Shown: positions 1-64,000, counted from the stretch's first letter. The stretch: DNA of 64,000 bases from a virus (IMGVR_UViG_2706796742_000001:1-64000), one strand, 5' to 3'. Notes: generated by a model from the letters alone, not told the origin. Translations and numbers: made by a program.

Positions 1-2292
1 ATGACACCTGAAATGTTCAGCCTTTTGAGTTCTGGTGTATATACCTTTAAAGAAAGGGCAGTGATTCGTGAACTGTCATGTAACGCAGTAGATGCTCAGA
101 AAGAAGCTGGAAAAGAGAACATCCCGTTCCATGTGCATTTACCTACTCGTTTTGAGCCTTACTTTGAAGTTCGTGATTTTGGAACTGGATTGACTCATGA
201 TAAAGTTATGAGTTTGTATCTAAACTATGGGGCTTCTACGAAGAATGACTCTAATGACTACATTGGTGCAATGGGTATCGGTTCAAAATCTCCATTTGCA
301 ATTGCTCAGTCATTCACAGTATCTAGCTATGTTGATGGTGTTGTTAATAAGTACTCTGTTTACCTTGAGAATGGTATCCCTCAAGTAACTAAGCTGACCA
401 CCAACCCAACAAAAGAGCCTAATGGTTTAGCTGTACGTGTAGCAGTTGCTGACCATCGTATTTCAAAGTTCTTTGAAGAGGCTGGTAATGTATACTCATA
501 CTTTGCTGTAAAACCAGAAAGTAATATCGAGTATGACGATGTGTTAGCAGACATGAATGTCATTGCCCGTGAAGAAGGTGTTTATGATGCCATGATTCAC
601 AAACAAAGCTGGCGTTCTAGTGGCAACAGGACAGAGTTTAATGTGGTGATGGGTAACATTGCCTACCCAGTTAACATGGAAGCATTACTTGGTGATGATT
701 TCTTCAAAGTCTTGCCAGAGTTTTTCCGTAGGAGCGTAGACCTTGTAAACATCTACATGCCTATTGGTTCAGTTGCTATTGCAGCTTCTCGTGAAGCATT
801 GCAGATGAATGACACGACAAAAAATGTTATCATCGAGGCTACTAAAAAGATAACTGAAGCAATTACAAAGGATGTTATCAAGAAAGTTAATAGTCAACCT
901 ACACTCATGGATGCTGCACAGGCTTATGCTGAGTTACGCTTGAACTCACGAGAGATGTTTAATGCTGTGTGTCCAAAGCTAGAGTGGGGAGGCGTTAAGC
1001 TTGATTCTCTGGAAGAAGAATTACTAAACATTCGTCGTGGAATTATCTACGCAGAAGACGGCTCAGTTATCTATGAACGTGATGGTAAAGGTAATATTAA
1101 GGTTGATAGGAACGGAAACAATATCCCTAAAGTAGATTATCTTTATAATCCAGTTGCTTATGTTAAGTTCAACTCTTTAGAAAGTAAGATTCGTGCAACA
1201 GCACTTTCCTACACTCAAGAGGCAAGTATGTTCAATATCTTTGGCGCAATGCGTAAAAGCCAAATTGAACAGTTTTTGTTTGTTATCAATGACCGTCGCA
1301 ATAAAAACGGTACTGAGAAGACTGTAGGACGCAACCAAATCTTACGTGGTGCATGTCGAGACTATGCCAGTGAGTCAAGTCTGTTTCACAGATATAATGG
1401 TATTGTCTTTGTATTCTCTAATGAGGAAGAGCTAGACGACTTAATCAATCTGCACAAACTTGATAAAAGCTTGTTAAAGATTGTGAAGATGTCTGATAAG
1501 GAACATCATTATCAGCGTAAAGAAGCTGTAAGAGGTGTTGTAAAACTCTGGAAAGCTGTTCCAGCAGAAGGTGTAGCTTCATACAAAGAGGTGTCAGAAG
1601 ACTTAGATACAATTGAAGAGCCTCAGCTTTATATTAAGGCAGTAGGTGACACAGTTGATGGCGAATGTTTTTGCTCATCTCCAGAAGATGTAGCTAAGTC
1701 AGTTGCCAATGTCATTGAAAAGACAGTCTATGTTTTCCGAAAAGCAAATTGGAAAAAGATACCAGAAGACTGGATTGAAGTAGATGAGAAGCTCTTGAAC
1801 GACAGCTTAACTGATGTTCACTGGATTAATCATAACAGGTATATGACACGTATCTATATGAATGGTGTCCTTGACCTTACAAGCAGTTGGATTATTGCCA
1901 GAAACTTTACGTTCAATAACAGGAAGATTTCTCGTGGCTATTGCTATTCACGAGACACAAACAAAACTATCTTCTTAGAAGGTAATGAAGATGCTGTTGA
2001 GGCAATGTTTGGTAAAATCCAATACGTTGCTGCACCGTTTGCATACACTTACACTGTTAGTCGGTTGCAAACTTTGAAAGAATGTCTTGATAACGATACA
2101 AAGCTGTACAAGAAAATCAAAAAAGCTGGTGACCGTATGGTCATTAAGGTGACAAACTACCTTTCAAAAAGAAAACAAGAAAACTTCTTGCTTTCTCATT
2201 TAGATTGGAATAAAGTGTCACCCATCGAAGTGAGTAAGTTCTTGGGCTTTGATGTGAAGTGTGTTCCAGAAGGGACTACAATTTACGATTAA
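1..2292 (+). CDS. rIIA: rIIA-like protein with GHKL/HATPase-type ATP-binding N-terminus; true start may lie upstream of the window
   Basis: 763-aa ORF starting at the window edge; N-box-like ELSCNAVDA and G-box-like DFGTGL near the N-terminus; followed by a second large ORF as in rIIA-rIIB pairs. Confidence 0.5.
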   Translation: MTPEMFSLLSSGVYTFKERAVIRELSCNAVDAQKEAGKENIPFHVHLPTRFEPYFEVRDFGTGLTHDKVMSLYLNYGASTKNDSNDYIGAMGIGSKSPFAIAQSFTVSSYVDGVVNKYSVYLENGIPQVTKLTTNPTKEPNGLAVRVAVADHRISKFFEEAGNVYSYFAVKPESNIEYDDVLADMNVIAREEGVYDAMIHKQSWRSSGNRTEFNVVMGNIAYPVNMEALLGDDFFKVLPEFFRRSVDLVNIYMPIGSVAIAASREALQMNDTTKNVIIEATKKITEAITKDVIKKVNSQPTLMDAAQAYAELRLNSREMFNAVCPKLEWGGVKLDSLEEELLNIRRGIIYAEDGSVIYERDGKGNIKVDRNGNNIPKVDYLYNPVAYVKFNSLESKIRATALSYTQEASMFNIFGAMRKSQIEQFLFVINDRRNKNGTEKTVGRNQILRGACRDYASESSLFHRYNGIVFVFSNEEELDDLINLHKLDKSLLKIVKMSDKEHHYQRKEAVRGVVKLWKAVPAEGVASYKEVSEDLDTIEEPQLYIKAVGDTVDGECFCSSPEDVAKSVANVIEKTVYVFRKANWKKIPEDWIEVDEKLLNDSLTDVHWINHNRYMTRIYMNGVLDLTSSWIIARNFTFNNRKISRGYCYSRDTNKTIFLEGNEDAVEAMFGKIQYVAAPFAYTYTVSRLQTLKECLDNDTKLYKKIKKAGDRMVIKVTNYLSKRKQENFLLSHLDWNKVSPIEVSKFLGFDVKCVPEGTTIYD

Positions 2293-2297
2293 AGTGT

Positions 2298-2327
2298 TTG
2301 ACAAGGGGCTTCAAAGCCCCTTAGAAT
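2298..2327 (+). promoter_or_regulatory. sigma70-like promoter with palindromic spacer
   Basis: TTGACA-N18-TAGAAT; spacer contains hairpin GGGGCTTCAAAGCCCC. Confidence 0.4.
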
Positions 2328-2371
2328 AGCCTTACAAAATGATTTATTAACTAACAAGAGAGAGTAATAAG

Positions 2372-3481
2372 ATGACTACTAAAACTAAAGCACAGATTGA
2401 CGCAGAAATCTACAAACTGGTTAAAGAAGGTAAGCTGACTAAAACAGCTATTGCACAGAAGTTCAATACTTCAACCCGTTCAGTTGGTCGTGCTGTAGAG
2501 CGTCATGAAGCAACCTTAAAAGGTAAGAAAAAGGTAGCTTCTAAACCAGCTAAGAAGACTTTGAAGCAAGTTGCTAAGTCAGTTAAAAAGAAAGCTGGCA
2601 AACCAGTTGAAAAGGTTGTTAAAGAGGCTGTACAAAAGGCTCCGGTAAATAAACTACACGAAGCTATGCAGAATGGTGACCGGATTGAGTATATGATTAC
2701 TGGCGATTCTGTTATCATGACTTTCGGTGCAGATTCTGAAATCGTTGAATCTACCCATCCGAACTACAAAGAAATCGTAATGGCTGTTGTAGGTGGTGAG
2801 TACAAGAAAGCTTTCGAACTGATGAACATTCGTAAGTCTATCGAAAACTTCACTCAGGGTGCTATCACAATCAAAGGTGATAAGTTATTCTACGGTGCTG
2901 TTGAAATGCGTTCTACTCTGGTTGACCGTATCCTTCACATGATGAAGACTGGCGATAAAGGTTTTGAACGACTTGTAATGTTCTTCGAAAAACTGATGGA
3001 AAACCCATCTAAAGACTCTGTAGAACAACTTTGGGGGTTTGTATCTCACCTTGATGTTGAAATTGATGAAGAAGGCTACATCATTGGTTGGAAGAAAGTC
3101 TCTACTCGTGAAGGTAAGCTGGTTGACTCCCACACCCACAGAGTACCTAATGATTTGGGTAACATTGTAGAAATGCCACGTTGGATGGTTGATAACAACC
3201 GTAACGTAACTTGTTCTCAAGGTCTTCATGTTGGTGCTTGGGATTATGTTCGTTACTTCTCAGGTGATACCATCCTGAAGGTTCGTGTCCATCCACGAGA
3301 TGTTGTATCTGTTCCAACTGATTACAACGATATGAAGATGCGTTCATCCCGTTATGAAGTTGCAGCAATCGTTGATAATCAACGTAAAGTGCTGAAAGTA
3401 TGGGATGGTAAGACTGAAGCTTTGCATGTCATCGTTGGCACTGCTGGAGAACTCATCTCCCAACGTAAACGTGAAATCTAA
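2372..3481 (+). CDS. putative rIIB-like protein (by position after rIIA-like gene); basic Lys-rich linker
   Basis: 369-aa ORF directly downstream of the rIIA-like ORF; preceded by a TTGACA-N18-TAGAAT element and followed by a hairpin plus T-run. Confidence 0.35.
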   Translation: MTTKTKAQIDAEIYKLVKEGKLTKTAIAQKFNTSTRSVGRAVERHEATLKGKKKVASKPAKKTLKQVAKSVKKKAGKPVEKVVKEAVQKAPVNKLHEAMQNGDRIEYMITGDSVIMTFGADSEIVESTHPNYKEIVMAVVGGEYKKAFELMNIRKSIENFTQGAITIKGDKLFYGAVEMRSTLVDRILHMMKTGDKGFERLVMFFEKLMENPSKDSVEQLWGFVSHLDVEIDEEGYIIGWKKVSTREGKLVDSHTHRVPNDLGNIVEMPRWMVDNNRNVTCSQGLHVGAWDYVRYFSGDTILKVRVHPRDVVSVPTDYNDMKMRSSRYEVAAIVDNQRKVLKVWDGKTEALHVIVGTAGELISQRKREI

Positions 3482-3497
3482 TAAGTAATTTCTTAAA

Positions 3498-3522
3498 AGG
3501 CTGCTTCGGCGGCCTTTTTTAT
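3498..3522 (+). terminator. rho-independent terminator
   Basis: Hairpin AGGCTGC-TTCG-GCGGCCT followed by TTTTTT. Confidence 0.6.
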
Positions 3523-3581
3523 TTGTATTTTGTGCAGAGTGCTGTATAATTGTGGTCACGATAAACTAAACAGGAGAACCA

Positions 3582-4130
3582 ATGAAGAAGTTGATTCTAG
3601 GTTTGTGCTTAATGTTTACAGCACACTTATCTTATGCAGTTGACTGCCCAGAGCTATCAATTAGCCAAAAAGTAAACATGTTAAAAGCTTACCAGTATGG
3701 TGAGAATAATATGGGCAAAGGCTGGGGTATTACTCTAGCTGCTATAGCCTTACAAGAGTCAGAGTTAGGTCTGAATATGGAGAATAAAAAGACCCATGAC
3801 TATGGTATCTTCCAGAATCACTTGAAGACTGTTGTAAAGCGTAACAAAATTAGTCCTAATGTAGCTAAAAAGAAACTCTTAAAAGATTTTGACTATGCTG
3901 CAAAGGAAACACACAAAGAGCTTGAGTTTTGGACGAAGGTACATGGTCACCCAAAGTCAAAGAAGACTTTACAAAAAGTTTTAGCGTCATATAATGCTGG
4001 GTATTCGTACAAAATCCCTAAAGCTAAGAAATACTCTCAAGATGTCTACAACAATATGAAAGTTATTGCTCAATGTGAATTTGCAACAAACATTTCTAAG
4101 GTAAACCATGAAAAAATTAAGAAGGTTTGA
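3582..4130 (+). CDS. secreted lytic-transglycosylase-like (SLT-domain) protein
   Basis: N-terminal signal peptide MKKLILGLCLMFTAHLSYA; catalytic-Glu-like motif LQESELG and SLT-like YNAGYSY motif; RBS caggag upstream. Confidence 0.5.
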   Translation: MKKLILGLCLMFTAHLSYAVDCPELSISQKVNMLKAYQYGENNMGKGWGITLAAIALQESELGLNMENKKTHDYGIFQNHLKTVVKRNKISPNVAKKKLLKDFDYAAKETHKELEFWTKVHGHPKSKKTLQKVLASYNAGYSYKIPKAKKYSQDVYNNMKVIAQCEFATNISKVNHEKIKKV

Positions 4131-4803
4131 TGAAGTACTGTGTCATGCTTATGACTTACATCCTCATGAGTTAGGTCTTGATTCCTGTGTATGGACCCCA
4201 GAACAGTGCAGAGATTTTGAAGATACTGCAAGAGAGGTTGTATGTTCACTTGAAGAGTTCCACACATCAGAATCAATTGTGAACGTTGTGGACAAAGAGA
4301 CTGGACAATCTATAGGTGTAAGACGTGACAGTTTAGTCATAGTCAATAAAGACCTTGTAGAAAAAGGTAACCTCATCCTAGCAGATATTGATGGTGTTCT
4401 TACAAATTTTAATCACGAAGATTACTCAACAGAGTTGACTGACGGGTCATTTTCACAGTACACTAATCTTCTTGACTCTGTAAGAGCAAAACCAACATAT
4501 ATTTTCAATATCATTGATGCAATTGCTAATCATGCTGCTATCGGACTCTTGACAGCAAGAGGTGAAACTCAGAGAATACCTACTGAGATGTTCTTGAGGC
4601 ACAATATAGAACATGATTACATGCTTTTTATGCGTGGTTTTGGGACTAATTCTTTAAGTGCAGAAAGTTTAAAAGTCAGGATGATTCAGTCTTGCATTCT
4701 TCCTTACTTTAATATAGTATGTTTTATAGAAGATACAGAGAAGAATGTTCAGAAGGTTAACAGAATCCTTCCACACATCAAAACCATGTTAGTTAAACAT
4801 TGA
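4108..4803 (+). CDS. HAD-superfamily phosphatase-like protein (nucleotidase or polynucleotide 3'-phosphatase type)
   Basis: HAD motif I ILADIDGVLT, later GLLTARGE and FIEDTEKN acidic motif; overlaps upstream ORF by 23 nt. Confidence 0.45.
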   Translation: MKKLRRFDEVLCHAYDLHPHELGLDSCVWTPEQCRDFEDTAREVVCSLEEFHTSESIVNVVDKETGQSIGVRRDSLVIVNKDLVEKGNLILADIDGVLTNFNHEDYSTELTDGSFSQYTNLLDSVRAKPTYIFNIIDAIANHAAIGLLTARGETQRIPTEMFLRHNIEHDYMLFMRGFGTNSLSAESLKVRMIQSCILPYFNIVCFIEDTEKNVQKVNRILPHIKTMLVKH

Positions 4804-4813
4804 GAGAAAACTT

Positions 4814-5278
4814 ATGAACAATATCATTACGGTAGCACTGGACGTTACGGAAAACAAATCTGAAGTAGTTCGTAACATTATCAAGAGCAACTTTGAGGGT
4901 AAAATCTTCCGTGCTGTCAATGTAAAAGCAGACGGTAATATCCGAGAGTATCGTGCTCTTCTGAATGTTAAGAAACACGTCAAAGGTGCTGGTTCAACGA
5001 CTGCACACAAAGAAAACCTGATGACTATCTATGATATGGGCATGGCTTCAGAGTTAGGTGCTGAAGGTATCGTTAAAGAAGGTGCTCCGTATCGCTCTTT
5101 CAATCTGGAAACTGCTCTTATGCTTTCCTTTACAAGTGGTTCTAAAACAACTACTTATCTCTTTACTGATGCTGCAACGGTATCTGCTATTAAGGATAGC
5201 ACTGTCAAAGCTGGGGTAGCTGCTGCTGCAAAAGCTTCTTCGATGGCTGCAAATGTCCTTGCTAAAGTCCTCAGTTAA
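4814..5278 (+). CDS. hypothetical protein
   Basis: 154-aa ORF with RBS; followed by GGCTCCTTCGGGAGCC hairpin plus T-run. Confidence 0.5.
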   Translation: MNNIITVALDVTENKSEVVRNIIKSNFEGKIFRAVNVKADGNIREYRALLNVKKHVKGAGSTTAHKENLMTIYDMGMASELGAEGIVKEGAPYRSFNLETALMLSFTSGSKTTTYLFTDAATVSAIKDSTVKAGVAAAAKASSMAANVLAKVLS

Positions 5279-5290
5279 GGTTAAGATACA

Positions 5291-5312
5291 GGCTCCTTCG
5301 GGAGCCTTTTTA
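5291..5312 (+). terminator. rho-independent terminator
   Basis: GGCTCC-TTCG-GGAGCC followed by TTTTT. Confidence 0.65.
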
Positions 5313-5329
5313 AATTTCAAGGAGTATTA

Positions 5330-6214
5330 ATGAAGCCGATGTTCAAATATCTTGGTGGTAAAACAAGAATATTAAAAGAGTATGAGCGTTTAGGTGTCTT
5401 TCCAGACAACTGTAAAAACTTCTATGACCTGTTTTCAGGTGGTGGTTCAGTAGCTATCTGGGCTTATAACAGATACCCAGAGGCAAAAGTGTTTATTAAT
5501 GAGATAAATAAACATATTATAGGTCTTTACACAACTTTCAGAAATGACTATGAAAACTTCATGGAAGAGTTTGAGTACTTATCAAAGAGGTACTTAGCCT
5601 TACCTATGCAGGAAGAGTATGCCGTGAAAGGCCAGCGTCATAACCGTCTACGCTATAAGATGTATTACAGTGTAAGAGAGGAACTTCTTTTGCTTGGTGA
5701 AGAAGGAGCATATGACTACAGGTACTATGCCAGACAGTTTTTCCTTCAAAAATTAAGTTTTGGTGGTGTATGGCAGACTACTAAAGAGATGAAAGGTCAC
5801 TATGCAACACCTTGTGGGTATTTGCTGGAAGAAGAGATTTTCTTCACAAAAACTAAAGAATCACTATCCGAGTTTTACAGTTTTATCACCGATGAAAGGG
5901 TAATACTTAGCAGTGAACCTTATGACAGGGTTGACATAAAACATGGAGAAGGCACAGTTATTTACTGTGACCCCCCATATATCAACACCAACCAGAAATA
6001 TGGTGCAAAGTTTGATATTGAGATGTCTGTAAAATTATGCAAAGATATGATTTCTTGGGGGGAGTTAGGCTCTAAAGTTTTGATGTCAAACTCTCAGTGG
6101 GATGGATGGGCAAACCTAATTCCTGAAAATTTTAACTTGACAGAGGTTAGCCATTCATACACAATACATGCACAGAGAAGCAAAGATATTAACGAAGTAA
6201 TTATTCACAACTAA
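5330..6214 (+). CDS. dam: DNA N6-adenine methyltransferase, Dam family
   Basis: Dam-like N-terminus FKYLGGK, SAM-binding DLFSGGGS, catalytic DPPY motif. Confidence 0.7.
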   Translation: MKPMFKYLGGKTRILKEYERLGVFPDNCKNFYDLFSGGGSVAIWAYNRYPEAKVFINEINKHIIGLYTTFRNDYENFMEEFEYLSKRYLALPMQEEYAVKGQRHNRLRYKMYYSVREELLLLGEEGAYDYRYYARQFFLQKLSFGGVWQTTKEMKGHYATPCGYLLEEEIFFTKTKESLSEFYSFITDERVILSSEPYDRVDIKHGEGTVIYCDPPYINTNQKYGAKFDIEMSVKLCKDMISWGELGSKVLMSNSQWDGWANLIPENFNLTEVSHSYTIHAQRSKDINEVIIHN

Positions 6215-6225
6215 GGTATCAAGTT

Positions 6226-7038
6226 ATGGCAAACAGCATCAATGTAGCACTGAATGGTAAGGTTGTTAAAATTCACACTAAGATTATCAGTGTCGAGGAT
6301 TTCCTTAATGAAAAACGTTACAAAGAAAACCCTCGTCAACGAAATACACTTAAGCGTCTGAAAAGCAAACACCTTAATGGTGACGTATCACCAGACCAAA
6401 CAGTAGTCCATGTGGCTAAGTTCGGTAGTTCACTGTTCATCATTGATGGTCACTCACGTCGAGAGGCATGGAAAGTTGGTAACCTGACACGACCAGAAAA
6501 CTTGATTGCAGTTATATACCATGTGAACTCCATATTGGATGTCACAGATTTGTACACTCATTTTGACTCTGAGTTAGCAAGAGAAAAACCTTCAGAAGTT
6601 TATTACGGAAATATGAAGATGATTTCTTTCAACCCAGAGTCAGAACTGATGAAAGCATCTTGGGCAACTGCTATTAAGTATGTTGCTGCATACTACGGTG
6701 TACAACAGGTATCTAACACTGAAACAGTTAAATACCTTAATGACTTTAAAAATGAGCTGGAACAAATTGATTCTCTTGAAGTACAGCTTAAAGGTGTAGT
6801 AAACGCAAAACGGAAATATTCTTCTGGGATTCGCGCAGCAATGTTAATTACTCTACGCCTATATGGTGATGCTGCATTTTCCTTTTGGGAAGACTATAAT
6901 GACTACTGTGAAGGTATGTCTAACAAATATGTTACAGAGTTATACCAACTGGCATTACAAGCTGGTCGCGGAGCACAGGCTGATAAGTTGTTGATGAATC
7001 AAGTGATTTCACTTGTCAACTATTACAGTCAAGAATAA
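6226..7038 (+). CDS. ParB-like nuclease-domain protein
   Basis: ParB/DUF262-type motif IIDGHSRREAW in the N-terminal half; 270-aa ORF; terminator hairpin downstream. Confidence 0.45.
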   Translation: MANSINVALNGKVVKIHTKIISVEDFLNEKRYKENPRQRNTLKRLKSKHLNGDVSPDQTVVHVAKFGSSLFIIDGHSRREAWKVGNLTRPENLIAVIYHVNSILDVTDLYTHFDSELAREKPSEVYYGNMKMISFNPESELMKASWATAIKYVAAYYGVQQVSNTETVKYLNDFKNELEQIDSLEVQLKGVVNAKRKYSSGIRAAMLITLRLYGDAAFSFWEDYNDYCEGMSNKYVTELYQLALQAGRGAQADKLLMNQVISLVNYYSQE

Positions 7039-7044
7039 TACACA

Positions 7045-7066
7045 GGCTCCTTCGGGAGCCTTTTTC
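7045..7066 (+). terminator. rho-independent terminator (same hairpin as at 5291)
   Basis: GGCTCC-TTCG-GGAGCC followed by TTTTT. Confidence 0.65.
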
Positions 7067-7084
7067 ATTTCAGGAGGTTGTTAA

Positions 7085-7432
7085 ATGACATTTAAAGAGT
7101 TCTGTCAAGCTACTTTCATAATTGTTTTCTTAGTTGGGGCAGGTGTCTGGGGAGGATACTCCTACAGAGACTACCAAGTTGCTGAAGCTGAGCTAAATAA
7201 TGAGAAACTGATAAGTGTCGCTAAAGATGCTTATCAGGAAGGTTTAGTCACACTCAGCACTAATTACAAAAATGATTTGAAAGACGTGCTTGCTAAGAAT
7301 AAGCATACAAAAGAGGTACTAACATATGAAAAAACTAAGCCAGAGTTTTATAATGTTTGTGTTACTGATAATTATGTCAGGGTGTTCAACGAACAAAGTG
7401 AGCAGTACATTCAAAAACTCCCAAGTAAGTGA
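7085..7432 (+). CDS. i-spanin-like protein (N-terminal transmembrane helix, periplasmic helical domain)
   Basis: TM segment FIIVFLVGAGVWGGYSY near N-terminus; 3' end overlapped out of frame by a lipoprotein ORF. Confidence 0.4.
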   Translation: MTFKEFCQATFIIVFLVGAGVWGGYSYRDYQVAEAELNNEKLISVAKDAYQEGLVTLSTNYKNDLKDVLAKNKHTKEVLTYEKTKPEFYNVCVTDNYVRVFNEQSEQYIQKLPSK

Positions 7433-7595
7433 GAGTGACAAGTACACTCAAGAAGAATCAAGATTCACTGTCAAAGGCAACACTGGTAGTGATGTGGCAG
7501 CAGCCCTTGAGTTTTATCGTGATGGTTTTTACCAGTGCACAATCAAAGCTAATAACCTTATTGACATGATTTTATTAGGGAACAAACAGCAATGA
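7326..7595 (+). CDS. o-spanin-like outer-membrane lipoprotein
   Basis: Lipoprotein signal with lipobox IMSGC; RBS gagg upstream; starts inside the preceding ORF in a different frame. Confidence 0.4.
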   Translation: MKKLSQSFIMFVLLIIMSGCSTNKVSSTFKNSQVSESDKYTQEESRFTVKGNTGSDVAAALEFYRDGFYQCTIKANNLIDMILLGNKQQ

Positions 7596-7861
7596 CAGAG
7601 AACGAAGACACTTTCTATGTAGAAGGGTACTTACTGCTACCACGACCAAAAGAAACTTATATGCGTGTTGATTTCTCACCAACCATTATGGACAACGTGA
7701 TGTGTCATATCTTTATGCAAGGTGTCACAGCACAGCTTAAGCATGTTGGTAAAGAGTGCAAAATAAAGGTTGACACTCATCCAGAAATCAAAGAGAATCA
7801 CTACACATGGTTCTTACCAGACTCTAAAGAAATCTTAGCAGTTCTTAAAACGAGGAAGTAA
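7592..7861 (+). CDS. hypothetical protein
   Basis: 89-aa ORF, start overlaps previous stop. Confidence 0.45.
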   Translation: MTENEDTFYVEGYLLLPRPKETYMRVDFSPTIMDNVMCHIFMQGVTAQLKHVGKECKIKVDTHPEIKENHYTWFLPDSKEILAVLKTRK

Positions 7862-7863
7862 CT

Positions 7864-8190
7864 ATGCAGATTAATGGAAGAGACTTTGTAGCAGTTTACT
7901 ACGAGAAAGATAAAGAAGTTGGCGTAGCACAAATATCTTATGGTAATGGTAAGTGGTTGTATGGGACAATCGCAGTAGTCGGGACAAGGAGTGATACAAA
8001 AACTTTTAAAGATTGTGTTGACCTTCTTGAAGAATCCATCCACAATCGTTGGTGTCTGATATGGATGACTGACAACGAAGTGATAGAACGCTTCAAAAAG
8101 ATTGGTATCAACATTGATAGCATTGAGCATGTTGATTTATATGAGCTAACTGAGAAGGTAAACTATGAAAGTAATACTAGCCAGAGATAA
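7864..8190 (+). CDS. hypothetical protein
   Basis: 108-aa ORF, tightly packed. Confidence 0.45.
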   Translation: MQINGRDFVAVYYEKDKEVGVAQISYGNGKWLYGTIAVVGTRSDTKTFKDCVDLLEESIHNRWCLIWMTDNEVIERFKKIGINIDSIEHVDLYELTEKVNYESNTSQR

Positions 8191-8392
8191 AAAGACACGG
8201 AAAATTATCCGGTCAGCAGTATCTATTGGAAGAAATGAAGTGATTCCTTTTACAGCAAATGATGTGATAATCTACAGGAAAAAATTAGCATTCAGTTATT
8301 GCTTACGTGGCTTTATCTCCCAGCCATTGGAAGACTTTAAAAGTCGTTGTGGTAAAGGTATCATCATTCAAGAGGCAATTATCAATGGCTGA
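8165..8392 (+). CDS. hypothetical protein
   Basis: 75-aa ORF with aaggt RBS, overlaps neighbours. Confidence 0.35.
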   Translation: MKVILARDKKTRKIIRSAVSIGRNEVIPFTANDVIIYRKKLAFSYCLRGFISQPLEDFKSRCGKGIIIQEAIING

Positions 8393-8585
8393 CCTCTGCA
8401 AAGACTGTTCTATCGAAATGTTCGGACGTGATACAGGTGACTTAAAAGGTCTCATCACTGAGGATGATTTTAAAGCTGGCTATGCAATGCCAGTAATCTG
8501 TGAAGGTTGTGGATGTATCTGGGTAGACCACGAAGGACAACGTGTAAAACCTTCAGAAGATAAAGAATCTTGGGAGAGATGCTAA
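8385..8585 (+). CDS. small Cys-rich (zinc-ribbon-like) protein
   Basis: Internal start MADLCKDCS; paired CxxC motifs (CKDC, CEGCGC). Confidence 0.4.
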   Translation: MADLCKDCSIEMFGRDTGDLKGLITEDDFKAGYAMPVICEGCGCIWVDHEGQRVKPSEDKESWERC

Positions 8586-9371
8586 ATGGGTATTGTAAAA
8601 ATTATCAATGGTGATATCTTTGCCGCATTTGATAAAAGTAAGTTTGATGTCATTGGTCATGGCTGTAACTGTATGAATTTCATGGGTGCAGGTATTGCAG
8701 CAACTATTTCTAAGCGTTATCCAAAAGTATATGATACTGATACAGAAGTTTACCTGTTTGCAGGTGGTATTCGCCACAAACCATGTGAAAACCTACTAGG
8801 TAATTTCTCTGTAACACGCTTAAAACAAGGCCGTGTAGCTAACCTTTACACCCAACTTCATACTGGTAAAGATGCCCGATACAGTGCTTTAGAGTCATCT
8901 TTGAAGCAACTTAACAGATACTGTGAAGTTAATAAGTTGAAGAAAGTTGGTTTACCTATGATTGGTGCAGGTATCGGTGGACTAGACCCTCAAGCCGTCA
9001 CAGTTATCATTAATCAGGTGATGAAGAGCGTAGATGTTTACCTGTATGTCTACGAGACAGAGATGTACAACGAGTTACACTCAGGTTGGAAGAACTATTG
9101 CGAACCGGAATACTTTGCAGGTGTAGTAACGTTCACAGACAATACAGTTACCCTCTTCAGACGAAGAAAAGGTAAGATACATCAAAGTAACCCTCCGGTT
9201 GAAAAGATGTCCCTAAGTAACGCTCTAGTTACCCACCTGTCGAAGAGCAATCACAGAATTGCCGTGACATTTGGTAGCGATGCAGACACCTACATCTATG
9301 CAAGAACTGATGAGGATATCGAGACAGTTTTCTCATCACCGGAAGTTACCTTCTTAGACGCAAAGAACTAA
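8586..9371 (+). CDS. macro-domain protein (ADP-ribose binding or hydrolase-like) with C-terminal extension
   Basis: N-terminal pattern GDIF...DVIGHGCNCMNFMGAGIA and later LPMIGAGIGG resemble macro-domain glycine motifs. Confidence 0.5.
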   Translation: MGIVKIINGDIFAAFDKSKFDVIGHGCNCMNFMGAGIAATISKRYPKVYDTDTEVYLFAGGIRHKPCENLLGNFSVTRLKQGRVANLYTQLHTGKDARYSALESSLKQLNRYCEVNKLKKVGLPMIGAGIGGLDPQAVTVIINQVMKSVDVYLYVYETEMYNELHSGWKNYCEPEYFAGVVTFTDNTVTLFRRRKGKIHQSNPPVEKMSLSNALVTHLSKSNHRIAVTFGSDADTYIYARTDEDIETVFSSPEVTFLDAKN

Positions 9372-9439
9372 GAAACCCTGTAGAATATTCACAATAGACT
9401 AAGCCTTTCTTATCTGGTAAATTTTTCAGGTAAGGAGGG

Positions 9440-9640
9440 CTTTTTCATTTCAGGATTGTGCAGGTAGATTTCTGTAGAGAAATCTGTAGAGAGAATTTTG
9501 AACTCCAAAGAGAAAATCCATTTTCAAACTGTGCAGGTAATCTCCAAAGAGCTTTTTCATTTTCAAAACGTGCAGATAAAAATCAGGTCGGGCAAGAAAA
9601 ATCATTTTAGAATTGTGCAGGTAGGTGGGTGCAGGTGGGG
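9440..9640 (+). repeat. iteron-like array: four direct repeats of about 23 nt ending in TGTGCAGGTA plus degenerate copies
   Basis: CTTTTTCATTTCAGGATTGTGCAGGTA, TCCATTTTCAAACTGTGCAGGTA, CTTTTTCATTTTCAAAACGTGCAGATA, ATCATTTTAGAATTGTGCAGGTA, then GGTGGGTGCAGGTGGGG. Confidence 0.6.
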
Positions 9641-9799
9641 ATGTCGCCATTTCTCACAAGACTACCACATCTGAAAAGAAAAGTCAACAGAAAAATTTGT
9701 AGCGGATTGAAAAATAATTCTTGATTGTAGTTCTGTTTTGTGGTAGTCGCGTGCGCCCGTTTCATTACATTTTTGCCAAAAATATTTTTAAAATTTTTC

Positions 9800-9828
9800 T
9801 TGACTCCTCGAACGGGGTTATCTAGTAT
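9800..9828 (+). promoter_or_regulatory. sigma70-like early promoter with A/T-rich upstream region
   Basis: TTGACT-N17-TAGTAT preceded by AAAAATATTTTTAAAATTTTTC. Confidence 0.5.
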
Positions 9829-9838
9829 TTGCATCAAC

Positions 9839-9859
9839 GGGGAGGGAATGACCTTCCCC
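9839..9859 (+). repeat. class-B early cassette hairpin, copy 1
   Basis: GGGGAGGGAATGACCTTCCCC followed by conserved ..TAAACTAGGAGATTCAAAAATG leader. Confidence 0.6.
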
Positions 9860-9893
9860 ACTAAGTAAAACCCTTAAACTAGGAGATTCAAAA

Positions 9894-10085
9894 ATGGCAT
9901 CAAGAAAAATCAAAGTTGGCGACGAGGTTAACGTAAAACATGAATACTCTTACAAAATGTTAACTATTCGCTCTTACAAGGTTTATCAGGTGGAAGCTAT
10001 CCACGAAGATGGAACATTTTCACTAAAAGGATATAGCGAACGTTTCCCTGCTGAATTGTTCGAAAAATGGAGCACTAAAAAATGA
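9894..10085 (+). CDS. hypothetical early protein
   Basis: Small ORF preceded by class-B cassette hairpin and GGAG RBS. Confidence 0.5.
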   Translation: MASRKIKVGDEVNVKHEYSYKMLTIRSYKVYQVEAIHEDGTFSLKGYSERFPAELFEKWSTKK

Positions 10086-10288
10086 TTTACAGCCGTGAAT
10101 TGATGGTCACAACTAACGTTAACACAAAGGTAAAACGTTTTTATATGCAAGTATGCGGCGCATGGCGTAGAATATCAGAATCTGACTATTGCAACTATGT
10201 AGAAACGGCTATTAATTCTAATTGCTATCTTACAAAGAATACAAAGCGACATATAAAACAGACAGCGGTTTACTATTACGATATATAA
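10082..10288 (+). CDS. hypothetical early protein
   Basis: ATGA start-stop overlap with upstream ORF. Confidence 0.45.
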   Translation: MIYSRELMVTTNVNTKVKRFYMQVCGAWRRISESDYCNYVETAINSNCYLTKNTKRHIKQTAVYYYDI

Positions 10289-10302
10289 AAAGTACTTTAC
10301 AA

Positions 10303-10331
10303 GGGGCTTAAAAGCTGATATCTTAAGCCCC
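10303..10331 (+). repeat. class-A early cassette hairpin, copy 1
   Basis: GGGGCTTAAAAGCTGATATCTTAAGCCCC preceded by AAGTACTTTACAA, followed by conserved leader with GGAG. Confidence 0.6.
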
Positions 10332-10378
10332 AGATAAAAAGCTTTATCACATTAACCTTAAACTAGGAGATTCAAAAA

Positions 10379-10759
10379 ATGGCTTATCGTGCACCGAAAT
10401 TCATCAACAAAGACAACTTCCGCAACGCACTGGAGAAGTCACTTGATGAAAAATTTAACGGCAAATTGATTGTTGTTCACGCATTCAATTTTAAGTATGA
10501 TATTAACGGGAATAAAATCAACCATTACACGGCAACCATGTTAGATGGTGCGCTTTCAAGTGAAAAAGCCATTATCAATGCGCTTGCTGGACGTGGTAAA
10601 AACCTGATAAAATGCAATAAGAGACGTTATCAGGGCGGCGCATATGGTTACGATGATGCTGTTTATCATCTTGAAAATATGGGCTATTCAGTGGAAAAAG
10701 CTGGAGTGTCTCAAATAATCGGCAGTGACGGCTATGTGACAATTTTCAAAATTAACTGA
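10379..10759 (+). CDS. hypothetical early protein
   Basis: Preceded by class-A cassette and GGAG RBS. Confidence 0.5.
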   Translation: MAYRAPKFINKDNFRNALEKSLDEKFNGKLIVVHAFNFKYDINGNKINHYTATMLDGALSSEKAIINALAGRGKNLIKCNKRRYQGGAYGYDDAVYHLENMGYSVEKAGVSQIIGSDGYVTIFKIN

Positions 10760-10774
10760 TAAAGTACTTTACAA

Positions 10775-10803
10775 GGGGCTTATAGTTCGATAAAGTAAGC
10801 CCC
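10775..10803 (+). repeat. class-A cassette hairpin, copy 2 (loop variant)
   Basis: GGGGCTTATAGTTCGATAAAGTAAGCCCC. Confidence 0.6.
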
Positions 10804-10847
10804 AGATAAAGAGCTTTACCACTAAATCCTAAATTGGAGATTCTAAG

Positions 10848-11138
10848 ATGGCTATTATCAAAAACGTTGTAATTACTGCAAAAACTCGTGATGATGCTCG
10901 TGTTATGGCTAAAAAGTTATGCGGGAAAGTGATTGACAACGGGAAACAATCTGCTGTAAGGTGGGGCGTGAAGGCTGATAAACAGTTGAAGTTAAAAAAT
11001 TCACCGATAAACCTTTTTACATGTGTAAACACTATTGGGAAGACAAATGTATACACGAAAAAGGCATACATTAGACGCGTAGCATTAACATCCCCCATTC
11101 GTACAATGAGAAGTTATGCAAAGCTAAAAATTAATTAA
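10848..11138 (+). CDS. hypothetical early protein (basic)
   Basis: Preceded by class-A cassette variant and GGAG RBS. Confidence 0.5.
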   Translation: MAIIKNVVITAKTRDDARVMAKKLCGKVIDNGKQSAVRWGVKADKQLKLKNSPINLFTCVNTIGKTNVYTKKAYIRRVALTSPIRTMRSYAKLKIN

Positions 11139-11152
11139 TAAAGTACTTTACA

Positions 11153-11182
11153 GGGGGCTTAAAAGCTGATATCTTAAGCCCC
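11153..11182 (+). repeat. class-A cassette hairpin, copy 3
   Basis: GGGGGCTTAAAAGCTGATATCTTAAGCCCC. Confidence 0.6.
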
Positions 11183-11228
11183 AGATAAAGAACTTTACCA
11201 CTAAATCCTTAAACTAGGAGATTCAAAA

Positions 11229-11525
11229 ATGAAATTATCAAATAAAGTTAGGGAAAATCTAAGCAAATTACTCAACAAAATTGATTTTATCGAGACCTCA
11301 AGAAATACTCATGAGGTGATGGAATGGATACACGGCAAAATAAAAGGCCGTCGTGTAGTAATTTGCTTATGGAATAGCTGCAGGGAGTATAAGAAACCTG
11401 TTTTGCAAATTAATGTTTATGATGATACTTTTAAAAGCCCAGTAAAGTCTAAAAGTGACTTATTAGAATCTTATGAGATAACTGTAAGTGGCAAGGTATC
11501 ACGTAAAGAGGGAACACCATGCTAA
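11229..11525 (+). CDS. hypothetical early protein
   Basis: Preceded by class-A cassette. Confidence 0.5.
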   Translation: MKLSNKVRENLSKLLNKIDFIETSRNTHEVMEWIHGKIKGRRVVICLWNSCREYKKPVLQINVYDDTFKSPVKSKSDLLESYEITVSGKVSRKEGTPC

Positions 11526-11851
11526 TGACTGGCATTACTGCAATCATAGCCATTATAGCGCTATATAAGGCATATAAAGCCTATAATCTGGCAAGTAAGG
11601 CAATCACGCAGCAGGTTAATAATAGCCTTGTAGAAAGCTTTCTAGGGCGTTTAAGTGATGAGCAAATAAAGCGGCTAGAAATGAGCTTCAGATTTCAATC
11701 AAAAACTTATCAAATCAGCGACATTTTCAAAGAGGATTTTCAGCTTGTCGATGATTATAACGCCCTGATAAATGCTTTAAATATCAGTGACTTAAAAGAC
11801 TATTACACTGTAATTGTTCAAGAAATGAGCAAACGAAAAAATTCCTCTTGA
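11519..11851 (+). CDS. hypothetical early protein with N-terminal hydrophobic segment
   Basis: Start overlaps upstream stop; TM-like ITAIIAIIALY. Confidence 0.45.
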   Translation: MLMTGITAIIAIIALYKAYKAYNLASKAITQQVNNSLVESFLGRLSDEQIKRLEMSFRFQSKTYQISDIFKEDFQLVDDYNALINALNISDLKDYYTVIVQEMSKRKNSS

Positions 11852-11886
11852 TTTTGGTTTTAAAAGCAAGTAAATTACTAATCAAC

Positions 11887-11907
11887 GGGGAGGGAATGAC
11901 CTTCCCC
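11887..11907 (+). repeat. class-B cassette hairpin, copy 2
   Basis: AAGCAAGTAAATTACTAATCAAC then GGGGAGGGAATGACCTTCCCC. Confidence 0.6.
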
Positions 11908-11939
11908 ACTAAACAAAGTCCTAAACTGGAGATTCTAAA

Positions 11940-12212
11940 ATGTATACTACTAACAACGGTCGCACCTTAAACGTAACACTGCGCCACTATGTGAACGGTG
12001 TAATGCACTTCGAGGATTTACAAGCTGAACAACATATCTTGGATTGGCAACTTGCAGGATTCCAAAAAACTGCTACCGGATACGGGAAAAAGATTCCAAC
12101 TAGTTGGAAAGTATACTACAAAGGACGTTTGCGCAGAATTTATCAGGATGTTTACAGCAATAGCGCAACAAGTTACATCATGGTAAAAGGTAAAAAGCTG
12201 CATTTAGTGTAA
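11940..12212 (+). CDS. hypothetical early protein
   Basis: Preceded by class-B cassette. Confidence 0.5.
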   Translation: MYTTNNGRTLNVTLRHYVNGVMHFEDLQAEQHILDWQLAGFQKTATGYGKKIPTSWKVYYKGRLRRIYQDVYSNSATSYIMVKGKKLHLV

Positions 12213-12224
12213 AGTACTTTACAA

Positions 12225-12253
12225 GGGGCTTAAAAGCTGATATCTTAAGCCCC
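12225..12253 (+). repeat. class-A cassette hairpin, copy 4
   Basis: GGGGCTTAAAAGCTGATATCTTAAGCCCC. Confidence 0.6.
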
Positions 12254-12297
12254 AGATAAAGAGTTTTACCGCTAAATCCTAGACTGGAGATTCAAAA

Positions 12298-12702
12298 ATG
12301 GCTATCAATAAACGCGAATTATCAATTTTAAAAGCACGTTTGACCGTCAACCGGATTAATGTTATTACATCATCTGCACCAGATGAAACATTGCACAACA
12401 TTATTGGGAAGATTCAAAGTGTTATCTTGGACGTTGAAAACGTGAAAAACTCATTAACTGACGTTGCAGCAGGTATCACGCTAGACGGTGCACAATATGA
12501 AATGGCTGACATGTTAGGCAAATCTAAGGTAATGAATAAAGAGTTAGACTTGAAAATGTTTAGATTTGCTGTTAAAGTATGGTTATCCGTCGAATATGAC
12601 GCAAATTTTGCAATCGCTGACTTTTTCGCCACCTGGTTACAACGTAATTTAACAAATCACGATTTTCGTGATATCTGCGATGCAATTTATGCAGAACTAT
12701 AA
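12298..12702 (+). CDS. hypothetical early protein
   Basis: Preceded by class-A cassette. Confidence 0.5.
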   Translation: MAINKRELSILKARLTVNRINVITSSAPDETLHNIIGKIQSVILDVENVKNSLTDVAAGITLDGAQYEMADMLGKSKVMNKELDLKMFRFAVKVWLSVEYDANFAIADFFATWLQRNLTNHDFRDICDAIYAEL

Positions 12703-12711
12703 AAATTTCTC

Positions 12712-12897
12712 TTGATTTTGGTTTTAAAAGCAAGTAAATTACTAATCAACGGGGAGGGAATGACCTTCCCCACTAAACAAAGTCCTAAACTGGAGATTCT
12801 AAAATGTTTGGTTTTAAAAGCAAGTAAATTACTAATCAACGGGGAGGGAATGACCTTCCCCACTAAACAAAGTCCTAAACTGGAGATTCTAAAATGG
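12712..12897 (+). repeat. tandem duplication of class-B cassette (two complete units of about 90 bp)
   Basis: Block GGTTTTAAAAGCAAGTAAATTACTAATCAACGGGGAGGGAATGACCTTCCCCACTAAACAAAGTCCTAAACTGGAGATTCTAAAATG occurs twice in tandem; first unit has no downstream gene. Confidence 0.65.
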
Positions 12898-13097
12898 CTA
12901 TTATTAACGGTTTAAACATTGAAACTACTCACATCAAAGATATCAAAGTAGGGGATATAGTCCTTTTTCACGGCGTAGAAAAAACCGTCACGGCGAAAGA
13001 CATCAAAGAGGATTCTTTCATGGGTCGGTCTCTCTTCGGTGATTCGTATTGCTTAGGTTACCGTGCAGTTTTAAAAGTTGTAAAAAATAATAAATAA
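12894..13097 (+). CDS. hypothetical early protein
   Basis: Preceded by two tandem class-B cassettes. Confidence 0.45.
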   Translation: MAIINGLNIETTHIKDIKVGDIVLFHGVEKTVTAKDIKEDSFMGRSLFGDSYCLGYRAVLKVVKNNK

Positions 13098-13109
13098 AGT
13101 ACTTTACAA

Positions 13110-13138
13110 GGGGCTTATAGTTCGATAAAGTAAGCCCC
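13110..13138 (+). repeat. class-A cassette hairpin, copy 5
   Basis: GGGGCTTATAGTTCGATAAAGTAAGCCCC. Confidence 0.6.
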
Positions 13139-13182
13139 AGATAAAGAGCTTTACCACTAAATCCTAAACTGGAGATTCTAAA

Positions 13183-13725
13183 ATGAAATGCTTTCACGGT
13201 ACTACTCAAGAAAACTTCACCAACCTGATTAATAACGGTGATAAGCCATCAGGTGCATGGAATTGTTCGGATATGGATGGAAATTTTTACGTTTATCCAG
13301 AAAATAAAATCTATGGCGACGATGCGGAAGAGATAATCTCTGAAGGTATCCAACAAGCTCTGGGCAATGCCGCTATTACCGCAGCTTTTCAGATGAAAAC
13401 CCAAAACATTGTTATCTTGGAACTTGATATTCCAGAAGATGAGTTAAACGATGATTACTCATGTGATAATATGTCTGGCGTGGCAAGTTTTACAGAATAT
13501 TTTGATATAAGCTGGATTAAAAAAGTTTACACCACTGAATTTAATGCTATGTTTTCACCATTTTGTCTACCTTCACTGGATAACCCGAATTTAAACTATA
13601 TTGATGAGTCTCTGGAACTCCTCGCTAAAAGCGTTCAACAGTCCGACAGTATTCAGGTTTTTTGTGACATCATGGACACACTGACGGAAAACATCATAGA
13701 AAGAGATTTGAAGGGCTTTTTCTGA
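13183..13725 (+). CDS. hypothetical early protein (acidic)
   Basis: Preceded by class-A cassette variant. Confidence 0.5.
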   Translation: MKCFHGTTQENFTNLINNGDKPSGAWNCSDMDGNFYVYPENKIYGDDAEEIISEGIQQALGNAAITAAFQMKTQNIVILELDIPEDELNDDYSCDNMSGVASFTEYFDISWIKKVYTTEFNAMFSPFCLPSLDNPNLNYIDESLELLAKSVQQSDSIQVFCDIMDTLTENIIERDLKGFF

Positions 13726-13757
13726 AAACCTATACAATCACCTTATAAACACTGATT

Positions 13758-13778
13758 AGCCCCTGCAAGGGGCTTTTA
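13758..13778 (+). terminator. hairpin with short U-tract (weak terminator)
   Basis: AGCCCCTGCAAGGGGCT followed by TTTA. Confidence 0.35.
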
Positions 13779-13791
13779 GGAGGCTTTAATC

Positions 13792-14025
13792 ATGCTTACA
13801 ACCGTTTACCTTATCCTTTCCATCTGTAATGGTCATTCATGTGATTTTAAAGGTCTCGAGGAGTTTACAGGGAGTAAAGAAAATGCTATTCAGGTTTGCC
13901 AGATAGCAAGACAAGACTACCCCGCCAGTGATGATATTCAATGTTACTTTAAGACAGAAGACAGCGACGGCGTTTATTTTGACAGCGTTGATGGTCAATA
14001 TGAAATTATCATTGATAAAGACTAG
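13792..14025 (+). CDS. hypothetical early protein
   Basis: Preceded by GCCCCTGCAAGGGGC hairpin and aggagg RBS. Confidence 0.5.
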   Translation: MLTTVYLILSICNGHSCDFKGLEEFTGSKENAIQVCQIARQDYPASDDIQCYFKTEDSDGVYFDSVDGQYEIIIDKD

Positions 14026-14060
14026 ACAAGCCGGATAAAAGCCTGTAAATTGTCAATCAA

Positions 14061-14081
14061 CGGGGAGGGAATGACCTTCCC
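14061..14081 (+). repeat. class-B cassette hairpin, copy 5
   Basis: GGGGAGGGAATGACCTTCCCC. Confidence 0.6.
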
Positions 14082-14114
14082 CACTAAGTAAAGCCCTAAA
14101 CTGGAGTTCTCACA

Positions 14115-14261
14115 ATGTCAAATGCAGTTGAAACGGTTTTTAACAATCCGGTATTTTCAGAGATGATTTTCTCGTTTATCATGATGTTACTTGTTAAAAC
14201 CATGAAAAAGGCCGAAAAATTACACTCAAAGAAAAAAGCTATTGCAAACCGTTTTAAGTAA
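14115..14261 (+). CDS. small membrane protein (48 aa)
   Basis: Hand-traced ORF MSNAVETVFNNPVFSEMIFSFIMMLLVKTMKK... after class-B cassette; below the ORF-track length cutoff. Confidence 0.35.
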   Translation: MSNAVETVFNNPVFSEMIFSFIMMLLVKTMKKAEKLHSKKKAIANRFK

Positions 14262-14309
14262 AGATATAGTATCAATCAAGCCCACTTCCTAAACTGGAGA
14301 TTCAAAAAA

Positions 14310-14651
14310 ATGGCTTATGTAACCGTAGTAACCGATAAAGCGGATTCATCTTGGTCAACTCAAGTAAGTGATAAGATGACACCTATGCAGTGCCTAAAAT
14401 ACTTTGAGCAATGGAATAAAGGCGAGGATGTAAGCCCCTTCCAAGTAATGCAGATTATCCATACAGACGACGAAGGGATTAAAACGGTTTTAAATAGTGA
14501 GTACTATGCAACCAGATTTGAAACGAGATGTAAAACGATGAAACTATTACGCGAATCCGGTTATTCTCATATTGCCGCGCTAATCTGGGATGACTTGCTA
14601 AAAAATCAGCGTATCAGCTACGTAAAACCTGAAAAAATATTCATCAGTTAA
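14310..14651 (+). CDS. hypothetical early protein
   Basis: GGAG RBS with cassette-like leader. Confidence 0.5.
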   Translation: MAYVTVVTDKADSSWSTQVSDKMTPMQCLKYFEQWNKGEDVSPFQVMQIIHTDDEGIKTVLNSEYYATRFETRCKTMKLLRESGYSHIAALIWDDLLKNQRISYVKPEKIFIS

Positions 14652-14683
14652 TCAATAACTTACAAAAAACTTTCAAAAAAGTG

Positions 14684-14712
14684 TTGACAATGCCCCTTGA
14701 CATTGGTAATGT
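14684..14712 (+). promoter_or_regulatory. sigma70-like promoter
   Basis: TTGACA-N17-TAATGT with upstream A-tract. Confidence 0.5.
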
Positions 14713-14820
14713 TGTTCGAGGGGGTTTATCTTAAAGGGATTCACTTAAAAGATTTCTTTAAAGATAAGTTTAAAAAATTGCTTGCAATCAGATATCAAAG
14801 CAAGTAAATTACTAATCAAC

Positions 14821-14841
14821 GGGAAGGAAATGACCTTCCCC
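14821..14841 (+). repeat. class-B cassette hairpin, copy 6 (variant)
   Basis: GGGAAGGAAATGACCTTCCCC. Confidence 0.55.
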
Positions 14842-14873
14842 ACTAAACAAAGTCCTAAACTGGAGATTCTAAA

Positions 14874-15404
14874 ATGAACAAATTTCAAGCTATCAACTAT
14901 ATTCGTTCCGTCAATGTCATGTCAAAGCCTGTAAAAGATACGTATGAATTTCGTTGTAATGGTGTACACTTCGCAACAATCACCAAATCAGAAAACGGGG
15001 CTTATTACGTTCATCGCCGTAATGTTGCAACCGTTGTAGTCTCTCATTTTATGCAAGCTGTCGCGGAACTTCTCCCGATGTTTTTGGGTCTTTACTTGGA
15101 TGAGTGTAAAAACGTTCATAATCACGTTAAAAACCTTTTAAACAGTTATAAAATGGCTTATGAGCGTTCAATCAAGTCCTTGAACAAGTTTTATAAAGCC
15201 CCTGAAAACACCATATCAATGGCCTACGCTGAAAATGGTGAGGTCGTGAGTATCTTCGAAGTGGAAGAAATCGAACTGCATGACTTACGCCCTGAAGGTT
15301 ATTCTAAAACCATCGGCGAAGGTTTAACGTTCAATATCAAGAATTTAGAAAAAACTTTAAAAGATATCGAAAAAGATATTGACGAGACAATCAAAAGTCT
15401 GTAA
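14874..15404 (+). CDS. hypothetical early protein
   Basis: Preceded by sigma70-like promoter and class-B cassette variant. Confidence 0.5.
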   Translation: MNKFQAINYIRSVNVMSKPVKDTYEFRCNGVHFATITKSENGAYYVHRRNVATVVVSHFMQAVAELLPMFLGLYLDECKNVHNHVKNLLNSYKMAYERSIKSLNKFYKAPENTISMAYAENGEVVSIFEVEEIELHDLRPEGYSKTIGEGLTFNIKNLEKTLKDIEKDIDETIKSL

Positions 15405-15417
15405 GTTACTAATCAAC

Positions 15418-15438
15418 GGGGAGGGAATGACCTTCCCC
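15418..15438 (+). repeat. class-B cassette hairpin, copy 7
   Basis: GGGGAGGGAATGACCTTCCCC. Confidence 0.6.
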
Positions 15439-15470
15439 ACTAAACAAAGTCCTAAACTGGAGATTCTAAA

Positions 15471-15719
15471 ATGGCAACTATCCGCGCAATTGTAAATTCT
15501 TATGGCTGCTACACTCTGGATGTTAAATTTGATATTGGTGGAACTGATGAATGCTTTTCATTAGTGAAGACGGTTATCAAGCAAGTTATCCCAGATTATA
15601 ACCCTACTGATGACTTCTGGAAAGATGCCGTGAAAGAGGCGTTAAACGATGAATACCATTACCATTACTGGGGTGATTTGATTGTATCCCTGTACTACGA
15701 TAAAAAAGGTACTAACTAA
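15471..15719 (+). CDS. hypothetical early protein
   Basis: Preceded by class-B cassette; last plus-strand gene before terminator. Confidence 0.5.
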   Translation: MATIRAIVNSYGCYTLDVKFDIGGTDECFSLVKTVIKQVIPDYNPTDDFWKDAVKEALNDEYHYHYWGDLIVSLYYDKKGTN

Positions 15720-15757
15720 TCAACGCAGCGGGGCTAAATAGCCCCAGATACCTTTAA

Positions 15758-15783
15758 AGCCCCTTTATATGGGGCTTTTTTAC
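15758..15783 (+). terminator. rho-independent terminator closing the plus-strand early block
   Basis: AGCCCC-TTTATAT-GGGGCT followed by TTTTTT. Confidence 0.6.
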
Positions 15784-15785
15784 GT

Positions 15786-17369
15786 CCTATCAAATCCCTT
15801 TCCTTTCCCTTTCCAGAATCTATCCCATACCTTAAAAGGCAATAACTCTATAGCTTACTCTATAGCCCCTTATCAAATTAACTTAAATATAAGCCCATAA
15901 CCCGAAAGGGAAGGGCAACCATTTAAACGCTCTATAAAGCCCTATAACAGCCTTATCAACCCAACTTAAGGGATTGCATTACCTCACCCTTAAAAACCCT
16001 TTATAAAGCTTCTTAGAGCCTTAAAAGAGCCTTAAAAGAATCTTATAAGGGTGTAAGCTTTATCATCTCGTTAGTATCTAGTGAACTACTAGAAAGGGCT
16101 TGATAATACTTAAAAGGTATGCTATGGAAAGCTTAAAAGAGGCTATAAAGTTACGTAAATGCTAGCCCCCTTAACATTTTCTTAACAATTTCTTAACAAT
16201 CCCTACATAGTTATGCTTGTTAGTAACTTGTTAGCCCCTTGTTAAATCTCTGTTAAAACCACGTAAAAGCCTTGTAAGAGCCTTTGGCATAGCCTTTAAA
16301 GCCCCTGAAAAGCCCTATAAAGAGCCTTCTATACAGTTGGGGTGCAATTACTAGGGAGAGACTAAAAGGAGCTTATAAGGGGCTATAAAGGGCTTTTAAA
16401 AGGGCTGTTTAAAAGGTCACTAAGAGAGAAAGGGAACGATAAGAAAAGAGAAGTTGTGTTTGTTAACAACCACTGTGCCCATGTTAACAGCTTGTTAAAA
16501 AGATTAAACACTTGTTAGGAACTTGTTAATTATCTTAACAAAATAACCCTTTAAAATTAACTTGTTAGCTCCTGTTAGTCATCTGTTAAGCATCCGTAAA
16601 GACTATTAAGCACTTGTTAGAAAACTGTTACCCTCTTGTTAAAACTGTTAAGAATCTGTTAATACCTCTGAAGAGATGTTAAAAGGTTGTAAGAACTGTT
16701 AAGAGATTGTTAATGATATTTTAAAATTCTGCAAAGGGGATGTTAAGGGGATGTTAAGGGCTACCAAGCAGATATACATCATGAGGTAGATTCTACCGAA
16801 TCAACTCTACAGATATTTTTGAGTTCCTTCAAAGACCCTAAAAAATGACTTGATAGTCCTATTTTATAAAAATTTTAAAATTCTGAATAATTACCTATAC
16901 AGTCTTTTAAAAATACAGGCATAAACAGGCTTATAAGATACCTTGTTAATACCGTGTTAGACCTTGTGAGATAAGGTCTGTAAAGATATTCCTGTTAAGT
17001 TTGTTAAAACAGTCTATATAGAGGCTTAGTAATACCCAGTGAACACCTATAGAGGGTAACATAGCTAACCTAGAGATTAAGAGGTGTATAGGGGCTTCTA
17101 AGAGGCTATAGAGGGATGGTTAAGGTGATTGTATAGGTTGTTAAGAAGACTTGTTAGAAGAGTGTTTAGAAGGGCTATACAGAGGTGCTATTAAGACCAC
17201 TAGATAGATACTAAGATACTATATAGTACTATATAACTATATATAGAGAGTAAGCTTAAGAAGGATGTTAAGAAGGTTAGATATTTTTATTCACATATGA
17301 TGGTGACCCAGAGGTTGGGACAACCGATAAAATTTTATAAAAATTATAAATTTCGTAAAATTTACTCAA
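15786..17369. repeat. 1.6-kb ORF-free region densely packed with short degenerate repeats, between convergent terminators
   Basis: No ORF of 60 aa or more in any frame; sub-blocks of CCTTAAAAG/CTTATAAG/CTATAAAG (about 15790-16400), YTGTTAR such as CTTGTTAG and CTGTTAAG with at least 18 copies (about 16440-16760), and TATAG/GTTAAG (about 16980-17280). Confidence 0.7.
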
Positions 17370-17400
17370 TAAAAAGCCCCCAAATAAGGAGGCTCTTAAG
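17370..17400 (-). terminator. probable rho-independent terminator closing the minus-strand block
   Basis: On minus strand AGCCTCC-TTATTTG-GGGGCT followed by TTTTT. Confidence 0.45.
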
Positions 17401-17405
17401 ATATT

Positions 17406-17999
17406 TTAAATCAGTGTTTCCAGAACTGTCTTCAGTGATGACTTGGTTGTCTGATAAAAATGAGTAAATCCATTGTTGTTATCAAATATCTGCATCATGA
17501 TATCATCTCCCTTGATTGGGTACACTCGGATATCATAGTGGAACCCATTAAAGACAGCAGAACCATTACAGAATGCACTAAAGTCATCCACTGAGATATA
17601 CTCTTCATGACCTGTGATTTTTATACAAACACCTTTACTCGGTCTCTTAGGGTTGATATCTTCCATCACAGACATACTCTGTCCACCAAGAGATACCATA
17701 GTGACCACTTTACGGTTCTTCTGTCTAAAGTACATTTTAACTTTCTGCAAAGTGTCTTCATAGAACGGATAAGACTTCTCTACAAAGATTCCTTCAAGTG
17801 GCTCTTTACCGTTTACAATACCTCTGGTATGACGTACTGCAAAGATAATTTGTTGGAGCCAGTCAAGATTTTCTTCGGAGAGTGCTTCCCGAATATCATT
17901 CCAGTCAAGGACTAGGTAGTTGCCTTCAACTTCTTTTAAGTTATCTTTTTCCATAGCTATCATACCATTATCGTAAAACTTGGTAATCTGGTACTGCAA
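17406..17999 (-). CDS. hypothetical protein
   Basis: 197-aa ORF, first of a tightly packed minus-strand series. Confidence 0.5.
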   Translation of the reverse strand: MQYQITKFYDNGMIAMEKDNLKEVEGNYLVLDWNDIREALSEENLDWLQQIIFAVRHTRGIVNGKEPLEGIFVEKSYPFYEDTLQKVKMYFRQKNRKVVTMVSLGGQSMSVMEDINPKRPSKGVCIKITGHEEYISVDDFSAFCNGSAVFNGFHYDIRVYPIKGDDIMMQIFDNNNGFTHFYQTTKSSLKTVLETLI

Positions 18000-18432
18000 A
18001 CTTGTTGTTGTTGTTCTTAATGAGGTCTTCTTCTGTTACTAAGAATGTAAGACCACACAAGTGTGTATATCTGCTATCATACTCAAATATTTTAAGTAAG
18101 TATTTACCATCATGGTAGACAGATTCTACTACACCTTTTGCAACAATCTTTCCAGTCTTGAAGTCTTTAAGAGGGTATACGTTACCAACTTTAGGAACTG
18201 TTTTCATCTCAGGTTCTTTTAGTTTCTCACCAGCTTCTACATCACCTAGTAAGTTAGAACTTTCAAAAGCTACATGTTGCATATAAGCTTCTGAGCATTC
18301 CCAGATAAAGCAATGTACAAGAGCCTTAGCAGCATGTCTTGAACAATTCAACTTATCACAAAGCTCTTTGTACATTTCATCTTTAGTTGAGTTATCAAGC
18401 ATTGCTTTTTGAACGACTTCTTTAATTTTCAT
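17968..18432 (-). CDS. hypothetical protein
   Basis: 154-aa ORF, overlapping starts and stops with neighbours. Confidence 0.45.
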   Translation of the reverse strand: MKIKEVVQKAMLDNSTKDEMYKELCDKLNCSRHAAKALVHCFIWECSEAYMQHVAFESSNLLGDVEAGEKLKEPEMKTVPKVGNVYPLKDFKTGKIVAKGVVESVYHDGKYLLKIFEYDSRYTHLCGLTFLVTEEDLIKNNNNKFAVPDYQVLR

Positions 18433-18850
18433 AAGCTCTCCGAATAACCCTATTAAGCATCTCTAAAGTCAGCTTTCCAGATTCTAAATGTGGCATAACA
18501 AGCTTTAAAGCTTTTTCAACATCATGCACAACATCTATTATACCTTCTGCATAGGCTTCTACAAGAATATCTTTTACGCTTTGTGGTTTACCTTTTTGTG
18601 GTATCACTAGACGCATATCAAACTCATTTGCTTGAGGATGGTTCTTACCACGCCAGAAACCGTCCTTATCAAAGGTTATAAAGTTATCCTCATTAAAATT
18701 AATACCACAGACCTCAAATTTGTCTAGCACTATGCAGTAGAGAGGATAAAAATCACTCATATCACTAATTCCAAGAAACTTAACAGTGGTTATATACCTC
18801 TGTGTCTTTACATCTACAATGTCAAGCTCTTTACCTACATACTCTTTCAT
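18422..18850 (-). CDS. hypothetical protein
   Basis: 142-aa ORF. Confidence 0.45.
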   Translation of the reverse strand: MKEYVGKELDIVDVKTQRYITTVKFLGISDMSDFYPLYCIVLDKFEVCGINFNEDNFITFDKDGFWRGKNHPQANEFDMRLVIPQKGKPQSVKDILVEAYAEGIIDVVHDVEKALKLVMPHLESGKLTLEMLNRVIRRAYEN

Positions 18851-18853
18851 TTC

Positions 18854-19126
18854 TTAAACCCTATCAATTTGAAATTCTTCAGGTAACTCAGCAACCACTT
18901 TTAAATAGTAAGCATCAGAGATTGTATGCTCTGTCTCATAGCTACCATTCTTAATCCAGTTATAATTTTCTGGTACTCCATCATCATTACAGAAACCTGA
19001 GTACATAATTGCTCTGTGGATTATATTTTTATTAGAATATGCCACATCTACAATATAGTATGTTTTTTCTTTCCAACCACCTTCGGGTTTACAAATACCT
19101 GAGATACCTTCTAATTCTGGTGTCAT
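18854..19126 (-). CDS. hypothetical protein
   Basis: 90-aa ORF. Confidence 0.45.
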   Translation of the reverse strand: MTPELEGISGICKPEGGWKEKTYYIVDVAYSNKNIIHRAIMYSGFCNDDGVPENYNWIKNGSYETEHTISDAYYLKVVAELPEEFQIDRV

Positions 19127-19179
19127 TTCGCTACCTTCTAAGTTTCTACAAAGGGGCTATCAAGTAACCCCTCAAGTTA

Positions 19180-19404
19180 TTACTCAGACTTTTCAGTCTT
19201 CTTGTCGGATTTCTTACTAGTCTTCTTCTCAGCTTTCTGCTCAGGTTCCTTCTCAGAAGTTTCCTTGATAATCATATCAAGAAGCTCTGATAAGTCACTC
19301 TTCAGTAGAGTAACAGGTTGCTCATTGTAGAAGTTTTTGTCAAGATATTCTTTGAACTCTTCAATAGAAGGAAATCCAAAAATCGGTACAGGTGTCTTAA
19401 TCAT
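19180..19404 (-). CDS. hypothetical protein with Lys/Glu-rich C-terminal tail
   Basis: 74-aa ORF. Confidence 0.4.
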   Translation of the reverse strand: MIKTPVPIFGFPSIEEFKEYLDKNFYNEQPVTLLKSDLSELLDMIIKETSEKEPEQKAEKKTSKKSDKKTEKSE

Positions 19405-19480
19405 TACTTAGTTTCTCCATAAGCATCTTTCAAAATTGCCTTGTTAATCATTTCAGCGATTGCAAAACGAACACATACAG

Positions 19481-20014
19481 CTATAATTGTAGGTTGCATT
19501 CTTTACTTACCTCTTCAAGTTTAACCTCAGAGTCCTTAAGTCGTTTCTTATGAACTCTGAATCTCATTAGTGAGATGATGATACCAACTAAAGGAACAGC
19601 ATACAAGTACCAAACATCATATACCTTTGCAGTAATCTGTGTAATGGTCAAATCTTGAGCTATGGAACTGATTGCTGATACTGCTAGTAATGTTGCTAAG
19701 AAAAATGCCAGTACCATTACCGTACTTAAACAACCTCTGGCATGGTGTTCATGCTTAATACACTTGTTCTTTTCGTCAACAACCCTGTTGTAGTCATTTG
19801 TAAAGTCTCTGTAGAAGGCTTTCAAGTATTCTTGACTGTAGCCTTCAAAGCAACCTGTACCATACCAATAATCACCACCAAAATGTGCTATGATGCCAGT
19901 ATCACCATTTGGTTTGGTTACTCTCAAAGAAGTATGATGACGAGTATCCTGATAATCTATCTTATATCTTTCTTCGTAAATCATTTTCCAACCCCTCTCA
20001 ATCGTTTGTCCCAC
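19481..20014 (-). CDS. membrane protein (two predicted TM helices)
   Basis: Hydrophobic segments VMVLAFFLATLLAVSAI and YAVPLVGIIISLM. Confidence 0.45.
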   Translation of the reverse strand: MGQTIERGWKMIYEERYKIDYQDTRHHTSLRVTKPNGDTGIIAHFGGDYWYGTGCFEGYSQEYLKAFYRDFTNDYNRVVDEKNKCIKHEHHARGCLSTVMVLAFFLATLLAVSAISSIAQDLTITQITAKVYDVWYLYAVPLVGIIISLMRFRVHKKRLKDSEVKLEEVSKECNLQL

Positions 20015-20214
20015 TCAAGGTCAACAAGTCTTTGCAGGACTTTCCCTCTAGGTGTTACACCTTTTAAATCTGCATCGTAGCAACGGTAAAAGTCACCTTC
20101 AGCGTGTTTACCATAGCATTTTCTGATATTCTGACTTCTACGGTATTGTTCTAATAGGGACAGCCTGTAGTAATCTTCAACTGTAGTTAGTTTTTTCATT
20201 CTTTCACCACGCAT
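19981..20214 (-). CDS. hypothetical protein
   Basis: 77-aa ORF. Confidence 0.4.
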   Translation of the reverse strand: MRGERMKKLTTVEDYYRLSLLEQYRRSQNIRKCYGKHAEGDFYRCYDADLKGVTPRGKVLQRLVDLEWDKRLRGVGK

Positions 20215-20282
20215 CTTCTTAAGAAACTAAAAAGGGAACTACCTCTCGATAGCTCCCATCATAGTTAACATTGTATATTTGG

Positions 20283-20864
20283 TCAAGAGTATTTTTTAGG
20301 CAGTAATGCGCTTCTTTTGTTGCTCTCTTCACTCAACAGTGTGATGAAGTCATCACCTTTGCCTTTCCACGGGCTGAATGAAGGGATATGCTCACGAATA
20401 GCTTCAATCACTGTCTTCAGTGCTGTATTTTTCATCCACCAGTCAGAATCTGCTGATGCTACAACATAGTACCCGCCATCATCAGTAAGGATTGGCTCTG
20501 AGATACACGGTGAAATTAGGGTGGTGATAATTGAACCATTGTTCATGTAGTATGTACGCTTCATAACCTTTTCAAGAAGCTTGTGAAGGTCACCAAACAG
20601 TGTTACAAGTTCTTTATGGTCAATATCTTTTTCGAGACTAGCTCGATACTTCAAAAGTGCAGCATCAACTTCTCTGTCATTAAACTTGAAGTACTGGACT
20701 TCATCAACAAGGCAGACACTAATGTTATTAACATTCATAGTCAACTTGCAAACTTTTGCAGGGGAATTGATACTTGGTTGAAAAAGTGCAACACACCCTT
20801 CAATGTTTCCAAAATGTTGGACTAATGTTACTTGTGGGATGATATCCTGTTGCTCTTCGGACAT
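20283..20864 (-). CDS. hypothetical protein
   Basis: 193-aa ORF. Confidence 0.5.
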   Translation of the reverse strand: MSEEQQDIIPQVTLVQHFGNIEGCVALFQPSINSPAKVCKLTMNVNNISVCLVDEVQYFKFNDREVDAALLKYRASLEKDIDHKELVTLFGDLHKLLEKVMKRTYYMNNGSIITTLISPCISEPILTDDGGYYVVASADSDWWMKNTALKTVIEAIREHIPSFSPWKGKGDDFITLLSEESNKRSALLPKKYS

Positions 20865-21208
20865 TACAGTTTCCTCATTAAATACTTTTTAAGTTGTGTG
20901 TTAGGTTTCTCAAAAACTTCTATAGAAGATATCTTGACAGATTCGCCACGCATACCTGTATGTTTGAATATATAGTACTCTAGCATCCCTATATACTTTG
21001 CTGGTAAGTCGTGTTTGACATACACCGTTACAGAATCTTCAAATTCAACAACCTTTGTACCATCTTTGTAGTTAAACTCTTTAGGATGGTCGTAGTTGTC
21101 GATATCGTACATTAAAAAGAGTCTTTTCCGTTGCATGTCAAGCTTATTGGTTAAAGACTCTTTGATATCTGAGAAGTTTTTATAGACCGTTACGTGGAGC
21201 TTACTCAT
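20864..21208 (-). CDS. hypothetical protein
   Basis: 114-aa ORF. Confidence 0.45.
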   Translation of the reverse strand: MSKLHVTVYKNFSDIKESLTNKLDMQRKRLFLMYDIDNYDHPKEFNYKDGTKVVEFEDSVTVYVKHDLPAKYIGMLEYYIFKHTGMRGESVKISSIEVFEKPNTQLKKYLMRKL

Positions 21209-21494
21209 CGTTAAACTCTCTGACGAAGAAATAGTTGACTTTATTATTACCTACCATAAGGTCAAAGCAGGTGTTCTCAAAAGGTTTGTTGTAGGCATCA
21301 TATGAAGTGTACGTATCAGATACTTGTTTAGTGTTGAGCTTTTTACTTGATGGATTTAAGAGGCCACCATACAGTTTCTTGATAGCCTCTTCTACAACAG
21401 ACCAGATGATTTCGTCAGTAATTTCTTCGTACAGGTCAAGTTCACGCTCTAGTGAGAAGTCACAAATAGGGAAAATAACCTGTACTTTACTCAT
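21201..21494 (-). CDS. hypothetical protein
   Basis: 97-aa ORF. Confidence 0.45.
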   Translation of the reverse strand: MSKVQVIFPICDFSLERELDLYEEITDEIIWSVVEEAIKKLYGGLLNPSSKKLNTKQVSDTYTSYDAYNKPFENTCFDLMVGNNKVNYFFVREFNDE

Positions 21495-21904
21495 TAACGG
21501 ATAACCTGTGTGACTTGAATTGCTTCAGTTACGGACAATTCACCTACTTTCTCTTCTTTGATAAAAGTGAAGGTGAGTTCAACAGGTTCTTCCTCTTCTT
21601 CTTCTTCTTCTTGCTCAACTGGAACACCATTAAGCTCATCAAAGATTGATTGGGTTGTCCAGTCTTCACCACCATCTGGGTAGTGGATTGCGTAGAGAGG
21701 GAACTCCCTGTCAAACCAACCAAATACAGGGCAGCCATCTTCATCATCTCGCACTCTATGAAGGGTTCTTCCAGACCCTGTAAAACGAAGGAATAAATCT
21801 CCGTTGCACTTGAATATTACTGCGTCGGCAAAACCAATGTCTTCTCGACCATCATGACCAAATGTGTCCACCTTTACTTGGATATCTCTAACATCTTTAT
21901 TCAT
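21494..21904 (-). CDS. hypothetical protein with poly-Glu tract
   Basis: 136-aa ORF containing EQEEEEEEEEP. Confidence 0.45.
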   Translation of the reverse strand: MNKDVRDIQVKVDTFGHDGREDIGFADAVIFKCNGDLFLRFTGSGRTLHRVRDDEDGCPVFGWFDREFPLYAIHYPDGGEDWTTQSIFDELNGVPVEQEEEEEEEEPVELTFTFIKEEKVGELSVTEAIQVTQVIR

Positions 21905-22295
21905 AAAAACCTCTCTCTGCTTGTTCGATTTTCGCTTTTAGAACTTCACACCGTTCAATGTGATATCTGGCTTCATGTTCATGTGTCGCCAAAGTTCTTT
22001 CAAGAATGGTTTTATAGTAACCTGCAAGTTGCTCTCTTGTCAATGGGTTCTCTGAAATAATATCAAGACCACTTTCACCCAGAGTATTAAACTGTCCATG
22101 TTCATTTACATGATAAGTCTCAAACTTGAATAAACCGTTATTAGCAGCCTCAATAGGTGAGAGTTCAACCAACTCAACGGTGAACATTGTATGCACCCTA
22201 TCACCAACTGTAACAATGTTACTTCCAATGATGCGTACAAGCGAACCATTACGAGTGTACTTAAAAGTCCCAAAGTCACTAGCCCAAAGCTTCAT
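21897..22295 (-). CDS. hypothetical protein
   Basis: 132-aa ORF. Confidence 0.45.
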   Translation of the reverse strand: MKLWASDFGTFKYTRNGSLVRIIGSNIVTVGDRVHTMFTVELVELSPIEAANNGLFKFETYHVNEHGQFNTLGESGLDIISENPLTREQLAGYYKTILERTLATHEHEARYHIERCEVLKAKIEQAERGFYE

Positions 22296-22314
22296 AGTTT
22301 TCTCCTTAGAAAAT

Positions 22315-22336
22315 AAAAAAGGCTCCCGAAGGAGCC
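22315..22336 (-). terminator. rho-independent terminator downstream of endolysin
   Basis: On minus strand GGCTCC-TTCG-GGAGCC followed by TTTTTT. Confidence 0.6.
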
Positions 22337-22346
22337 TATGAAGATA

Positions 22347-22811
22347 TTACTTTGGATATACACTGTCAAGATAAATGTCAGCTTCCATTCTACGTCTGTT
22401 TTTCAGGCCGTTTGAAGTGACCTTCTTACCCTTGACTGTGACCTTGTTCCACCACTGCATAGCTTCTGCACAACCTACCTTATTACCAGCATTGTGGCGC
22501 TTGATAAATGTAGAATCCTGCATAGCTGTGATACCGATGTTGTATGTTTCACTTACAAGTGCATCGAATTCATTCTGAGAAGTTGGAACCTTGATAGCTT
22601 TATTCACTACTGCAACAAACTTCTCAACATCTGCAAGAAGATACTGTTCAGCTTGCTCGGCAGTGATTTTCATACCCATCTTAACAGGTTTTCCGTCAAT
22701 ACGGATTGTACCATACCCAATTGTTGGGATTCCGGCAGAGTCTTCGTAAGCCTCTAACTTCAGACCTTCGAAGAACTTAATAGCCTCTAAACCTTTTCTT
22801 GAGAGTTGCAT
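22347..22811 (-). CDS. endolysin, T4-lysozyme-like (GH24)
   Basis: Motif EGLKLEAYEDSAGIPTIGYGT with catalytic Glu/Asp spacing typical of T4-type lysozymes; terminator downstream on minus strand. Confidence 0.7.
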   Translation of the reverse strand: MQLSRKGLEAIKFFEGLKLEAYEDSAGIPTIGYGTIRIDGKPVKMGMKITAEQAEQYLLADVEKFVAVVNKAIKVPTSQNEFDALVSETYNIGITAMQDSTFIKRHNAGNKVGCAEAMQWWNKVTVKGKKVTSNGLKNRRRMEADIYLDSVYPK

Positions 22812-23443
22812 TATGCCTCCCCTGCTGGGTTAACTGTAACTGTTGCCGCATTAGATGTTACAGAGCCACCTGCACCAGTAACTACACAGGTGTAGCTTCC
22901 TGCATCAGCAGCAGTTGCACCTTCTTTGGTGTAAGTTGCAGAAGTGGCACTAGGGATGTCCTCACCATCTTTCTTCCACTGATAACCAGTGGCATTAGAC
23001 GCAACAACACTTAGAGTAAGCGTTCCACCTTCATTGACTGTTTGGTTTGTTGGTTGCTGAGTGATTGATGGTGGTGTGATGGCATCTTTCAACTTAGCAT
23101 TCAGCATTGAGAACGGTTTAACTCTTGCCAGCCATTCACAGTAAATTGTGTCAACATCTTTACCGTTGATGATTGCATACTGTAAATCCATGAAGAAATC
23201 AGAAGTCCTCATTTGAGCACCAATGCTGTAAAGAAGTTCATCACTGAAAGGAACTTTGTAGTCTGGTTTGTAGTCAAACTTCTCAACCTCTGCAATATCA
23301 GCTTCAGGCCAATACGAACTATAGGTAAGTGGTAAAATAGCCTCTTGATATGTTCTAAAATCATATCTCTTACCAGCCTTTACGTTTGCAACAAAACCTT
23401 TTACAAACTCTTTGAAGTCTGGGTAAGTCTTTGCTTTAATCAT
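22811..23443 (-). CDS. protein with C-terminal Ig-like (Big_2-type) domain
   Basis: C-terminal stretch TLTLSVVASNATGYQWKKDG...GSYTCVVTGAGGSVTSNAATVTV has the Ig-like strand pattern. Confidence 0.45.
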   Translation of the reverse strand: MIKAKTYPDFKEFVKGFVANVKAGKRYDFRTYQEAILPLTYSSYWPEADIAEVEKFDYKPDYKVPFSDELLYSIGAQMRTSDFFMDLQYAIINGKDVDTIYCEWLARVKPFSMLNAKLKDAITPPSITQQPTNQTVNEGGTLTLSVVASNATGYQWKKDGEDIPSATSATYTKEGATAADAGSYTCVVTGAGGSVTSNAATVTVNPAGEA

Positions 23444-23635
23444 TTCTTTTTATCCTCTAAATGTGCGTTTAATCTCAAATAAACTTTATGTAGTGGGACA
23501 CATCACCAACAATGACGCACTTCACTATTTTCACGGAATTGATGTGTAGTTGTGGGAGCAATAAAAGTCTTTTACACTTTTACCTTATGGGGTGTACTTA
23601 TAAACAATTAAAGGGGCATTAGCCCCTGTTTATAC

Positions 23636-24226
23636 TTAAGCTTTGGTCTTAAGTAGGTTCTTAAGTTTTTTGAGATTCATGCTCTCGTCAAACTTAAAAC
23701 CAAATCCATTGACATAATCAATGAACTCGGATTTCTTACTAAGTGATAGCGCGTAACTCATATCGAAGTTATTACTTGTTTCTGCGTCTGGACTAGAGTT
23801 CACATCAAATGAAATCTCTGTAGGCTCTTGCTTGCTACTTCTCATATTATCAATCAATAGACAGGTATAGTTAGCTGGATAGAAGTTAACACTCCCGTCA
23901 ACATACCCATACTTATTATTATGAATAAGGTTTGAAAATACCTTCAGAAATGTTTCTGAGTCGTGGCAGACAAGTTTGAATTGACTGCTTTCACCAAGAG
24001 CTACTAAAGAGTAAGGACTTTCACTATCAATGTCATAGTTTGGATTTGATGTTGTAACCGTTACACGCATCAGGTTATTGGCAATAGTCTTCTGCTTGAA
24101 AGAATTTGGAACATAGTGAAGACCTCTATCACACTGATTAACTAGCTCTTTCAATAGGTCATTTGCATATGGTGAATTAATTGATACAGAGCCATCACTA
24201 TTATAATTAAAACTTACTGTTAACAT
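23636..24226 (-). CDS. hypothetical protein
   Basis: 196-aa ORF. Confidence 0.5.
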   Translation of the reverse strand: MLTVSFNYNSDGSVSINSPYANDLLKELVNQCDRGLHYVPNSFKQKTIANNLMRVTVTTSNPNYDIDSESPYSLVALGESSQFKLVCHDSETFLKVFSNLIHNNKYGYVDGSVNFYPANYTCLLIDNMRSSKQEPTEISFDVNSSPDAETSNNFDMSYALSLSKKSEFIDYVNGFGFKFDESMNLKKLKNLLKTKA

Positions 24227-24453
24227 TTTTCAGTTCTCCTGCGATTTATGATTTTGCTGCAATAGAGAAACGAAGTAAACTCACTGGAAGAAACCATTAA
24301 GTGTTGTTCACTAGATTGAGCCATTGCCCTGAAATACATTCCAGTCAAAGCATCGTAGTGACTATTCTTTCCAATTGAGGTTATATAGCCATGACTCTTT
24401 GCAGTTTTATATAAATCTATAATATCTGCGATTTCTAATTGGGAACTACACAT
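24220..24453 (-). CDS. hypothetical protein
   Basis: 77-aa ORF. Confidence 0.4.
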   Translation of the reverse strand: MCSSQLEIADIIDLYKTAKSHGYITSIGKNSHYDALTGMYFRAMAQSSEQHLMVSSSEFTSFLYCSKIINRRRTEKC

Positions 24454-24617
24454 AGATAATCCTCTTGTCTTCTGTAATTTTGAAAGAACAGGTACAGACC
24501 AATTTCAGAGGATGAATAGTAGAGTAACTCTACCCTTTTTGATTCCTTACAGTGATTGGTATTTTTACCTTTCTTCGGGTTGTTTGATTTTCTCATTAAG
24601 TCTCCTTTGTAGAACAA
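24435..24617 (-). CDS. hypothetical protein (basic)
   Basis: 60-aa ORF, first gene of the leftward block. Confidence 0.35.
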   Translation of the reverse strand: MFYKGDLMRKSNNPKKGKNTNHCKESKRVELLYYSSSEIGLYLFFQNYRRQEDYLCVVPN

Positions 24618-24845
24618 GGCAGACCTACAGCTTTAAGTAAGATGGTACAGTAATCCATACAACAAGTCAAGAACTATTGCAAGTTAAAAAAGTTGTTGAC
24701 AAAGGACTTGACAAGGTGTAGGCTTATAAATACTTAGAAGATAACTTAAAAGGTTCCTCTAAAAAGGCTATTTAAACAGATATCTTTCTGGATATCTATC
24801 TTTTATCTTAAAAGCCTTTTAAGAGGTCTTATAAGAGGCATACCA

Positions 24846-25217
24846 ATGAAAAACAGAACAAACAAAGGCCAGTTTAAAAAAGGCCAGTCTGGAAACCCAT
24901 CTGGAAGACCAAAAGGCTCTCGTAACAAAAGCTCACTCGTAAAAGCTCAACTGACCATTGATAATTCTGCTGAGTTTGCTGCAAAGTTGTTTGAGGCGAT
25001 TGTTACAAGGGACGCTGCTAAGCTTGCAGAGTTCGGTTTGACGACTGACGATGTAAACCTGAAGTCAATGATGGAAGCTGGTAAAACTATCATGACCCAC
25101 TCAGCAGGTGAGATGAAAGCAATTGCAGCAGACACTAAGAAGACTCCTGATAACGGTGGTCAGTCTCAGACAGATAACAAACCAACGTTCTCTGCTGTTG
25201 CAACCCTCAAAAAATAA
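24846..25217 (+). CDS. hypothetical protein with conserved basic Gly-rich N-terminal motif
   Basis: Motif KGQSGNPSGRPKG at the N-terminus. Confidence 0.45.
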   Translation: MKNRTNKGQFKKGQSGNPSGRPKGSRNKSSLVKAQLTIDNSAEFAAKLFEAIVTRDAAKLAEFGLTTDDVNLKSMMEAGKTIMTHSAGEMKAIAADTKKTPDNGGQSQTDNKPTFSAVATLKK

Positions 25218-25229
25218 TTTTAAAAGGTG

Positions 25230-25259
25230 TTGACAGGCTCTACAAAGTTGCTCTAAAGT
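25230..25259 (+). promoter_or_regulatory. sigma70-like promoter upstream of vWA-protein gene
   Basis: TTGACA-N18-TAAAGT preceded by TTTTAAAAGGTG. Confidence 0.45.
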
Positions 25260-25298
25260 CTGTCACATCAAACAACAAATGAGAGAAGAGAGTAAAAT

Positions 25299-26714
25299 AT
25301 GAGCGAATTATTTAAACATGCGCACCTTCATGCAGGTCGAACTGAAAATGGTGCTATAAACCATACTTCACCAATGTCTGCTCTGGTAGACTTCTACAAA
25401 GCCGCTGGCTCAAGCCGTAGCAATGTAGAAATCTTACCAGACCTGTTCTACAAAGCTTTGCGTGAGGATGTTGATGTTGCAGTTCGTATTTTACTGCATA
25501 TGCGAGATGTACGAGAAGGTATGGGTGAGCGTAAAGCTTTCCGAACTGTTTTACTTCAAGCAATTGAAGATAAAGTTTTAGAGCCTACACAGGTTCTTCG
25601 TATTATGGATAAGATTGCAGAACTTGGTCGTTTTGATGACTTCAAAATCTTCGTAGGTACTCGTTTTGAGACAGATGCCTTCAAACATTTAGAAACAGCA
25701 TTACTAGACCCTGCAACAGCAGGTTTAGCAGCTAAGTGGTTACCACGAGTAAAACCACGCCACAAACAGTTTGTAAAACGTTTCTGTAAGTTTGCAAACT
25801 TAAGTGAGAAGGAGTATCGCACACTGTTATCTGCACTGTCTGATACGGTTGAGCAAAAAATCTCTGCTAATGAGTTTGGTAAGATTGACTACAGCAAGAT
25901 TCCTTCACTCGCTGCTGCACGTTACCAAAAACTCTTTAACCGTAAAGATGGGGAACGTTACAAAGCTTACATCGAGTCACTCTCAAAAGGTGAGGCTAAG
26001 ATTAATGCTGGTGCTGTTTACCCATACGATGTGATTAAATCTATTAAATATGGTAATGCAGATGTTGCTAATGAGCAGTGGAAAGCACTACCAAACTGGA
26101 TGGCAGAAGGTGAAAACATCCTGTGTATGACTGATGTTTCAAGCTCAATGTCTTGGGTGAATCTTGGCTCAATCACTGCCCTTGATATTGGTGTATCACT
26201 TGCCTTGTATGTAGCAGAACGCAATACAGGTTGCTTTAAAGATGAGTTAATGGTTTATTCAACAAACCCTCACTTCATCGAACTGAGTGGTGATTTACGA
26301 AACCGTCATCGTCAGGTAATGCGTCATGTTGAATATGGCTCAACTAACTTACAAGCAGCTTTTGACCGCATTCTTGAGACAGGTAAGAGAAACAACTTGA
26401 CTCAGAAAGATATGCCAAGTAAGCTTATCATCTTCTCTGATATGGAGTTTAATCAGGTTGATGGTGCAAATGGTCGTACAAACTTTGAAGCAATTCGTAG
26501 TAAGTACAAAAAAGCTGGATACGAAATGCCACAACTAGTATTCTGGTACTTAGCAAACCGTAATGGTACTTGCGAAGTATCTGTTAAGGATAATGGTGTA
26601 GCAATGGTATCAGGGTTCTCTCCAGCTACTTTAAAAGCTCTGCTTGGTGGTGAGAAGTTTGACCCAATCAGTGTAATGCTCAAAGCAGTAATGATTGACC
26701 GTTACATCTGGTAA
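25299..26714 (+). CDS. vWA-domain protein with alpha-helical N-terminal domain (possible TROVE/Ro60-like or DUF2828-type)
   Basis: MIDAS-like motif CMTDVSSSMS (DxSxS) with downstream Thr and IIFSDMEF acidic motif; preceded by TTGACA-N18-TAAAGT promoter; immediately upstream of tRNA cluster. Confidence 0.5.
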   Translation: MSELFKHAHLHAGRTENGAINHTSPMSALVDFYKAAGSSRSNVEILPDLFYKALREDVDVAVRILLHMRDVREGMGERKAFRTVLLQAIEDKVLEPTQVLRIMDKIAELGRFDDFKIFVGTRFETDAFKHLETALLDPATAGLAAKWLPRVKPRHKQFVKRFCKFANLSEKEYRTLLSALSDTVEQKISANEFGKIDYSKIPSLAAARYQKLFNRKDGERYKAYIESLSKGEAKINAGAVYPYDVIKSIKYGNADVANEQWKALPNWMAEGENILCMTDVSSSMSWVNLGSITALDIGVSLALYVAERNTGCFKDELMVYSTNPHFIELSGDLRNRHRQVMRHVEYGSTNLQAAFDRILETGKRNNLTQKDMPSKLIIFSDMEFNQVDGANGRTNFEAIRSKYKKAGYEMPQLVFWYLANRNGTCEVSVKDNGVAMVSGFSPATLKALLGGEKFDPISVMLKAVMIDRYIW

Positions 26715-26732
26715 AAAGTTTTAAAAAGGGTA

Positions 26733-26761
26733 TTGACAATGTGTTTGATACCCTTTAATAT
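26733..26761 (+). promoter_or_regulatory. strong sigma70-like promoter upstream of tRNA cluster
   Basis: TTGACA-N17-TAATAT preceded by AAAAAGTTTTAAAAAGGG. Confidence 0.6.
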
Positions 26762-26823
26762 GTTCTACATAGAAACGAAATGAGAGCTTTTCTAAGATAC
26801 TGAAAAATATTTTAAAAAAGTTC

Positions 26824-26853
26824 TTGACAACCACTAAAAAATAATGTTAAAGT
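26824..26853 (+). promoter_or_regulatory. second sigma70-like promoter upstream of tRNA cluster
   Basis: TTGACA-N18-TAAAGT, about 27 nt before first tRNA. Confidence 0.5.
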
Positions 26854-26879
26854 GGTTACATAGAGTTTGAAAAGTTTAT

Positions 26880-26956
26880 CTCTGTTTAGCTCAGCTTGGT
26901 AGAGCGTTCCGTTTGGGGCGGTAAGGCCGGAGGTTCAAGTCCTCCAACAGAGACCA
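26880..26956 (+). tRNA. tRNA-Pro (anticodon TGG)
   Basis: Hand-folded cloverleaf: acceptor CTCTGTT/AACAGAG, T-arm GGAGG-TTCAAGT-CCTCC, anticodon loop TTTGGGG, CCA encoded. Confidence 0.6.
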
Positions 26957-26963
26957 AATTAAT

Positions 26964-27040
26964 GTTCCAGTAGACAAAATGGTATAGTCACCACTCTTTC
27001 AAAGTGGATATTTGAGGGTTCAAATCCCTTCTGGAACGCC
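26964..27040 (+). tRNA. tRNA-Glu (anticodon TTC)
   Basis: Acceptor GTTCCAG/CTGGAAC, anticodon stem CCACT/AGTGG, loop CTTTCAA, T-arm GAGGG-TTCAAAT-CCCTT. Confidence 0.65.
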
Positions 27041-27044
27041 AGTT

Positions 27045-27122
27045 TTGACAGAAGACCAATTACAGCAAACTTAATCTTATACATCTGAAGGTAAATCGGA
27101 CAAAGAAGAGATTTGGTCTGGT
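27045..27122 (+). other. conserved inter-tRNA element E1
   Basis: 5' box CAGAAGACCAATTACAGCAAACTTAA and 3' TTTGGTCTGG able to pair with the 5' AGACCAAA; no T-loop. Confidence 0.5.
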
Positions 27123-27131
27123 CATTAAGAA

Positions 27132-27208
27132 TTGCGGGTATAGAGAAAGGGCGTCTCACATGTCTCATTAGCATGGTATCGGCAGGTTCGACTCCTGCAC
27201 CCGCCTCC
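27132..27208 (+). tRNA. tRNA with CAT anticodon (Met, initiator or Ile-lysidine type); 1-72 mismatch
   Basis: T-arm GCAGG-TTCGACT-CCTGC, anticodon stem CATGT/GCATG, loop CTCATTA; U1-C72 unpaired. Confidence 0.45.
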
Positions 27209-27211
27209 AAT

Positions 27212-27277
27212 TTTGCAGAAGACCGTATGCAGCAATAAACTACTTTTTGCGGATAAAAGAAAAAAACACGGTCTGGC
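27212..27277 (+). other. conserved inter-tRNA element E2
   Basis: CAGAAGACCGTATGCAGCAATAAACT ... CGGTCTGG. Confidence 0.5.
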
Positions 27278-27286
27278 AATGTATTA

Positions 27287-27363
27287 AGGTTAGGAAGCAC
27301 ATAAGGTATGTGCGGTCGCCTGTTAAGCGAATGGCACAGGGTTCGAATCCCTGACTAACCGCC
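27287..27363 (+). tRNA. tRNA-Asn (anticodon GTT)
   Basis: D-stem GCAC/GTGC, anticodon loop CTGTTAA, T-arm CAGGG-TTCGAAT-CCCTG. Confidence 0.65.
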
Positions 27364-27432
27364 AAATTTAGGAGAGAAGCGATTGCTCACCGATTTGTAA
27401 GGTGCAAGTCCTTAGCCTGAATAGAAATTAAA

Positions 27433-27520
27433 TGTGTCGTTATCCCGTAGATGGTAGCGGTGGGGACTGTAAATCCCTTGTCATTGAGACTCGGTAGGTT
27501 CGACTCCTACACGGCACACC
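27433..27520 (+). tRNA. tRNA-Tyr (anticodon GTA), long variable arm
   Basis: 88 nt; acceptor GTGTCGT/ACGGCAC, anticodon loop CTGTAAA, T-arm GTAGG-TTCGACT-CCTAC. Confidence 0.6.
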
Positions 27521-27525
27521 AATAA

Positions 27526-27603
27526 AGGCTATGTAGTTTAATAGGGTTAAAATACTCCCCTGTCACGGGAGATGATGTGAGTTCAAGTCTCATCGTAGCC
27601 GCC
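27526..27603 (+). tRNA. tRNA-Asp (anticodon GTC)
   Basis: Anticodon stem CTCCC/GGGAG, loop CTGTCAC, T-arm GTGAG-TTCAAGT-CTCAT. Confidence 0.6.
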
Positions 27604-27635
27604 AATTTTGAGAGGGCTATTTAGCCCCTCCCTTA

Positions 27636-27668
27636 AAGGGTTCTTACGAGTATCCTTTAAAGGGGCAG
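27636..27668 (+). other. conserved hairpin element, copy 1
   Basis: TTAAAGGGTTCTTACGAGTATCCTTTAA (7-bp stem, 14-nt loop). Confidence 0.45.
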
Positions 27669-27741
27669 AAGACCAAATTCAGCAAGTTACTTAAAATTTC
27701 AAGCCAATTCAATTTTGAAAAAATTTAAAACTTGGTCTGGC
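27662..27741 (+). other. conserved inter-tRNA element E3
   Basis: CAGAAGACCAAATTCAGCAAGTTACTTAA ... TTGGTCTGG. Confidence 0.5.
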
Positions 27742-27750
27742 TCAACAAAT

Positions 27751-27835
27751 TTACAGAAGACCGTTTACAGCAAAACTTAAACAATCTATTTCTCGGTAAA
27801 GAAAAGGCGAAGGTTCGATTCCCTCCACTTCTACC
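27751..27835 (+). other. conserved element E4 with tRNA-like 3' half
   Basis: CAGAAGACCGTTTACAGCAAAACTTAA then GAAGG-TTCGATT-CCCTC T-arm-like hairpin and CCA; only 5 acceptor pairs and no convincing D or anticodon arm. Confidence 0.4.
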
Positions 27836-27839
27836 AATA

Positions 27840-27916
27840 TGGTTCAGTCGCAGATAAGGTAATGCAAGGGTTTCATAAGCCCTATGAATGTGGGTTCGAA
27901 TCCCATCTGAACCTCC
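27840..27916 (+). tRNA. tRNA-Met (anticodon CAT)
   Basis: Acceptor GGTTCAG/CTGAACC, anticodon loop TTCATAA with three G-C pairs in stem, T-arm GTGGG-TTCGAAT-CCCAT. Confidence 0.6.
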
Positions 27917-27918
27917 AA

Positions 27919-27993
27919 TTGTGGGTTAGCATAAATGGTAATGCAAACGGCTGATAACCGTTAGAAGAGGGTTCGATACCCTCACCTACAACC
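27919..27993 (+). tRNA. tRNA-Ile (anticodon GAT)
   Basis: Anticodon stem AACGG/CCGTT, loop CTGATAA, T-arm GAGGG-TTCGATA-CCCTC. Confidence 0.65.
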
Positions 27994-28008
27994 AATTTTA
28001 ATAAAGTT

Positions 28009-28037
28009 GTTGACATTGAGATGTGACCACTTTATAG
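28009..28037 (+). promoter_or_regulatory. strong internal sigma70-like promoter in tRNA cluster
   Basis: TTGACA-N17-TATAGT preceded by A/T-rich tract. Confidence 0.6.
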
Positions 28038-28330
28038 TAACTAAAATACTTCATAATATGTATAATTCAAACACCAATACATGAGCATTAGACGTAATGC
28101 AATGTGGGGAAATTTGTTGTACATATTCTGAATAGTTTTCGTTGCGTAGCGTCTATTTTGCAAATTTAAAATAAATGCAAACGACAATGTTTTTCTGGCA
28201 GTAGCTTGATAGGCTAAACACCAGTGAGGTCTTCCAATCCCTCATCAAAGAATTTGGCGTACTAGCCCACGGTATGATTAATAAGGTGGGCATCTTTAAG
28301 GGCTTTCTAAGAGAGTCTTTAAAGATTAAT

Positions 28331-28407
28331 GCACCCTTAGTTCAACTGGACAGAACAAATGACTTCTAATCATTAGGTTACAGGTTCGAATCCTGTAGGG
28401 TGTGCCA
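28331..28407 (+). tRNA. tRNA-Arg (anticodon TCT)
   Basis: D-stem GTTC/GAAC, anticodon stem AATGA/TCATT, loop CTTCTAA, T-arm ACAGG-TTCGAAT-CCTGT. Confidence 0.7.
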
Positions 28408-28549
28408 AATAGTTAGCAGATTGCTTAGACGACCTTATCGGGTCTCCGTGTAGGGAGGTGGTCTGTATCTCATGTTTTCCAGAACATGTAAATAATCTGA
28501 GAAGGGGCTTTACAGTGTTGTGAAAATACGGTAAGCTTCGAATTATAGT

Positions 28550-28632
28550 GTGGGACGATGTTAAGACTCTAAGGCATGAGCAACGGCCTCCAAAACCGTT
28601 TCAAAGTGGTTCAACTCCTCCGTCCCATGCCA
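28550..28632 (+). tRNA. atypical tRNA-like gene, possibly tRNA-Trp (anticodon CCA) with expanded D region
   Basis: 7-bp acceptor GTGGGAC/GTCCCAT plus CCA; candidate loop CTCCAAA; T-arm weak; D region about 7 nt too long. Confidence 0.3.
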
Positions 28633-28645
28633 AAGTCTTATTAGG

Positions 28646-28733
28646 GGTAGGTAGCGGCTAATGGTAGCCAAACAGTCTTGAAAACTGTTGCCACTGTAGA
28701 GATACGGTGAGGGTTCGACTCCTTTACTTACCG
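28646..28733 (+). tRNA. tRNA-Ser (anticodon TGA), long variable arm
   Basis: Anticodon stem ACAGT/ACTGT, loop CTTGAAA, long variable arm, discriminator G; CCA not fully encoded. Confidence 0.6.
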
Positions 28734-28987
28734 CCTAATAAGATTTAGACCGTCATGCTCGCTCGCATTTTCGGTTTATCCCTCGTGTGTTGTCGTACAC
28801 AAGTAAAGCACCTAGTAGGTGTCACGGAGAAGAGATAATATCAAGCTCTCCAAAGGTTCTAGTCACCGGATTAAACAAGACTATGCAAAGACCTATTTAG
28901 GTCTTTTTAGAGAACTTCTAAGGTTATTACAGCTTGTTGTGGAACCTTGTTGCTTAGGTTCTTAGAAGTTCTCTAAAAAGATTTAAT

Positions 28988-29064
28988 GCACCTATAGCCC
29001 AACTGGTAGAGGCAGCAGACTTAGAATCTGCTCAGTGTGAGTTCGAATCTCTCTAGGTGTACCA
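28988..29064 (+). tRNA. tRNA with anticodon TAG (Leu by code) but short variable loop
   Basis: Leu-like D-arm GCC-CAACTGGTAGA-GGC, anticodon stem GCAGA/TCTGC, loop CTTAGAA, 5-nt variable loop, discriminator A. Confidence 0.45.
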
Positions 29065-29071
29065 AATTAAT

Positions 29072-29147
29072 GCAGGTGTAGCAAAATGGTTATGCGGCTG
29101 ACTCTTAATCAGTAAGACGATGGGTTCAATTCCCTCCACCTGTACCA
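29072..29147 (+). tRNA. tRNA-Lys (anticodon CTT)
   Basis: Anticodon stem GCTGA/TCAGT, loop CTCTTAA; T-arm has two mismatches. Confidence 0.5.
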
Positions 29148-29153
29148 GACATT

Positions 29154-29229
29154 GGGGATGTAGTTTACATGGTTAAAACATAAGTTTTGCAAACTTAAGT
29201 ACAGGGTTCAATTCCCTGCTTCTCCACCA
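29154..29229 (+). tRNA. tRNA-Ala (anticodon TGC)
   Basis: G3-U70 wobble pair in acceptor (Ala identity), D-stem GTTT/AAAC, loop TTTGCAA, T-arm CAGGG-TTCAATT-CCCTG. Confidence 0.7.
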
Positions 29230-29235
29230 ATTAGT

Positions 29236-29310
29236 GCATCCATAGTTTAAACGGGAAAATTACAGTCTTCCAAACTGAGGTTGAGGGTTCGATTCCCTCT
29301 GGATGCTCCA
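29236..29310 (+). tRNA. tRNA-Gly (anticodon TCC)
   Basis: Acceptor GCATCCA/TGGATGC, loop CTTCCAA, T-arm GAGGG-TTCGATT-CCCTC. Confidence 0.6.
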
Positions 29311-29317
29311 AATTAAT

Positions 29318-29394
29318 GCTGCTTTCGTATAATTGGCTATTACACATCCATTGTAAGGATGGAAATGCAGGTTCGAGTCCTGTGAGCAGCACCA
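29318..29394 (+). tRNA. tRNA-Thr (anticodon TGT)
   Basis: Anticodon stem CATCC/GGATG, loop ATTGTAA, T-arm GCAGG-TTCGAGT-CCTGT. Confidence 0.65.
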
Positions 29395-29489
29395 ATTCAG
29401 AGGTCAAGTGAAAGACCGCTGGTGTCAACTGAAGACCGTAACAAATTCCACGGAGTTGAGTTAGCGGCACAACTTCAGACCTCTTTCAC
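29395..29489 (+). other. divergent copy E5 of the inter-tRNA element
   Basis: CTGAAGACCGTAACAAATTCCA; flanking inverted repeat CAGAGGTC ... GACCTCT. Confidence 0.35.
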
Positions 29490-29564
29490 ACTCGCTTAGT
29501 TTATATGGTAAAACATCACCCTTACAAGATGAAGAAAAAGGTTCAAGTCCTTTAGTGAGTACCA
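29490..29564 (+). tRNA. tRNA-Val (anticodon TAC)
   Basis: D-stem GTTT/AAAC, loop CTTACAA, T-arm AAAGG-TTCAAGT-CCTTT; one C-A mismatch in anticodon stem. Confidence 0.55.
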
Positions 29565-29565
29565 T

Positions 29566-29643
29566 GTTCCAGTATCCCAATTGGCAGAGGATGCAAGCTC
29601 AAACCTTGTATTAGTGACGGTTCGAATCCGTCTTGGAACACCA
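29566..29643 (+). tRNA. tRNA with anticodon CAA (Leu by code) but short variable loop
   Basis: Leu-like D-arm TCC-CAATTGGCAGA-GGA, anticodon stem GCAAG/CTTGT, loop CTCAAAC, 6-nt variable loop, T-arm GACGG-TTCGAAT-CCGTC. Confidence 0.45.
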
Positions 29644-29659
29644 ATTTTAGGAGAACACT

Positions 29660-29767
29660 ATGAGTGATAAATCAATTGCAAAAAAGTTTATAGCGTCATT
29701 CAAAAATAGGCGTAAAAACAAAGATTGTGAAAATCTGTATGGTGTTCTTGTAGGTAAGCAGGATTAG
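29660..29767 (+). CDS. possible small basic protein (35 aa) inside the tRNA cluster
   Basis: AGGAG RBS 6 nt before ATG; ORF MSDKSIAKKFIASFKNRRKNKDCENLYGVLVGKQD; 3' end overlaps start of a tRNA. Confidence 0.25.
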   Translation: MSDKSIAKKFIASFKNRRKNKDCENLYGVLVGKQD

Positions 29768-29833
29768 TTCAAATGGATAGAGCAGCAGTCTACGAAGCTG
29801 TTAATAGGGGTTCGAATCCCTTATCCTGCGCCA
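29758..29833 (+). tRNA. tRNA-Arg (anticodon ACG)
   Basis: Acceptor GCAGGAT/ATCCTGC, loop CTACGAA, T-arm AGGGG-TTCGAAT-CCCTT. Confidence 0.65.
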
Positions 29834-29852
29834 ATTTAAAGAGGCTATTTAG

Positions 29853-30410
29853 ATGAGATATTTGAAGTATGCTTCATGGATTTTCCTAGCTTTGCTAGAA
29901 CCATTTGCAGCAATCCTAGCAGTCATCTTAGCACCTTTTGTAGTTCCATTCTACAGTGAGAAGAAAGGGCACTTACCTTTCGGCTTCAGATGGATGGAGA
30001 CATATGACAACCCAATTGATGGTGATAAAGGTCATGTTGAACGATGGGCTAAGATTAGAAAGGTTGGTAAGCTTGGTGTCTATATGCAGAGAGTCGGTTG
30101 GCTCTGGAGAAACAAAGCTTATAACTTCTCTTACCATGTGTTAGGAAGAGATGTAAAAGATGTTACTAAGTGGAAAGGTAATATCAATGTAAGTTCTGAC
30201 CCTGAAGATAATCAGACAGGTTATCTCCTAATGTGGAACAGCAATGCTTGGGGATTATTTGCTTTTGTACCATCAATTAAAGTCTTTGGTAAACAGTTTT
30301 ACTGGAGAATTTATATTGGATGGAAACTTAAAAGTGTTGTCCCAGAAGAAAGAGCATTCTCAAGGGAAAGAGTTATGTTGGCATTCTTTATTCATCCACT
30401 AAGAAAATAA
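29853..30410 (+). CDS. membrane protein embedded in tRNA cluster
   Basis: N-terminal hydrophobic stretch WIFLALLEPFAAILAVILAPFVVPF; RBS agagg; flanked by tRNAs. Confidence 0.5.
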   Translation: MRYLKYASWIFLALLEPFAAILAVILAPFVVPFYSEKKGHLPFGFRWMETYDNPIDGDKGHVERWAKIRKVGKLGVYMQRVGWLWRNKAYNFSYHVLGRDVKDVTKWKGNINVSSDPEDNQTGYLLMWNSNAWGLFAFVPSIKVFGKQFYWRIYIGWKLKSVVPEERAFSRERVMLAFFIHPLRK

Positions 30411-30418
30411 AGATTTAA

Positions 30419-30494
30419 AGGGGATTAGTTTACAAGGTTAAAACCTCGGTCTTTGAAATCGAAGAAGTTGGTTCAATTCCAACATCCCCCGCCA
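30419..30494 (+). tRNA. tRNA-Gln (anticodon TTG)
   Basis: D-stem GTTT/AAAC, loop CTTTGAA, T-arm GTTGG-TTCAATT-CCAAC; unpaired 1-72 position. Confidence 0.6.
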
Positions 30495-30496
30495 AT

Positions 30497-30575
30497 GCTC
30501 CATTACTCCAATTGGCAGAGAGGCCAGACTTAAAATCTGTGTTATGTATCGGTTCGAATCCGATATGGAGTACCA
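30497..30575 (+). tRNA. tRNA with anticodon TAA (Leu by code) but short variable loop
   Basis: Leu-like D-arm CTC-CAATTGGCAGA-GAG, loop CTTAAAA, 7-nt variable loop, T-arm ATCGG-TTCGAAT-CCGAT, discriminator A. Confidence 0.45.
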
Positions 30576-30580
30576 AATTT

Positions 30581-30656
30581 AGCGGTATAGCATAACTGGC
30601 AATGCAGCAGTCTCTGAAGCTGTCTTATTAAGGTTCAAATCCTTATGCCGCTGCCA
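30581..30656 (+). tRNA. tRNA-Gln (anticodon CTG)
   Basis: Anticodon stem GCAGT/GCTGT, loop CTCTGAA, T-arm TAAGG-TTCAAAT-CCTTA, weak A1-U72 pair. Confidence 0.6.
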
Positions 30657-30657
30657 C

Positions 30658-30690
30658 TTCTAAGGGTTCTTACGAGAGTCCTTAAATGTG
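30658..30690 (+). other. conserved hairpin element, copy 2
   Basis: CTAAGGGTTCTTACGAGAGTCCTTAAA, same loop core GGGTTCTTACGAG as copy 1. Confidence 0.45.
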
Positions 30691-30763
30691 GCCTTATCAT
30701 AAATGGTAATGACCCATGCTGTGAACATGGTCTATACGGGTTCAAATCCCGTAGGTCACCCCA
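30688..30763 (+). tRNA. tRNA-His (anticodon GTG)
   Basis: Anticodon stem CCATG/CATGG, loop CTGTGAA, T-arm ACGGG-TTCAAAT-CCCGT, discriminator C. Confidence 0.65.
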
Positions 30764-30768
30764 ATTTA

Positions 30769-30843
30769 TAGTCCAAGTAGCTTATATGGTTAAAGCGCGT
30801 GTCTGAAAAACATGAGAAGAGGGTTCAAATCCCACTGGACTAC
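30769..30843 (+). tRNA. tRNA-Phe (anticodon GAA)
   Basis: Acceptor TAGTCCA/TGGACTA, D-stem GCTT/AAGC, anticodon stem CGTGT/ACATG, loop CTGAAAA; two extra nt before D-stem. Confidence 0.5.
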
Positions 30844-30861
30844 CAATTTCAAAGGTGCTTA

Positions 30862-31596
30862 ATGAAAGAGATGACAGAACAAGGTAAGGAGATTTTTAAT
30901 CTCTTAAAAACCGGTAGAGGGTTTTCTAATCCCCTTATTACTGGTGCAGCAGTTCTCGGTGGAACCGTAGCTGCCTCTACATCACTTGTAAGCTCTATTA
31001 GCTCTGTAACAGACCCTACAATAAAGGATAAGCTTATTGCTGCTGGACTTACAACAGTTCTACTTAGCAGCTTTACAACGAGTCTGACAAGCACTACATC
31101 AACCACTAAAACACTGACAGATTACGGTCAAAAGTCCATTGATGAGTTTTCATCACGTATGCAGGTAGCAAAAGGATATTCTAATGCTATGGGTGCAGCA
31201 GGAGAGCAAGTCGGTTGTACACCTTTTAGTGGTATTATGGGTGTTGCTACAGAATATGGTCAAAAAGCTATTGACACAATTAACAGTGCACTAGATAGTG
31301 TTAACGGTGTGTTAAGTGACTTACAGGATGCTATTGACGAAGGTCTTGATACTATTTCTGATTTAGCTAACCAAGCTGTTAGCAAGATTAATGAAGGTAT
31401 CTCGAAGATTACAGCTTATGCAGACGAAGTTGTGCAGATGATTGAAGAAGAAGCTGCCCTTATTGCAGAGTACCTTAAAACGAATATCAATGGGTTCTTA
31501 GCAGGTATCTTACCAGACTGGTTTGATGATGCTTGTAAAACTGGTGTAATTGACACTATTGCAACACCAGAAATGAAGAACGCATTACAGAAATAA
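30862..31596 (+). CDS. hypothetical Ser/Thr-rich protein
   Basis: Start moved from track ATG 30799 (which overlaps a tRNA) to in-frame ATG at 30862 with aaagg RBS. Confidence 0.45.
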   Translation: MKEMTEQGKEIFNLLKTGRGFSNPLITGAAVLGGTVAASTSLVSSISSVTDPTIKDKLIAAGLTTVLLSSFTTSLTSTTSTTKTLTDYGQKSIDEFSSRMQVAKGYSNAMGAAGEQVGCTPFSGIMGVATEYGQKAIDTINSALDSVNGVLSDLQDAIDEGLDTISDLANQAVSKINEGISKITAYADEVVQMIEEEAALIAEYLKTNINGFLAGILPDWFDDACKTGVIDTIATPEMKNALQK

Positions 31597-31597
31597 T

Positions 31598-31690
31598 GGA
31601 AGATTAACCCTAAAAGGTAAGGGAGCAGTTTGCTAAACTGCCAGTAGCTGAGAAATCGGTGTACCAGTTCAAGTCTGGTATCTTCCTCCA
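31598..31690 (+). tRNA. tRNA-Ser (anticodon GCT), long variable arm
   Basis: 93 nt; acceptor GGAAGAT/ATCTTCC, anticodon stem GCAGT/ACTGC, loop TTGCTAA, T-arm ACCAG-TTCAAGT-CTGGT, CCA encoded. Confidence 0.55.
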
Positions 31691-31694
31691 ATTT

Positions 31695-31770
31695 GAATCC
31701 GTGACAGAAATGGCTATGTGCCTGTCTGCAAAACAGGTTTATAAGGGTTCGAGTCCCTTCGGATTCTCCA
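31695..31770 (+). tRNA. tRNA-Cys (anticodon GCA)
   Basis: Acceptor GAATCCG/CGGATTC, anticodon stem CCTGT/ACAGG, loop CTGCAAA, T-arm AAGGG-TTCGAGT-CCCTT, discriminator T. Confidence 0.65.
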
Positions 31771-31807
31771 AGTTATTTTACTCTCTCTCAATTAAAATAA
31801 TAATAAT

Positions 31808-31868
31808 GCCCTGCTATAAGTATTCTTCCTTTCGCTACCGAAGAGTATTTTTAGACAGGGCTTTTTTA
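31808..31868 (+). terminator. long-hairpin terminator after tRNA cluster
   Basis: GCCCTG...CAGGGC imperfect long stem followed by TTTTTT. Confidence 0.5.
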
Positions 31869-31932
31869 CAGAGTTATACTTTATAAGAAGCCTTATACAG
31901 TATGTCTCTGACGTACATTGTGGTTTCTCCTT

Positions 31933-31957
31933 GACGGTCTCTGTACCGTCTTTTTTA
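31933..31957 (+). terminator. rho-independent terminator
   Basis: GACGGTCTCTGTACCGTC followed by TTTTTT. Confidence 0.5.
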
Positions 31958-31992
31958 AGGGGGAACATGATTAATTATTTGGAGAAAACATA

Positions 31993-32193
31993 ATGAGCGA
32001 AAACATCTATAAAGAACTTTATGAAGCTAATAAGAAGCTAGAATTTATGCAGAACACTATCATGGCAATTGCAGATAGATTGTCTGTAGCAACAGGTATT
32101 GATATCAAAGAAGCCTCTATGGATGCACTTCTTGATGCTGTTGATGCAAAGTTCGAAGTTAAGAAAGAAGAGACTGCTACAGACTCTGAATAA
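31993..32193 (+). CDS. hypothetical small protein preceding terminase
   Basis: 66-aa acidic ORF directly upstream of the large terminase gene. Confidence 0.4.
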   Translation: MSENIYKELYEANKKLEFMQNTIMAIADRLSVATGIDIKEASMDALLDAVDAKFEVKKEETATDSE

Positions 32194-32199
32194 TTCTAT

Positions 32200-33816
32200 T
32201 TGCGGAGGTGCTTAATGGATTTAAATGCTGTTAAGCAGAAGCGAGTGGAAGATGTTAGGAAAGTCCTAGCTGGAGAGTTGGGGCTTTCTGATGAAGTAAA
32301 AGAAATTATTAAATCATTCGGTAAAGACCCCTCTAAATTCCTTCCAACTCAAATTCTGACTTTATTAAGATACACACCAGACCAAGTTAGGCTTATCTTC
32401 AAATTAATGACTGATAAGAACTATGTAGCACCTCAACCGGGTTCTCAAGAGGTGTTTTTAAATACTAATGCTGACTTGGTTTTATATGGTGGTGCTGCTG
32501 GTGCTGGTAAAACTGCTGCATTGTTAATGGACTCCTTAAGGTTTATTGAAGACCCTAACTATAATGCTGTATATTTCCGTCGAAATACAACACAGTTACA
32601 AGGTGGTTTATGGCCTGCTGCAAAGAAACTATTTGGTAAGTTTGGCGGGGTTCCTCACGAGCAGAAGATGACTATCACATTCCCTTCTGGGGCAACTATC
32701 AAGTTCACCTACCTAGAACTTGAAAAGCACGCTGAAGGTCATCAGGGTATTGAATACTCAGCTATCTACTTTGACGAAGGTACACACTTCTCTGCTTCAC
32801 AGATTTCATACCTACAGACCCGTCTGCGTTCTGGTGCTGAAGGTGATTCATACATGAAGATTTCTATGAACCCAGATAGAGACCACTTCATTTATGATTG
32901 GGTAGAGCCATTCTTAGATGAAGAAGGTTACCCAGACCCTGAGAAATGTGGTCGTATTCGTTGGTATGTTATGAATGATGGTGTGATGGTTTCTGATTGG
33001 GAGAGAGACAAGATTCTTGAAATGTTCCCTCTTGAGATTCCTCAGACATACACCTTCATCTCTGGTACGATTGATGATAACCCAATTCTTGACTTCTTAG
33101 AGCCTAAATATCGTGGTAAGTTGGAAAACAACACACCTGTAAACGTTGCAAGACTTCGTTTCGGTAACTGGAAGGCTCGTGCAGAAGGTTCAAACTATTG
33201 GCAAAGACAATGGTGTGAGATTGTTGATTCACTACCAGAAGATGTGTTTGATGTCAGAGCATGGGACTTAGCAGCAACTTTACCATCTGAAATTAACCCT
33301 AACCCAGACTGGACAGCGGGTGTTAAGATGGGTAAATCTAAAAAAGACGGTTGCTATTATATCATTGATGTAGTAAGATTTAGAGATAGACCCTCTGGAG
33401 TCGAAACACAAATTAATTTGACTGCTGAAAGTGACGGTAAGCGAACTGGTATTTTTATCCCTCAAGACCCAGGCGCTGCTGGTAAATCCTATGCAACATC
33501 CCTCATCAGGAAACTTGCCGAGAAAGGTTATCGCGCAAGAGCTAAACCAACAAATAAAGATAAAGTTACCCGCTTTGCGGGATTTTCTGCTGCTTCTGAA
33601 GCTGGACTTGTAAAAGTCTTGAGAGGCAGTTGGAACGAAGCTTACTTTCAAGAACTTGAAGGTTTTTGTGGTGATGGTAAAACTAAAGATGACCAAGTGG
33701 ATGCTACCAGTGATGCTTTCAACAGTCTTAACGAAGTTAAATTATTCAAGCCACCATCAATGGGTGCTCATACAGACTTAGTGAGAGGAAACCCATATGA
33801 GGGGCTTAGACGTTGA
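32200..33816 (+). CDS. terL: terminase large subunit
   Basis: Walker A LYGGAAGAGKT near N-terminus, Walker B-like IYFDEG, C-terminal acidic nuclease-like residues; first gene of structural module. Confidence 0.75.
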   Translation: MRRCLMDLNAVKQKRVEDVRKVLAGELGLSDEVKEIIKSFGKDPSKFLPTQILTLLRYTPDQVRLIFKLMTDKNYVAPQPGSQEVFLNTNADLVLYGGAAGAGKTAALLMDSLRFIEDPNYNAVYFRRNTTQLQGGLWPAAKKLFGKFGGVPHEQKMTITFPSGATIKFTYLELEKHAEGHQGIEYSAIYFDEGTHFSASQISYLQTRLRSGAEGDSYMKISMNPDRDHFIYDWVEPFLDEEGYPDPEKCGRIRWYVMNDGVMVSDWERDKILEMFPLEIPQTYTFISGTIDDNPILDFLEPKYRGKLENNTPVNVARLRFGNWKARAEGSNYWQRQWCEIVDSLPEDVFDVRAWDLAATLPSEINPNPDWTAGVKMGKSKKDGCYYIIDVVRFRDRPSGVETQINLTAESDGKRTGIFIPQDPGAAGKSYATSLIRKLAEKGYRARAKPTNKDKVTRFAGFSAASEAGLVKVLRGSWNEAYFQELEGFCGDGKTKDDQVDATSDAFNSLNEVKLFKPPSMGAHTDLVRGNPYEGLRR

Positions 33817-33823
33817 TAGCTAG

Positions 33824-35299
33824 GTGAGAAGAATGGCAGAAATTACAGAAACACAAGAAAGCTTACCACCATTTAGAATGGGTGAAGTAGGTTCTTTGGG
33901 TCTGAAGGTTAAGAGTGGTAGAATCTATGAAGAACCTCGTCAGGCACTAAGGTTCCCTGAAAGTATTAAAACTTTCCAACTAATGATGCGTGACCCTGCT
34001 GTAGCAGCATCTGTAAATATTATTAAGATGTTTGTCAGAAAAGTCAACTGGAGATTCGTACCTCCAAAGGGAAAAGAGCAAGACCCTAAAATGCTTGAAA
34101 GAGCAGACTTCTTTAATTCTTTAATGGATGACATGGAGCATGATTGGGCAGATTTTATTAACTCTGTAATGTCATTCTGCACTTATGGATTCTGTGTTAA
34201 CGAAAAGGTTTATAAGAAACGTCAGGGTAAAAAAGGAAAGTACCAGTCAAAATTTGATGATGGTCTAATTGGGTGGGCTAAATTACCAATCAGAAACCAG
34301 TCAACACTTGATAAGTGGTATTTTGACGAAGACTTTAGAAAAGTTACTGGTGTCAGACAAAATCTAAGAAATGTTTCACATATTGCTGGAGCAATTAATC
34401 TTGGAGAAAGACCACTAACAAGAAAACTCCCACGAGCTAAATTCATGCTGTTTAAGTATGATGATGAGTATGGTAACCCAGAAGGTCGTTCACCATTACT
34501 TAACGCTTATGTACCGTGGAAGTATAAAGTACAGATTGAAGAGTATGAAGCTGTTGGTGTTTCAAGAGACTTAGTAGGTATGCCAAAAATTGGTTTACCA
34601 CCAGATTATCTGGATGAAAATGCAGAACCTGAAAAGAAAGCTTTCGTACAATACTGCAAAACTGTTGTTAATGATATGATTGCTAATGACAGAGCAGGTT
34701 TAATCTGGCCTAGATATATCGACCCAGATACTAAAGAGGATATTTTTGAGTTCTCATTAGTTTCTAGACAGGGTGCTAAAGCATATGACACAGGTTCTAT
34801 CATTGACAGATATTCCAAGCAAATTATGATGGCATTTATGTCAGATATTCTTGCTATGGGTCAGTCAAAATATGGTTCATTCTCTCTTGCAGATTCTAAG
34901 ACAAGCCTATTGGCTATGTCAGTAGATATTCTGCTGAAGCAAATTAAGAACGTAATTAACCGTGATTTAGTTGCACAGACTTATGCTCTTAATATGTGGG
35001 ATGATGAAGAACATGTACAAATCACATATGATGATATCGAAACTCCAGACCTTGAAGCAATTGGTTCTTATATTCAGAAGACTGTTGCAGTAGGTGCTTT
35101 GGAAGTTGACAAAGAGCTATCTAACAAACTTAGAGAGCATATTGGTCTTCCTCCTGCTGATGAGTCTCAGCCAGTATCTGAAAAGCTTTCTCCGAATAGC
35201 CAAAGCCGTTCAGGAGACGGTTATAAGACCGCTGGAGAAGGTACTGCAAAGACACCTTCAGCGAAAGACCCAAGCACAGCAAATAAGGCAAATAAATAA
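33824..35299 (+). CDS. portal protein (by position and size)
   Basis: 491-aa ORF immediately after terminase large subunit. Confidence 0.55.
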   Translation: MRRMAEITETQESLPPFRMGEVGSLGLKVKSGRIYEEPRQALRFPESIKTFQLMMRDPAVAASVNIIKMFVRKVNWRFVPPKGKEQDPKMLERADFFNSLMDDMEHDWADFINSVMSFCTYGFCVNEKVYKKRQGKKGKYQSKFDDGLIGWAKLPIRNQSTLDKWYFDEDFRKVTGVRQNLRNVSHIAGAINLGERPLTRKLPRAKFMLFKYDDEYGNPEGRSPLLNAYVPWKYKVQIEEYEAVGVSRDLVGMPKIGLPPDYLDENAEPEKKAFVQYCKTVVNDMIANDRAGLIWPRYIDPDTKEDIFEFSLVSRQGAKAYDTGSIIDRYSKQIMMAFMSDILAMGQSKYGSFSLADSKTSLLAMSVDILLKQIKNVINRDLVAQTYALNMWDDEEHVQITYDDIETPDLEAIGSYIQKTVAVGALEVDKELSNKLREHIGLPPADESQPVSEKLSPNSQSRSGDGYKTAGEGTAKTPSAKDPSTANKANK

Positions 35300-35799
35300 T
35301 GGCTGAAGTTATCTCTATTTCAAATGCTACACGAGTGCATTCGTATAGAGGTGTCCTTATCATTACTGATAAGTTATCTGTAGAGGCTGGCTCAAGGGTC
35401 AGCCTTTCAGGTTATGTTAGTGATGGTGGAATCTCTGACGTTTTCACTATTTGTAGGTTACTTGATGCACCAATGAGTGGAAAACCGTTTATTTCAGGAA
35501 ATTGTAGTGAAATTGTTAAAATTCCATTTGACAGTTCATGCCTTTTGGGTGTAAAGTTATATAACTGCGAGAATAAACGTATCAATGTTAATAGCATTGA
35601 AGCCGCTTTCATTACCCTCGACACTGCATTTCAATCTCCAATGACAGTTAACAAAGAAACAAACAGACTTGAATACATTTTTTCACAAAATGATTACAAA
35701 GTACTTGTCAAAGGTAAAGTATATGATATGATTGTAAATGTGGTAGATGAATCTGGTAACCATTCAACAGTCCTTAAACAAAAAGTAAGGTTTAATTAA
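35299..35799 (+). CDS. head morphogenesis protein (hypothetical)
   Basis: 166-aa ORF between portal and protease. Confidence 0.35.
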   Translation: MAEVISISNATRVHSYRGVLIITDKLSVEAGSRVSLSGYVSDGGISDVFTICRLLDAPMSGKPFISGNCSEIVKIPFDSSCLLGVKLYNCENKRINVNSIEAAFITLDTAFQSPMTVNKETNRLEYIFSQNDYKVLVKGKVYDMIVNVVDESGNHSTVLKQKVRFN

Positions 35800-36131
35800 T
35801 GGGAACATTAACTATTGATGGTAAGAATAAAATCCTCGCCACGCTAACCCCAACGACTATTATTTTACACAATGTAGACCCAACGGCAGACCCTACAGCA
35901 AATAAGGTTACTCAGCCAGTGGCTATTTATTTTTCTGAACCGGATAATGGCTTAATTGCCTCAGAAGACACAGTTAATATTACTGTCCCAGCTTCTGCAA
36001 CGGTCTCACACTATAGCTTGTGGGATGCTAACGATAAATGCGTGGCAACTGGTGCTCTTAGCAAACCTCAATTCTTTGCTGAAGAAGGTATCTATGTTAT
36101 CTCTTCAGTCTCTGTAGATTTAAACAAATAG
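35799..36131 (+). CDS. hypothetical structural-module protein
   Basis: 110-aa ORF. Confidence 0.35.
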   Translation: MGTLTIDGKNKILATLTPTTIILHNVDPTADPTANKVTQPVAIYFSEPDNGLIASEDTVNITVPASATVSHYSLWDANDKCVATGALSKPQFFAEEGIYVISSVSVDLNK

Positions 36132-36142
36132 GGTGAGTAAAA

Positions 36143-37489
36143 ATGAGTTCGAATATCTTCAGACTTGCTGATAGATTATTCAACCAACCTTTACTAGCCA
36201 CTGAATCATTAGCTCACTCAGCAGCAACTTATGTGAATAACAGATTGCTGGGTGATGTCCAAGCAGCAGTAAACTTTGATAAACCCAAAGGTGAAGCAAG
36301 AAGTCTTTTAAAAGTAAAAGATGACATTGCTATTATCCCTATTATGGGTGGTTTAACTCATCGTATGACATTCATTGATGCAATGTGTACAGGTGGTTTA
36401 AGCTCTTATGAAGGTTTACGTAGAGGCTTTGACGAAGCTTTAGCAGATGAGTCAATCAAGACTATTGTTCTGCATATTGATTCTGGTGGTGGTGAAGCTT
36501 CAGGTTGCTTTGAATTAGCACGTCACATTATGGCTTCAAGAGGCCAAAAGAAAATTATTGCTTATGTAGATGAGTTCGCTTGTTCCGCTGCATATGCTCT
36601 TGCATCTTCTGCTGAAGAAATTATTGCATCACCAGATGCAGATGTTGGTTCTATTGGTGTAATCATGGTTCATCAGGAATTAACTAAGGCATTTGAAAAG
36701 AATGGCGTAACAATTAACGTCATCAAAGCTGGTGAGTTTAAAGGTATGGGTTCACCATTCCAAGCACTTTCAGAAGAAAGCAAAGAAAGACTTCAAAAGA
36801 GAATTAATGATACCTACGCAACCTTTACAGGTTTTGTAGCCGAATCTCGTAATCTCTCTGAAGAAGCTGTAAAGAATACTGAGGCGAATGTTTATTCTGC
36901 TCAGGAAGCTCTTGAACTTGGTTTAATTAACTCAATCATGTCTCAAGATGATTTCTTAAATTACTTACAAGGTTCTGAAGAGGCTCCTGTAAGTTTAAAC
37001 GTTAACAATTCAGGTGAAGAAATGACTGAACAAGAAAAGCAAGAACTAGAAGCTTTGCGTCTTCAGGTTGCTCAAATGAAAGCTAAAGAACAGGAAGCTG
37101 CTTTGTCAGATTTGACTAATAAGATTTCTGCTTCTGCTGAAGCTTTTGGATTTGATGCAAAAGAAGCTGCAACGACTATTTTAGGTGCTGGTCTTGATAA
37201 CCCTCTGAGTGTTCTGTTTATGAATGCTATGGAAGGTGCTAACCAGAAACTTAATGAAACTATCGCATCCCATGCTTCTGCAATGGAAGAAAAAGAATCA
37301 GAAATTACCAAGCTGAAAGAAACTGCTGGTGCTGTTCTTGAACATTCCAACGCTATGGAAGAAGTGGGTAATGACGGCGAAGCTGATTTGGTTGAAGAAG
37401 AAAAAGAACCAGCTAAGAATGCTTCCGAAGACACCGCTGAACAACGCAAACTGGCTCTCCAGAATGCTCTAAAATCTCTTATCAAATAA
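36143..37489 (+). CDS. prohead protease (S49/ClpP-like) fused to scaffold-like C-terminal domain
   Basis: S49-type core LHIDSGGGEASG...CSAAYALASSAEEI...GSIGVIMVHQE; C-terminal acidic, low-complexity tail. Confidence 0.65.
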   Translation: MSSNIFRLADRLFNQPLLATESLAHSAATYVNNRLLGDVQAAVNFDKPKGEARSLLKVKDDIAIIPIMGGLTHRMTFIDAMCTGGLSSYEGLRRGFDEALADESIKTIVLHIDSGGGEASGCFELARHIMASRGQKKIIAYVDEFACSAAYALASSAEEIIASPDADVGSIGVIMVHQELTKAFEKNGVTINVIKAGEFKGMGSPFQALSEESKERLQKRINDTYATFTGFVAESRNLSEEAVKNTEANVYSAQEALELGLINSIMSQDDFLNYLQGSEEAPVSLNVNNSGEEMTEQEKQELEALRLQVAQMKAKEQEAALSDLTNKISASAEAFGFDAKEAATTILGAGLDNPLSVLFMNAMEGANQKLNETIASHASAMEEKESEITKLKETAGAVLEHSNAMEEVGNDGEADLVEEEKEPAKNASEDTAEQRKLALQNALKSLIK

Positions 37490-37500
37490 GGAACACAATA

Positions 37501-37878
37501 ATGGCATATCAAGGTTTTACTAAGTTAGGTAAAAGAGAACCTCTGAATGATATCATTCTTTGGGAACAGGTTACCCCAACAGGCCACTCTCGTAAAGAGT
37601 ACACCCCAGTTGCTTCAACAGAATATCGTGTAGGTGAAGTTCTGAAAGCAGACGGTACTAAAGTTACAGCAGGACAAGAAGCTCAGGCTGATTCAGTATG
37701 TATCGTTAATTTCTACGCAGACCTGCAACTGTCTTACCACAGTCAGTTGAAAGTTGTTGGTATTTACCGTGACGCAGAACTGAAAGACATGCTGACTCTT
37801 GAATCAGGTGTTGATGCTGCCGCAGTCAAGACAGCTCTGGCTGCTAAAGGTATTGATTTTGTACCAACTGGCCTGTAA
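37501..37878 (+). CDS. head decoration or accessory protein (hypothetical)
   Basis: 125-aa ORF between protease and major capsid gene. Confidence 0.35.
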   Translation: MAYQGFTKLGKREPLNDIILWEQVTPTGHSRKEYTPVASTEYRVGEVLKADGTKVTAGQEAQADSVCIVNFYADLQLSYHSQLKVVGIYRDAELKDMLTLESGVDAAAVKTALAAKGIDFVPTGL

Positions 37879-37911
37879 TAACAATAATAAGACATTCTGG
37901 AGAATTTTACA

Positions 37912-39018
37912 ATGTTGACTAATTCTGAAAAAAGCAGATTTTTCCTTGCTGACCTGACTGGTGAAGTCCAGTCTATCCCAAATACTTATGGGTATATTTC
38001 CAACTTAGGTCTGTTCCGTTCAGCACCAATCACCCAAACTACTTTCCTTATGGACTTGACTGATTGGGATGTTAGCTTGCTTGATGCGGTAGACCGTGAT
38101 AGCCGTAAAGCAGAGACTAGCGCACCTGAGCGTGTTCGTCAAATCAGCTTCCCAATGATGTATTTCAAAGAAGTTGAAAGCATCACTCCTGATGAGATTC
38201 AGGGTGTACGTCAGCCAGGCACTGCAAACGAACTGACTACTGAAGCTGTAGTACGTGCTAAGAAGCTGATGAAGATTCGTACCAAGTTCGATATTACTCG
38301 TGAGTTCCTGTTTATGCAAGCTCTGAAGGGTAAAGTTGTTGATGCTCGTGGCACTCTGTATGCTGACCTGTACAAGCAGTTCGACGTTGAGAAGAAGACT
38401 ATTTACTTCGACCTTGACAACCCTAATGCTGACATCGACGCTTCTATCGAAGAACTGCGTATGCACATGGAAGACGAAGCTAAGACTGGCACTGTAATCA
38501 ACGGTGAAGAAATTCACGTAGTTGTTGACCGTGTATTCTTCAGCAAACTGACTAAACATCCTAAGATTCGTGACGCTTATCTTGCACAGCAGACTCCGCT
38601 GGCTTGGCAACAGATTACTGGTTCTCTGAGAACTGGTGGTACTGACGGCGTTCAGGCTCATATGAACACCTTCTACTACGGTGGTGTTAAGTTTGTCCAG
38701 TACAACGGTAAGTTCAAAGACAAGCGTGGTAAGGTTCACACTCTGGTGAGCATTGATAGCGTGGCAGCAACTGTTGGTGTAGGTCATGCTTTCCCTAACG
38801 TTTCTATGCTGGGTGAAGCAAACAACATCTTCGAAGTGGCATATGGTCCATGTCCTAAGATGGGTTATGCAAATACACTTGGTCAGGAACTATACGTATT
38901 CGAATACGAAAAAGACCGTGATGAAGGTATTGACTTTGAAGCTCACTCTTACATGCTGCCATACTGTACTCGTCCTCAGTTGCTGGTAGACGTTCGTTCT
39001 GACGCTAAACCAAACTAA
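37912..39018 (+). CDS. major capsid protein (by position and size)
   Basis: 368-aa ORF downstream of protease/scaffold; strong RBS. Confidence 0.55.
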   Translation: MLTNSEKSRFFLADLTGEVQSIPNTYGYISNLGLFRSAPITQTTFLMDLTDWDVSLLDAVDRDSRKAETSAPERVRQISFPMMYFKEVESITPDEIQGVRQPGTANELTTEAVVRAKKLMKIRTKFDITREFLFMQALKGKVVDARGTLYADLYKQFDVEKKTIYFDLDNPNADIDASIEELRMHMEDEAKTGTVINGEEIHVVVDRVFFSKLTKHPKIRDAYLAQQTPLAWQQITGSLRTGGTDGVQAHMNTFYYGGVKFVQYNGKFKDKRGKVHTLVSIDSVAATVGVGHAFPNVSMLGEANNIFEVAYGPCPKMGYANTLGQELYVFEYEKDRDEGIDFEAHSYMLPYCTRPQLLVDVRSDAKPN

Positions 39019-39039
39019 TATTCTTAAGGAGGGTTATGA

Positions 39040-39489
39040 ATGTGTTATACAGGCGACCCAGCCAATAACCCTCTTGATAGAGTAAGAATCCTCTGCACAG
39101 ACACCAATAATGATGAAATTCTTATTGAACAGTCTGTGCTAGAGTGGTTCTATCTAGAATCTGGAAAGGATGAAAAGAAAGCAGCCATCAAAGCTCTTAA
39201 ATATTTACTCTTTCAAGTAGCCAAGATGGGAGATGAGAAGGTTGGTGGTGTTTACTTACGTAACTCTTCCAGATTCAAATCTCTGAAAGCTGTTTATGAC
39301 GACCTTGTTAAAAGCTCTGTTTCAGGACTGCCCTATGCAGGTGGTATCAATCAGTGTGACATTGACATGCGTCGTCAGAATCCTTGCTCTGTCAAGAAAT
39401 ACACAGAATATGGTGATGCTGCCAGATACGAAGGCAGAGATTACTGCAACCGTGTTAATGGCGTATTTATTATCGAGCGAGATGAATAA
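39040..39489 (+). CDS. head completion/connector protein (hypothetical)
   Basis: 149-aa ORF in head-tail joining block. Confidence 0.35.
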   Translation: MCYTGDPANNPLDRVRILCTDTNNDEILIEQSVLEWFYLESGKDEKKAAIKALKYLLFQVAKMGDEKVGGVYLRNSSRFKSLKAVYDDLVKSSVSGLPYAGGINQCDIDMRRQNPCSVKKYTEYGDAARYEGRDYCNRVNGVFIIERDE

Positions 39490-39971
39490 TGGTTAAAAGG
39501 GTTATTCACCCCGCTAGAGCAAAATTAGTCGGGGCTATGAAGAACTTGCACACGGCTAATGCTCAAGTTGGGTATTTTCAAGAACAAGGTCAACATAGCT
39601 CTGGTTTTTCTTATCCTGCTTTAATGTATTTGCAAGAAGTTATTGGGGTTCCTTCAGCTTCTGGTAAAGTATATCGTAGGTTGTTTGAAATCACTATGAT
39701 GCTAAACAAACAGACCTTGTTAGAGCAGACTAAGAAGAATCTATATAAGCAACTTAGCAGTCTCAACACAGACCCTTCAAATACCTTAGAAGCATTTGCA
39801 AAGAATGCTCAGAAGGTAATTAAAAGAGGTTTTGGTAATTCTGCTATCCTCCCTCCTAACGCACCTTCCACAGTCAAGAAAAAAGGTTTTAATGCACCTC
39901 TTGTTGAGACAGGTGACTTAAGAGATAACCTTGCTTATAAAATTTCTACTAAGAAGGGTATTAAAAAATGA
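39489..39971 (+). CDS. head-tail connector protein (hypothetical)
   Basis: 160-aa ORF, start/stop overlap. Confidence 0.35.
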   Translation: MVKRVIHPARAKLVGAMKNLHTANAQVGYFQEQGQHSSGFSYPALMYLQEVIGVPSASGKVYRRLFEITMMLNKQTLLEQTKKNLYKQLSSLNTDPSNTLEAFAKNAQKVIKRGFGNSAILPPNAPSTVKKKGFNAPLVETGDLRDNLAYKISTKKGIKK

Positions 39972-40369
39972 GGCTCTTAAACAGACACAGCTTTGTAGTA
40001 AAGCGTAAAGTCTCTGAAGATGGTTACTATAATGATGATGGTGATTGGGTAGCTTCACAAGATATTGTTGAGGTTAACTGTAAAGGTAATATCCAGCCAT
40101 ACATCAAAGGTTCTGTAAAGAACGGTACACAGATTGCTTTACCAGAAGGTATTAGACTCACTGATACGAGAATCTTGTATACCACATATAAACTTAGAAC
40201 TTCAGATGATGTAGAGTGGAATGAGTCTGACATTGTTATGATTGATGGCCATGAGTATGAAGTATTTATGACTATGGATTGGTCACAGCAATTAGCCCAT
40301 ACGTCCCATTATGAATATATCATTATTAGAAGGGATAAAATGAATGCAGTTAGAAACAGCAGAACTTGA
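39968..40369 (+). CDS. head-tail joining protein (hypothetical)
   Basis: 133-aa ORF. Confidence 0.35.
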   Translation: MRLLNRHSFVVKRKVSEDGYYNDDGDWVASQDIVEVNCKGNIQPYIKGSVKNGTQIALPEGIRLTDTRILYTTYKLRTSDDVEWNESDIVMIDGHEYEVFMTMDWSQQLAHTSHYEYIIIRRDKMNAVRNSRT

Positions 40370-40943
40370 AAAAGGTCTAGTTAGAACCTTAGTGGATGTT
40401 ATTGGTCACAGACTAGCTCGTGATAAAAATAATAGACCAAATGTAATTAGAGCTTACCCTTCTGATAACTCAAATGACAAAGGTTTAAAACCTGACCAGC
40501 CATTTATTACCGTATATTGTCAAGATGCTGCAACACCTTATGGTTGGGTTCTTGATAAGTTTGTTGAGGATGATGTAGTTTGCTACAGAATTGCTTTTCA
40601 GATTCCTGTACTGATTACGGTAAATGGTAAAGGTGCTCATAGTATTATGCTTGAGCTTAAACAACGATTAGAGATGAGTTCAGTAAGAGATTTAATCCTT
40701 GAAGAAACAGGAGCTACAGTACTAGACACTGGAGCAATCCCTAATGATTATACTTATCTCAATACAGATTTCGAAAATTCTGCACCTCTTGTTGTAACTC
40801 TTGTAAAAAACTCAGTCCTGAAAGATGAACGTGGAAGTATTATTGAGCGTGTCATTGTTGATGGTGAGTTAGTTTATGAAGAAGGACAAGAGCCACCAGA
40901 ATATACTATCCATCTAGATGTAGACTCCAAAGGGGTAAAATAA
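40344..40943 (+). CDS. tail completion protein (hypothetical)
   Basis: 199-aa ORF. Confidence 0.35.
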   Translation: MQLETAELEKGLVRTLVDVIGHRLARDKNNRPNVIRAYPSDNSNDKGLKPDQPFITVYCQDAATPYGWVLDKFVEDDVVCYRIAFQIPVLITVNGKGAHSIMLELKQRLEMSSVRDLILEETGATVLDTGAIPNDYTYLNTDFENSAPLVVTLVKNSVLKDERGSIIERVIVDGELVYEEGQEPPEYTIHLDVDSKGVK

Positions 40944-42296
40944 ATGTGGAATCCAATTGTTAATGTAGATATTACATTGAACACCGCAGGAACTACAAGA
41001 GAAGGTTTTGGCTTACCACTATTCTTAGCTTCAACAGATAACTTTGAAGAAAGAGTCCGTGGTTACACTTCCTTAACTGAAGTTGCTGAAGATTTCGATG
41101 AAAATTCTGCTGCATATAAGGCTGCTAAACAACTTTGGAGTCAAACTCCTAAAGTAACTCAGCTTTATATTGGTAGACGTGCTATGCAGTATACTGTATC
41201 AATTCCTGATGCCGTTACTGAAAGTACAGACTACTCAATTACTGTAGCTGCTGGCGGTGGAATTTCTCAACCATACCAGTATACAGCGCAAAGCTCAGAC
41301 ACTGCCGAAAATGTGTTGCAACAGTTTAAAACACAGATTGAAGCTGACCCAGCAATTAAAGATAAAGTTTCTGTGAACGTAACTGGTAGTGGTGCTTCTG
41401 CCACAATGATTATTACCAAAGCTGGTGATAATGACTTTGTGAAAGTAACAACTACAGCGCAGACTGTGTATGTTGCAAGCACAACTGCTGATACAGCATC
41501 AACTGCTCTGGCAGCCATTGAAGCTTATTCAACTGACTGGTATTTCATTGCAGCAGAAGATAGAACTCAACAGTTTGTCTTAGCAATGGCTTCTGAGATT
41601 CAGGCTCGTAAGAAAATCTTCTTCACTGCCAACTCTGATGTATCAGCACTACAAGGTACAGAATTAAACAGTGCAAATGATGTTCCAGCACAGCTTGCTA
41701 AGAGTATGTACACCCGCACAGTTTGCTTGTGGCATCACACAGCAGCAGAAGATTACCCAGAGATGGCATACATCGCTTATGGTGCTCCATATGATGCGGG
41801 TTCAATTGCTTGGGGTAATGCACAGTTAACTGGTGTAGCTGCTTCTCTACAGCCATCTAATCACAGACCTTTGACAAGTATTCAGAAGTCTGCTTTAGAT
41901 GCACGTCACTGTAACTTTATTGACCTTGATGGTGGTGTTCCAGTGGTTCGTAGAGGGATTACTTCTGGTGGGGAATGGATTGACATCATCCGTGGCGTTG
42001 ACTGGTTAGAATCAGACCTGAAAACTTCTCTGAGAGACTTGCTAATTAACCAGAAGGGTGGTAAGATTACTTATGATGATACTGGTATTACCCGTATTCG
42101 TCAAGTCATTGAAACCTCTCTACAAAGAGCAGTTAACAGAAACTTCCTGTCATCTTACACAGTTAATGTTCCTAAAGCCTCTCAAGTTGCTTTGGCAGAC
42201 AAGAAAGCTCGTATCCTGAAAGATGTTACCTTCGCAGGTATCTTAGCAGGTGCTATCTTGGATGTTGACTTGAAAGGTACAGTGGCTTACGAATAA
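40944..42296 (+). CDS. tail sheath protein (by position and size)
   Basis: 450-aa ORF immediately upstream of a 148-aa tube-sized ORF. Confidence 0.5.
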   Translation: MWNPIVNVDITLNTAGTTREGFGLPLFLASTDNFEERVRGYTSLTEVAEDFDENSAAYKAAKQLWSQTPKVTQLYIGRRAMQYTVSIPDAVTESTDYSITVAAGGGISQPYQYTAQSSDTAENVLQQFKTQIEADPAIKDKVSVNVTGSGASATMIITKAGDNDFVKVTTTAQTVYVASTTADTASTALAAIEAYSTDWYFIAAEDRTQQFVLAMASEIQARKKIFFTANSDVSALQGTELNSANDVPAQLAKSMYTRTVCLWHHTAAEDYPEMAYIAYGAPYDAGSIAWGNAQLTGVAASLQPSNHRPLTSIQKSALDARHCNFIDLDGGVPVVRRGITSGGEWIDIIRGVDWLESDLKTSLRDLLINQKGGKITYDDTGITRIRQVIETSLQRAVNRNFLSSYTVNVPKASQVALADKKARILKDVTFAGILAGAILDVDLKGTVAYE

Positions 42297-42311
42297 TAGA
42301 GGTAAATTGGA

Positions 42312-42758
42312 ATGGCTATGTATCAGCAATATTCCCCTAAAGACGTTGTATGTAGCTGGAATGGCATTGCTATTGAAGGCTTTGCCCCAGACTCATTCTT
42401 ACGTCTACAGAGAACATCACCACTTATTACACCAGTTGTAGGTGCAGGTGGTCAAGTTGCTCTGACAAGAAATGCAGACAAGACAGGTACTATTGAGATT
42501 GAGCTAATGCAGACTTCTCTCTCTAACCAGATGCTTTCTGCAATTCAAGCTAAACAAGACAATATGGAACTTGAAGAAGATATCTCTTCTAACTTCGTAA
42601 TCTACGACCCATCAGGCTCTGTTCTGGCAACTGGTATTAATGCTTGGTTGCAGGAATTACCACAGATTGAACTTGGTCGTGACCAGAACTCTAAGACTTG
42701 GATTTTTGGTTGTGAGAAGCTAGACTACACTTCTACAATTCCAGCGTCAAGTGTTTAA
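42312..42758 (+). CDS. tail tube protein (by position and size)
   Basis: 148-aa ORF followed by strong terminator hairpin. Confidence 0.5.
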   Translation: MAMYQQYSPKDVVCSWNGIAIEGFAPDSFLRLQRTSPLITPVVGAGGQVALTRNADKTGTIEIELMQTSLSNQMLSAIQAKQDNMELEEDISSNFVIYDPSGSVLATGINAWLQELPQIELGRDQNSKTWIFGCEKLDYTSTIPASSV

Positions 42759-42770
42759 TATATCCTATAA

Positions 42771-42803
42771 GGGGGAGACTTTAAAAGGTCTTCCCCTTTT
42801 TTG
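42771..42803 (+). terminator. rho-independent terminator after tail tube gene
   Basis: GGGGGAGACTTTAAAAGGTCTTCCCC followed by TTTTTT. Confidence 0.6.
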
Positions 42804-42831
42804 TTTCTTTTGAAAGTATTAAGGAATCACA

Positions 42832-43230
42832 ATGAAAACAGAATCTAGAGTAATTAACGGTAAGAAAGTAAATATCATTCTGCTTGGGGCAAGAGATGGT
42901 ATTAAGATGTCTATGAAGTTGGGTAAAATTGTTGTTCCAACTTTTGCACAGATGCTATCAAGTCTGACTGATAAAGATAAGAAAGAGGCTCCAACGGTTC
43001 CATTTAAAGAACTTGTTGAGGCTTGTTTTGACAGAATTGAAGAAATTAACCTTGAAGAAATGGCTACCCTACTATTTCAAGGGGCAACTGTTGATGACTT
43101 CCCACTTAATATTGATACGTACTTCCAAGCAAACTATGGTGAATTTATTGATTACTTAGCATTTGCGCTGGAGGCAAACTTCGGAAGTTTTTTCGAAGCA
43201 AGCATTTTCAAAAGCCTAACTTCTCAGTAA
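42832..43230 (+). CDS. tail assembly chaperone (putative)
   Basis: ORF between tube and tape-measure genes. Confidence 0.4.
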   Translation: MKTESRVINGKKVNIILLGARDGIKMSMKLGKIVVPTFAQMLSSLTDKDKKEAPTVPFKELVEACFDRIEEINLEEMATLLFQGATVDDFPLNIDTYFQANYGEFIDYLAFALEANFGSFFEASIFKSLTSQ

Positions 43231-43232
43231 AC

Positions 43233-43471
43233 ATGGGTAACACTCTACAGACACCACTAACTGATGCTGCTGTAGAGTCAACCTATGAAGAAGCAGACGA
43301 GATGAAATTTGTGCTTGCTATTTATGGTATGGAAGGGTGTAAAGAAACACTTGACCAACTCTTTGCTATGACATTCTCTGATTTATTATCATTGAGACAA
43401 TTTCTTGAAATTCAGAGGTCGTATAAAGAGGAAATTGCTTACAACGAACTTAGAAGAGCAGGAAAAATGTA

Positions 43472-43472
<1 letters not shown>
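43233..43472 (+). CDS. tail assembly chaperone, second ORF (putative)
   Basis: Small ORF directly upstream of tape measure. Confidence 0.35.
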
Positions 43473-51506
<8,034 letters not shown>

Positions 51507-51508
51507 TA

Positions 51509-52675
51509 ATGGCAGTAGGTGAAATTCAAATTAGTGCCTTGCCTCAAGCAGCCTTACCAATTGACCTTAGTGATATCTTCCATCTTAAGCAGGGTATTGA
51601 GGATAAGAGATGCACTCTTGAGCAACTACTTGCTCCACACTCAAGCCTAAGAAACAACCCTCATGGTGTTACTAAGACACAGATTGGTTTAGATAATGTT
51701 ATTAATGCTCTTCAGTTAGTTGCTGCAAATAACTTATCAGATGTTACTAATGTTGATGAGGCAAGAGCAAATCTACAGATTATGTCTTCAGAAGAGGTTA
51801 ATAACCTTGTTCAACAGCATATTAATGATAAGAGTAACCCACACAACACAACTAAGGCACAGGTTGGTTTAAGTAATGTTCAGAACTGGACAACATCTAA
51901 CCTTTATAATGAAGATGCAGATAAGTACGCTACAGCAAGAGCAGTAAATAACTTGTACAAGGCTGTTCAGGCTTCTTACCCTGTCGGTACATTACATCTC
52001 TCTATGAATCCTGCAAACCCTTCTACATATTTAATTTGTGGGGGCACTTGGGAGTTAGTATCAAAAGGGCGAGCATTAGTAGGTTACGGTGATAACTCAA
52101 GGCCAGTTGGTAGTAACTTTGGCTCTAGTAGTGTTAGTTTGTCTAGTAACAATTTACCATCACACAGTCATTCAATCTATCTAACTGGTGGTGGGCATAC
52201 ACATGGTGCTGCCATTGCTATTGATAGCTTTGATTATGGTACTAAGGGTACAAGCAGTTTCGATTATGGAACAAAAAACACTAATACTACAGGGAATCAC
52301 TCACACTCAGTCAGTGGTTCTACCAATACCACTGGTAACCACCAGCATAGTGTAGGTGGTCGTTACGGTGGTGACTCTATCGGTGGTAAACAGCGTGTTC
52401 AGGTATCAGGAACAAACCAGATTTCAAGTGTTGCTGGTGACCACTCCCATACTATTAGCGGCTCAACTAATACAGTTGGTGACCACTACCATAGTGTTGC
52501 AATTGGGGCTCATACACATACGGTTGGGATTGGTGCTCATACACATAAAGGCACAGTAACTTTGCAGTCATCTGAACATACTCACTCAGGTACTACGGGT
52601 GCTACTGGTGCTGGTCAAGCATTTAGTATTGAACAACCATCTTTTGTTGTTTATGTGTGGCAAAGAACCGCTTAA
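51509..52675 (+). CDS. tail fiber protein with His-rich HxH repeat C-terminal domain
   Basis: C-terminal repeats HSHS, GNHSHSVSG, GNHQHSVGG, GDHSHTISG, GDHYHSVAIGAHTHTVGIGAHTHKG; terminator downstream. Confidence 0.6.
   Translation: MAVGEIQISALPQAALPIDLSDIFHLKQGIEDKRCTLEQLLAPHSSLRNNPHGVTKTQIGLDNVINALQLVAANNLSDVTNVDEARANLQIMSSEEVNNLVQQHINDKSNPHNTTKAQVGLSNVQNWTTSNLYNEDADKYATARAVNNLYKAVQASYPVGTLHLSMNPANPSTYLICGGTWELVSKGRALVGYGDNSRPVGSNFGSSSVSLSSNNLPSHSHSIYLTGGGHTHGAAIAIDSFDYGTKGTSSFDYGTKNTNTTGNHSHSVSGSTNTTGNHQHSVGGRYGGDSIGGKQRVQVSGTNQISSVAGDHSHTISGSTNTVGDHYHSVAIGAHTHTVGIGAHTHKGTVTLQSSEHTHSGTTGATGAGQAFSIEQPSFVVYVWQRTA
52351..52419 (+). repeat. 69-bp near-identical repeat in tail fiber gene (copy 1)
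   Basis: TGTAGGTGGTCGTTACGGTGGTGACTCTATCGGTGGTAAACAGCGTGTTCAGGTATCAGGAACAAACCA matches 54800-54868 with one mismatch. Confidence 0.75.
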
Positions 52676-52684
52676 TTTCTTTAC

Positions 52685-52706
52685 AGGGGCTTTATAGCCC
52701 CTTTTA
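52685..52706 (+). terminator. hairpin terminator after first tail fiber gene
   Basis: AGGGGCTTTATAGCCCCT followed by TTT. Confidence 0.45.
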
Positions 52707-52721
52707 AGAGGAAAATTTATA

Positions 52722-55064
52722 ATGGTAGATTACAAGTTGAGTGAATTAAACTCAATCGACACAATCCGTTCAGACGACCTTCTTCATGTCAGAGTTAAAA
52801 AGAGACCTGAAATGCTGGGTGATGAAGACCGTCGAATGACCTATCAAGATTTCTTAGCATCTTTTAAACTTGAAAGATTTGTTCAGATTGCTGGTAGTAC
52901 TATGACTGGTGACTTAGGGATTGTTAAGTTACTTTATGGTGGTAAGTCAGTATTTGACCCAACAGGTTCTTCTGAGATTACTATTGGGGATGTTTTAAAG
53001 ACTTTTAAAATTAACGCAAATGGTCTTAAGCTAACCATTGCAGATGCTTCGAGGTCAGCAACTGTTTATCATACTCTTAATAAACCAAGCCCTAATGAAC
53101 TTGGGATGAGAACTAATGAAGAGAATGATGCAAGATATGCAAGGCTTGCTGTCACAAACACATTCTCTGGAACTCAGAACATTCAAGGTGATGTTAACTT
53201 ACTTCGCCTTAGAAACCAAAATGCAAACAATGCACAATATATTGAAGGTGTAAACCTAGATGGTTCAGCTAGATGGTTGGTTGGTATTAGTAAAAATGGC
53301 TCTGATGCAGTGCAACTGTACAATAATAAATATGACTCAGCTTTGACTATTGCAAGCAATGTCTCTGTTAATAAGTCTTTAGCAATCACTGGTCAAGTTC
53401 AACCATCAGATTTCTCTAACTTAGATGCTAGATACTTTACTCAGACAGCAGCTAATCAGAGATTTGCACAGTTAGCTGGCAATAACACTTTTAGTGGCTC
53501 GAACACATTTATTAACAGACTAAGTGTTTTCAAAAAAGATGGTGAGGCAATTAGGCTACAGAATAACAATGCTACACGGCCATTGTACATTATGGCGATT
53601 GATAGCGAAGGTGCCAAAAGATGGTACGTTGGTAATACTGATACAAGTGATAACGTAGTTCTAGAAAACTACAAAACTGGTGGAAAAATTACTGTAGGTA
53701 CAAGTGTTAATATCAATAAAACACTAACTGTAACTGGTCAAGTTCAACCTTCTGATTGGACTAATATTGATTCAAGATATATTCCGGTAGGAACTTTGAG
53801 TAATCTTGCTAAACTTAATGTTAAGAATACTTTTTCTCAAGGCCAGATTATCAATGCTGATGGGGAAGGTCTTAAGATTCAAGGTGTAAAAGATACTGGT
53901 GGATTGTTCTTGCAAGGTTGTACTTCTTCTGGTGCTAAGAAGTGGTTTATGGGTACTAATGATGCAGGTAACTTCACTATCAGGGAGATGGTGCTAGGCA
54001 CTGAACTGTCTCTTAGGGAGAACTATATTCAGTTTAATAAGAATGTGACAATCAATGGTCAAGTTCAACCTTCAGATTTCTCTAACTTAGATGCCAGATA
54101 CTACGTTAAATCGGCAACCGATGCGAAGTACATCTGGTCAGCAGTCAGGGAGACAGTAAGAGAGGAGGATGGTGGTGTAGCTTGGAATAAACCTTCAGGA
54201 ATCTATCTGTGGATGCGCAAGGGTGGTGGGTCAAACCGTTTAGTCTCGCACATGTTCGTTAATACGGGAGCATCAACACCTGCTGCACAATTGATGTTTG
54301 ATTATAGAAATGGTGGGATGTGGTACAGAACAGCCAGAGACGCACATGGTTTTGAGCAGGACTGGGCTAAGGTTTATACAGAGGCTCAGAAGCCAACCCC
54401 TTCAGAAATTGGTGCATACACTAAAGCTGAAACTGACCAGAAGATTGCAACAGCAATTACTAATTCTACAGACCTTAATAAAATCTATCCAGTAGGTATT
54501 GTAACGTGGTTTAACAGTAATGTTGACCCTAATACTGCACTTCCTGGATTAACTTGGACGTACCTGAACAATGGTGTTGGCAGAACTATTAGAATTGCAG
54601 CAGCAAATGGTTCAGATGTTGCTACAACTGGTGGTTCAGACTCTGTAACGTTATCTGTTGGTAACTTGCCTTCACACACTCATAGTTTCTCTGCGACTAC
54701 TTCATCATTTGACTATGGTACAAAGACCACTAACAGTACTGGTGCTCATACACACTCGGTCAGTGGTTCTACTAACAACACTGGTGCTCATACACACACT
54801 GTAGGTGGTCGTTACGGTGGTGACTCCATCGGTGGTAAACAGCGTGTTCAGGTATCAGGAACAAACCAAGTTTCAAGCTCTGCTGGTGCTCACGCTCACA
54901 CTGTGTCTGGTACTGCTGCTTCTGCTGGTGCTCATGCTCACACAGTAGGTATTGGTGCTCACAGCCACACAGTATCTGGTAACACAGGTGGTACAGGTTC
55001 TGGTTCAGCGTTTAGTGTTACTAATCAGTTCTACAAGTTAATGGCTTGGGTAAGGACTGCTTAA
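52722..55064 (+). CDS. long tail fiber protein, paralogous C-terminal His-rich domain
   Basis: 780-aa ORF; internal repeats GQVQPSDFSNLDARY (x3); C-terminus shares GGRYGGDSIGGKQRVQVSGTNQ and HxH motifs with upstream fiber. Confidence 0.6.
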   Translation: MVDYKLSELNSIDTIRSDDLLHVRVKKRPEMLGDEDRRMTYQDFLASFKLERFVQIAGSTMTGDLGIVKLLYGGKSVFDPTGSSEITIGDVLKTFKINANGLKLTIADASRSATVYHTLNKPSPNELGMRTNEENDARYARLAVTNTFSGTQNIQGDVNLLRLRNQNANNAQYIEGVNLDGSARWLVGISKNGSDAVQLYNNKYDSALTIASNVSVNKSLAITGQVQPSDFSNLDARYFTQTAANQRFAQLAGNNTFSGSNTFINRLSVFKKDGEAIRLQNNNATRPLYIMAIDSEGAKRWYVGNTDTSDNVVLENYKTGGKITVGTSVNINKTLTVTGQVQPSDWTNIDSRYIPVGTLSNLAKLNVKNTFSQGQIINADGEGLKIQGVKDTGGLFLQGCTSSGAKKWFMGTNDAGNFTIREMVLGTELSLRENYIQFNKNVTINGQVQPSDFSNLDARYYVKSATDAKYIWSAVRETVREEDGGVAWNKPSGIYLWMRKGGGSNRLVSHMFVNTGASTPAAQLMFDYRNGGMWYRTARDAHGFEQDWAKVYTEAQKPTPSEIGAYTKAETDQKIATAITNSTDLNKIYPVGIVTWFNSNVDPNTALPGLTWTYLNNGVGRTIRIAAANGSDVATTGGSDSVTLSVGNLPSHTHSFSATTSSFDYGTKTTNSTGAHTHSVSGSTNNTGAHTHTVGGRYGGDSIGGKQRVQVSGTNQVSSSAGAHAHTVSGTAASAGAHAHTVGIGAHSHTVSGNTGGTGSGSAFSVTNQFYKLMAWVRTA
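54800..54868 (+). repeat. 69-bp near-identical repeat in long tail fiber gene (copy 2)
   Basis: Same sequence as 52351-52419 with T to C at one position. Confidence 0.75.
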
Positions 55065-55143
55065 TACCTTGTTGACTGATTATTAAGATGGTGTTAATAT
55101 TCTTTATAGGTATTCTCACCATCTTGGCTGGTAAGGTGATTAA

Positions 55144-55338
55144 ATGCCTACAATCCTAGCAATTCTTCTAAAAAATCTAGGTAGCTTCTTCTGGAAACTC
55201 ATTTTATCCCTTCTAAGTGAATACATGATTGAGAAAGTGTTCTTTAGGCTTGCAAGATACCTTGCGAGTAAAACAGACACACCTATTGATGATGAGTTCG
55301 TAGATAACTTAGAAAAAGCTTTTAAGGGGGAGAAATAA
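55144..55338 (+). CDS. small membrane protein
   Basis: 64-aa ORF with hydrophobic N-terminus. Confidence 0.35.
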   Translation: MPTILAILLKNLGSFFWKLILSLLSEYMIEKVFFRLARYLASKTDTPIDDEFVDNLEKAFKGEK

Positions 55339-55710
55339 ATGAAGTGGCTAGAGGAAGCTTTTAAAAATAATATTGGTGCAATTGTAGTTGGTATTTTTAG
55401 TGTTATTGGGACATTTACCACGATGCAGGTTTCAAGTGGTAAACAAGAAGTGTCTGTCACAACGAAATTACAGCAGTTAGATAGTTATTCAAAAAGTAAC
55501 TACTCAGCTATTCGTGATTTACAATCTGACATGAGACTACTCCAGCTAGGGATGGAGAACCAGAAAGTCCAGTTAGAGAATGTTAAGGGTGAGAACGCAA
55601 AACTTACCAAAACCCTTGATAAATTCTCTGATAGCGTGAACAATCTGGCTCAATCAGTATCAGCCCTCCAAGCTATTACTGAGAAGAACACAAAGAATAC
55701 TGAAAAATAA
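55339..55710 (+). CDS. membrane-anchored coiled-coil protein
   Basis: TM segment IGAIVVGIFSVIGTF then heptad-like Gln/Leu-rich region. Confidence 0.4.
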   Translation: MKWLEEAFKNNIGAIVVGIFSVIGTFTTMQVSSGKQEVSVTTKLQQLDSYSKSNYSAIRDLQSDMRLLQLGMENQKVQLENVKGENAKLTKTLDKFSDSVNNLAQSVSALQAITEKNTKNTEK

Positions 55711-55716
55711 AATTTT

Positions 55717-55747
55717 AAGGCTCCCGTAAAAAGGAGCCTTTTTTTGT
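55717..55747. terminator. terminator between convergent late and replication blocks (possibly bidirectional)
   Basis: AAGGCTCC-CGTAAAAA-GGAGCCTT followed by TTTTTTTG; A-rich on other side. Confidence 0.55.
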
Positions 55748-55749
55748 TT

Positions 55750-56649
55750 TCACTTACCTACTGATAGAGGTGCTTCAATCTTCCCTGCATGTTGGTAGTT
55801 GTTAATGCCACCAATAAAATCACTTGCAGTGAGATGTTTTAAGTCACTTAAAGTGTTAAGTGGGACACCAATCTCAAAAGTTGGTGCATGGAACTCTTCA
55901 TTGTTCATCAGTTCATAAACCTGCTTCATATGGTTCTGATAAATCTGAGTATCTCCAAAGACACCTATCAAGTACCGTGGAGTGTATCCAGTCATCTTAC
56001 AAAGAACTTCCAGAATAAAACCGTAAGATGCAATATTAAACGGAAGTCCTAAAAAGGTGTCTACTGAACGCTGATACCATTGTAAGTCAACTTCACCCTC
56101 GTTAGTAATATAAATCTGAAACAGAACATGACAAGGTGCTAAAGCCATTGAGTTTGCTGCAATATCTGCTGCATTCCAAGCATTAACAAGCATGTAACGG
56201 TCTGTGATATCACCCTTCATCTTTGTTACTAAGGTCTCTAACTGGTCTACAACACAACCATTATGACCTTCAAAGTTTCTCCACTGAACCCCGTAGATTC
56301 TTCCACCTGCATCTTCTAACCAATCTTGTTCAGAAGAATAATTAGAGCTTAACCAGCGTTTAAAATCATCTGACCAGATAGTCCAACGTTCCCCATCATT
56401 TTCACCCCAAGTACGATAACGGAGTTCACCCAGCTTATTCTCTCCGTTCAGGAACCATAGAGCTTCCCCAATAACTTGCCGTGTAAACACCTGTTTAGAT
56501 GTTAAGAGTGGGAAACCAGTTCGCATATCAAAACGAAACTGAGGTGGAGCAAATGCAGAGATAACATCTCCAGTTCGTGTAGTACGCAGTTCACCAACGG
56601 ATAAAACATGGCTCAGGATATTTTTGTAACTTGTATCTGCTTGTGACAT
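55750..56649 (-). CDS. thyA: thymidylate synthase
   Basis: Active-site motif ALAPCHVLFQIY (PCH...QFY); 299 aa. Confidence 0.75.
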   Translation of the reverse strand: MSQADTSYKNILSHVLSVGELRTTRTGDVISAFAPPQFRFDMRTGFPLLTSKQVFTRQVIGEALWFLNGENKLGELRYRTWGENDGERWTIWSDDFKRWLSSNYSSEQDWLEDAGGRIYGVQWRNFEGHNGCVVDQLETLVTKMKGDITDRYMLVNAWNAADIAANSMALAPCHVLFQIYITNEGEVDLQWYQRSVDTFLGLPFNIASYGFILEVLCKMTGYTPRYLIGVFGDTQIYQNHMKQVYELMNNEEFHAPTFEIGVPLNTLSDLKHLTASDFIGGINNYQHAGKIEAPLSVGK

Positions 56650-56650
56650 A

Positions 56651-57196
56651 TCAAAAGTGTCCTTTTACTTGTGGAACATAAATTTCAAAAGTTGCTTTAC
56701 CATCCTCTGATGGTTTTGACTGTACCTTTGTAAATACACGGTTATCATACAACTTATCAAAGAAGTTTTCAAAAGGTAAATGCACAGTGGCCTCTTCAGT
56801 AACTTTATGAAAGACTGTATGGAAAACTACATCAGCATACGGTAAAGCATTGACAAGGACACCTGCACCACCAATTACAAAGACATCTTCATCAATAGAG
56901 CTATCAAGATACTTCAAAAATGCTCCAAATGACTCTTTACTGGCTTTAGCATACATCACATCATCTTTTCCAAAGTCTATGCCTAAGTATGGTACAGAAT
57001 TTGTTAAGATGAGGTTTGCACGTTCTGGTAAAGGTTTACTACCCAGAGTCTTAAAAGTTTCGTTACCCATCACTACTAAGTTATTTTTAGTGAGTCTCTT
57101 AAACTCTTGCATGTCCTGTTTATGTCGAGGCCACGGCATACCAGTTGGAGTACCAAACTCACCATTTTCACCACTTGCAAAGATTAATTTAATCAT
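56651..57196 (-). CDS. folA: dihydrofolate reductase
   Basis: N-terminal MIKLIFASGENGEFG...MPW and VVMGNETFKTLG match DHFR motifs; adjacent to thymidylate synthase. Confidence 0.7.
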   Translation of the reverse strand: MIKLIFASGENGEFGTPTGMPWPRHKQDMQEFKRLTKNNLVVMGNETFKTLGSKPLPERANLILTNSVPYLGIDFGKDDVMYAKASKESFGAFLKYLDSSIDEDVFVIGGAGVLVNALPYADVVFHTVFHKVTEEATVHLPFENFFDKLYDNRVFTKVQSKPSEDGKATFEIYVPQVKGHF

Positions 57197-57453
57197 TTTG
57201 TAAACCCTTTCTTAATAAACCAGTTGATAACATTCTTCACAGCTTTATTGCTATGGTAGATTAAGTGTGGTGTAGGTTGGTATGAACCGTAAGCCCAGAA
57301 AGCAATAATTTCACTACACCCTGTACATCTTGTACTCTCTTCCGCAATATGACCGTTGACTATTTCACTTACCTCACCTTGTAAGTCTGTACATCCACAA
57401 TGTGGACAACGGATAGGTGCTCCGTCAGACTCATAGCAGTGTTCAATTTTCAT
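57193..57453 (-). CDS. small zinc-ribbon protein
   Basis: CPHCGC and CTGC pairs. Confidence 0.4.
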   Translation of the reverse strand: MKIEHCYESDGAPIRCPHCGCTDLQGEVSEIVNGHIAEESTRCTGCSEIIAFWAYGSYQPTPHLIYHSNKAVKNVINWFIKKGFTK

Positions 57454-57969
57454 TTATTTAACCTCAAAAACTGGCTCAAGAGCCAATATAAAATCTACAC
57501 AGTCATCTTCTTCATCCAGAATACCATCAAAGTTCTTAGGAACGAAGTCGAAGAGGCTCATAGAGTAGCGGTCAGAAGTAATCCTGATAGTTCCTCCGAT
57601 ATTCTCTACAGTTAATATTGTACGGCTTTCTGTTACCTCACTAAGAAGATTACTTACAAAGTCATCTAAGAAGTGCTTCATCAGTGATTTAAAACCTTTA
57701 GGGTAATCTGTACCAGAGTATGTTTCAATCTGAGGTACAAGCTTAACATTTATACTAGTCTTTGTTAAGAATGTGTTAGAGAACATACTATCAGGTAACT
57801 TACAAACAGTCTTTCCAGTACCTTCATGTTCAATCTCAACAAAACCAGCTTCATCGCCACATGTAACTATTTTAAAAGATGCTTCATTATCACCCTGTGA
57901 AGCCATAAACTTTTTAAGCATCACTTTAAGGAAATCTGCATGAGCATCTTGTAAGTAGATATCAATCAT
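57454..57969 (-). CDS. hypothetical protein
   Basis: 171-aa ORF. Confidence 0.45.
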   Translation of the reverse strand: MIDIYLQDAHADFLKVMLKKFMASQGDNEASFKIVTCGDEAGFVEIEHEGTGKTVCKLPDSMFSNTFLTKTSINVKLVPQIETYSGTDYPKGFKSLMKHFLDDFVSNLLSEVTESRTILTVENIGGTIRITSDRYSMSLFDFVPKNFDGILDEEDDCVDFILALEPVFEVK

Positions 57970-57982
57970 AGTTAATCACCTA

Positions 57983-58342
57983 TTATGGGAACAAACATTT
58001 AATGTCATCGTTTTTGAAAACGAAGCTTGTGTAGTTGTGACCGTCAACATCCAACCAAACAGCCTGAACATCTACACCATCAAGATTGTGGTAAAGCTCT
58101 TTGATGAAGTGGTCTTTCACAATCTGGCTGCTAGTTGTTTCCAGCTTAATGTTTGAGATTGCTGAACCTACAGCCATATAACCCATGACTCGCTTCTTCT
58201 CAGTATGCTTAATCTTACCATCTTTGTAAGCCATAATGAGATTGGAGAGAATCTTTACACCATAATACTTTTCAAGGTGAGTAGGTGCACCATAAAAGCC
58301 TAATGCGAAGTTTTCAGAGTGGATAATGTTTTCACGTTTCAT
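57983..58342 (-). CDS. hypothetical protein
   Basis: 119-aa ORF. Confidence 0.45.
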   Translation of the reverse strand: MKRENIIHSENFALGFYGAPTHLEKYYGVKILSNLIMAYKDGKIKHTEKKRVMGYMAVGSAISNIKLETTSSQIVKDHFIKELYHNLDGVDVQAVWLDVDGHNYTSFVFKNDDIKCLFP

Positions 58343-58343
58343 A

Positions 58344-58673
58344 TTAATCTGCCAACCTTAAATTAAAATTAACACCAAATTTTTCACATACTTCCAACAT
58401 AAACTCAAGAGAGACATTACCAGTGAGGTTGATTATGTTGGATACACGAGCCTGAGAGATACCACAAATTTTAGCAACTTGCTCTTGAGAAAGACCTCTG
58501 GATTTAATCTCTCTCTTAAAACGATGTGCAACGAAATCTCTCATTTCGTCTACATCCATTGGACAAATATAACTTTCCATTTCAGCCTCTCTGTCAGCCT
58601 CCCAATCATCTTGTGGAGCATAAGGGTCAAAAACCTCATTCATCTTTCTTCTTCCGTTTTCGTGAAGTGTCAA
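58344..58673 (-). CDS. XRE-family helix-turn-helix DNA-binding protein
   Basis: HTH segment LSQEQVAKICGISQARVSNI. Confidence 0.55.
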   Translation of the reverse strand: MTLHENGRRKMNEVFDPYAPQDDWEADREAEMESYICPMDVDEMRDFVAHRFKREIKSRGLSQEQVAKICGISQARVSNIINLTGNVSLEFMLEVCEKFGVNFNLRLAD

Positions 58674-58848
58674 TCAATGAATCTATGTTTGTAGCTCTAA
58701 CCTTTTCACGTTCATCGTTAAGATAATCATCAAGAGCCTTCTCAATCTGTGAATCATCTTGACAGATAACTGTAAAGACTGTAAAGCCATCTGTATCATC
58801 AATTATCTTACCATAACCGCTTCTGGGATGTAACTTTTTAAGAGCCAT
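58636..58848 (-). CDS. hypothetical protein
   Basis: 70-aa ORF. Confidence 0.35.
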   Translation of the reverse strand: MALKKLHPRSGYGKIIDDTDGFTVFTVICQDDSQIEKALDDYLNDEREKVRATNIDSLIDTSRKRKKKDE

Positions 58849-58849
58849 A

Positions 58850-59233
58850 TCAAATACCTGTGCAGCTTCTGTTTTCTAAGAAATACTCAACACCATACAT
58901 AGCTTTTTGCATCAAATCTTCTTTAAACTGGATGCGATGATTGAGCATAGCTTGTACATCAATATCCTCATGGTGCTTCTCTTTAATGTTTGCAGATTGC
59001 AGGAAATACTCTGCAAGAACGCGATACTGATAGTCAGTTACCTTATCAGTCATCTCTGTTAAAGACTCTTCAGAGATTGGTTTAAGCAACTCACCATTAG
59101 ATATAGCAACACCTTTTACAATCTGGCAAGTGTCTTCTGGAACACCTGACAAGTCCACATTTGGGAGTTCTGTTGCATTGACTGGTAAATTCATTGCCAT
59201 AACCATTGCAGCAGCTAATAAAATCTTTTTCAT
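58850..59233 (-). CDS. secreted/periplasmic protein
   Basis: Signal peptide MKKILLAAAMVMAMNLPVNA; repeat-rich leader upstream. Confidence 0.45.
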   Translation of the reverse strand: MKKILLAAAMVMAMNLPVNATELPNVDLSGVPEDTCQIVKGVAISNGELLKPISEESLTEMTDKVTDYQYRVLAEYFLQSANIKEKHHEDIDVQAMLNHRIQFKEDLMQKAMYGVEYFLENRSCTGI

Positions 59234-59349
59234 AATGACCTCAAAGTTATATTAAATTTTGTATTACGTTGAGTATAAAAATAAGCTATAACACCTGACT
59301 TGTCAACAGATTTTATAGCTTATTTGGCAGATTTTTTATAAGGCTACTG

Positions 59350-59606
59350 CCATCCTTCCATACCATACTAAACCCGACCTTACCTCACCTTACCTAACCT
59401 TACCCCAACCTATCCTACCAGACCAAACCTTATTAAAAGACCCTGTTTAAAGACCTTTTAAAAAGGTAAGTCTCATTTTAATGTAGCTGAGACTAACTAC
59501 CCGCACCGAACCTAACCGGACCCGACCTGACATAACCGGACCTAGCCTTGCATTGCCGTACATCACTTAAAAATCCTCTTAGAAGACTCTTAAGTGATGC
59601 TGGTGA
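59350..59606. repeat. intergenic region with tandem ACCTTACC-type repeats and two inverted repeats
   Basis: GACCTTACCTCACCTTACCTAACCTTACCCCAACCTATCCTACCAGACC; CCGAACCTAACCGGACCCGACCTGACATAACCGGACC; inverted repeats GTCTCA...TGAGAC and CATCACTTAA...TTAAGTGATG. Confidence 0.6.
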
Positions 59607-59663
59607 GTACCCGTTGGTTTATGCTGCTCAGTATACTCACCAAATTTTCTATGTCAACAACTT

Positions 59664-60764
59664 TTATTCATAATCCCTAATAACTAACCCAACAGGGAAC
59701 TGTAAAGAACCCTTACGAGTCATCTTCTGGAACTGAACCGTTAAAGGTTTCCCGATAAACTCTTCAGGATGCTCAGCAAGATACTGTTTCTTCTCATGGG
59801 TAGTCTTCCATGAGACATCCACAAAGACGTTAGGAAGAGTCTCTACAACGAACTTGCCATGACCACGTTTATCGGTCTTTACACCAGTAACTTTAAACTC
59901 TTCAGTGTGCATCTTCTTGTGCTTAATCAAGAAGTATGAACGGTGACAACACTCATAGAAGGAGTCTTCAGAGATTGAGCGGTACATTGCACCTTCAAAC
60001 TGAGCTTCAACCCACTTATCATGGGCTTCATCAAACTCTTCCCAAGAATTTACACGACGAGACTTAACAGGGACAACTTTACAGCCGTCTCTGAAGTCAT
60101 TCAATGGTGAAGTCTCAATAATATCTCTACGCTCAGGCCACGTCATAGTACTGTCACAGATATCGTACCAGTAGAACTGGAGTAGATGTCGGTCTGGATT
60201 GTCAGCATTCTTAATCATAGACACAATATCTTCTAAGTCCCAACCATGAGCATAAATCTCACCATCAAAGTCTTCGACTTGTGGATGTAATTTAAGCAAC
60301 AAAAGCAAATCTGGGATTAGTTCTGCTGGGACGTTGTAAATAGTATTCTCACGAGAATAAGCCGTGAAGCTAACTAAATCAGCGTCTCTTGAAATTCTAC
60401 AACGAACACCATCAAGCTTCGGTTGAGCATCAGCAGGGAACTTCAGATACTTTGCATGGCTAACCTTTGCAGCATCATGAGCAAGCTGTACACCTACCTT
60501 CTCAGTATTCTGTGCAGACTCTTTTGTGTAAGCATAACCTTTACGGTCAACTTGCTTTTTATACTTAGCAGCAACTTCAAAGAGAGCTTGCTGTTCAGCG
60601 TTACGCTCATTCTTTTTACCGATGTTCTTAGGCTCTGCTGTATACTCTTCAAACATCATCTTGCCATTCTCTTTACCGTAGGTTGTAATAACTTTGTCAC
60701 CTACAGCAACACATGACCAGACGTTGAAAGAGCCGTCTTTATTTTGTTTGTACAGAATTGTCAT
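59664..60764 (-). CDS. ATP-dependent DNA ligase
   Basis: Adenylation motif KLDGVRC (KxDG); 366 aa. Confidence 0.7.
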   Translation of the reverse strand: MTILYKQNKDGSFNVWSCVAVGDKVITTYGKENGKMMFEEYTAEPKNIGKKNERNAEQQALFEVAAKYKKQVDRKGYAYTKESAQNTEKVGVQLAHDAAKVSHAKYLKFPADAQPKLDGVRCRISRDADLVSFTAYSRENTIYNVPAELIPDLLLLLKLHPQVEDFDGEIYAHGWDLEDIVSMIKNADNPDRHLLQFYWYDICDSTMTWPERRDIIETSPLNDFRDGCKVVPVKSRRVNSWEEFDEAHDKWVEAQFEGAMYRSISEDSFYECCHRSYFLIKHKKMHTEEFKVTGVKTDKRGHGKFVVETLPNVFVDVSWKTTHEKKQYLAEHPEEFIGKPLTVQFQKMTRKGSLQFPVGLVIRDYE

Positions 60765-60958
60765 TTTTTAACCTCTGAGTGATACCAAGTGTAACAAGCA
60801 TTACATGCGTAAAGCTCTAAGTCATTTTTATCTGGTTTATGGAAACAGTTTGACCCACAACGACACCGGAATAGCTTACCATCAACACGAAGAATGAATG
60901 TTTCAAGCTCACCATCTTCTGTAAGAACTGCGTTCTTAAATTTATCTTCTACAGTCAT
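60761..60958 (-). CDS. small zinc-finger protein
   Basis: CRCGSNC...CNAC Cys pairs. Confidence 0.4.
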   Translation of the reverse strand: MTVEDKFKNAVLTEDGELETFILRVDGKLFRCRCGSNCFHKPDKNDLELYACNACYTWYHSEVKK

Positions 60959-61161
60959 TTTCTCTTACCACCAATCTCTACGTCGATAACCTGAACATCA
61001 CCAGCAACATCGAACTTATGGATGATGCTTTCCACAGTGTAAGTCCAACCCTCGATTCGAACTAACTCACCTTCTCGTGGGACGATTGGGTTACGTTGAG
61101 CTACGGTTGTAGTGGAGTGAACAACATCATAACAGTGGATATAGTTTACTAGGACTTCCAT
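60955..61161 (-). CDS. hypothetical protein
   Basis: 68-aa ORF. Confidence 0.4.
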   Translation of the reverse strand: MEVLVNYIHCYDVVHSTTTVAQRNPIVPREGELVRIEGWTYTVESIIHKFDVAGDVQVIDVEIGGKRK

Positions 61162-61170
61162 ATCTTCACC

Positions 61171-61425
61171 TTAAAAGAATAAGTCAGATGCTTTTGGGTT
61201 TCTAAAACTCATGCAGTTTTGAAGCATGGCTTCATTGTACCCATCTTGACAAACTACGTAGAGTTTATCGAAAGTTTCTTTTGATACTGGGGAGACTGAT
61301 AAATCTTGGCATACACTAAGATACCATTCGTAATCTAAGCCTCTGCTCCAAGCATCAGCGATTAGGGCTGTAGCTTTGTCTTTGCTTCTGATAACTTCAT
61401 CAGACTTTTCAATTTTACTGTTCAC
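61171..61425 (-). CDS. hypothetical protein
   Basis: 84-aa ORF. Confidence 0.4.
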   Translation of the reverse strand: MNSKIEKSDEVIRSKDKATALIADAWSRGLDYEWYLSVCQDLSVSPVSKETFDKLYVVCQDGYNEAMLQNCMSFRNPKASDLFF

Positions 61426-61587
61426 GATGTTCTACCTCTCTGTACGTTCGTCGATAGTATATAATAAGCTGTGCTAACTCGTTGCTTTTAACATCTGAAC
61501 GTAGCAGTTGCCAATCAAAACCTTTACCGACTCTTCCATATAAGCTAAATAATTTTACTTTGCGTTTCATTTTGGTACTCCCAATAC

Positions 61588-61800
61588 TCAGAGGACAATA
61601 CTAATACGTTCACCCTTGAGGACCCCTGTACGGTCTCTTGCAATCTTACCATCAACAATAAGGATATGCGCAGACTTTAAAGATTCACTATTAAAACCTT
61701 TTACGAACTTACTAGGCATCACCACAATAAGCATCTCCTGAATCAACTCTGGAGTATAGCAATTGTCGTGAAGTTGCTGGATAACGTCTGCAAGTTTCAT
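61588..61800 (-). CDS. hypothetical protein
   Basis: 70-aa ORF. Confidence 0.4.
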   Translation of the reverse strand: MKLADVIQQLHDNCYTPELIQEMLIVVMPSKFVKGFNSESLKSAHILIVDGKIARDRTGVLKGERISIVL

Positions 61801-61851
61801 ATAACCTCCTATATAAGATATTGTATAAGGTACTCTTCCCTGAGCACCTTG

Positions 61852-62367
61852 TCAAGATAGTTTTGCAAACTCTCCGTGGAGTTTTATAGCAGCTTCACAG
61901 TAAGCTTTATGGGCTTCTTCTTCTGTTGTGTACGTCCCGATATGTATAGTCTTACCATTATGGTTAATCTGGGCTTTCCACTTACCAGACTTACTTCTAC
62001 TTGTACCTTTTAAGTTTTTTGATGTTCTAGGTTGCCTCCTATTAGACATGTTCTGTTCTTTTGTGGCCTCTCTAAGATTGTCCCAAGCATTATTCAAACC
62101 GTTCCCGTCTTTGTGGTCAATATGATTGTCAGGCCACTTACCTGTCATCCAGAACCAAGCAATTCGGTGATTGCCTGTCCTGTATCCTAAAATCTGGGTT
62201 TGCATATACACACCAGACCTTGTGCGCTTGATTGTACCAGCCTGTCTTCCAATTACCACCCTACTGCTATGTGGAGGTCTGCCAATCCAAGTCAAGACCC
62301 CTGTTTCGGGGTCGTAGTCTAACCAAGATTTTAACTGTTCATGTGTGAATCCACAATCTCTCATCAA
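61852..62367 (-). mobile_element. free-standing HNH homing endonuclease with AP2-like DNA-binding domain
   Basis: HNH motif HIDHKDGNGLNNAWDNL; C-terminal AP2-like GKWKAQINHNGKTIHIGTYTTEEEAHKAY; start overlaps polymerase stop by 4 nt. Confidence 0.65.
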
Positions 62368-64000
62368 TGTACCTCATACCACGATTTACCAACCTTTGCT
62401 GTACCAGTTACAAGTGTTTCTTTCCTCAAACCTAAGTTTTTTGAAGCTTGCCCATACATCCAGTCAGCAATTGCTTTCATATCATGTGTCATACCCTCTG
62501 GACATTCCCAACTATTTTCATCGTGATATGCCAGAAGTAACCTTGCTCCGATAGCTGGTTTTCGAGCATTCAGTTTTGTCAGGCCATCTTCACAGGCTTT
62601 TCTTGCTGCTAGGTTGATGGCCTCATTCTGAATCTGTGCTTCCGAACTCATCAGGAGGTAGTTCAGCAGTTTATGTGGAGATTTGCACCATATCCATGCT
62701 CCAGCGACCCTGATATAACCACCTTTAGCAATTGAAGAATTCTTCCCAAAAACCTCTTCCAGAGCCTTTTTAGACGCCTTAAAATCGGCTTCTAAGCTAT
62801 CAAGTAACTTCTTAATCTTTGGCAGACGCATATAGTAAGTTTGTTTAGTCAATGCACCTTCTTCCGTAGATGATGCCTTGATAGTTTTTGCAAACTTCTC
62901 GTCTCCGGCTCCAAATAACAGGGCGTAGATGCCATTTTTGCTCTTCTTACGACCTTTTGTAATCTCGTGGAGAAGTTCCTCATCCTGTGTCTCCCTACAA
63001 CGAACAATGTCTTCTTCCTTGTTCAGACCAAAGTAAATACTGTTCAGTGTATGCGCATCAGTCCCTGTGTAGACTTCATAGAGGTCATTTTCAGCATCAT
63101 AACGCAGATACTTGTCAGTTTCTGGATTTAGGTACTTATCAAGATGCTTGCAGTAGTATCGTCCATCATCCTGTTTAGTGAACTCTACAAACTCTTTACC
63201 TTCAGTTACCGCTTTGGTGAAGTCTTTATCACCCATAAAGTTACACAGTAAAACAAGCTGTGCAGAGTTCTGGTCAACTGAAACGATATTAGTTCCTTCC
63301 TCGCAAATCCAAACCTCCCTCATAGGTGCTCCATAGACAGCAGCACCGGACGGTACGTTTACAATACCATATTGTGTCATACGTCCAGTTGAAGTACCAA
63401 ACACCATTGCACCAGCACTAAGGCGACCATCAGGACGAATCTGGTTCAACCAACCTTTTTCATCATCCTTTGAGTTCTCAATAGTTCTGCGTCGGTGCAT
63501 CAAAGTATAGTATTTAGCAATCTTCTGTCCAAGCTCACCTTCAATCGTATCATAAGATGATTCGGTAAGTTTTGGTGAAGTCCTAATCAGACAAGGTTCA
63601 AGCAAATCTGTGTACTTCTTCACAGACCAGTTATGCTCAATGTACTGGACACCTTCATGTTCAACATAACTCAAACCACACCGTTCCACCATTTCATCCC
63701 ATTTAGGATGCTTGGTAATCATCTTTTTGTTGTCTTTGAAACGACAAACCTTAACAGGACGACCATCTGAGTCTTTCTTGTAGTTCCAGTCATCTGGAAT
63801 CCAACCAACTGATTTCAAGTAGTCTTTAACAACTGCTACCTGAGTCATACGAGAAACTTCGAACTCAATTGGTGTATATGGTGCATCAATCAAACCTGTG
63901 TAGCGACTTGACTCAAGTTCAAAGTGGTTAACAACATGGCTGTTATAGTACTTCACAGTTTTAACTGTTTTTACTGGCTTCCAGTCTTTGCACTTCTTAC
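62364..64000 (-). CDS. DNA polymerase, family A, C-terminal polymerase domain (partial)
   Basis: Motif C-like LLAYHDEN, motif B-like KSKNGIYALLFGAG, C-terminus SWYEVH; reading frame stays open upstream to the window end. Confidence 0.65.
   Translation of the reverse strand, partial: KKCKDWKPVKTVKTVKYYNSHVVNHFELESSRYTGLIDAPYTPIEFEVSRMTQVAVVKDYLKSVGWIPDDWNYKKDSDGRPVKVCRFKDNKKMITKHPKWDEMVERCGLSYVEHEGVQYIEHNWSVKKYTDLLEPCLIRTSPKLTESSYDTIEGELGQKIAKYYTLMHRRRTIENSKDDEKGWLNQIRPDGRLSAGAMVFGTSTGRMTQYGIVNVPSGAAVYGAPMREVWICEEGTNIVSVDQNSAQLVLLCNFMGDKDFTKAVTEGKEFVEFTKQDDGRYYCKHLDKYLNPETDKYLRYDAENDLYEVYTGTDAHTLNSIYFGLNKEEDIVRCRETQDEELLHEITKGRKKSKNGIYALLFGAGDEKFAKTIKASSTEEGALTKQTYYMRLPKIKKLLDSLEADFKASKKALEEVFGKNSSIAKGGYIRVAGAWIWCKSPHKLLNYLLMSSEAQIQNEAINLAARKACEDGLTKLNARKPAIGARLLLAYHDENSWECPEGMTHDMKAIADWMYGQASKNLGLRKETLVTGTAKVGKSWYEVH

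What the first reader, a model, noticed from the sequence alone, without database searches (positions are those of the whole stretch)
59350..59606. ACCTTACC-type tandem repeat field and inverted repeats in the ligase-proximal intergenic region
A 430-bp gap between the DNA ligase gene and a secreted-protein gene contains tandem degenerate octamers (ACCTTACC, ACCTAACC, CCGAACC, CCGGACC) that are strongly C/A-biased on the plus strand, so G-rich GGTAAGGT runs on the minus (coding) strand. It also has two inverted repeats (GTCTCA...TGAGAC and CATCACTTAA...TTAAGTGATG). This could be a regulatory region, a replication-associated site near the replication genes, or a G-rich structured leader.
Basis: seen in the sequence. 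Interest (0 to 1): 0.5.

Follow-up and report, generated by a model that had tools for sequence, protein, structure and literature searches.

The report
Orphan VIPR guide-RNA genes (vrRNAs)
The "ACCTTACC repeat field" is two genes on the minus strand for VIPR guide RNAs (GGY/NN five-base repeats plus a pseudoknot tail), a phage RNA-guided DNA-targeting system first described in a June 2026 preprint, but this Felix O1-like phage lacks the Vipr protein that would use them.

Summary
The 430-bp gap between the ligase gene and the 127-aa gene holds two arrays of (Y-N-N-G-G)n on the minus, gene-sense strand. Each array ends in a conserved H-type pseudoknot. A consensus sigma-70 promoter and a 19-bp hairpin lie upstream.

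This matches the vrRNAs of type II VIPR systems (bioRxiv 10.64898/2026.04.26.720920). The model phage there, SUSP1, carries them at this same ligase-proximal locus with identical tails.

Under the published rule (NN dinucleotides read with a 1-nt skip), both window guides hit a ~12-kb phage satellite found in E. coli chromosomes. Guide 1 matches 10 consecutive units perfectly. Guide 2 matches 23 of 28 positions across the ribosome-binding site and start codon of a satellite gene. None of 500 shuffles reached either score, and the window contains no self-target.

The two protein genes, vipr (195 aa) and vap (146 aa), sit between the arrays in 20 of 32 related loci. They are absent from the window and from the complete genome of the closest relative. 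So these are orphan guides. They are most likely left over from a deletion between the repeated tail/leader modules, and could work only if Vipr is supplied in trans. The kind of element is known; the orphan state is modestly new.

The parts
59630..59657 (-). Promoter P1: TTGACA, 16-nt spacer, TATACT, immediately after the ligase stop codon. Presumed start of vrRNA transcription.
   Evidence: Matches 11 of 12 consensus positions. Conserved in all related loci, including those without arrays. Activity was not tested.
59601..59642 (.). Perfect 9-nt inverted repeat TGGTGAGTA ... TACTCACCA straddling the P1 -10 box and the predicted start site. Possibly an operator.
   Evidence: Pair I12 (arms 59601-59609 and 59634-59642). 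Conserved in relatives. Function is inferred only.
59561..59599 (-). Hairpin hp1 (CATCACTTAAGAGTCTTCTAAGAGGATTTTTAAGTGATG), directly 5' of the vrRNA-1 repeats. Probably a processing or spacer hairpin between vrRNAs.
   Evidence: 19-nt arms. It folds as a long stem in the minimum-energy structure. It precedes repeat tracts and follows tails in multi-vrRNA loci and is present in SUSP1. The processing role is inferred.
59501..59560 (-). vrRNA-1 repeat tract: 12 YNNGG units (TACGG CAATG CAAGG CTAGG TCCGG TTATG TCAGG TCGGG TCCGG TTAGG TTCGG TGCGG). Guide dinucleotides: AC AA AA TA CC TA CA CG CC TA TC GC.
   Evidence: Coordinates. The phase-locked unit profile is D-G-Y-N-N, and tract lengths are multiples of 5 in 25 homologous arrays. 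The first 10 guide units match satellite L235 8192-8226(-) perfectly under the 1-nt-skip rule.
59470..59500 (-). vrRNA-1 3' tail: H-type pseudoknot GUAG-UUA-GUCUCA-G-CUAC-AUUAAAA-UGAGAC, followed by UUACC and a U-run (59455-59469) that could terminate transcription.
   Evidence: 10 sequence variants in 52 instances, with no broken pairs. Three S2 positions show compensatory double changes, including a G.U pair that forms only on the minus strand. Identical to tails in the SUSP1 locus. The paper reports a pseudoknot tail.
59428..59469 (-). Leader of vrRNA-2 (TTACCTTTTTAAAAGGTCTTTAAACAGGGTCTTTTAATAAGG), including the palindrome ACCTTTTTAAAAGGT.
   Evidence: Conserved upstream of every 'sB'-type array and unique within the window. 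Whether it is a promoter or a processing signal is unknown.
59358..59427 (-). vrRNA-2 repeat tract: 14 units (TTTGG TCTGG TAGGA TAGGT TGGGG TAAGG TTAGG TAAGG TGAGG TAAGG TCGGG TTTAG TATGG TATGG). One 4+6-nt irregular pair and one GG-to-GA change relative to BPSELC-1.
   Evidence: Coordinates. Matches 23 of 28 NN positions at satellite L234 8615-8655(+), covering the Shine-Dalgarno sequence and ATG of a 236-aa gene. The single difference from BPSELC-1 in this tract is at 59413.
59325..59357 (-). vrRNA-2 3' tail: second pseudoknot type, AAGG-A-UGGCAG-UAG-CCUU-AUAAAAAAU-CUGCCA.
   Evidence: 7 variants in 48 instances. S1 covaries (AAGG/CCUU to GUGG/CCAC, two double changes) and S2 shows C-G to U-A. 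One non-pair in total. Present as the last tail of the SUSP1 locus.
59278..59325 (-). 19-nt inverted repeat enclosing the -35 box of promoter P2 (TTGACA, 17-nt spacer, TATTTT) and followed by a T-run. Probably the terminator of the vrRNA unit combined with the promoter of the 127-aa gene.
   Evidence: Pair I1. Promoter scan matches 10 of 12 positions. Identical in relatives. Function is inferred.

Best explanation
The region encodes two VIPR guide RNAs (vrRNAs) on the minus strand.

Each vrRNA has two parts. The first is a tract of 12-14 pentanucleotide units, Y-N-N-G-G. The second is an invariant 3' pseudoknot tail of about 31-33 nt.

How such RNAs work was shown for phage SUSP1 by others. 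The small RAMP-family protein Vipr binds the conserved GGY and tail parts. The NN dinucleotides pair with double-stranded DNA, skipping one target base per unit. The bound complex blocks transcription.

Here the NN code of both RNAs points to one transcription unit of a ~12-kb phage satellite in E. coli chromosomes. vrRNA-1 binds about 50 nt upstream of a consensus promoter. vrRNA-2 binds across the ribosome-binding site and start codon of the first gene, which is 236 aa.

This phage carries no vipr or vap gene, so the guides are orphans. My inference is that the two protein genes, and any vrRNAs between them, were lost by homologous recombination between the repeated tail/leader modules that flank them in relatives. 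What is left is promoter P1, hp1, vrRNA-1, the leader, vrRNA-2 and promoter P2. The remnant is recent enough that promoter, repeats, tails and guide-target matches are still intact. The RNAs are probably still made, but on their own they do nothing. They could act only if a co-infecting relative supplied Vipr.
For: Shown here:
- Unit profile from 303 units phased by their flanks, not by the motif: position 1 is G 79%, T 14%, A 8%, C 0%; position 2 is G 98%; position 3 is T 86%, C 14%; the two spacer bases are unconstrained.
- Of the 27 distinct arrays lying between hp1 and a type-A tail, 25 have lengths that are multiples of 5 nt (9-18 units), and 83 of 100 array sequences are unique although the flanks are near-invariant.
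- Both tails form pseudoknots supported by compensatory changes. They are identical to those at the SUSP1 locus.
- SUSP1 (L139) has 1 array upstream and 3 downstream of a 195-aa and a 146-aa gene, exactly as the paper describes for vrRNA1-vipr-vap-vrRNA2-4.
- Positive control for the 1-nt-skip rule: guides from relatives hit one satellite at 80-96% NN match, all inside the island. With 0-, 2- or 3-nt skips no guide exceeded 80%, and the mean best match stayed at about 67%.
- Window guide 1 scores 20/20 over 10 units and 21/24 overall. Guide 2 scores 23/28. None of 500 unit-order shuffles reaches either score.
- The window contains no self-target (best 17/24).
- vipr and vap are absent by tblastn from the window and from the whole 86,996-bp genome of BPSELC-1. 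BPSELC-1 is 98% identical over the 501-bp query around the locus, differs at 4 of the 430 intergenic bases, and is 94-97% identical across most of the window.
- A profile HMM of 118 Vipr relatives also finds nothing (best E >= 0.8), while its positive control scores E = 6e-85.
- The left part of the window element matches the region upstream of vipr in relatives, and the right part matches the region downstream of vap.

From the paper (bioRxiv 10.64898/2026.04.26.720920): definition of vrRNAs, Vipr binding, the 1-nt-skip code, satellite targets and transcriptional repression.
Against: - About 23 kb of this genome lies outside the window. Absence of vipr there is inferred from BPSELC-1 only.
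- A non-homologous Vipr type cannot be excluded by sequence alone, because the paper found Viprs by structure.
- No expression data exist for this phage.
- Orphan guides match satellites as well as guides from Vipr-positive phages do (mean best NN match 0.83 in both groups). BPS17W1, of the same species, carries a different second guide. Both facts fit maintained function as well as they fit recent loss.
- vrRNA-2 has an irregular 4+6 unit pair and a GG-to-GA change. Its target match (82%) is just above the paper's 80% cut-off.
- At the guide-1 site the skipped base is not a codon wobble position.
Confidence: 0.85

Rival explanations
1. The orphan vrRNAs are kept because they work in trans. 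Either they are loaded by the near-identical Vipr of co-infecting Felix O1-like phages, giving free use of a rival's effector against a shared satellite. Or they act as decoys that soak up a rival's Vipr, an RNA anti-VIPR analogous to RNA anti-CRISPRs.
For: - Vipr is 97-100% identical across the clade, and the window tails are identical to SUSP1 tails, so they should be compatible.
- Promoter, tails and about 80% GGY integrity are preserved in the window arrays.
- Orphan guides match satellites as well as guides of Vipr-positive phages do.
- Orphan loci within one species differ in their second guide (window against L150), which suggests continued turnover.
- At least 24 public phage records carry the tail without Vipr (142 against 118).
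- The paper notes that some satellites carry their own vrRNAs directed at closely related satellites.
Against: - Several orphan arrays are clearly decaying, with GGY fractions of 0.36-0.5 in L145, L148, L149 and L151.
- Orphans are concentrated in Salmonella phages (29 with the tail against 17 with Vipr) while Escherichia phages nearly all keep Vipr (78 against 77).
- The window guides fit E. coli satellites better than the seven sampled Salmonella satellites. That pattern is expected for a relic carried into a new host range.
- There is no direct evidence of trans loading.
Confidence: 0.2
2. The system is complete. A Vipr protein is encoded in the ~23 kb of this genome outside the window, or by a protein too divergent for sequence methods to detect.
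For: Vipr families are very divergent and were originally found by structure. Only 64 kb of about 87 kb is visible.
Against: - The complete genome of BPSELC-1 has no hit by tblastn or by a 118-member profile HMM.
- In all 20 Vipr-positive relatives the gene sits between the arrays, never elsewhere.
- Tails identical to SUSP1's imply a SUSP1-type Vipr, which would be easy to detect.
Confidence: 0.06
3. The first reader's ideas, plus those I raised before finding the paper. (a) A replication origin or R-loop-forming region. (b) Cis-regulatory DNA. (c) A G-quadruplex leader. (d) An RNA with triplet-plus-2-nt-spacer sites for a ring-shaped, TRAP-like protein.
For: - The region lies among replication genes.
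- A strong promoter is followed by a G-rich non-template strand.
- The GGY + NN pattern formally resembles the (G/U)AG + 2-nt repeats bound by TRAP (my own knowledge).
- GG-N3-GG could form two-tier G-quadruplexes.
Against: - The element is absent from some relatives and varies from 0 to 5 copies.
- The NN positions are not random filler. Read with a 1-nt skip they spell sequences found in a satellite, which none of these models predicts.
- The third position is always a pyrimidine, which a G-quadruplex does not require.
- A published mechanism accounts for every feature.
Confidence: 0.03

Closest known systems
Type II VIPR system of Escherichia phage SUSP1 (vrRNA1-vipr-vap1-vrRNA2-4); bioRxiv 10.64898/2026.04.26.720920
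   Same: - Same phage subfamily (Ounavirinae) and same genomic position, downstream of the DNA ligase gene.
- Same YNNGG/GGY-NN repeat tracts, 12-14 units here against the published 9-16.
- Identical pseudoknot tails and identical 5' hairpin.
- Same target class, a Felix O1-type satellite, under the same 1-nt-skip code, with no self-targeting.
   Different: - No vipr gene and no vap gene.
- Only two vrRNAs, fused into a single 430-bp intergenic region.
- The host lineage is probably Salmonella rather than E. coli.
- The guide-1 target is not in wobble register with a coding frame.
Orphan CRISPR arrays and CRISPR crRNAs
   Same: Guide-RNA genes with a variable targeting part and a constant protein-binding handle. 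They occur without their effector genes in some genomes. The effector (Vipr) is a RAMP relative of Cas5/6/7, according to the paper.
   Different: - There is no repeat-spacer architecture.
- The specificity is spread over dinucleotides inside 5-nt repeats and read discontinuously.
- No acquisition machinery is known.
- No PAM is needed.
RNA anti-CRISPRs (Racr; solitary repeat units carried by phages). I cite this from memory; it was not checked here.
   Same: A mobile element carries the RNA component of a system without the effector. This is the model for the decoy reading of orphan vrRNAs.
   Different: No evidence here that the RNAs inhibit anything. They carry full-length guides with real targets, not bare handles.
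TRAP-binding (G/U)AG repeats in the Bacillus trp leader
   Same: A conserved triplet plus a 2-nt variable spacer, about 11 units, single-stranded RNA wrapped by a protein oligomer.
   Different: The triplet is different (GGY). The spacers carry information. The protein family and hosts are different. The function is DNA targeting rather than attenuation.

Membership tests
VIPR vrRNA (type II, SUSP1 clade) | 9-16 tandem YNNGG units with GGY conserved and NN hypervariable | tested here: met
   The window has 12 and 14 units. The flank-anchored profile is D-G-Y-N-N over 303 units. Tract lengths are multiples of 5. 83 of 100 arrays are unique.
VIPR vrRNA (type II, SUSP1 clade) | Invariant 3' tail of about 40 nt folding into a conserved structure with a pseudoknot | tested here: met
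   Two tail types share one H-type topology and show compensatory changes. There is 1 non-pair in 17 variants. Both are identical to tails in the SUSP1 locus.
VIPR vrRNA (type II, SUSP1 clade) | NN dinucleotides match natural DNA targets with exactly one skipped base per unit, and there is no self-target | tested here: met
   Guide 1 scores 20/20 over 10 units (21/24 overall). Guide 2 scores 23/28. Both targets are in E. coli satellites. None of 500 shuffles reaches these scores, and skips of 0, 2 or 3 nt stay at background. The best match within the window is 17/24.
VIPR vrRNA (type II, SUSP1 clade) | Expressed as a small RNA of about 100 nt that co-purifies with Vipr | not testable with these tools
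   Only a consensus promoter and the predicted lengths of about 91 and 103 nt support this. There are no RNA data for this phage.
Complete VIPR system | A vipr gene (small RAMP-family protein of about 20 kDa) in the locus | tested here: not met
   No hit in the window or in the whole BPSELC-1 genome by tblastn or by a profile HMM of 118 relatives. The gene is present between the arrays in 20 of 32 related loci.
Complete VIPR system | A vap accessory gene next to vipr | tested here: not met
   The 146-aa Vap1 is absent from the window and from BPSELC-1.
CRISPR array | Direct repeats of 23-50 nt separated by unique spacers of similar length | tested here: not met
   The repeat unit is 5 nt and there is no repeat-spacer pattern.
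   The element is missing in L137, L138 and L141 and varies from 0 to 5 copies. Its variable positions encode satellite sequences. Origin activity itself cannot be tested here.
TRAP-type triplet-repeat RNA site | (G/U)AG triplets separated by 2-3 nt | tested here: not met
   The triplet is D-G-Y, and the third position is never a purine.

The most novel reading that the evidence does not exclude
Orphan vrRNAs in Vipr-less Felix O1-like phages are a maintained strategy rather than debris. Either they hijack the near-identical Vipr of co-infecting relatives to silence a shared satellite, or they act as RNA decoys that titrate a rival's Vipr. The decoy version would be the first 'anti-VIPR'.
Probability: 0.2. 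Interest if true: 0.7.

Novelty: new member of a known kind. Interest (0 to 1): 0.45.

Why it matters
VIPR is a newly described form of RNA-guided DNA recognition, with a discontinuous code and a proposed link to the ancestry of CRISPR. This window shows three things.

1. vrRNA genes can be recognised from raw sequence alone, by a 5-nt GGY periodicity together with a pseudoknot tail.
2. They occur without their effector in part of the Felix O1-like phages. At least 24 public records carry the tail without Vipr, most of them Salmonella phages. The protein-centred discovery pipeline of the original paper could not have found this class.
3. Such orphan guides still spell out recognisable satellite targets. 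They therefore record the lineage's past, or its trans-acting, conflicts.

It also gives a concrete case for testing whether vrRNAs can be shared or used as weapons between co-infecting phages.

Tried and rejected
- Rfam at gathering thresholds and ARAGORN found nothing in the region, only the tRNA cluster at 26.9-31.8 kb.
- Before finding the paper I considered a TRAP-like triplet-repeat RNA, a CsrA or Hfq sponge, Shine-Dalgarno-like standby sites, pairing with tRNA CCA ends, a Rho rut site on the antisense strand, T7-type primase sites, an R-loop origin, two-tier G-quadruplexes, a boxA/nut-like antiterminator (UCUUUAA motifs in the leader) and Ig-switch-like recombination repeats. None of them predicts that the NN positions encode satellite sequences. 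All were dropped.
- The Felix O1 genome paper does not mention the element.
It returned many unrelated contigs with degenerate GGY-NN arrays, consistent with other VIPR types, and also plain microsatellites.
- Exact-pattern scans for targets failed or were uninformative. The 10-unit guide-1 pattern found nothing in IMG/VR or in the GTDB representative genomes. The 8-unit AT-rich guide-2 pattern gave 77 matches that look like chance.
- The second genome scan, using the baseplate protein, found only one Shigella locus, with no target.
- In seven Salmonella satellites guide 1 reached only 18/24 and guide 2 stayed at background.
- Pfam finds no family for Vipr, Vap or the neighbouring small proteins, apart from a helix-turn-helix domain in the 109-aa protein.
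- The leader and hp1 motifs are not repeated elsewhere in the window, so they are not a general phage promoter motif.
- No supplementary files of the paper were available for checking whether orphan loci are listed.

Full report
**1. What is in the sequence**

The window comes from a Felix O1-like phage (Felixounavirus). Its best match is Salmonella phage BPSELC-1, at 98% identity over the 501-bp query around the locus. It carries 25 tRNA genes.

All genes around the finding are on the minus strand: the DNA ligase gene at 59664-60764 and a 127-aa gene with a signal-peptide-like start at 58850-59233. They leave a 430-bp gap.

- 'CC' autocorrelation peaks at lags 5, 10 and 15.
- Tandem Repeats Finder reports periods 5 and 10.
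- 9 of 11 in-phase units carry CC in two blocks. The maximum elsewhere in the 64 kb is 4.
- None of 2000 shuffles reaches 9.

Read on the minus strand, the gap contains the following, in order:

| Feature | Window coordinates |
|---|---|
| Promoter P1 (TTGACA, 16 nt, TATACT) | 59657-59630 |
| 19-bp hairpin hp1 | 59599-59561 |
| 12 units of Y-N-N-G-G (vrRNA-1 repeats) | 59560-59501 |
| Structured tail 1 | 59500-59470 |
| Conserved leader | 59469-59428 |
| 14 further units (vrRNA-2 repeats) | 59427-59358 |
| Structured tail 2 | 59357-59325 |
| Inverted repeat enclosing promoter P2 of the 127-aa gene | 59325-59278 |

**2. Comparative anatomy**

I compared 32 related loci: the window, BPSELC-1, VpaE1_ev035, AYO145A and 28 IMG/VR contigs, oriented through the ligase gene.
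- The number of arrays ranges from 0 to 5, and they are always on the gene strand.
- Arrays bounded by the conserved flanks gave 100 instances, of which 83 are unique sequences.
- Between hp1 and a type-A tail, 25 of the 27 distinct arrays have lengths that are multiples of 5 nt, 9-18 units.
- In 303 units phased by the flanks rather than by the motif, the profile is: position 1 G .79, T .14, A .08, C 0; position 2 G .98; position 3 T .86, C .14; then two unconstrained bases.

So selection keeps GGY and the register, while the NN positions turn over quickly.

Three relatives (L137, L138, L141) lack the element altogether, and P1 runs directly into the homologue of the 127-aa gene. In 20 loci, two genes of 195 aa and 146 aa lie between an upstream and a downstream group of arrays.

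**3. Identification**

A scan of IMG/VR for (GGTNN)x6 showed that degenerate arrays of this kind occur in many unrelated viral contigs, usually several per locus. In loci with at least two arrays, the nearest flanking ORFs lie on the array strand in 38 of 50 cases.

[quoted passage not shown] It describes VIPR systems, which consist of:
- Vipr, a RAMP-family protein of about 20 kDa;
- Vap, an accessory protein;
- vrRNAs of about 100 nt, made of 9-16 YNNGG repeats with GGY conserved and NN hypervariable, plus an invariant 3' tail that forms a pseudoknot in the SUSP1 clade.

According to the paper, the NN dinucleotides pair with double-stranded DNA while skipping one target base per unit, and binding represses transcription. 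Natural targets of the SUSP1 clade are a satellite phage in E. coli genomes.

The model phage SUSP1 is one of my loci (L139). It has one array, then the 195-aa gene, then the 146-aa gene, then three arrays. That is the published layout vrRNA1-vipr-vap1-vrRNA2-4. The window's hp1 and both its tails occur verbatim in the SUSP1 locus.

**4. Tests on the window's two RNAs**

*Tails.* Both fold as H-type pseudoknots with a 4-bp stem S1, a 6-bp stem S2 and an A-rich third loop.
- Type A is GUAG-UUA-GUCUCA-G-CUAC-AUUAAAA-UGAGAC. Across 10 variants, compensatory double changes occur at three S2 positions. One variant has a G.U pair that can form only on the minus strand.
- Type B is AAGG-A-UGGCAG-UAG-CCUU-AUAAAAAAU-CUGCCA. 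S1 covaries (AAGG/CCUU to GUGG/CCAC) and S2 shows C-G to U-A.
- There is a single non-pair in 17 variants.

*Targets.* The window's Dit-like baseplate gene led me to the satellite. It is an island of about 12 kb encoding a serine recombinase, a Dam methylase, a tape-measure protein and a baseplate protein. It is present in 474 of 5426 complete E. coli genomes.

As a positive control, guides from relatives hit one satellite at 80-96% NN match under the 1-nt-skip rule. All hits lie inside the island. With skips of 0, 2 or 3 nt no guide exceeded 80%, and the mean best match stayed at about 67%.

- Window guide 1 (AC AA AA TA CC TA CA CG CC TA TC GC) matches 10 consecutive units perfectly at L235 8192-8226(-), 21/24 overall. 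It matches 9 units in L231 and L233.
- Window guide 2 matches 23 of 28 positions at L234 8615-8655(+), across the Shine-Dalgarno sequence and ATG of a 236-aa gene.
- None of 500 unit-order shuffles reaches either score.
- The mismatch pattern, a perfect core with the last 1-2 units before the tail unmatched, is the same as for guides of Vipr-positive phages.

Both sites belong to one satellite transcription unit. Guide 1 lies about 50 nt upstream of a TTGACA-17-CATAAT promoter, and guide 2 lies at the start of the first gene. The window contains no self-target.

**5. The effector is missing**

Vipr and Vap give no tblastn hit in the window, and none in the complete 86,996-bp genome of BPSELC-1. 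That genome also has only these two arrays. A profile HMM built from 118 Vipr relatives (37-99% identity) finds the positive control at E = 6e-85 and nothing better than E = 0.8 in either genome.

The left part of the window element (P1, hp1, array, tail A, leader) corresponds to the region upstream of vipr in relatives. The right part (array, tail B, P2) corresponds to the end of the region downstream of vap. A deletion between the repeated tail/leader modules would produce this arrangement.

Among public phage records, the tail-plus-leader sequence occurs in 142, while a Vipr of at least 90% identity occurs in 118. The excess lies in Salmonella phages (29 against 17), not in Escherichia phages (78 against 77).

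Evidence on whether the orphans are decaying is mixed.
- Several orphan arrays are degenerate, with GGY fractions of 0.36-0.5. The window's two arrays are at about 0.8, which is typical of arrays linked to Vipr.
- Orphan guides match satellites as well as guides linked to Vipr do.
- Satellite-type baseplate proteins also occur in Salmonella enterica. In seven Salmonella satellites, however, guide 1 reaches only 18/24 at the homologous site and guide 2 stays at background.

**6. Interpretation**

*Shown here:* the sequence features, their conservation pattern, the pseudoknot covariation, the guide-target matches and the absence of vipr and vap.

*Taken from the paper:* what vrRNAs do and how.

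*Inferred:* that the RNAs are transcribed from P1, that hp1 is a processing hairpin, that the T-runs after tail 1 and after the P2 inverted repeat terminate transcription, and that the orphan state arose by deletion.

I consider a recent relic the most likely reading. About one chance in five goes to maintained use in trans or as a decoy. A hidden Vipr or any non-VIPR function is unlikely.

**7. Verdict**

The element belongs to a kind described in mid-2026. The orphan state is a modest addition. It is worth recording because protein-first searches cannot see it.

Noticed in passing
window 45718-46515 (+): The first ~540 nt of the Dit-like baseplate gene are 92-94% identical at the DNA level to the baseplate gene of a ~12-kb chromosomal satellite. 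The satellite is present in 474 of 5426 complete E. coli genomes. Homologues of 256-258 aa also occur in Salmonella enterica, Shigella and E. albertii. This points to recent gene exchange between the phage lineage and its satellite.
   Followed up: partly
window 46199 (+), inside the baseplate gene: [quoted passage not shown] This phage may therefore be collateral, or a real target, of a relative's VIPR.
   Followed up: no
related loci L124-L147, L002, L003: Vipr and Vap are 97-100% identical across phages whose ligase proteins are only 87-94% identical to the window's. The guides next to them are almost all different. This suggests the protein cassette spread or swept recently.
   Followed up: no
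window 59601-59642 and 59279-59325: A perfect 9-nt inverted repeat brackets the -10 box and start site of P1. A 19-nt inverted repeat encloses the -35 box of P2 and is followed by a T-run. These could be operators or a combined terminator and promoter. A 109-aa helix-turn-helix protein is encoded about 600 bp downstream, at 58344-58673.
   Followed up: no
satellite loci L235 8480-8720 and L234 8380-8600: The satellite intergenic region between the two guide targets carries motifs resembling the phage's vrRNA leader and hp1 (for example CTTTAAGAGTTTTTAAACAGAGCTTTTAAAG and TTAAGTCATCTTCTAAGTG). These may be a shared regulatory signal or remnants of satellite vrRNA loci. None of the six E. coli satellites examined (L231-L236) has an array or a Vipr.
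   Followed up: partly
satellite L235 8183-8260: The guide-1 target lies in an unannotated 25-codon hydrophobic ORF that overlaps the stop codon of the upstream gene. In that frame the skipped base falls on codon position 1, not on the wobble position reported as typical.
   Followed up: no
IMG/VR loci L039 2200-3420, L025 3320-5330, L048 2088-2619, L027, L036, L091, L097: Unrelated viral contigs carry very large clusters of degenerate GGY-NN arrays, up to 12 or more in 1.2-2 kb. Each array is bounded by locus-specific conserved flanks, and some run right up to a start codon. They are probably other VIPR types with different array architectures.
   Followed up: partly
window 60750-60999 and 62000-62250: Against BPSELC-1 these two stretches fall to 80% and 50% identity, while the neighbouring DNA is 93-99% identical. 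The first covers a small 65-aa ORF. The second reaches the end of the aligned segment, so part of its drop may be an alignment artefact. In BPSELC-1 the DNA polymerase is annotated as two CDSs separated by 230 bp.
   Followed up: no
window 26880-31770 (+): A cluster of 25 tRNA genes, interspersed with small ORFs, on the strand opposite to the replication genes.
   Followed up: no
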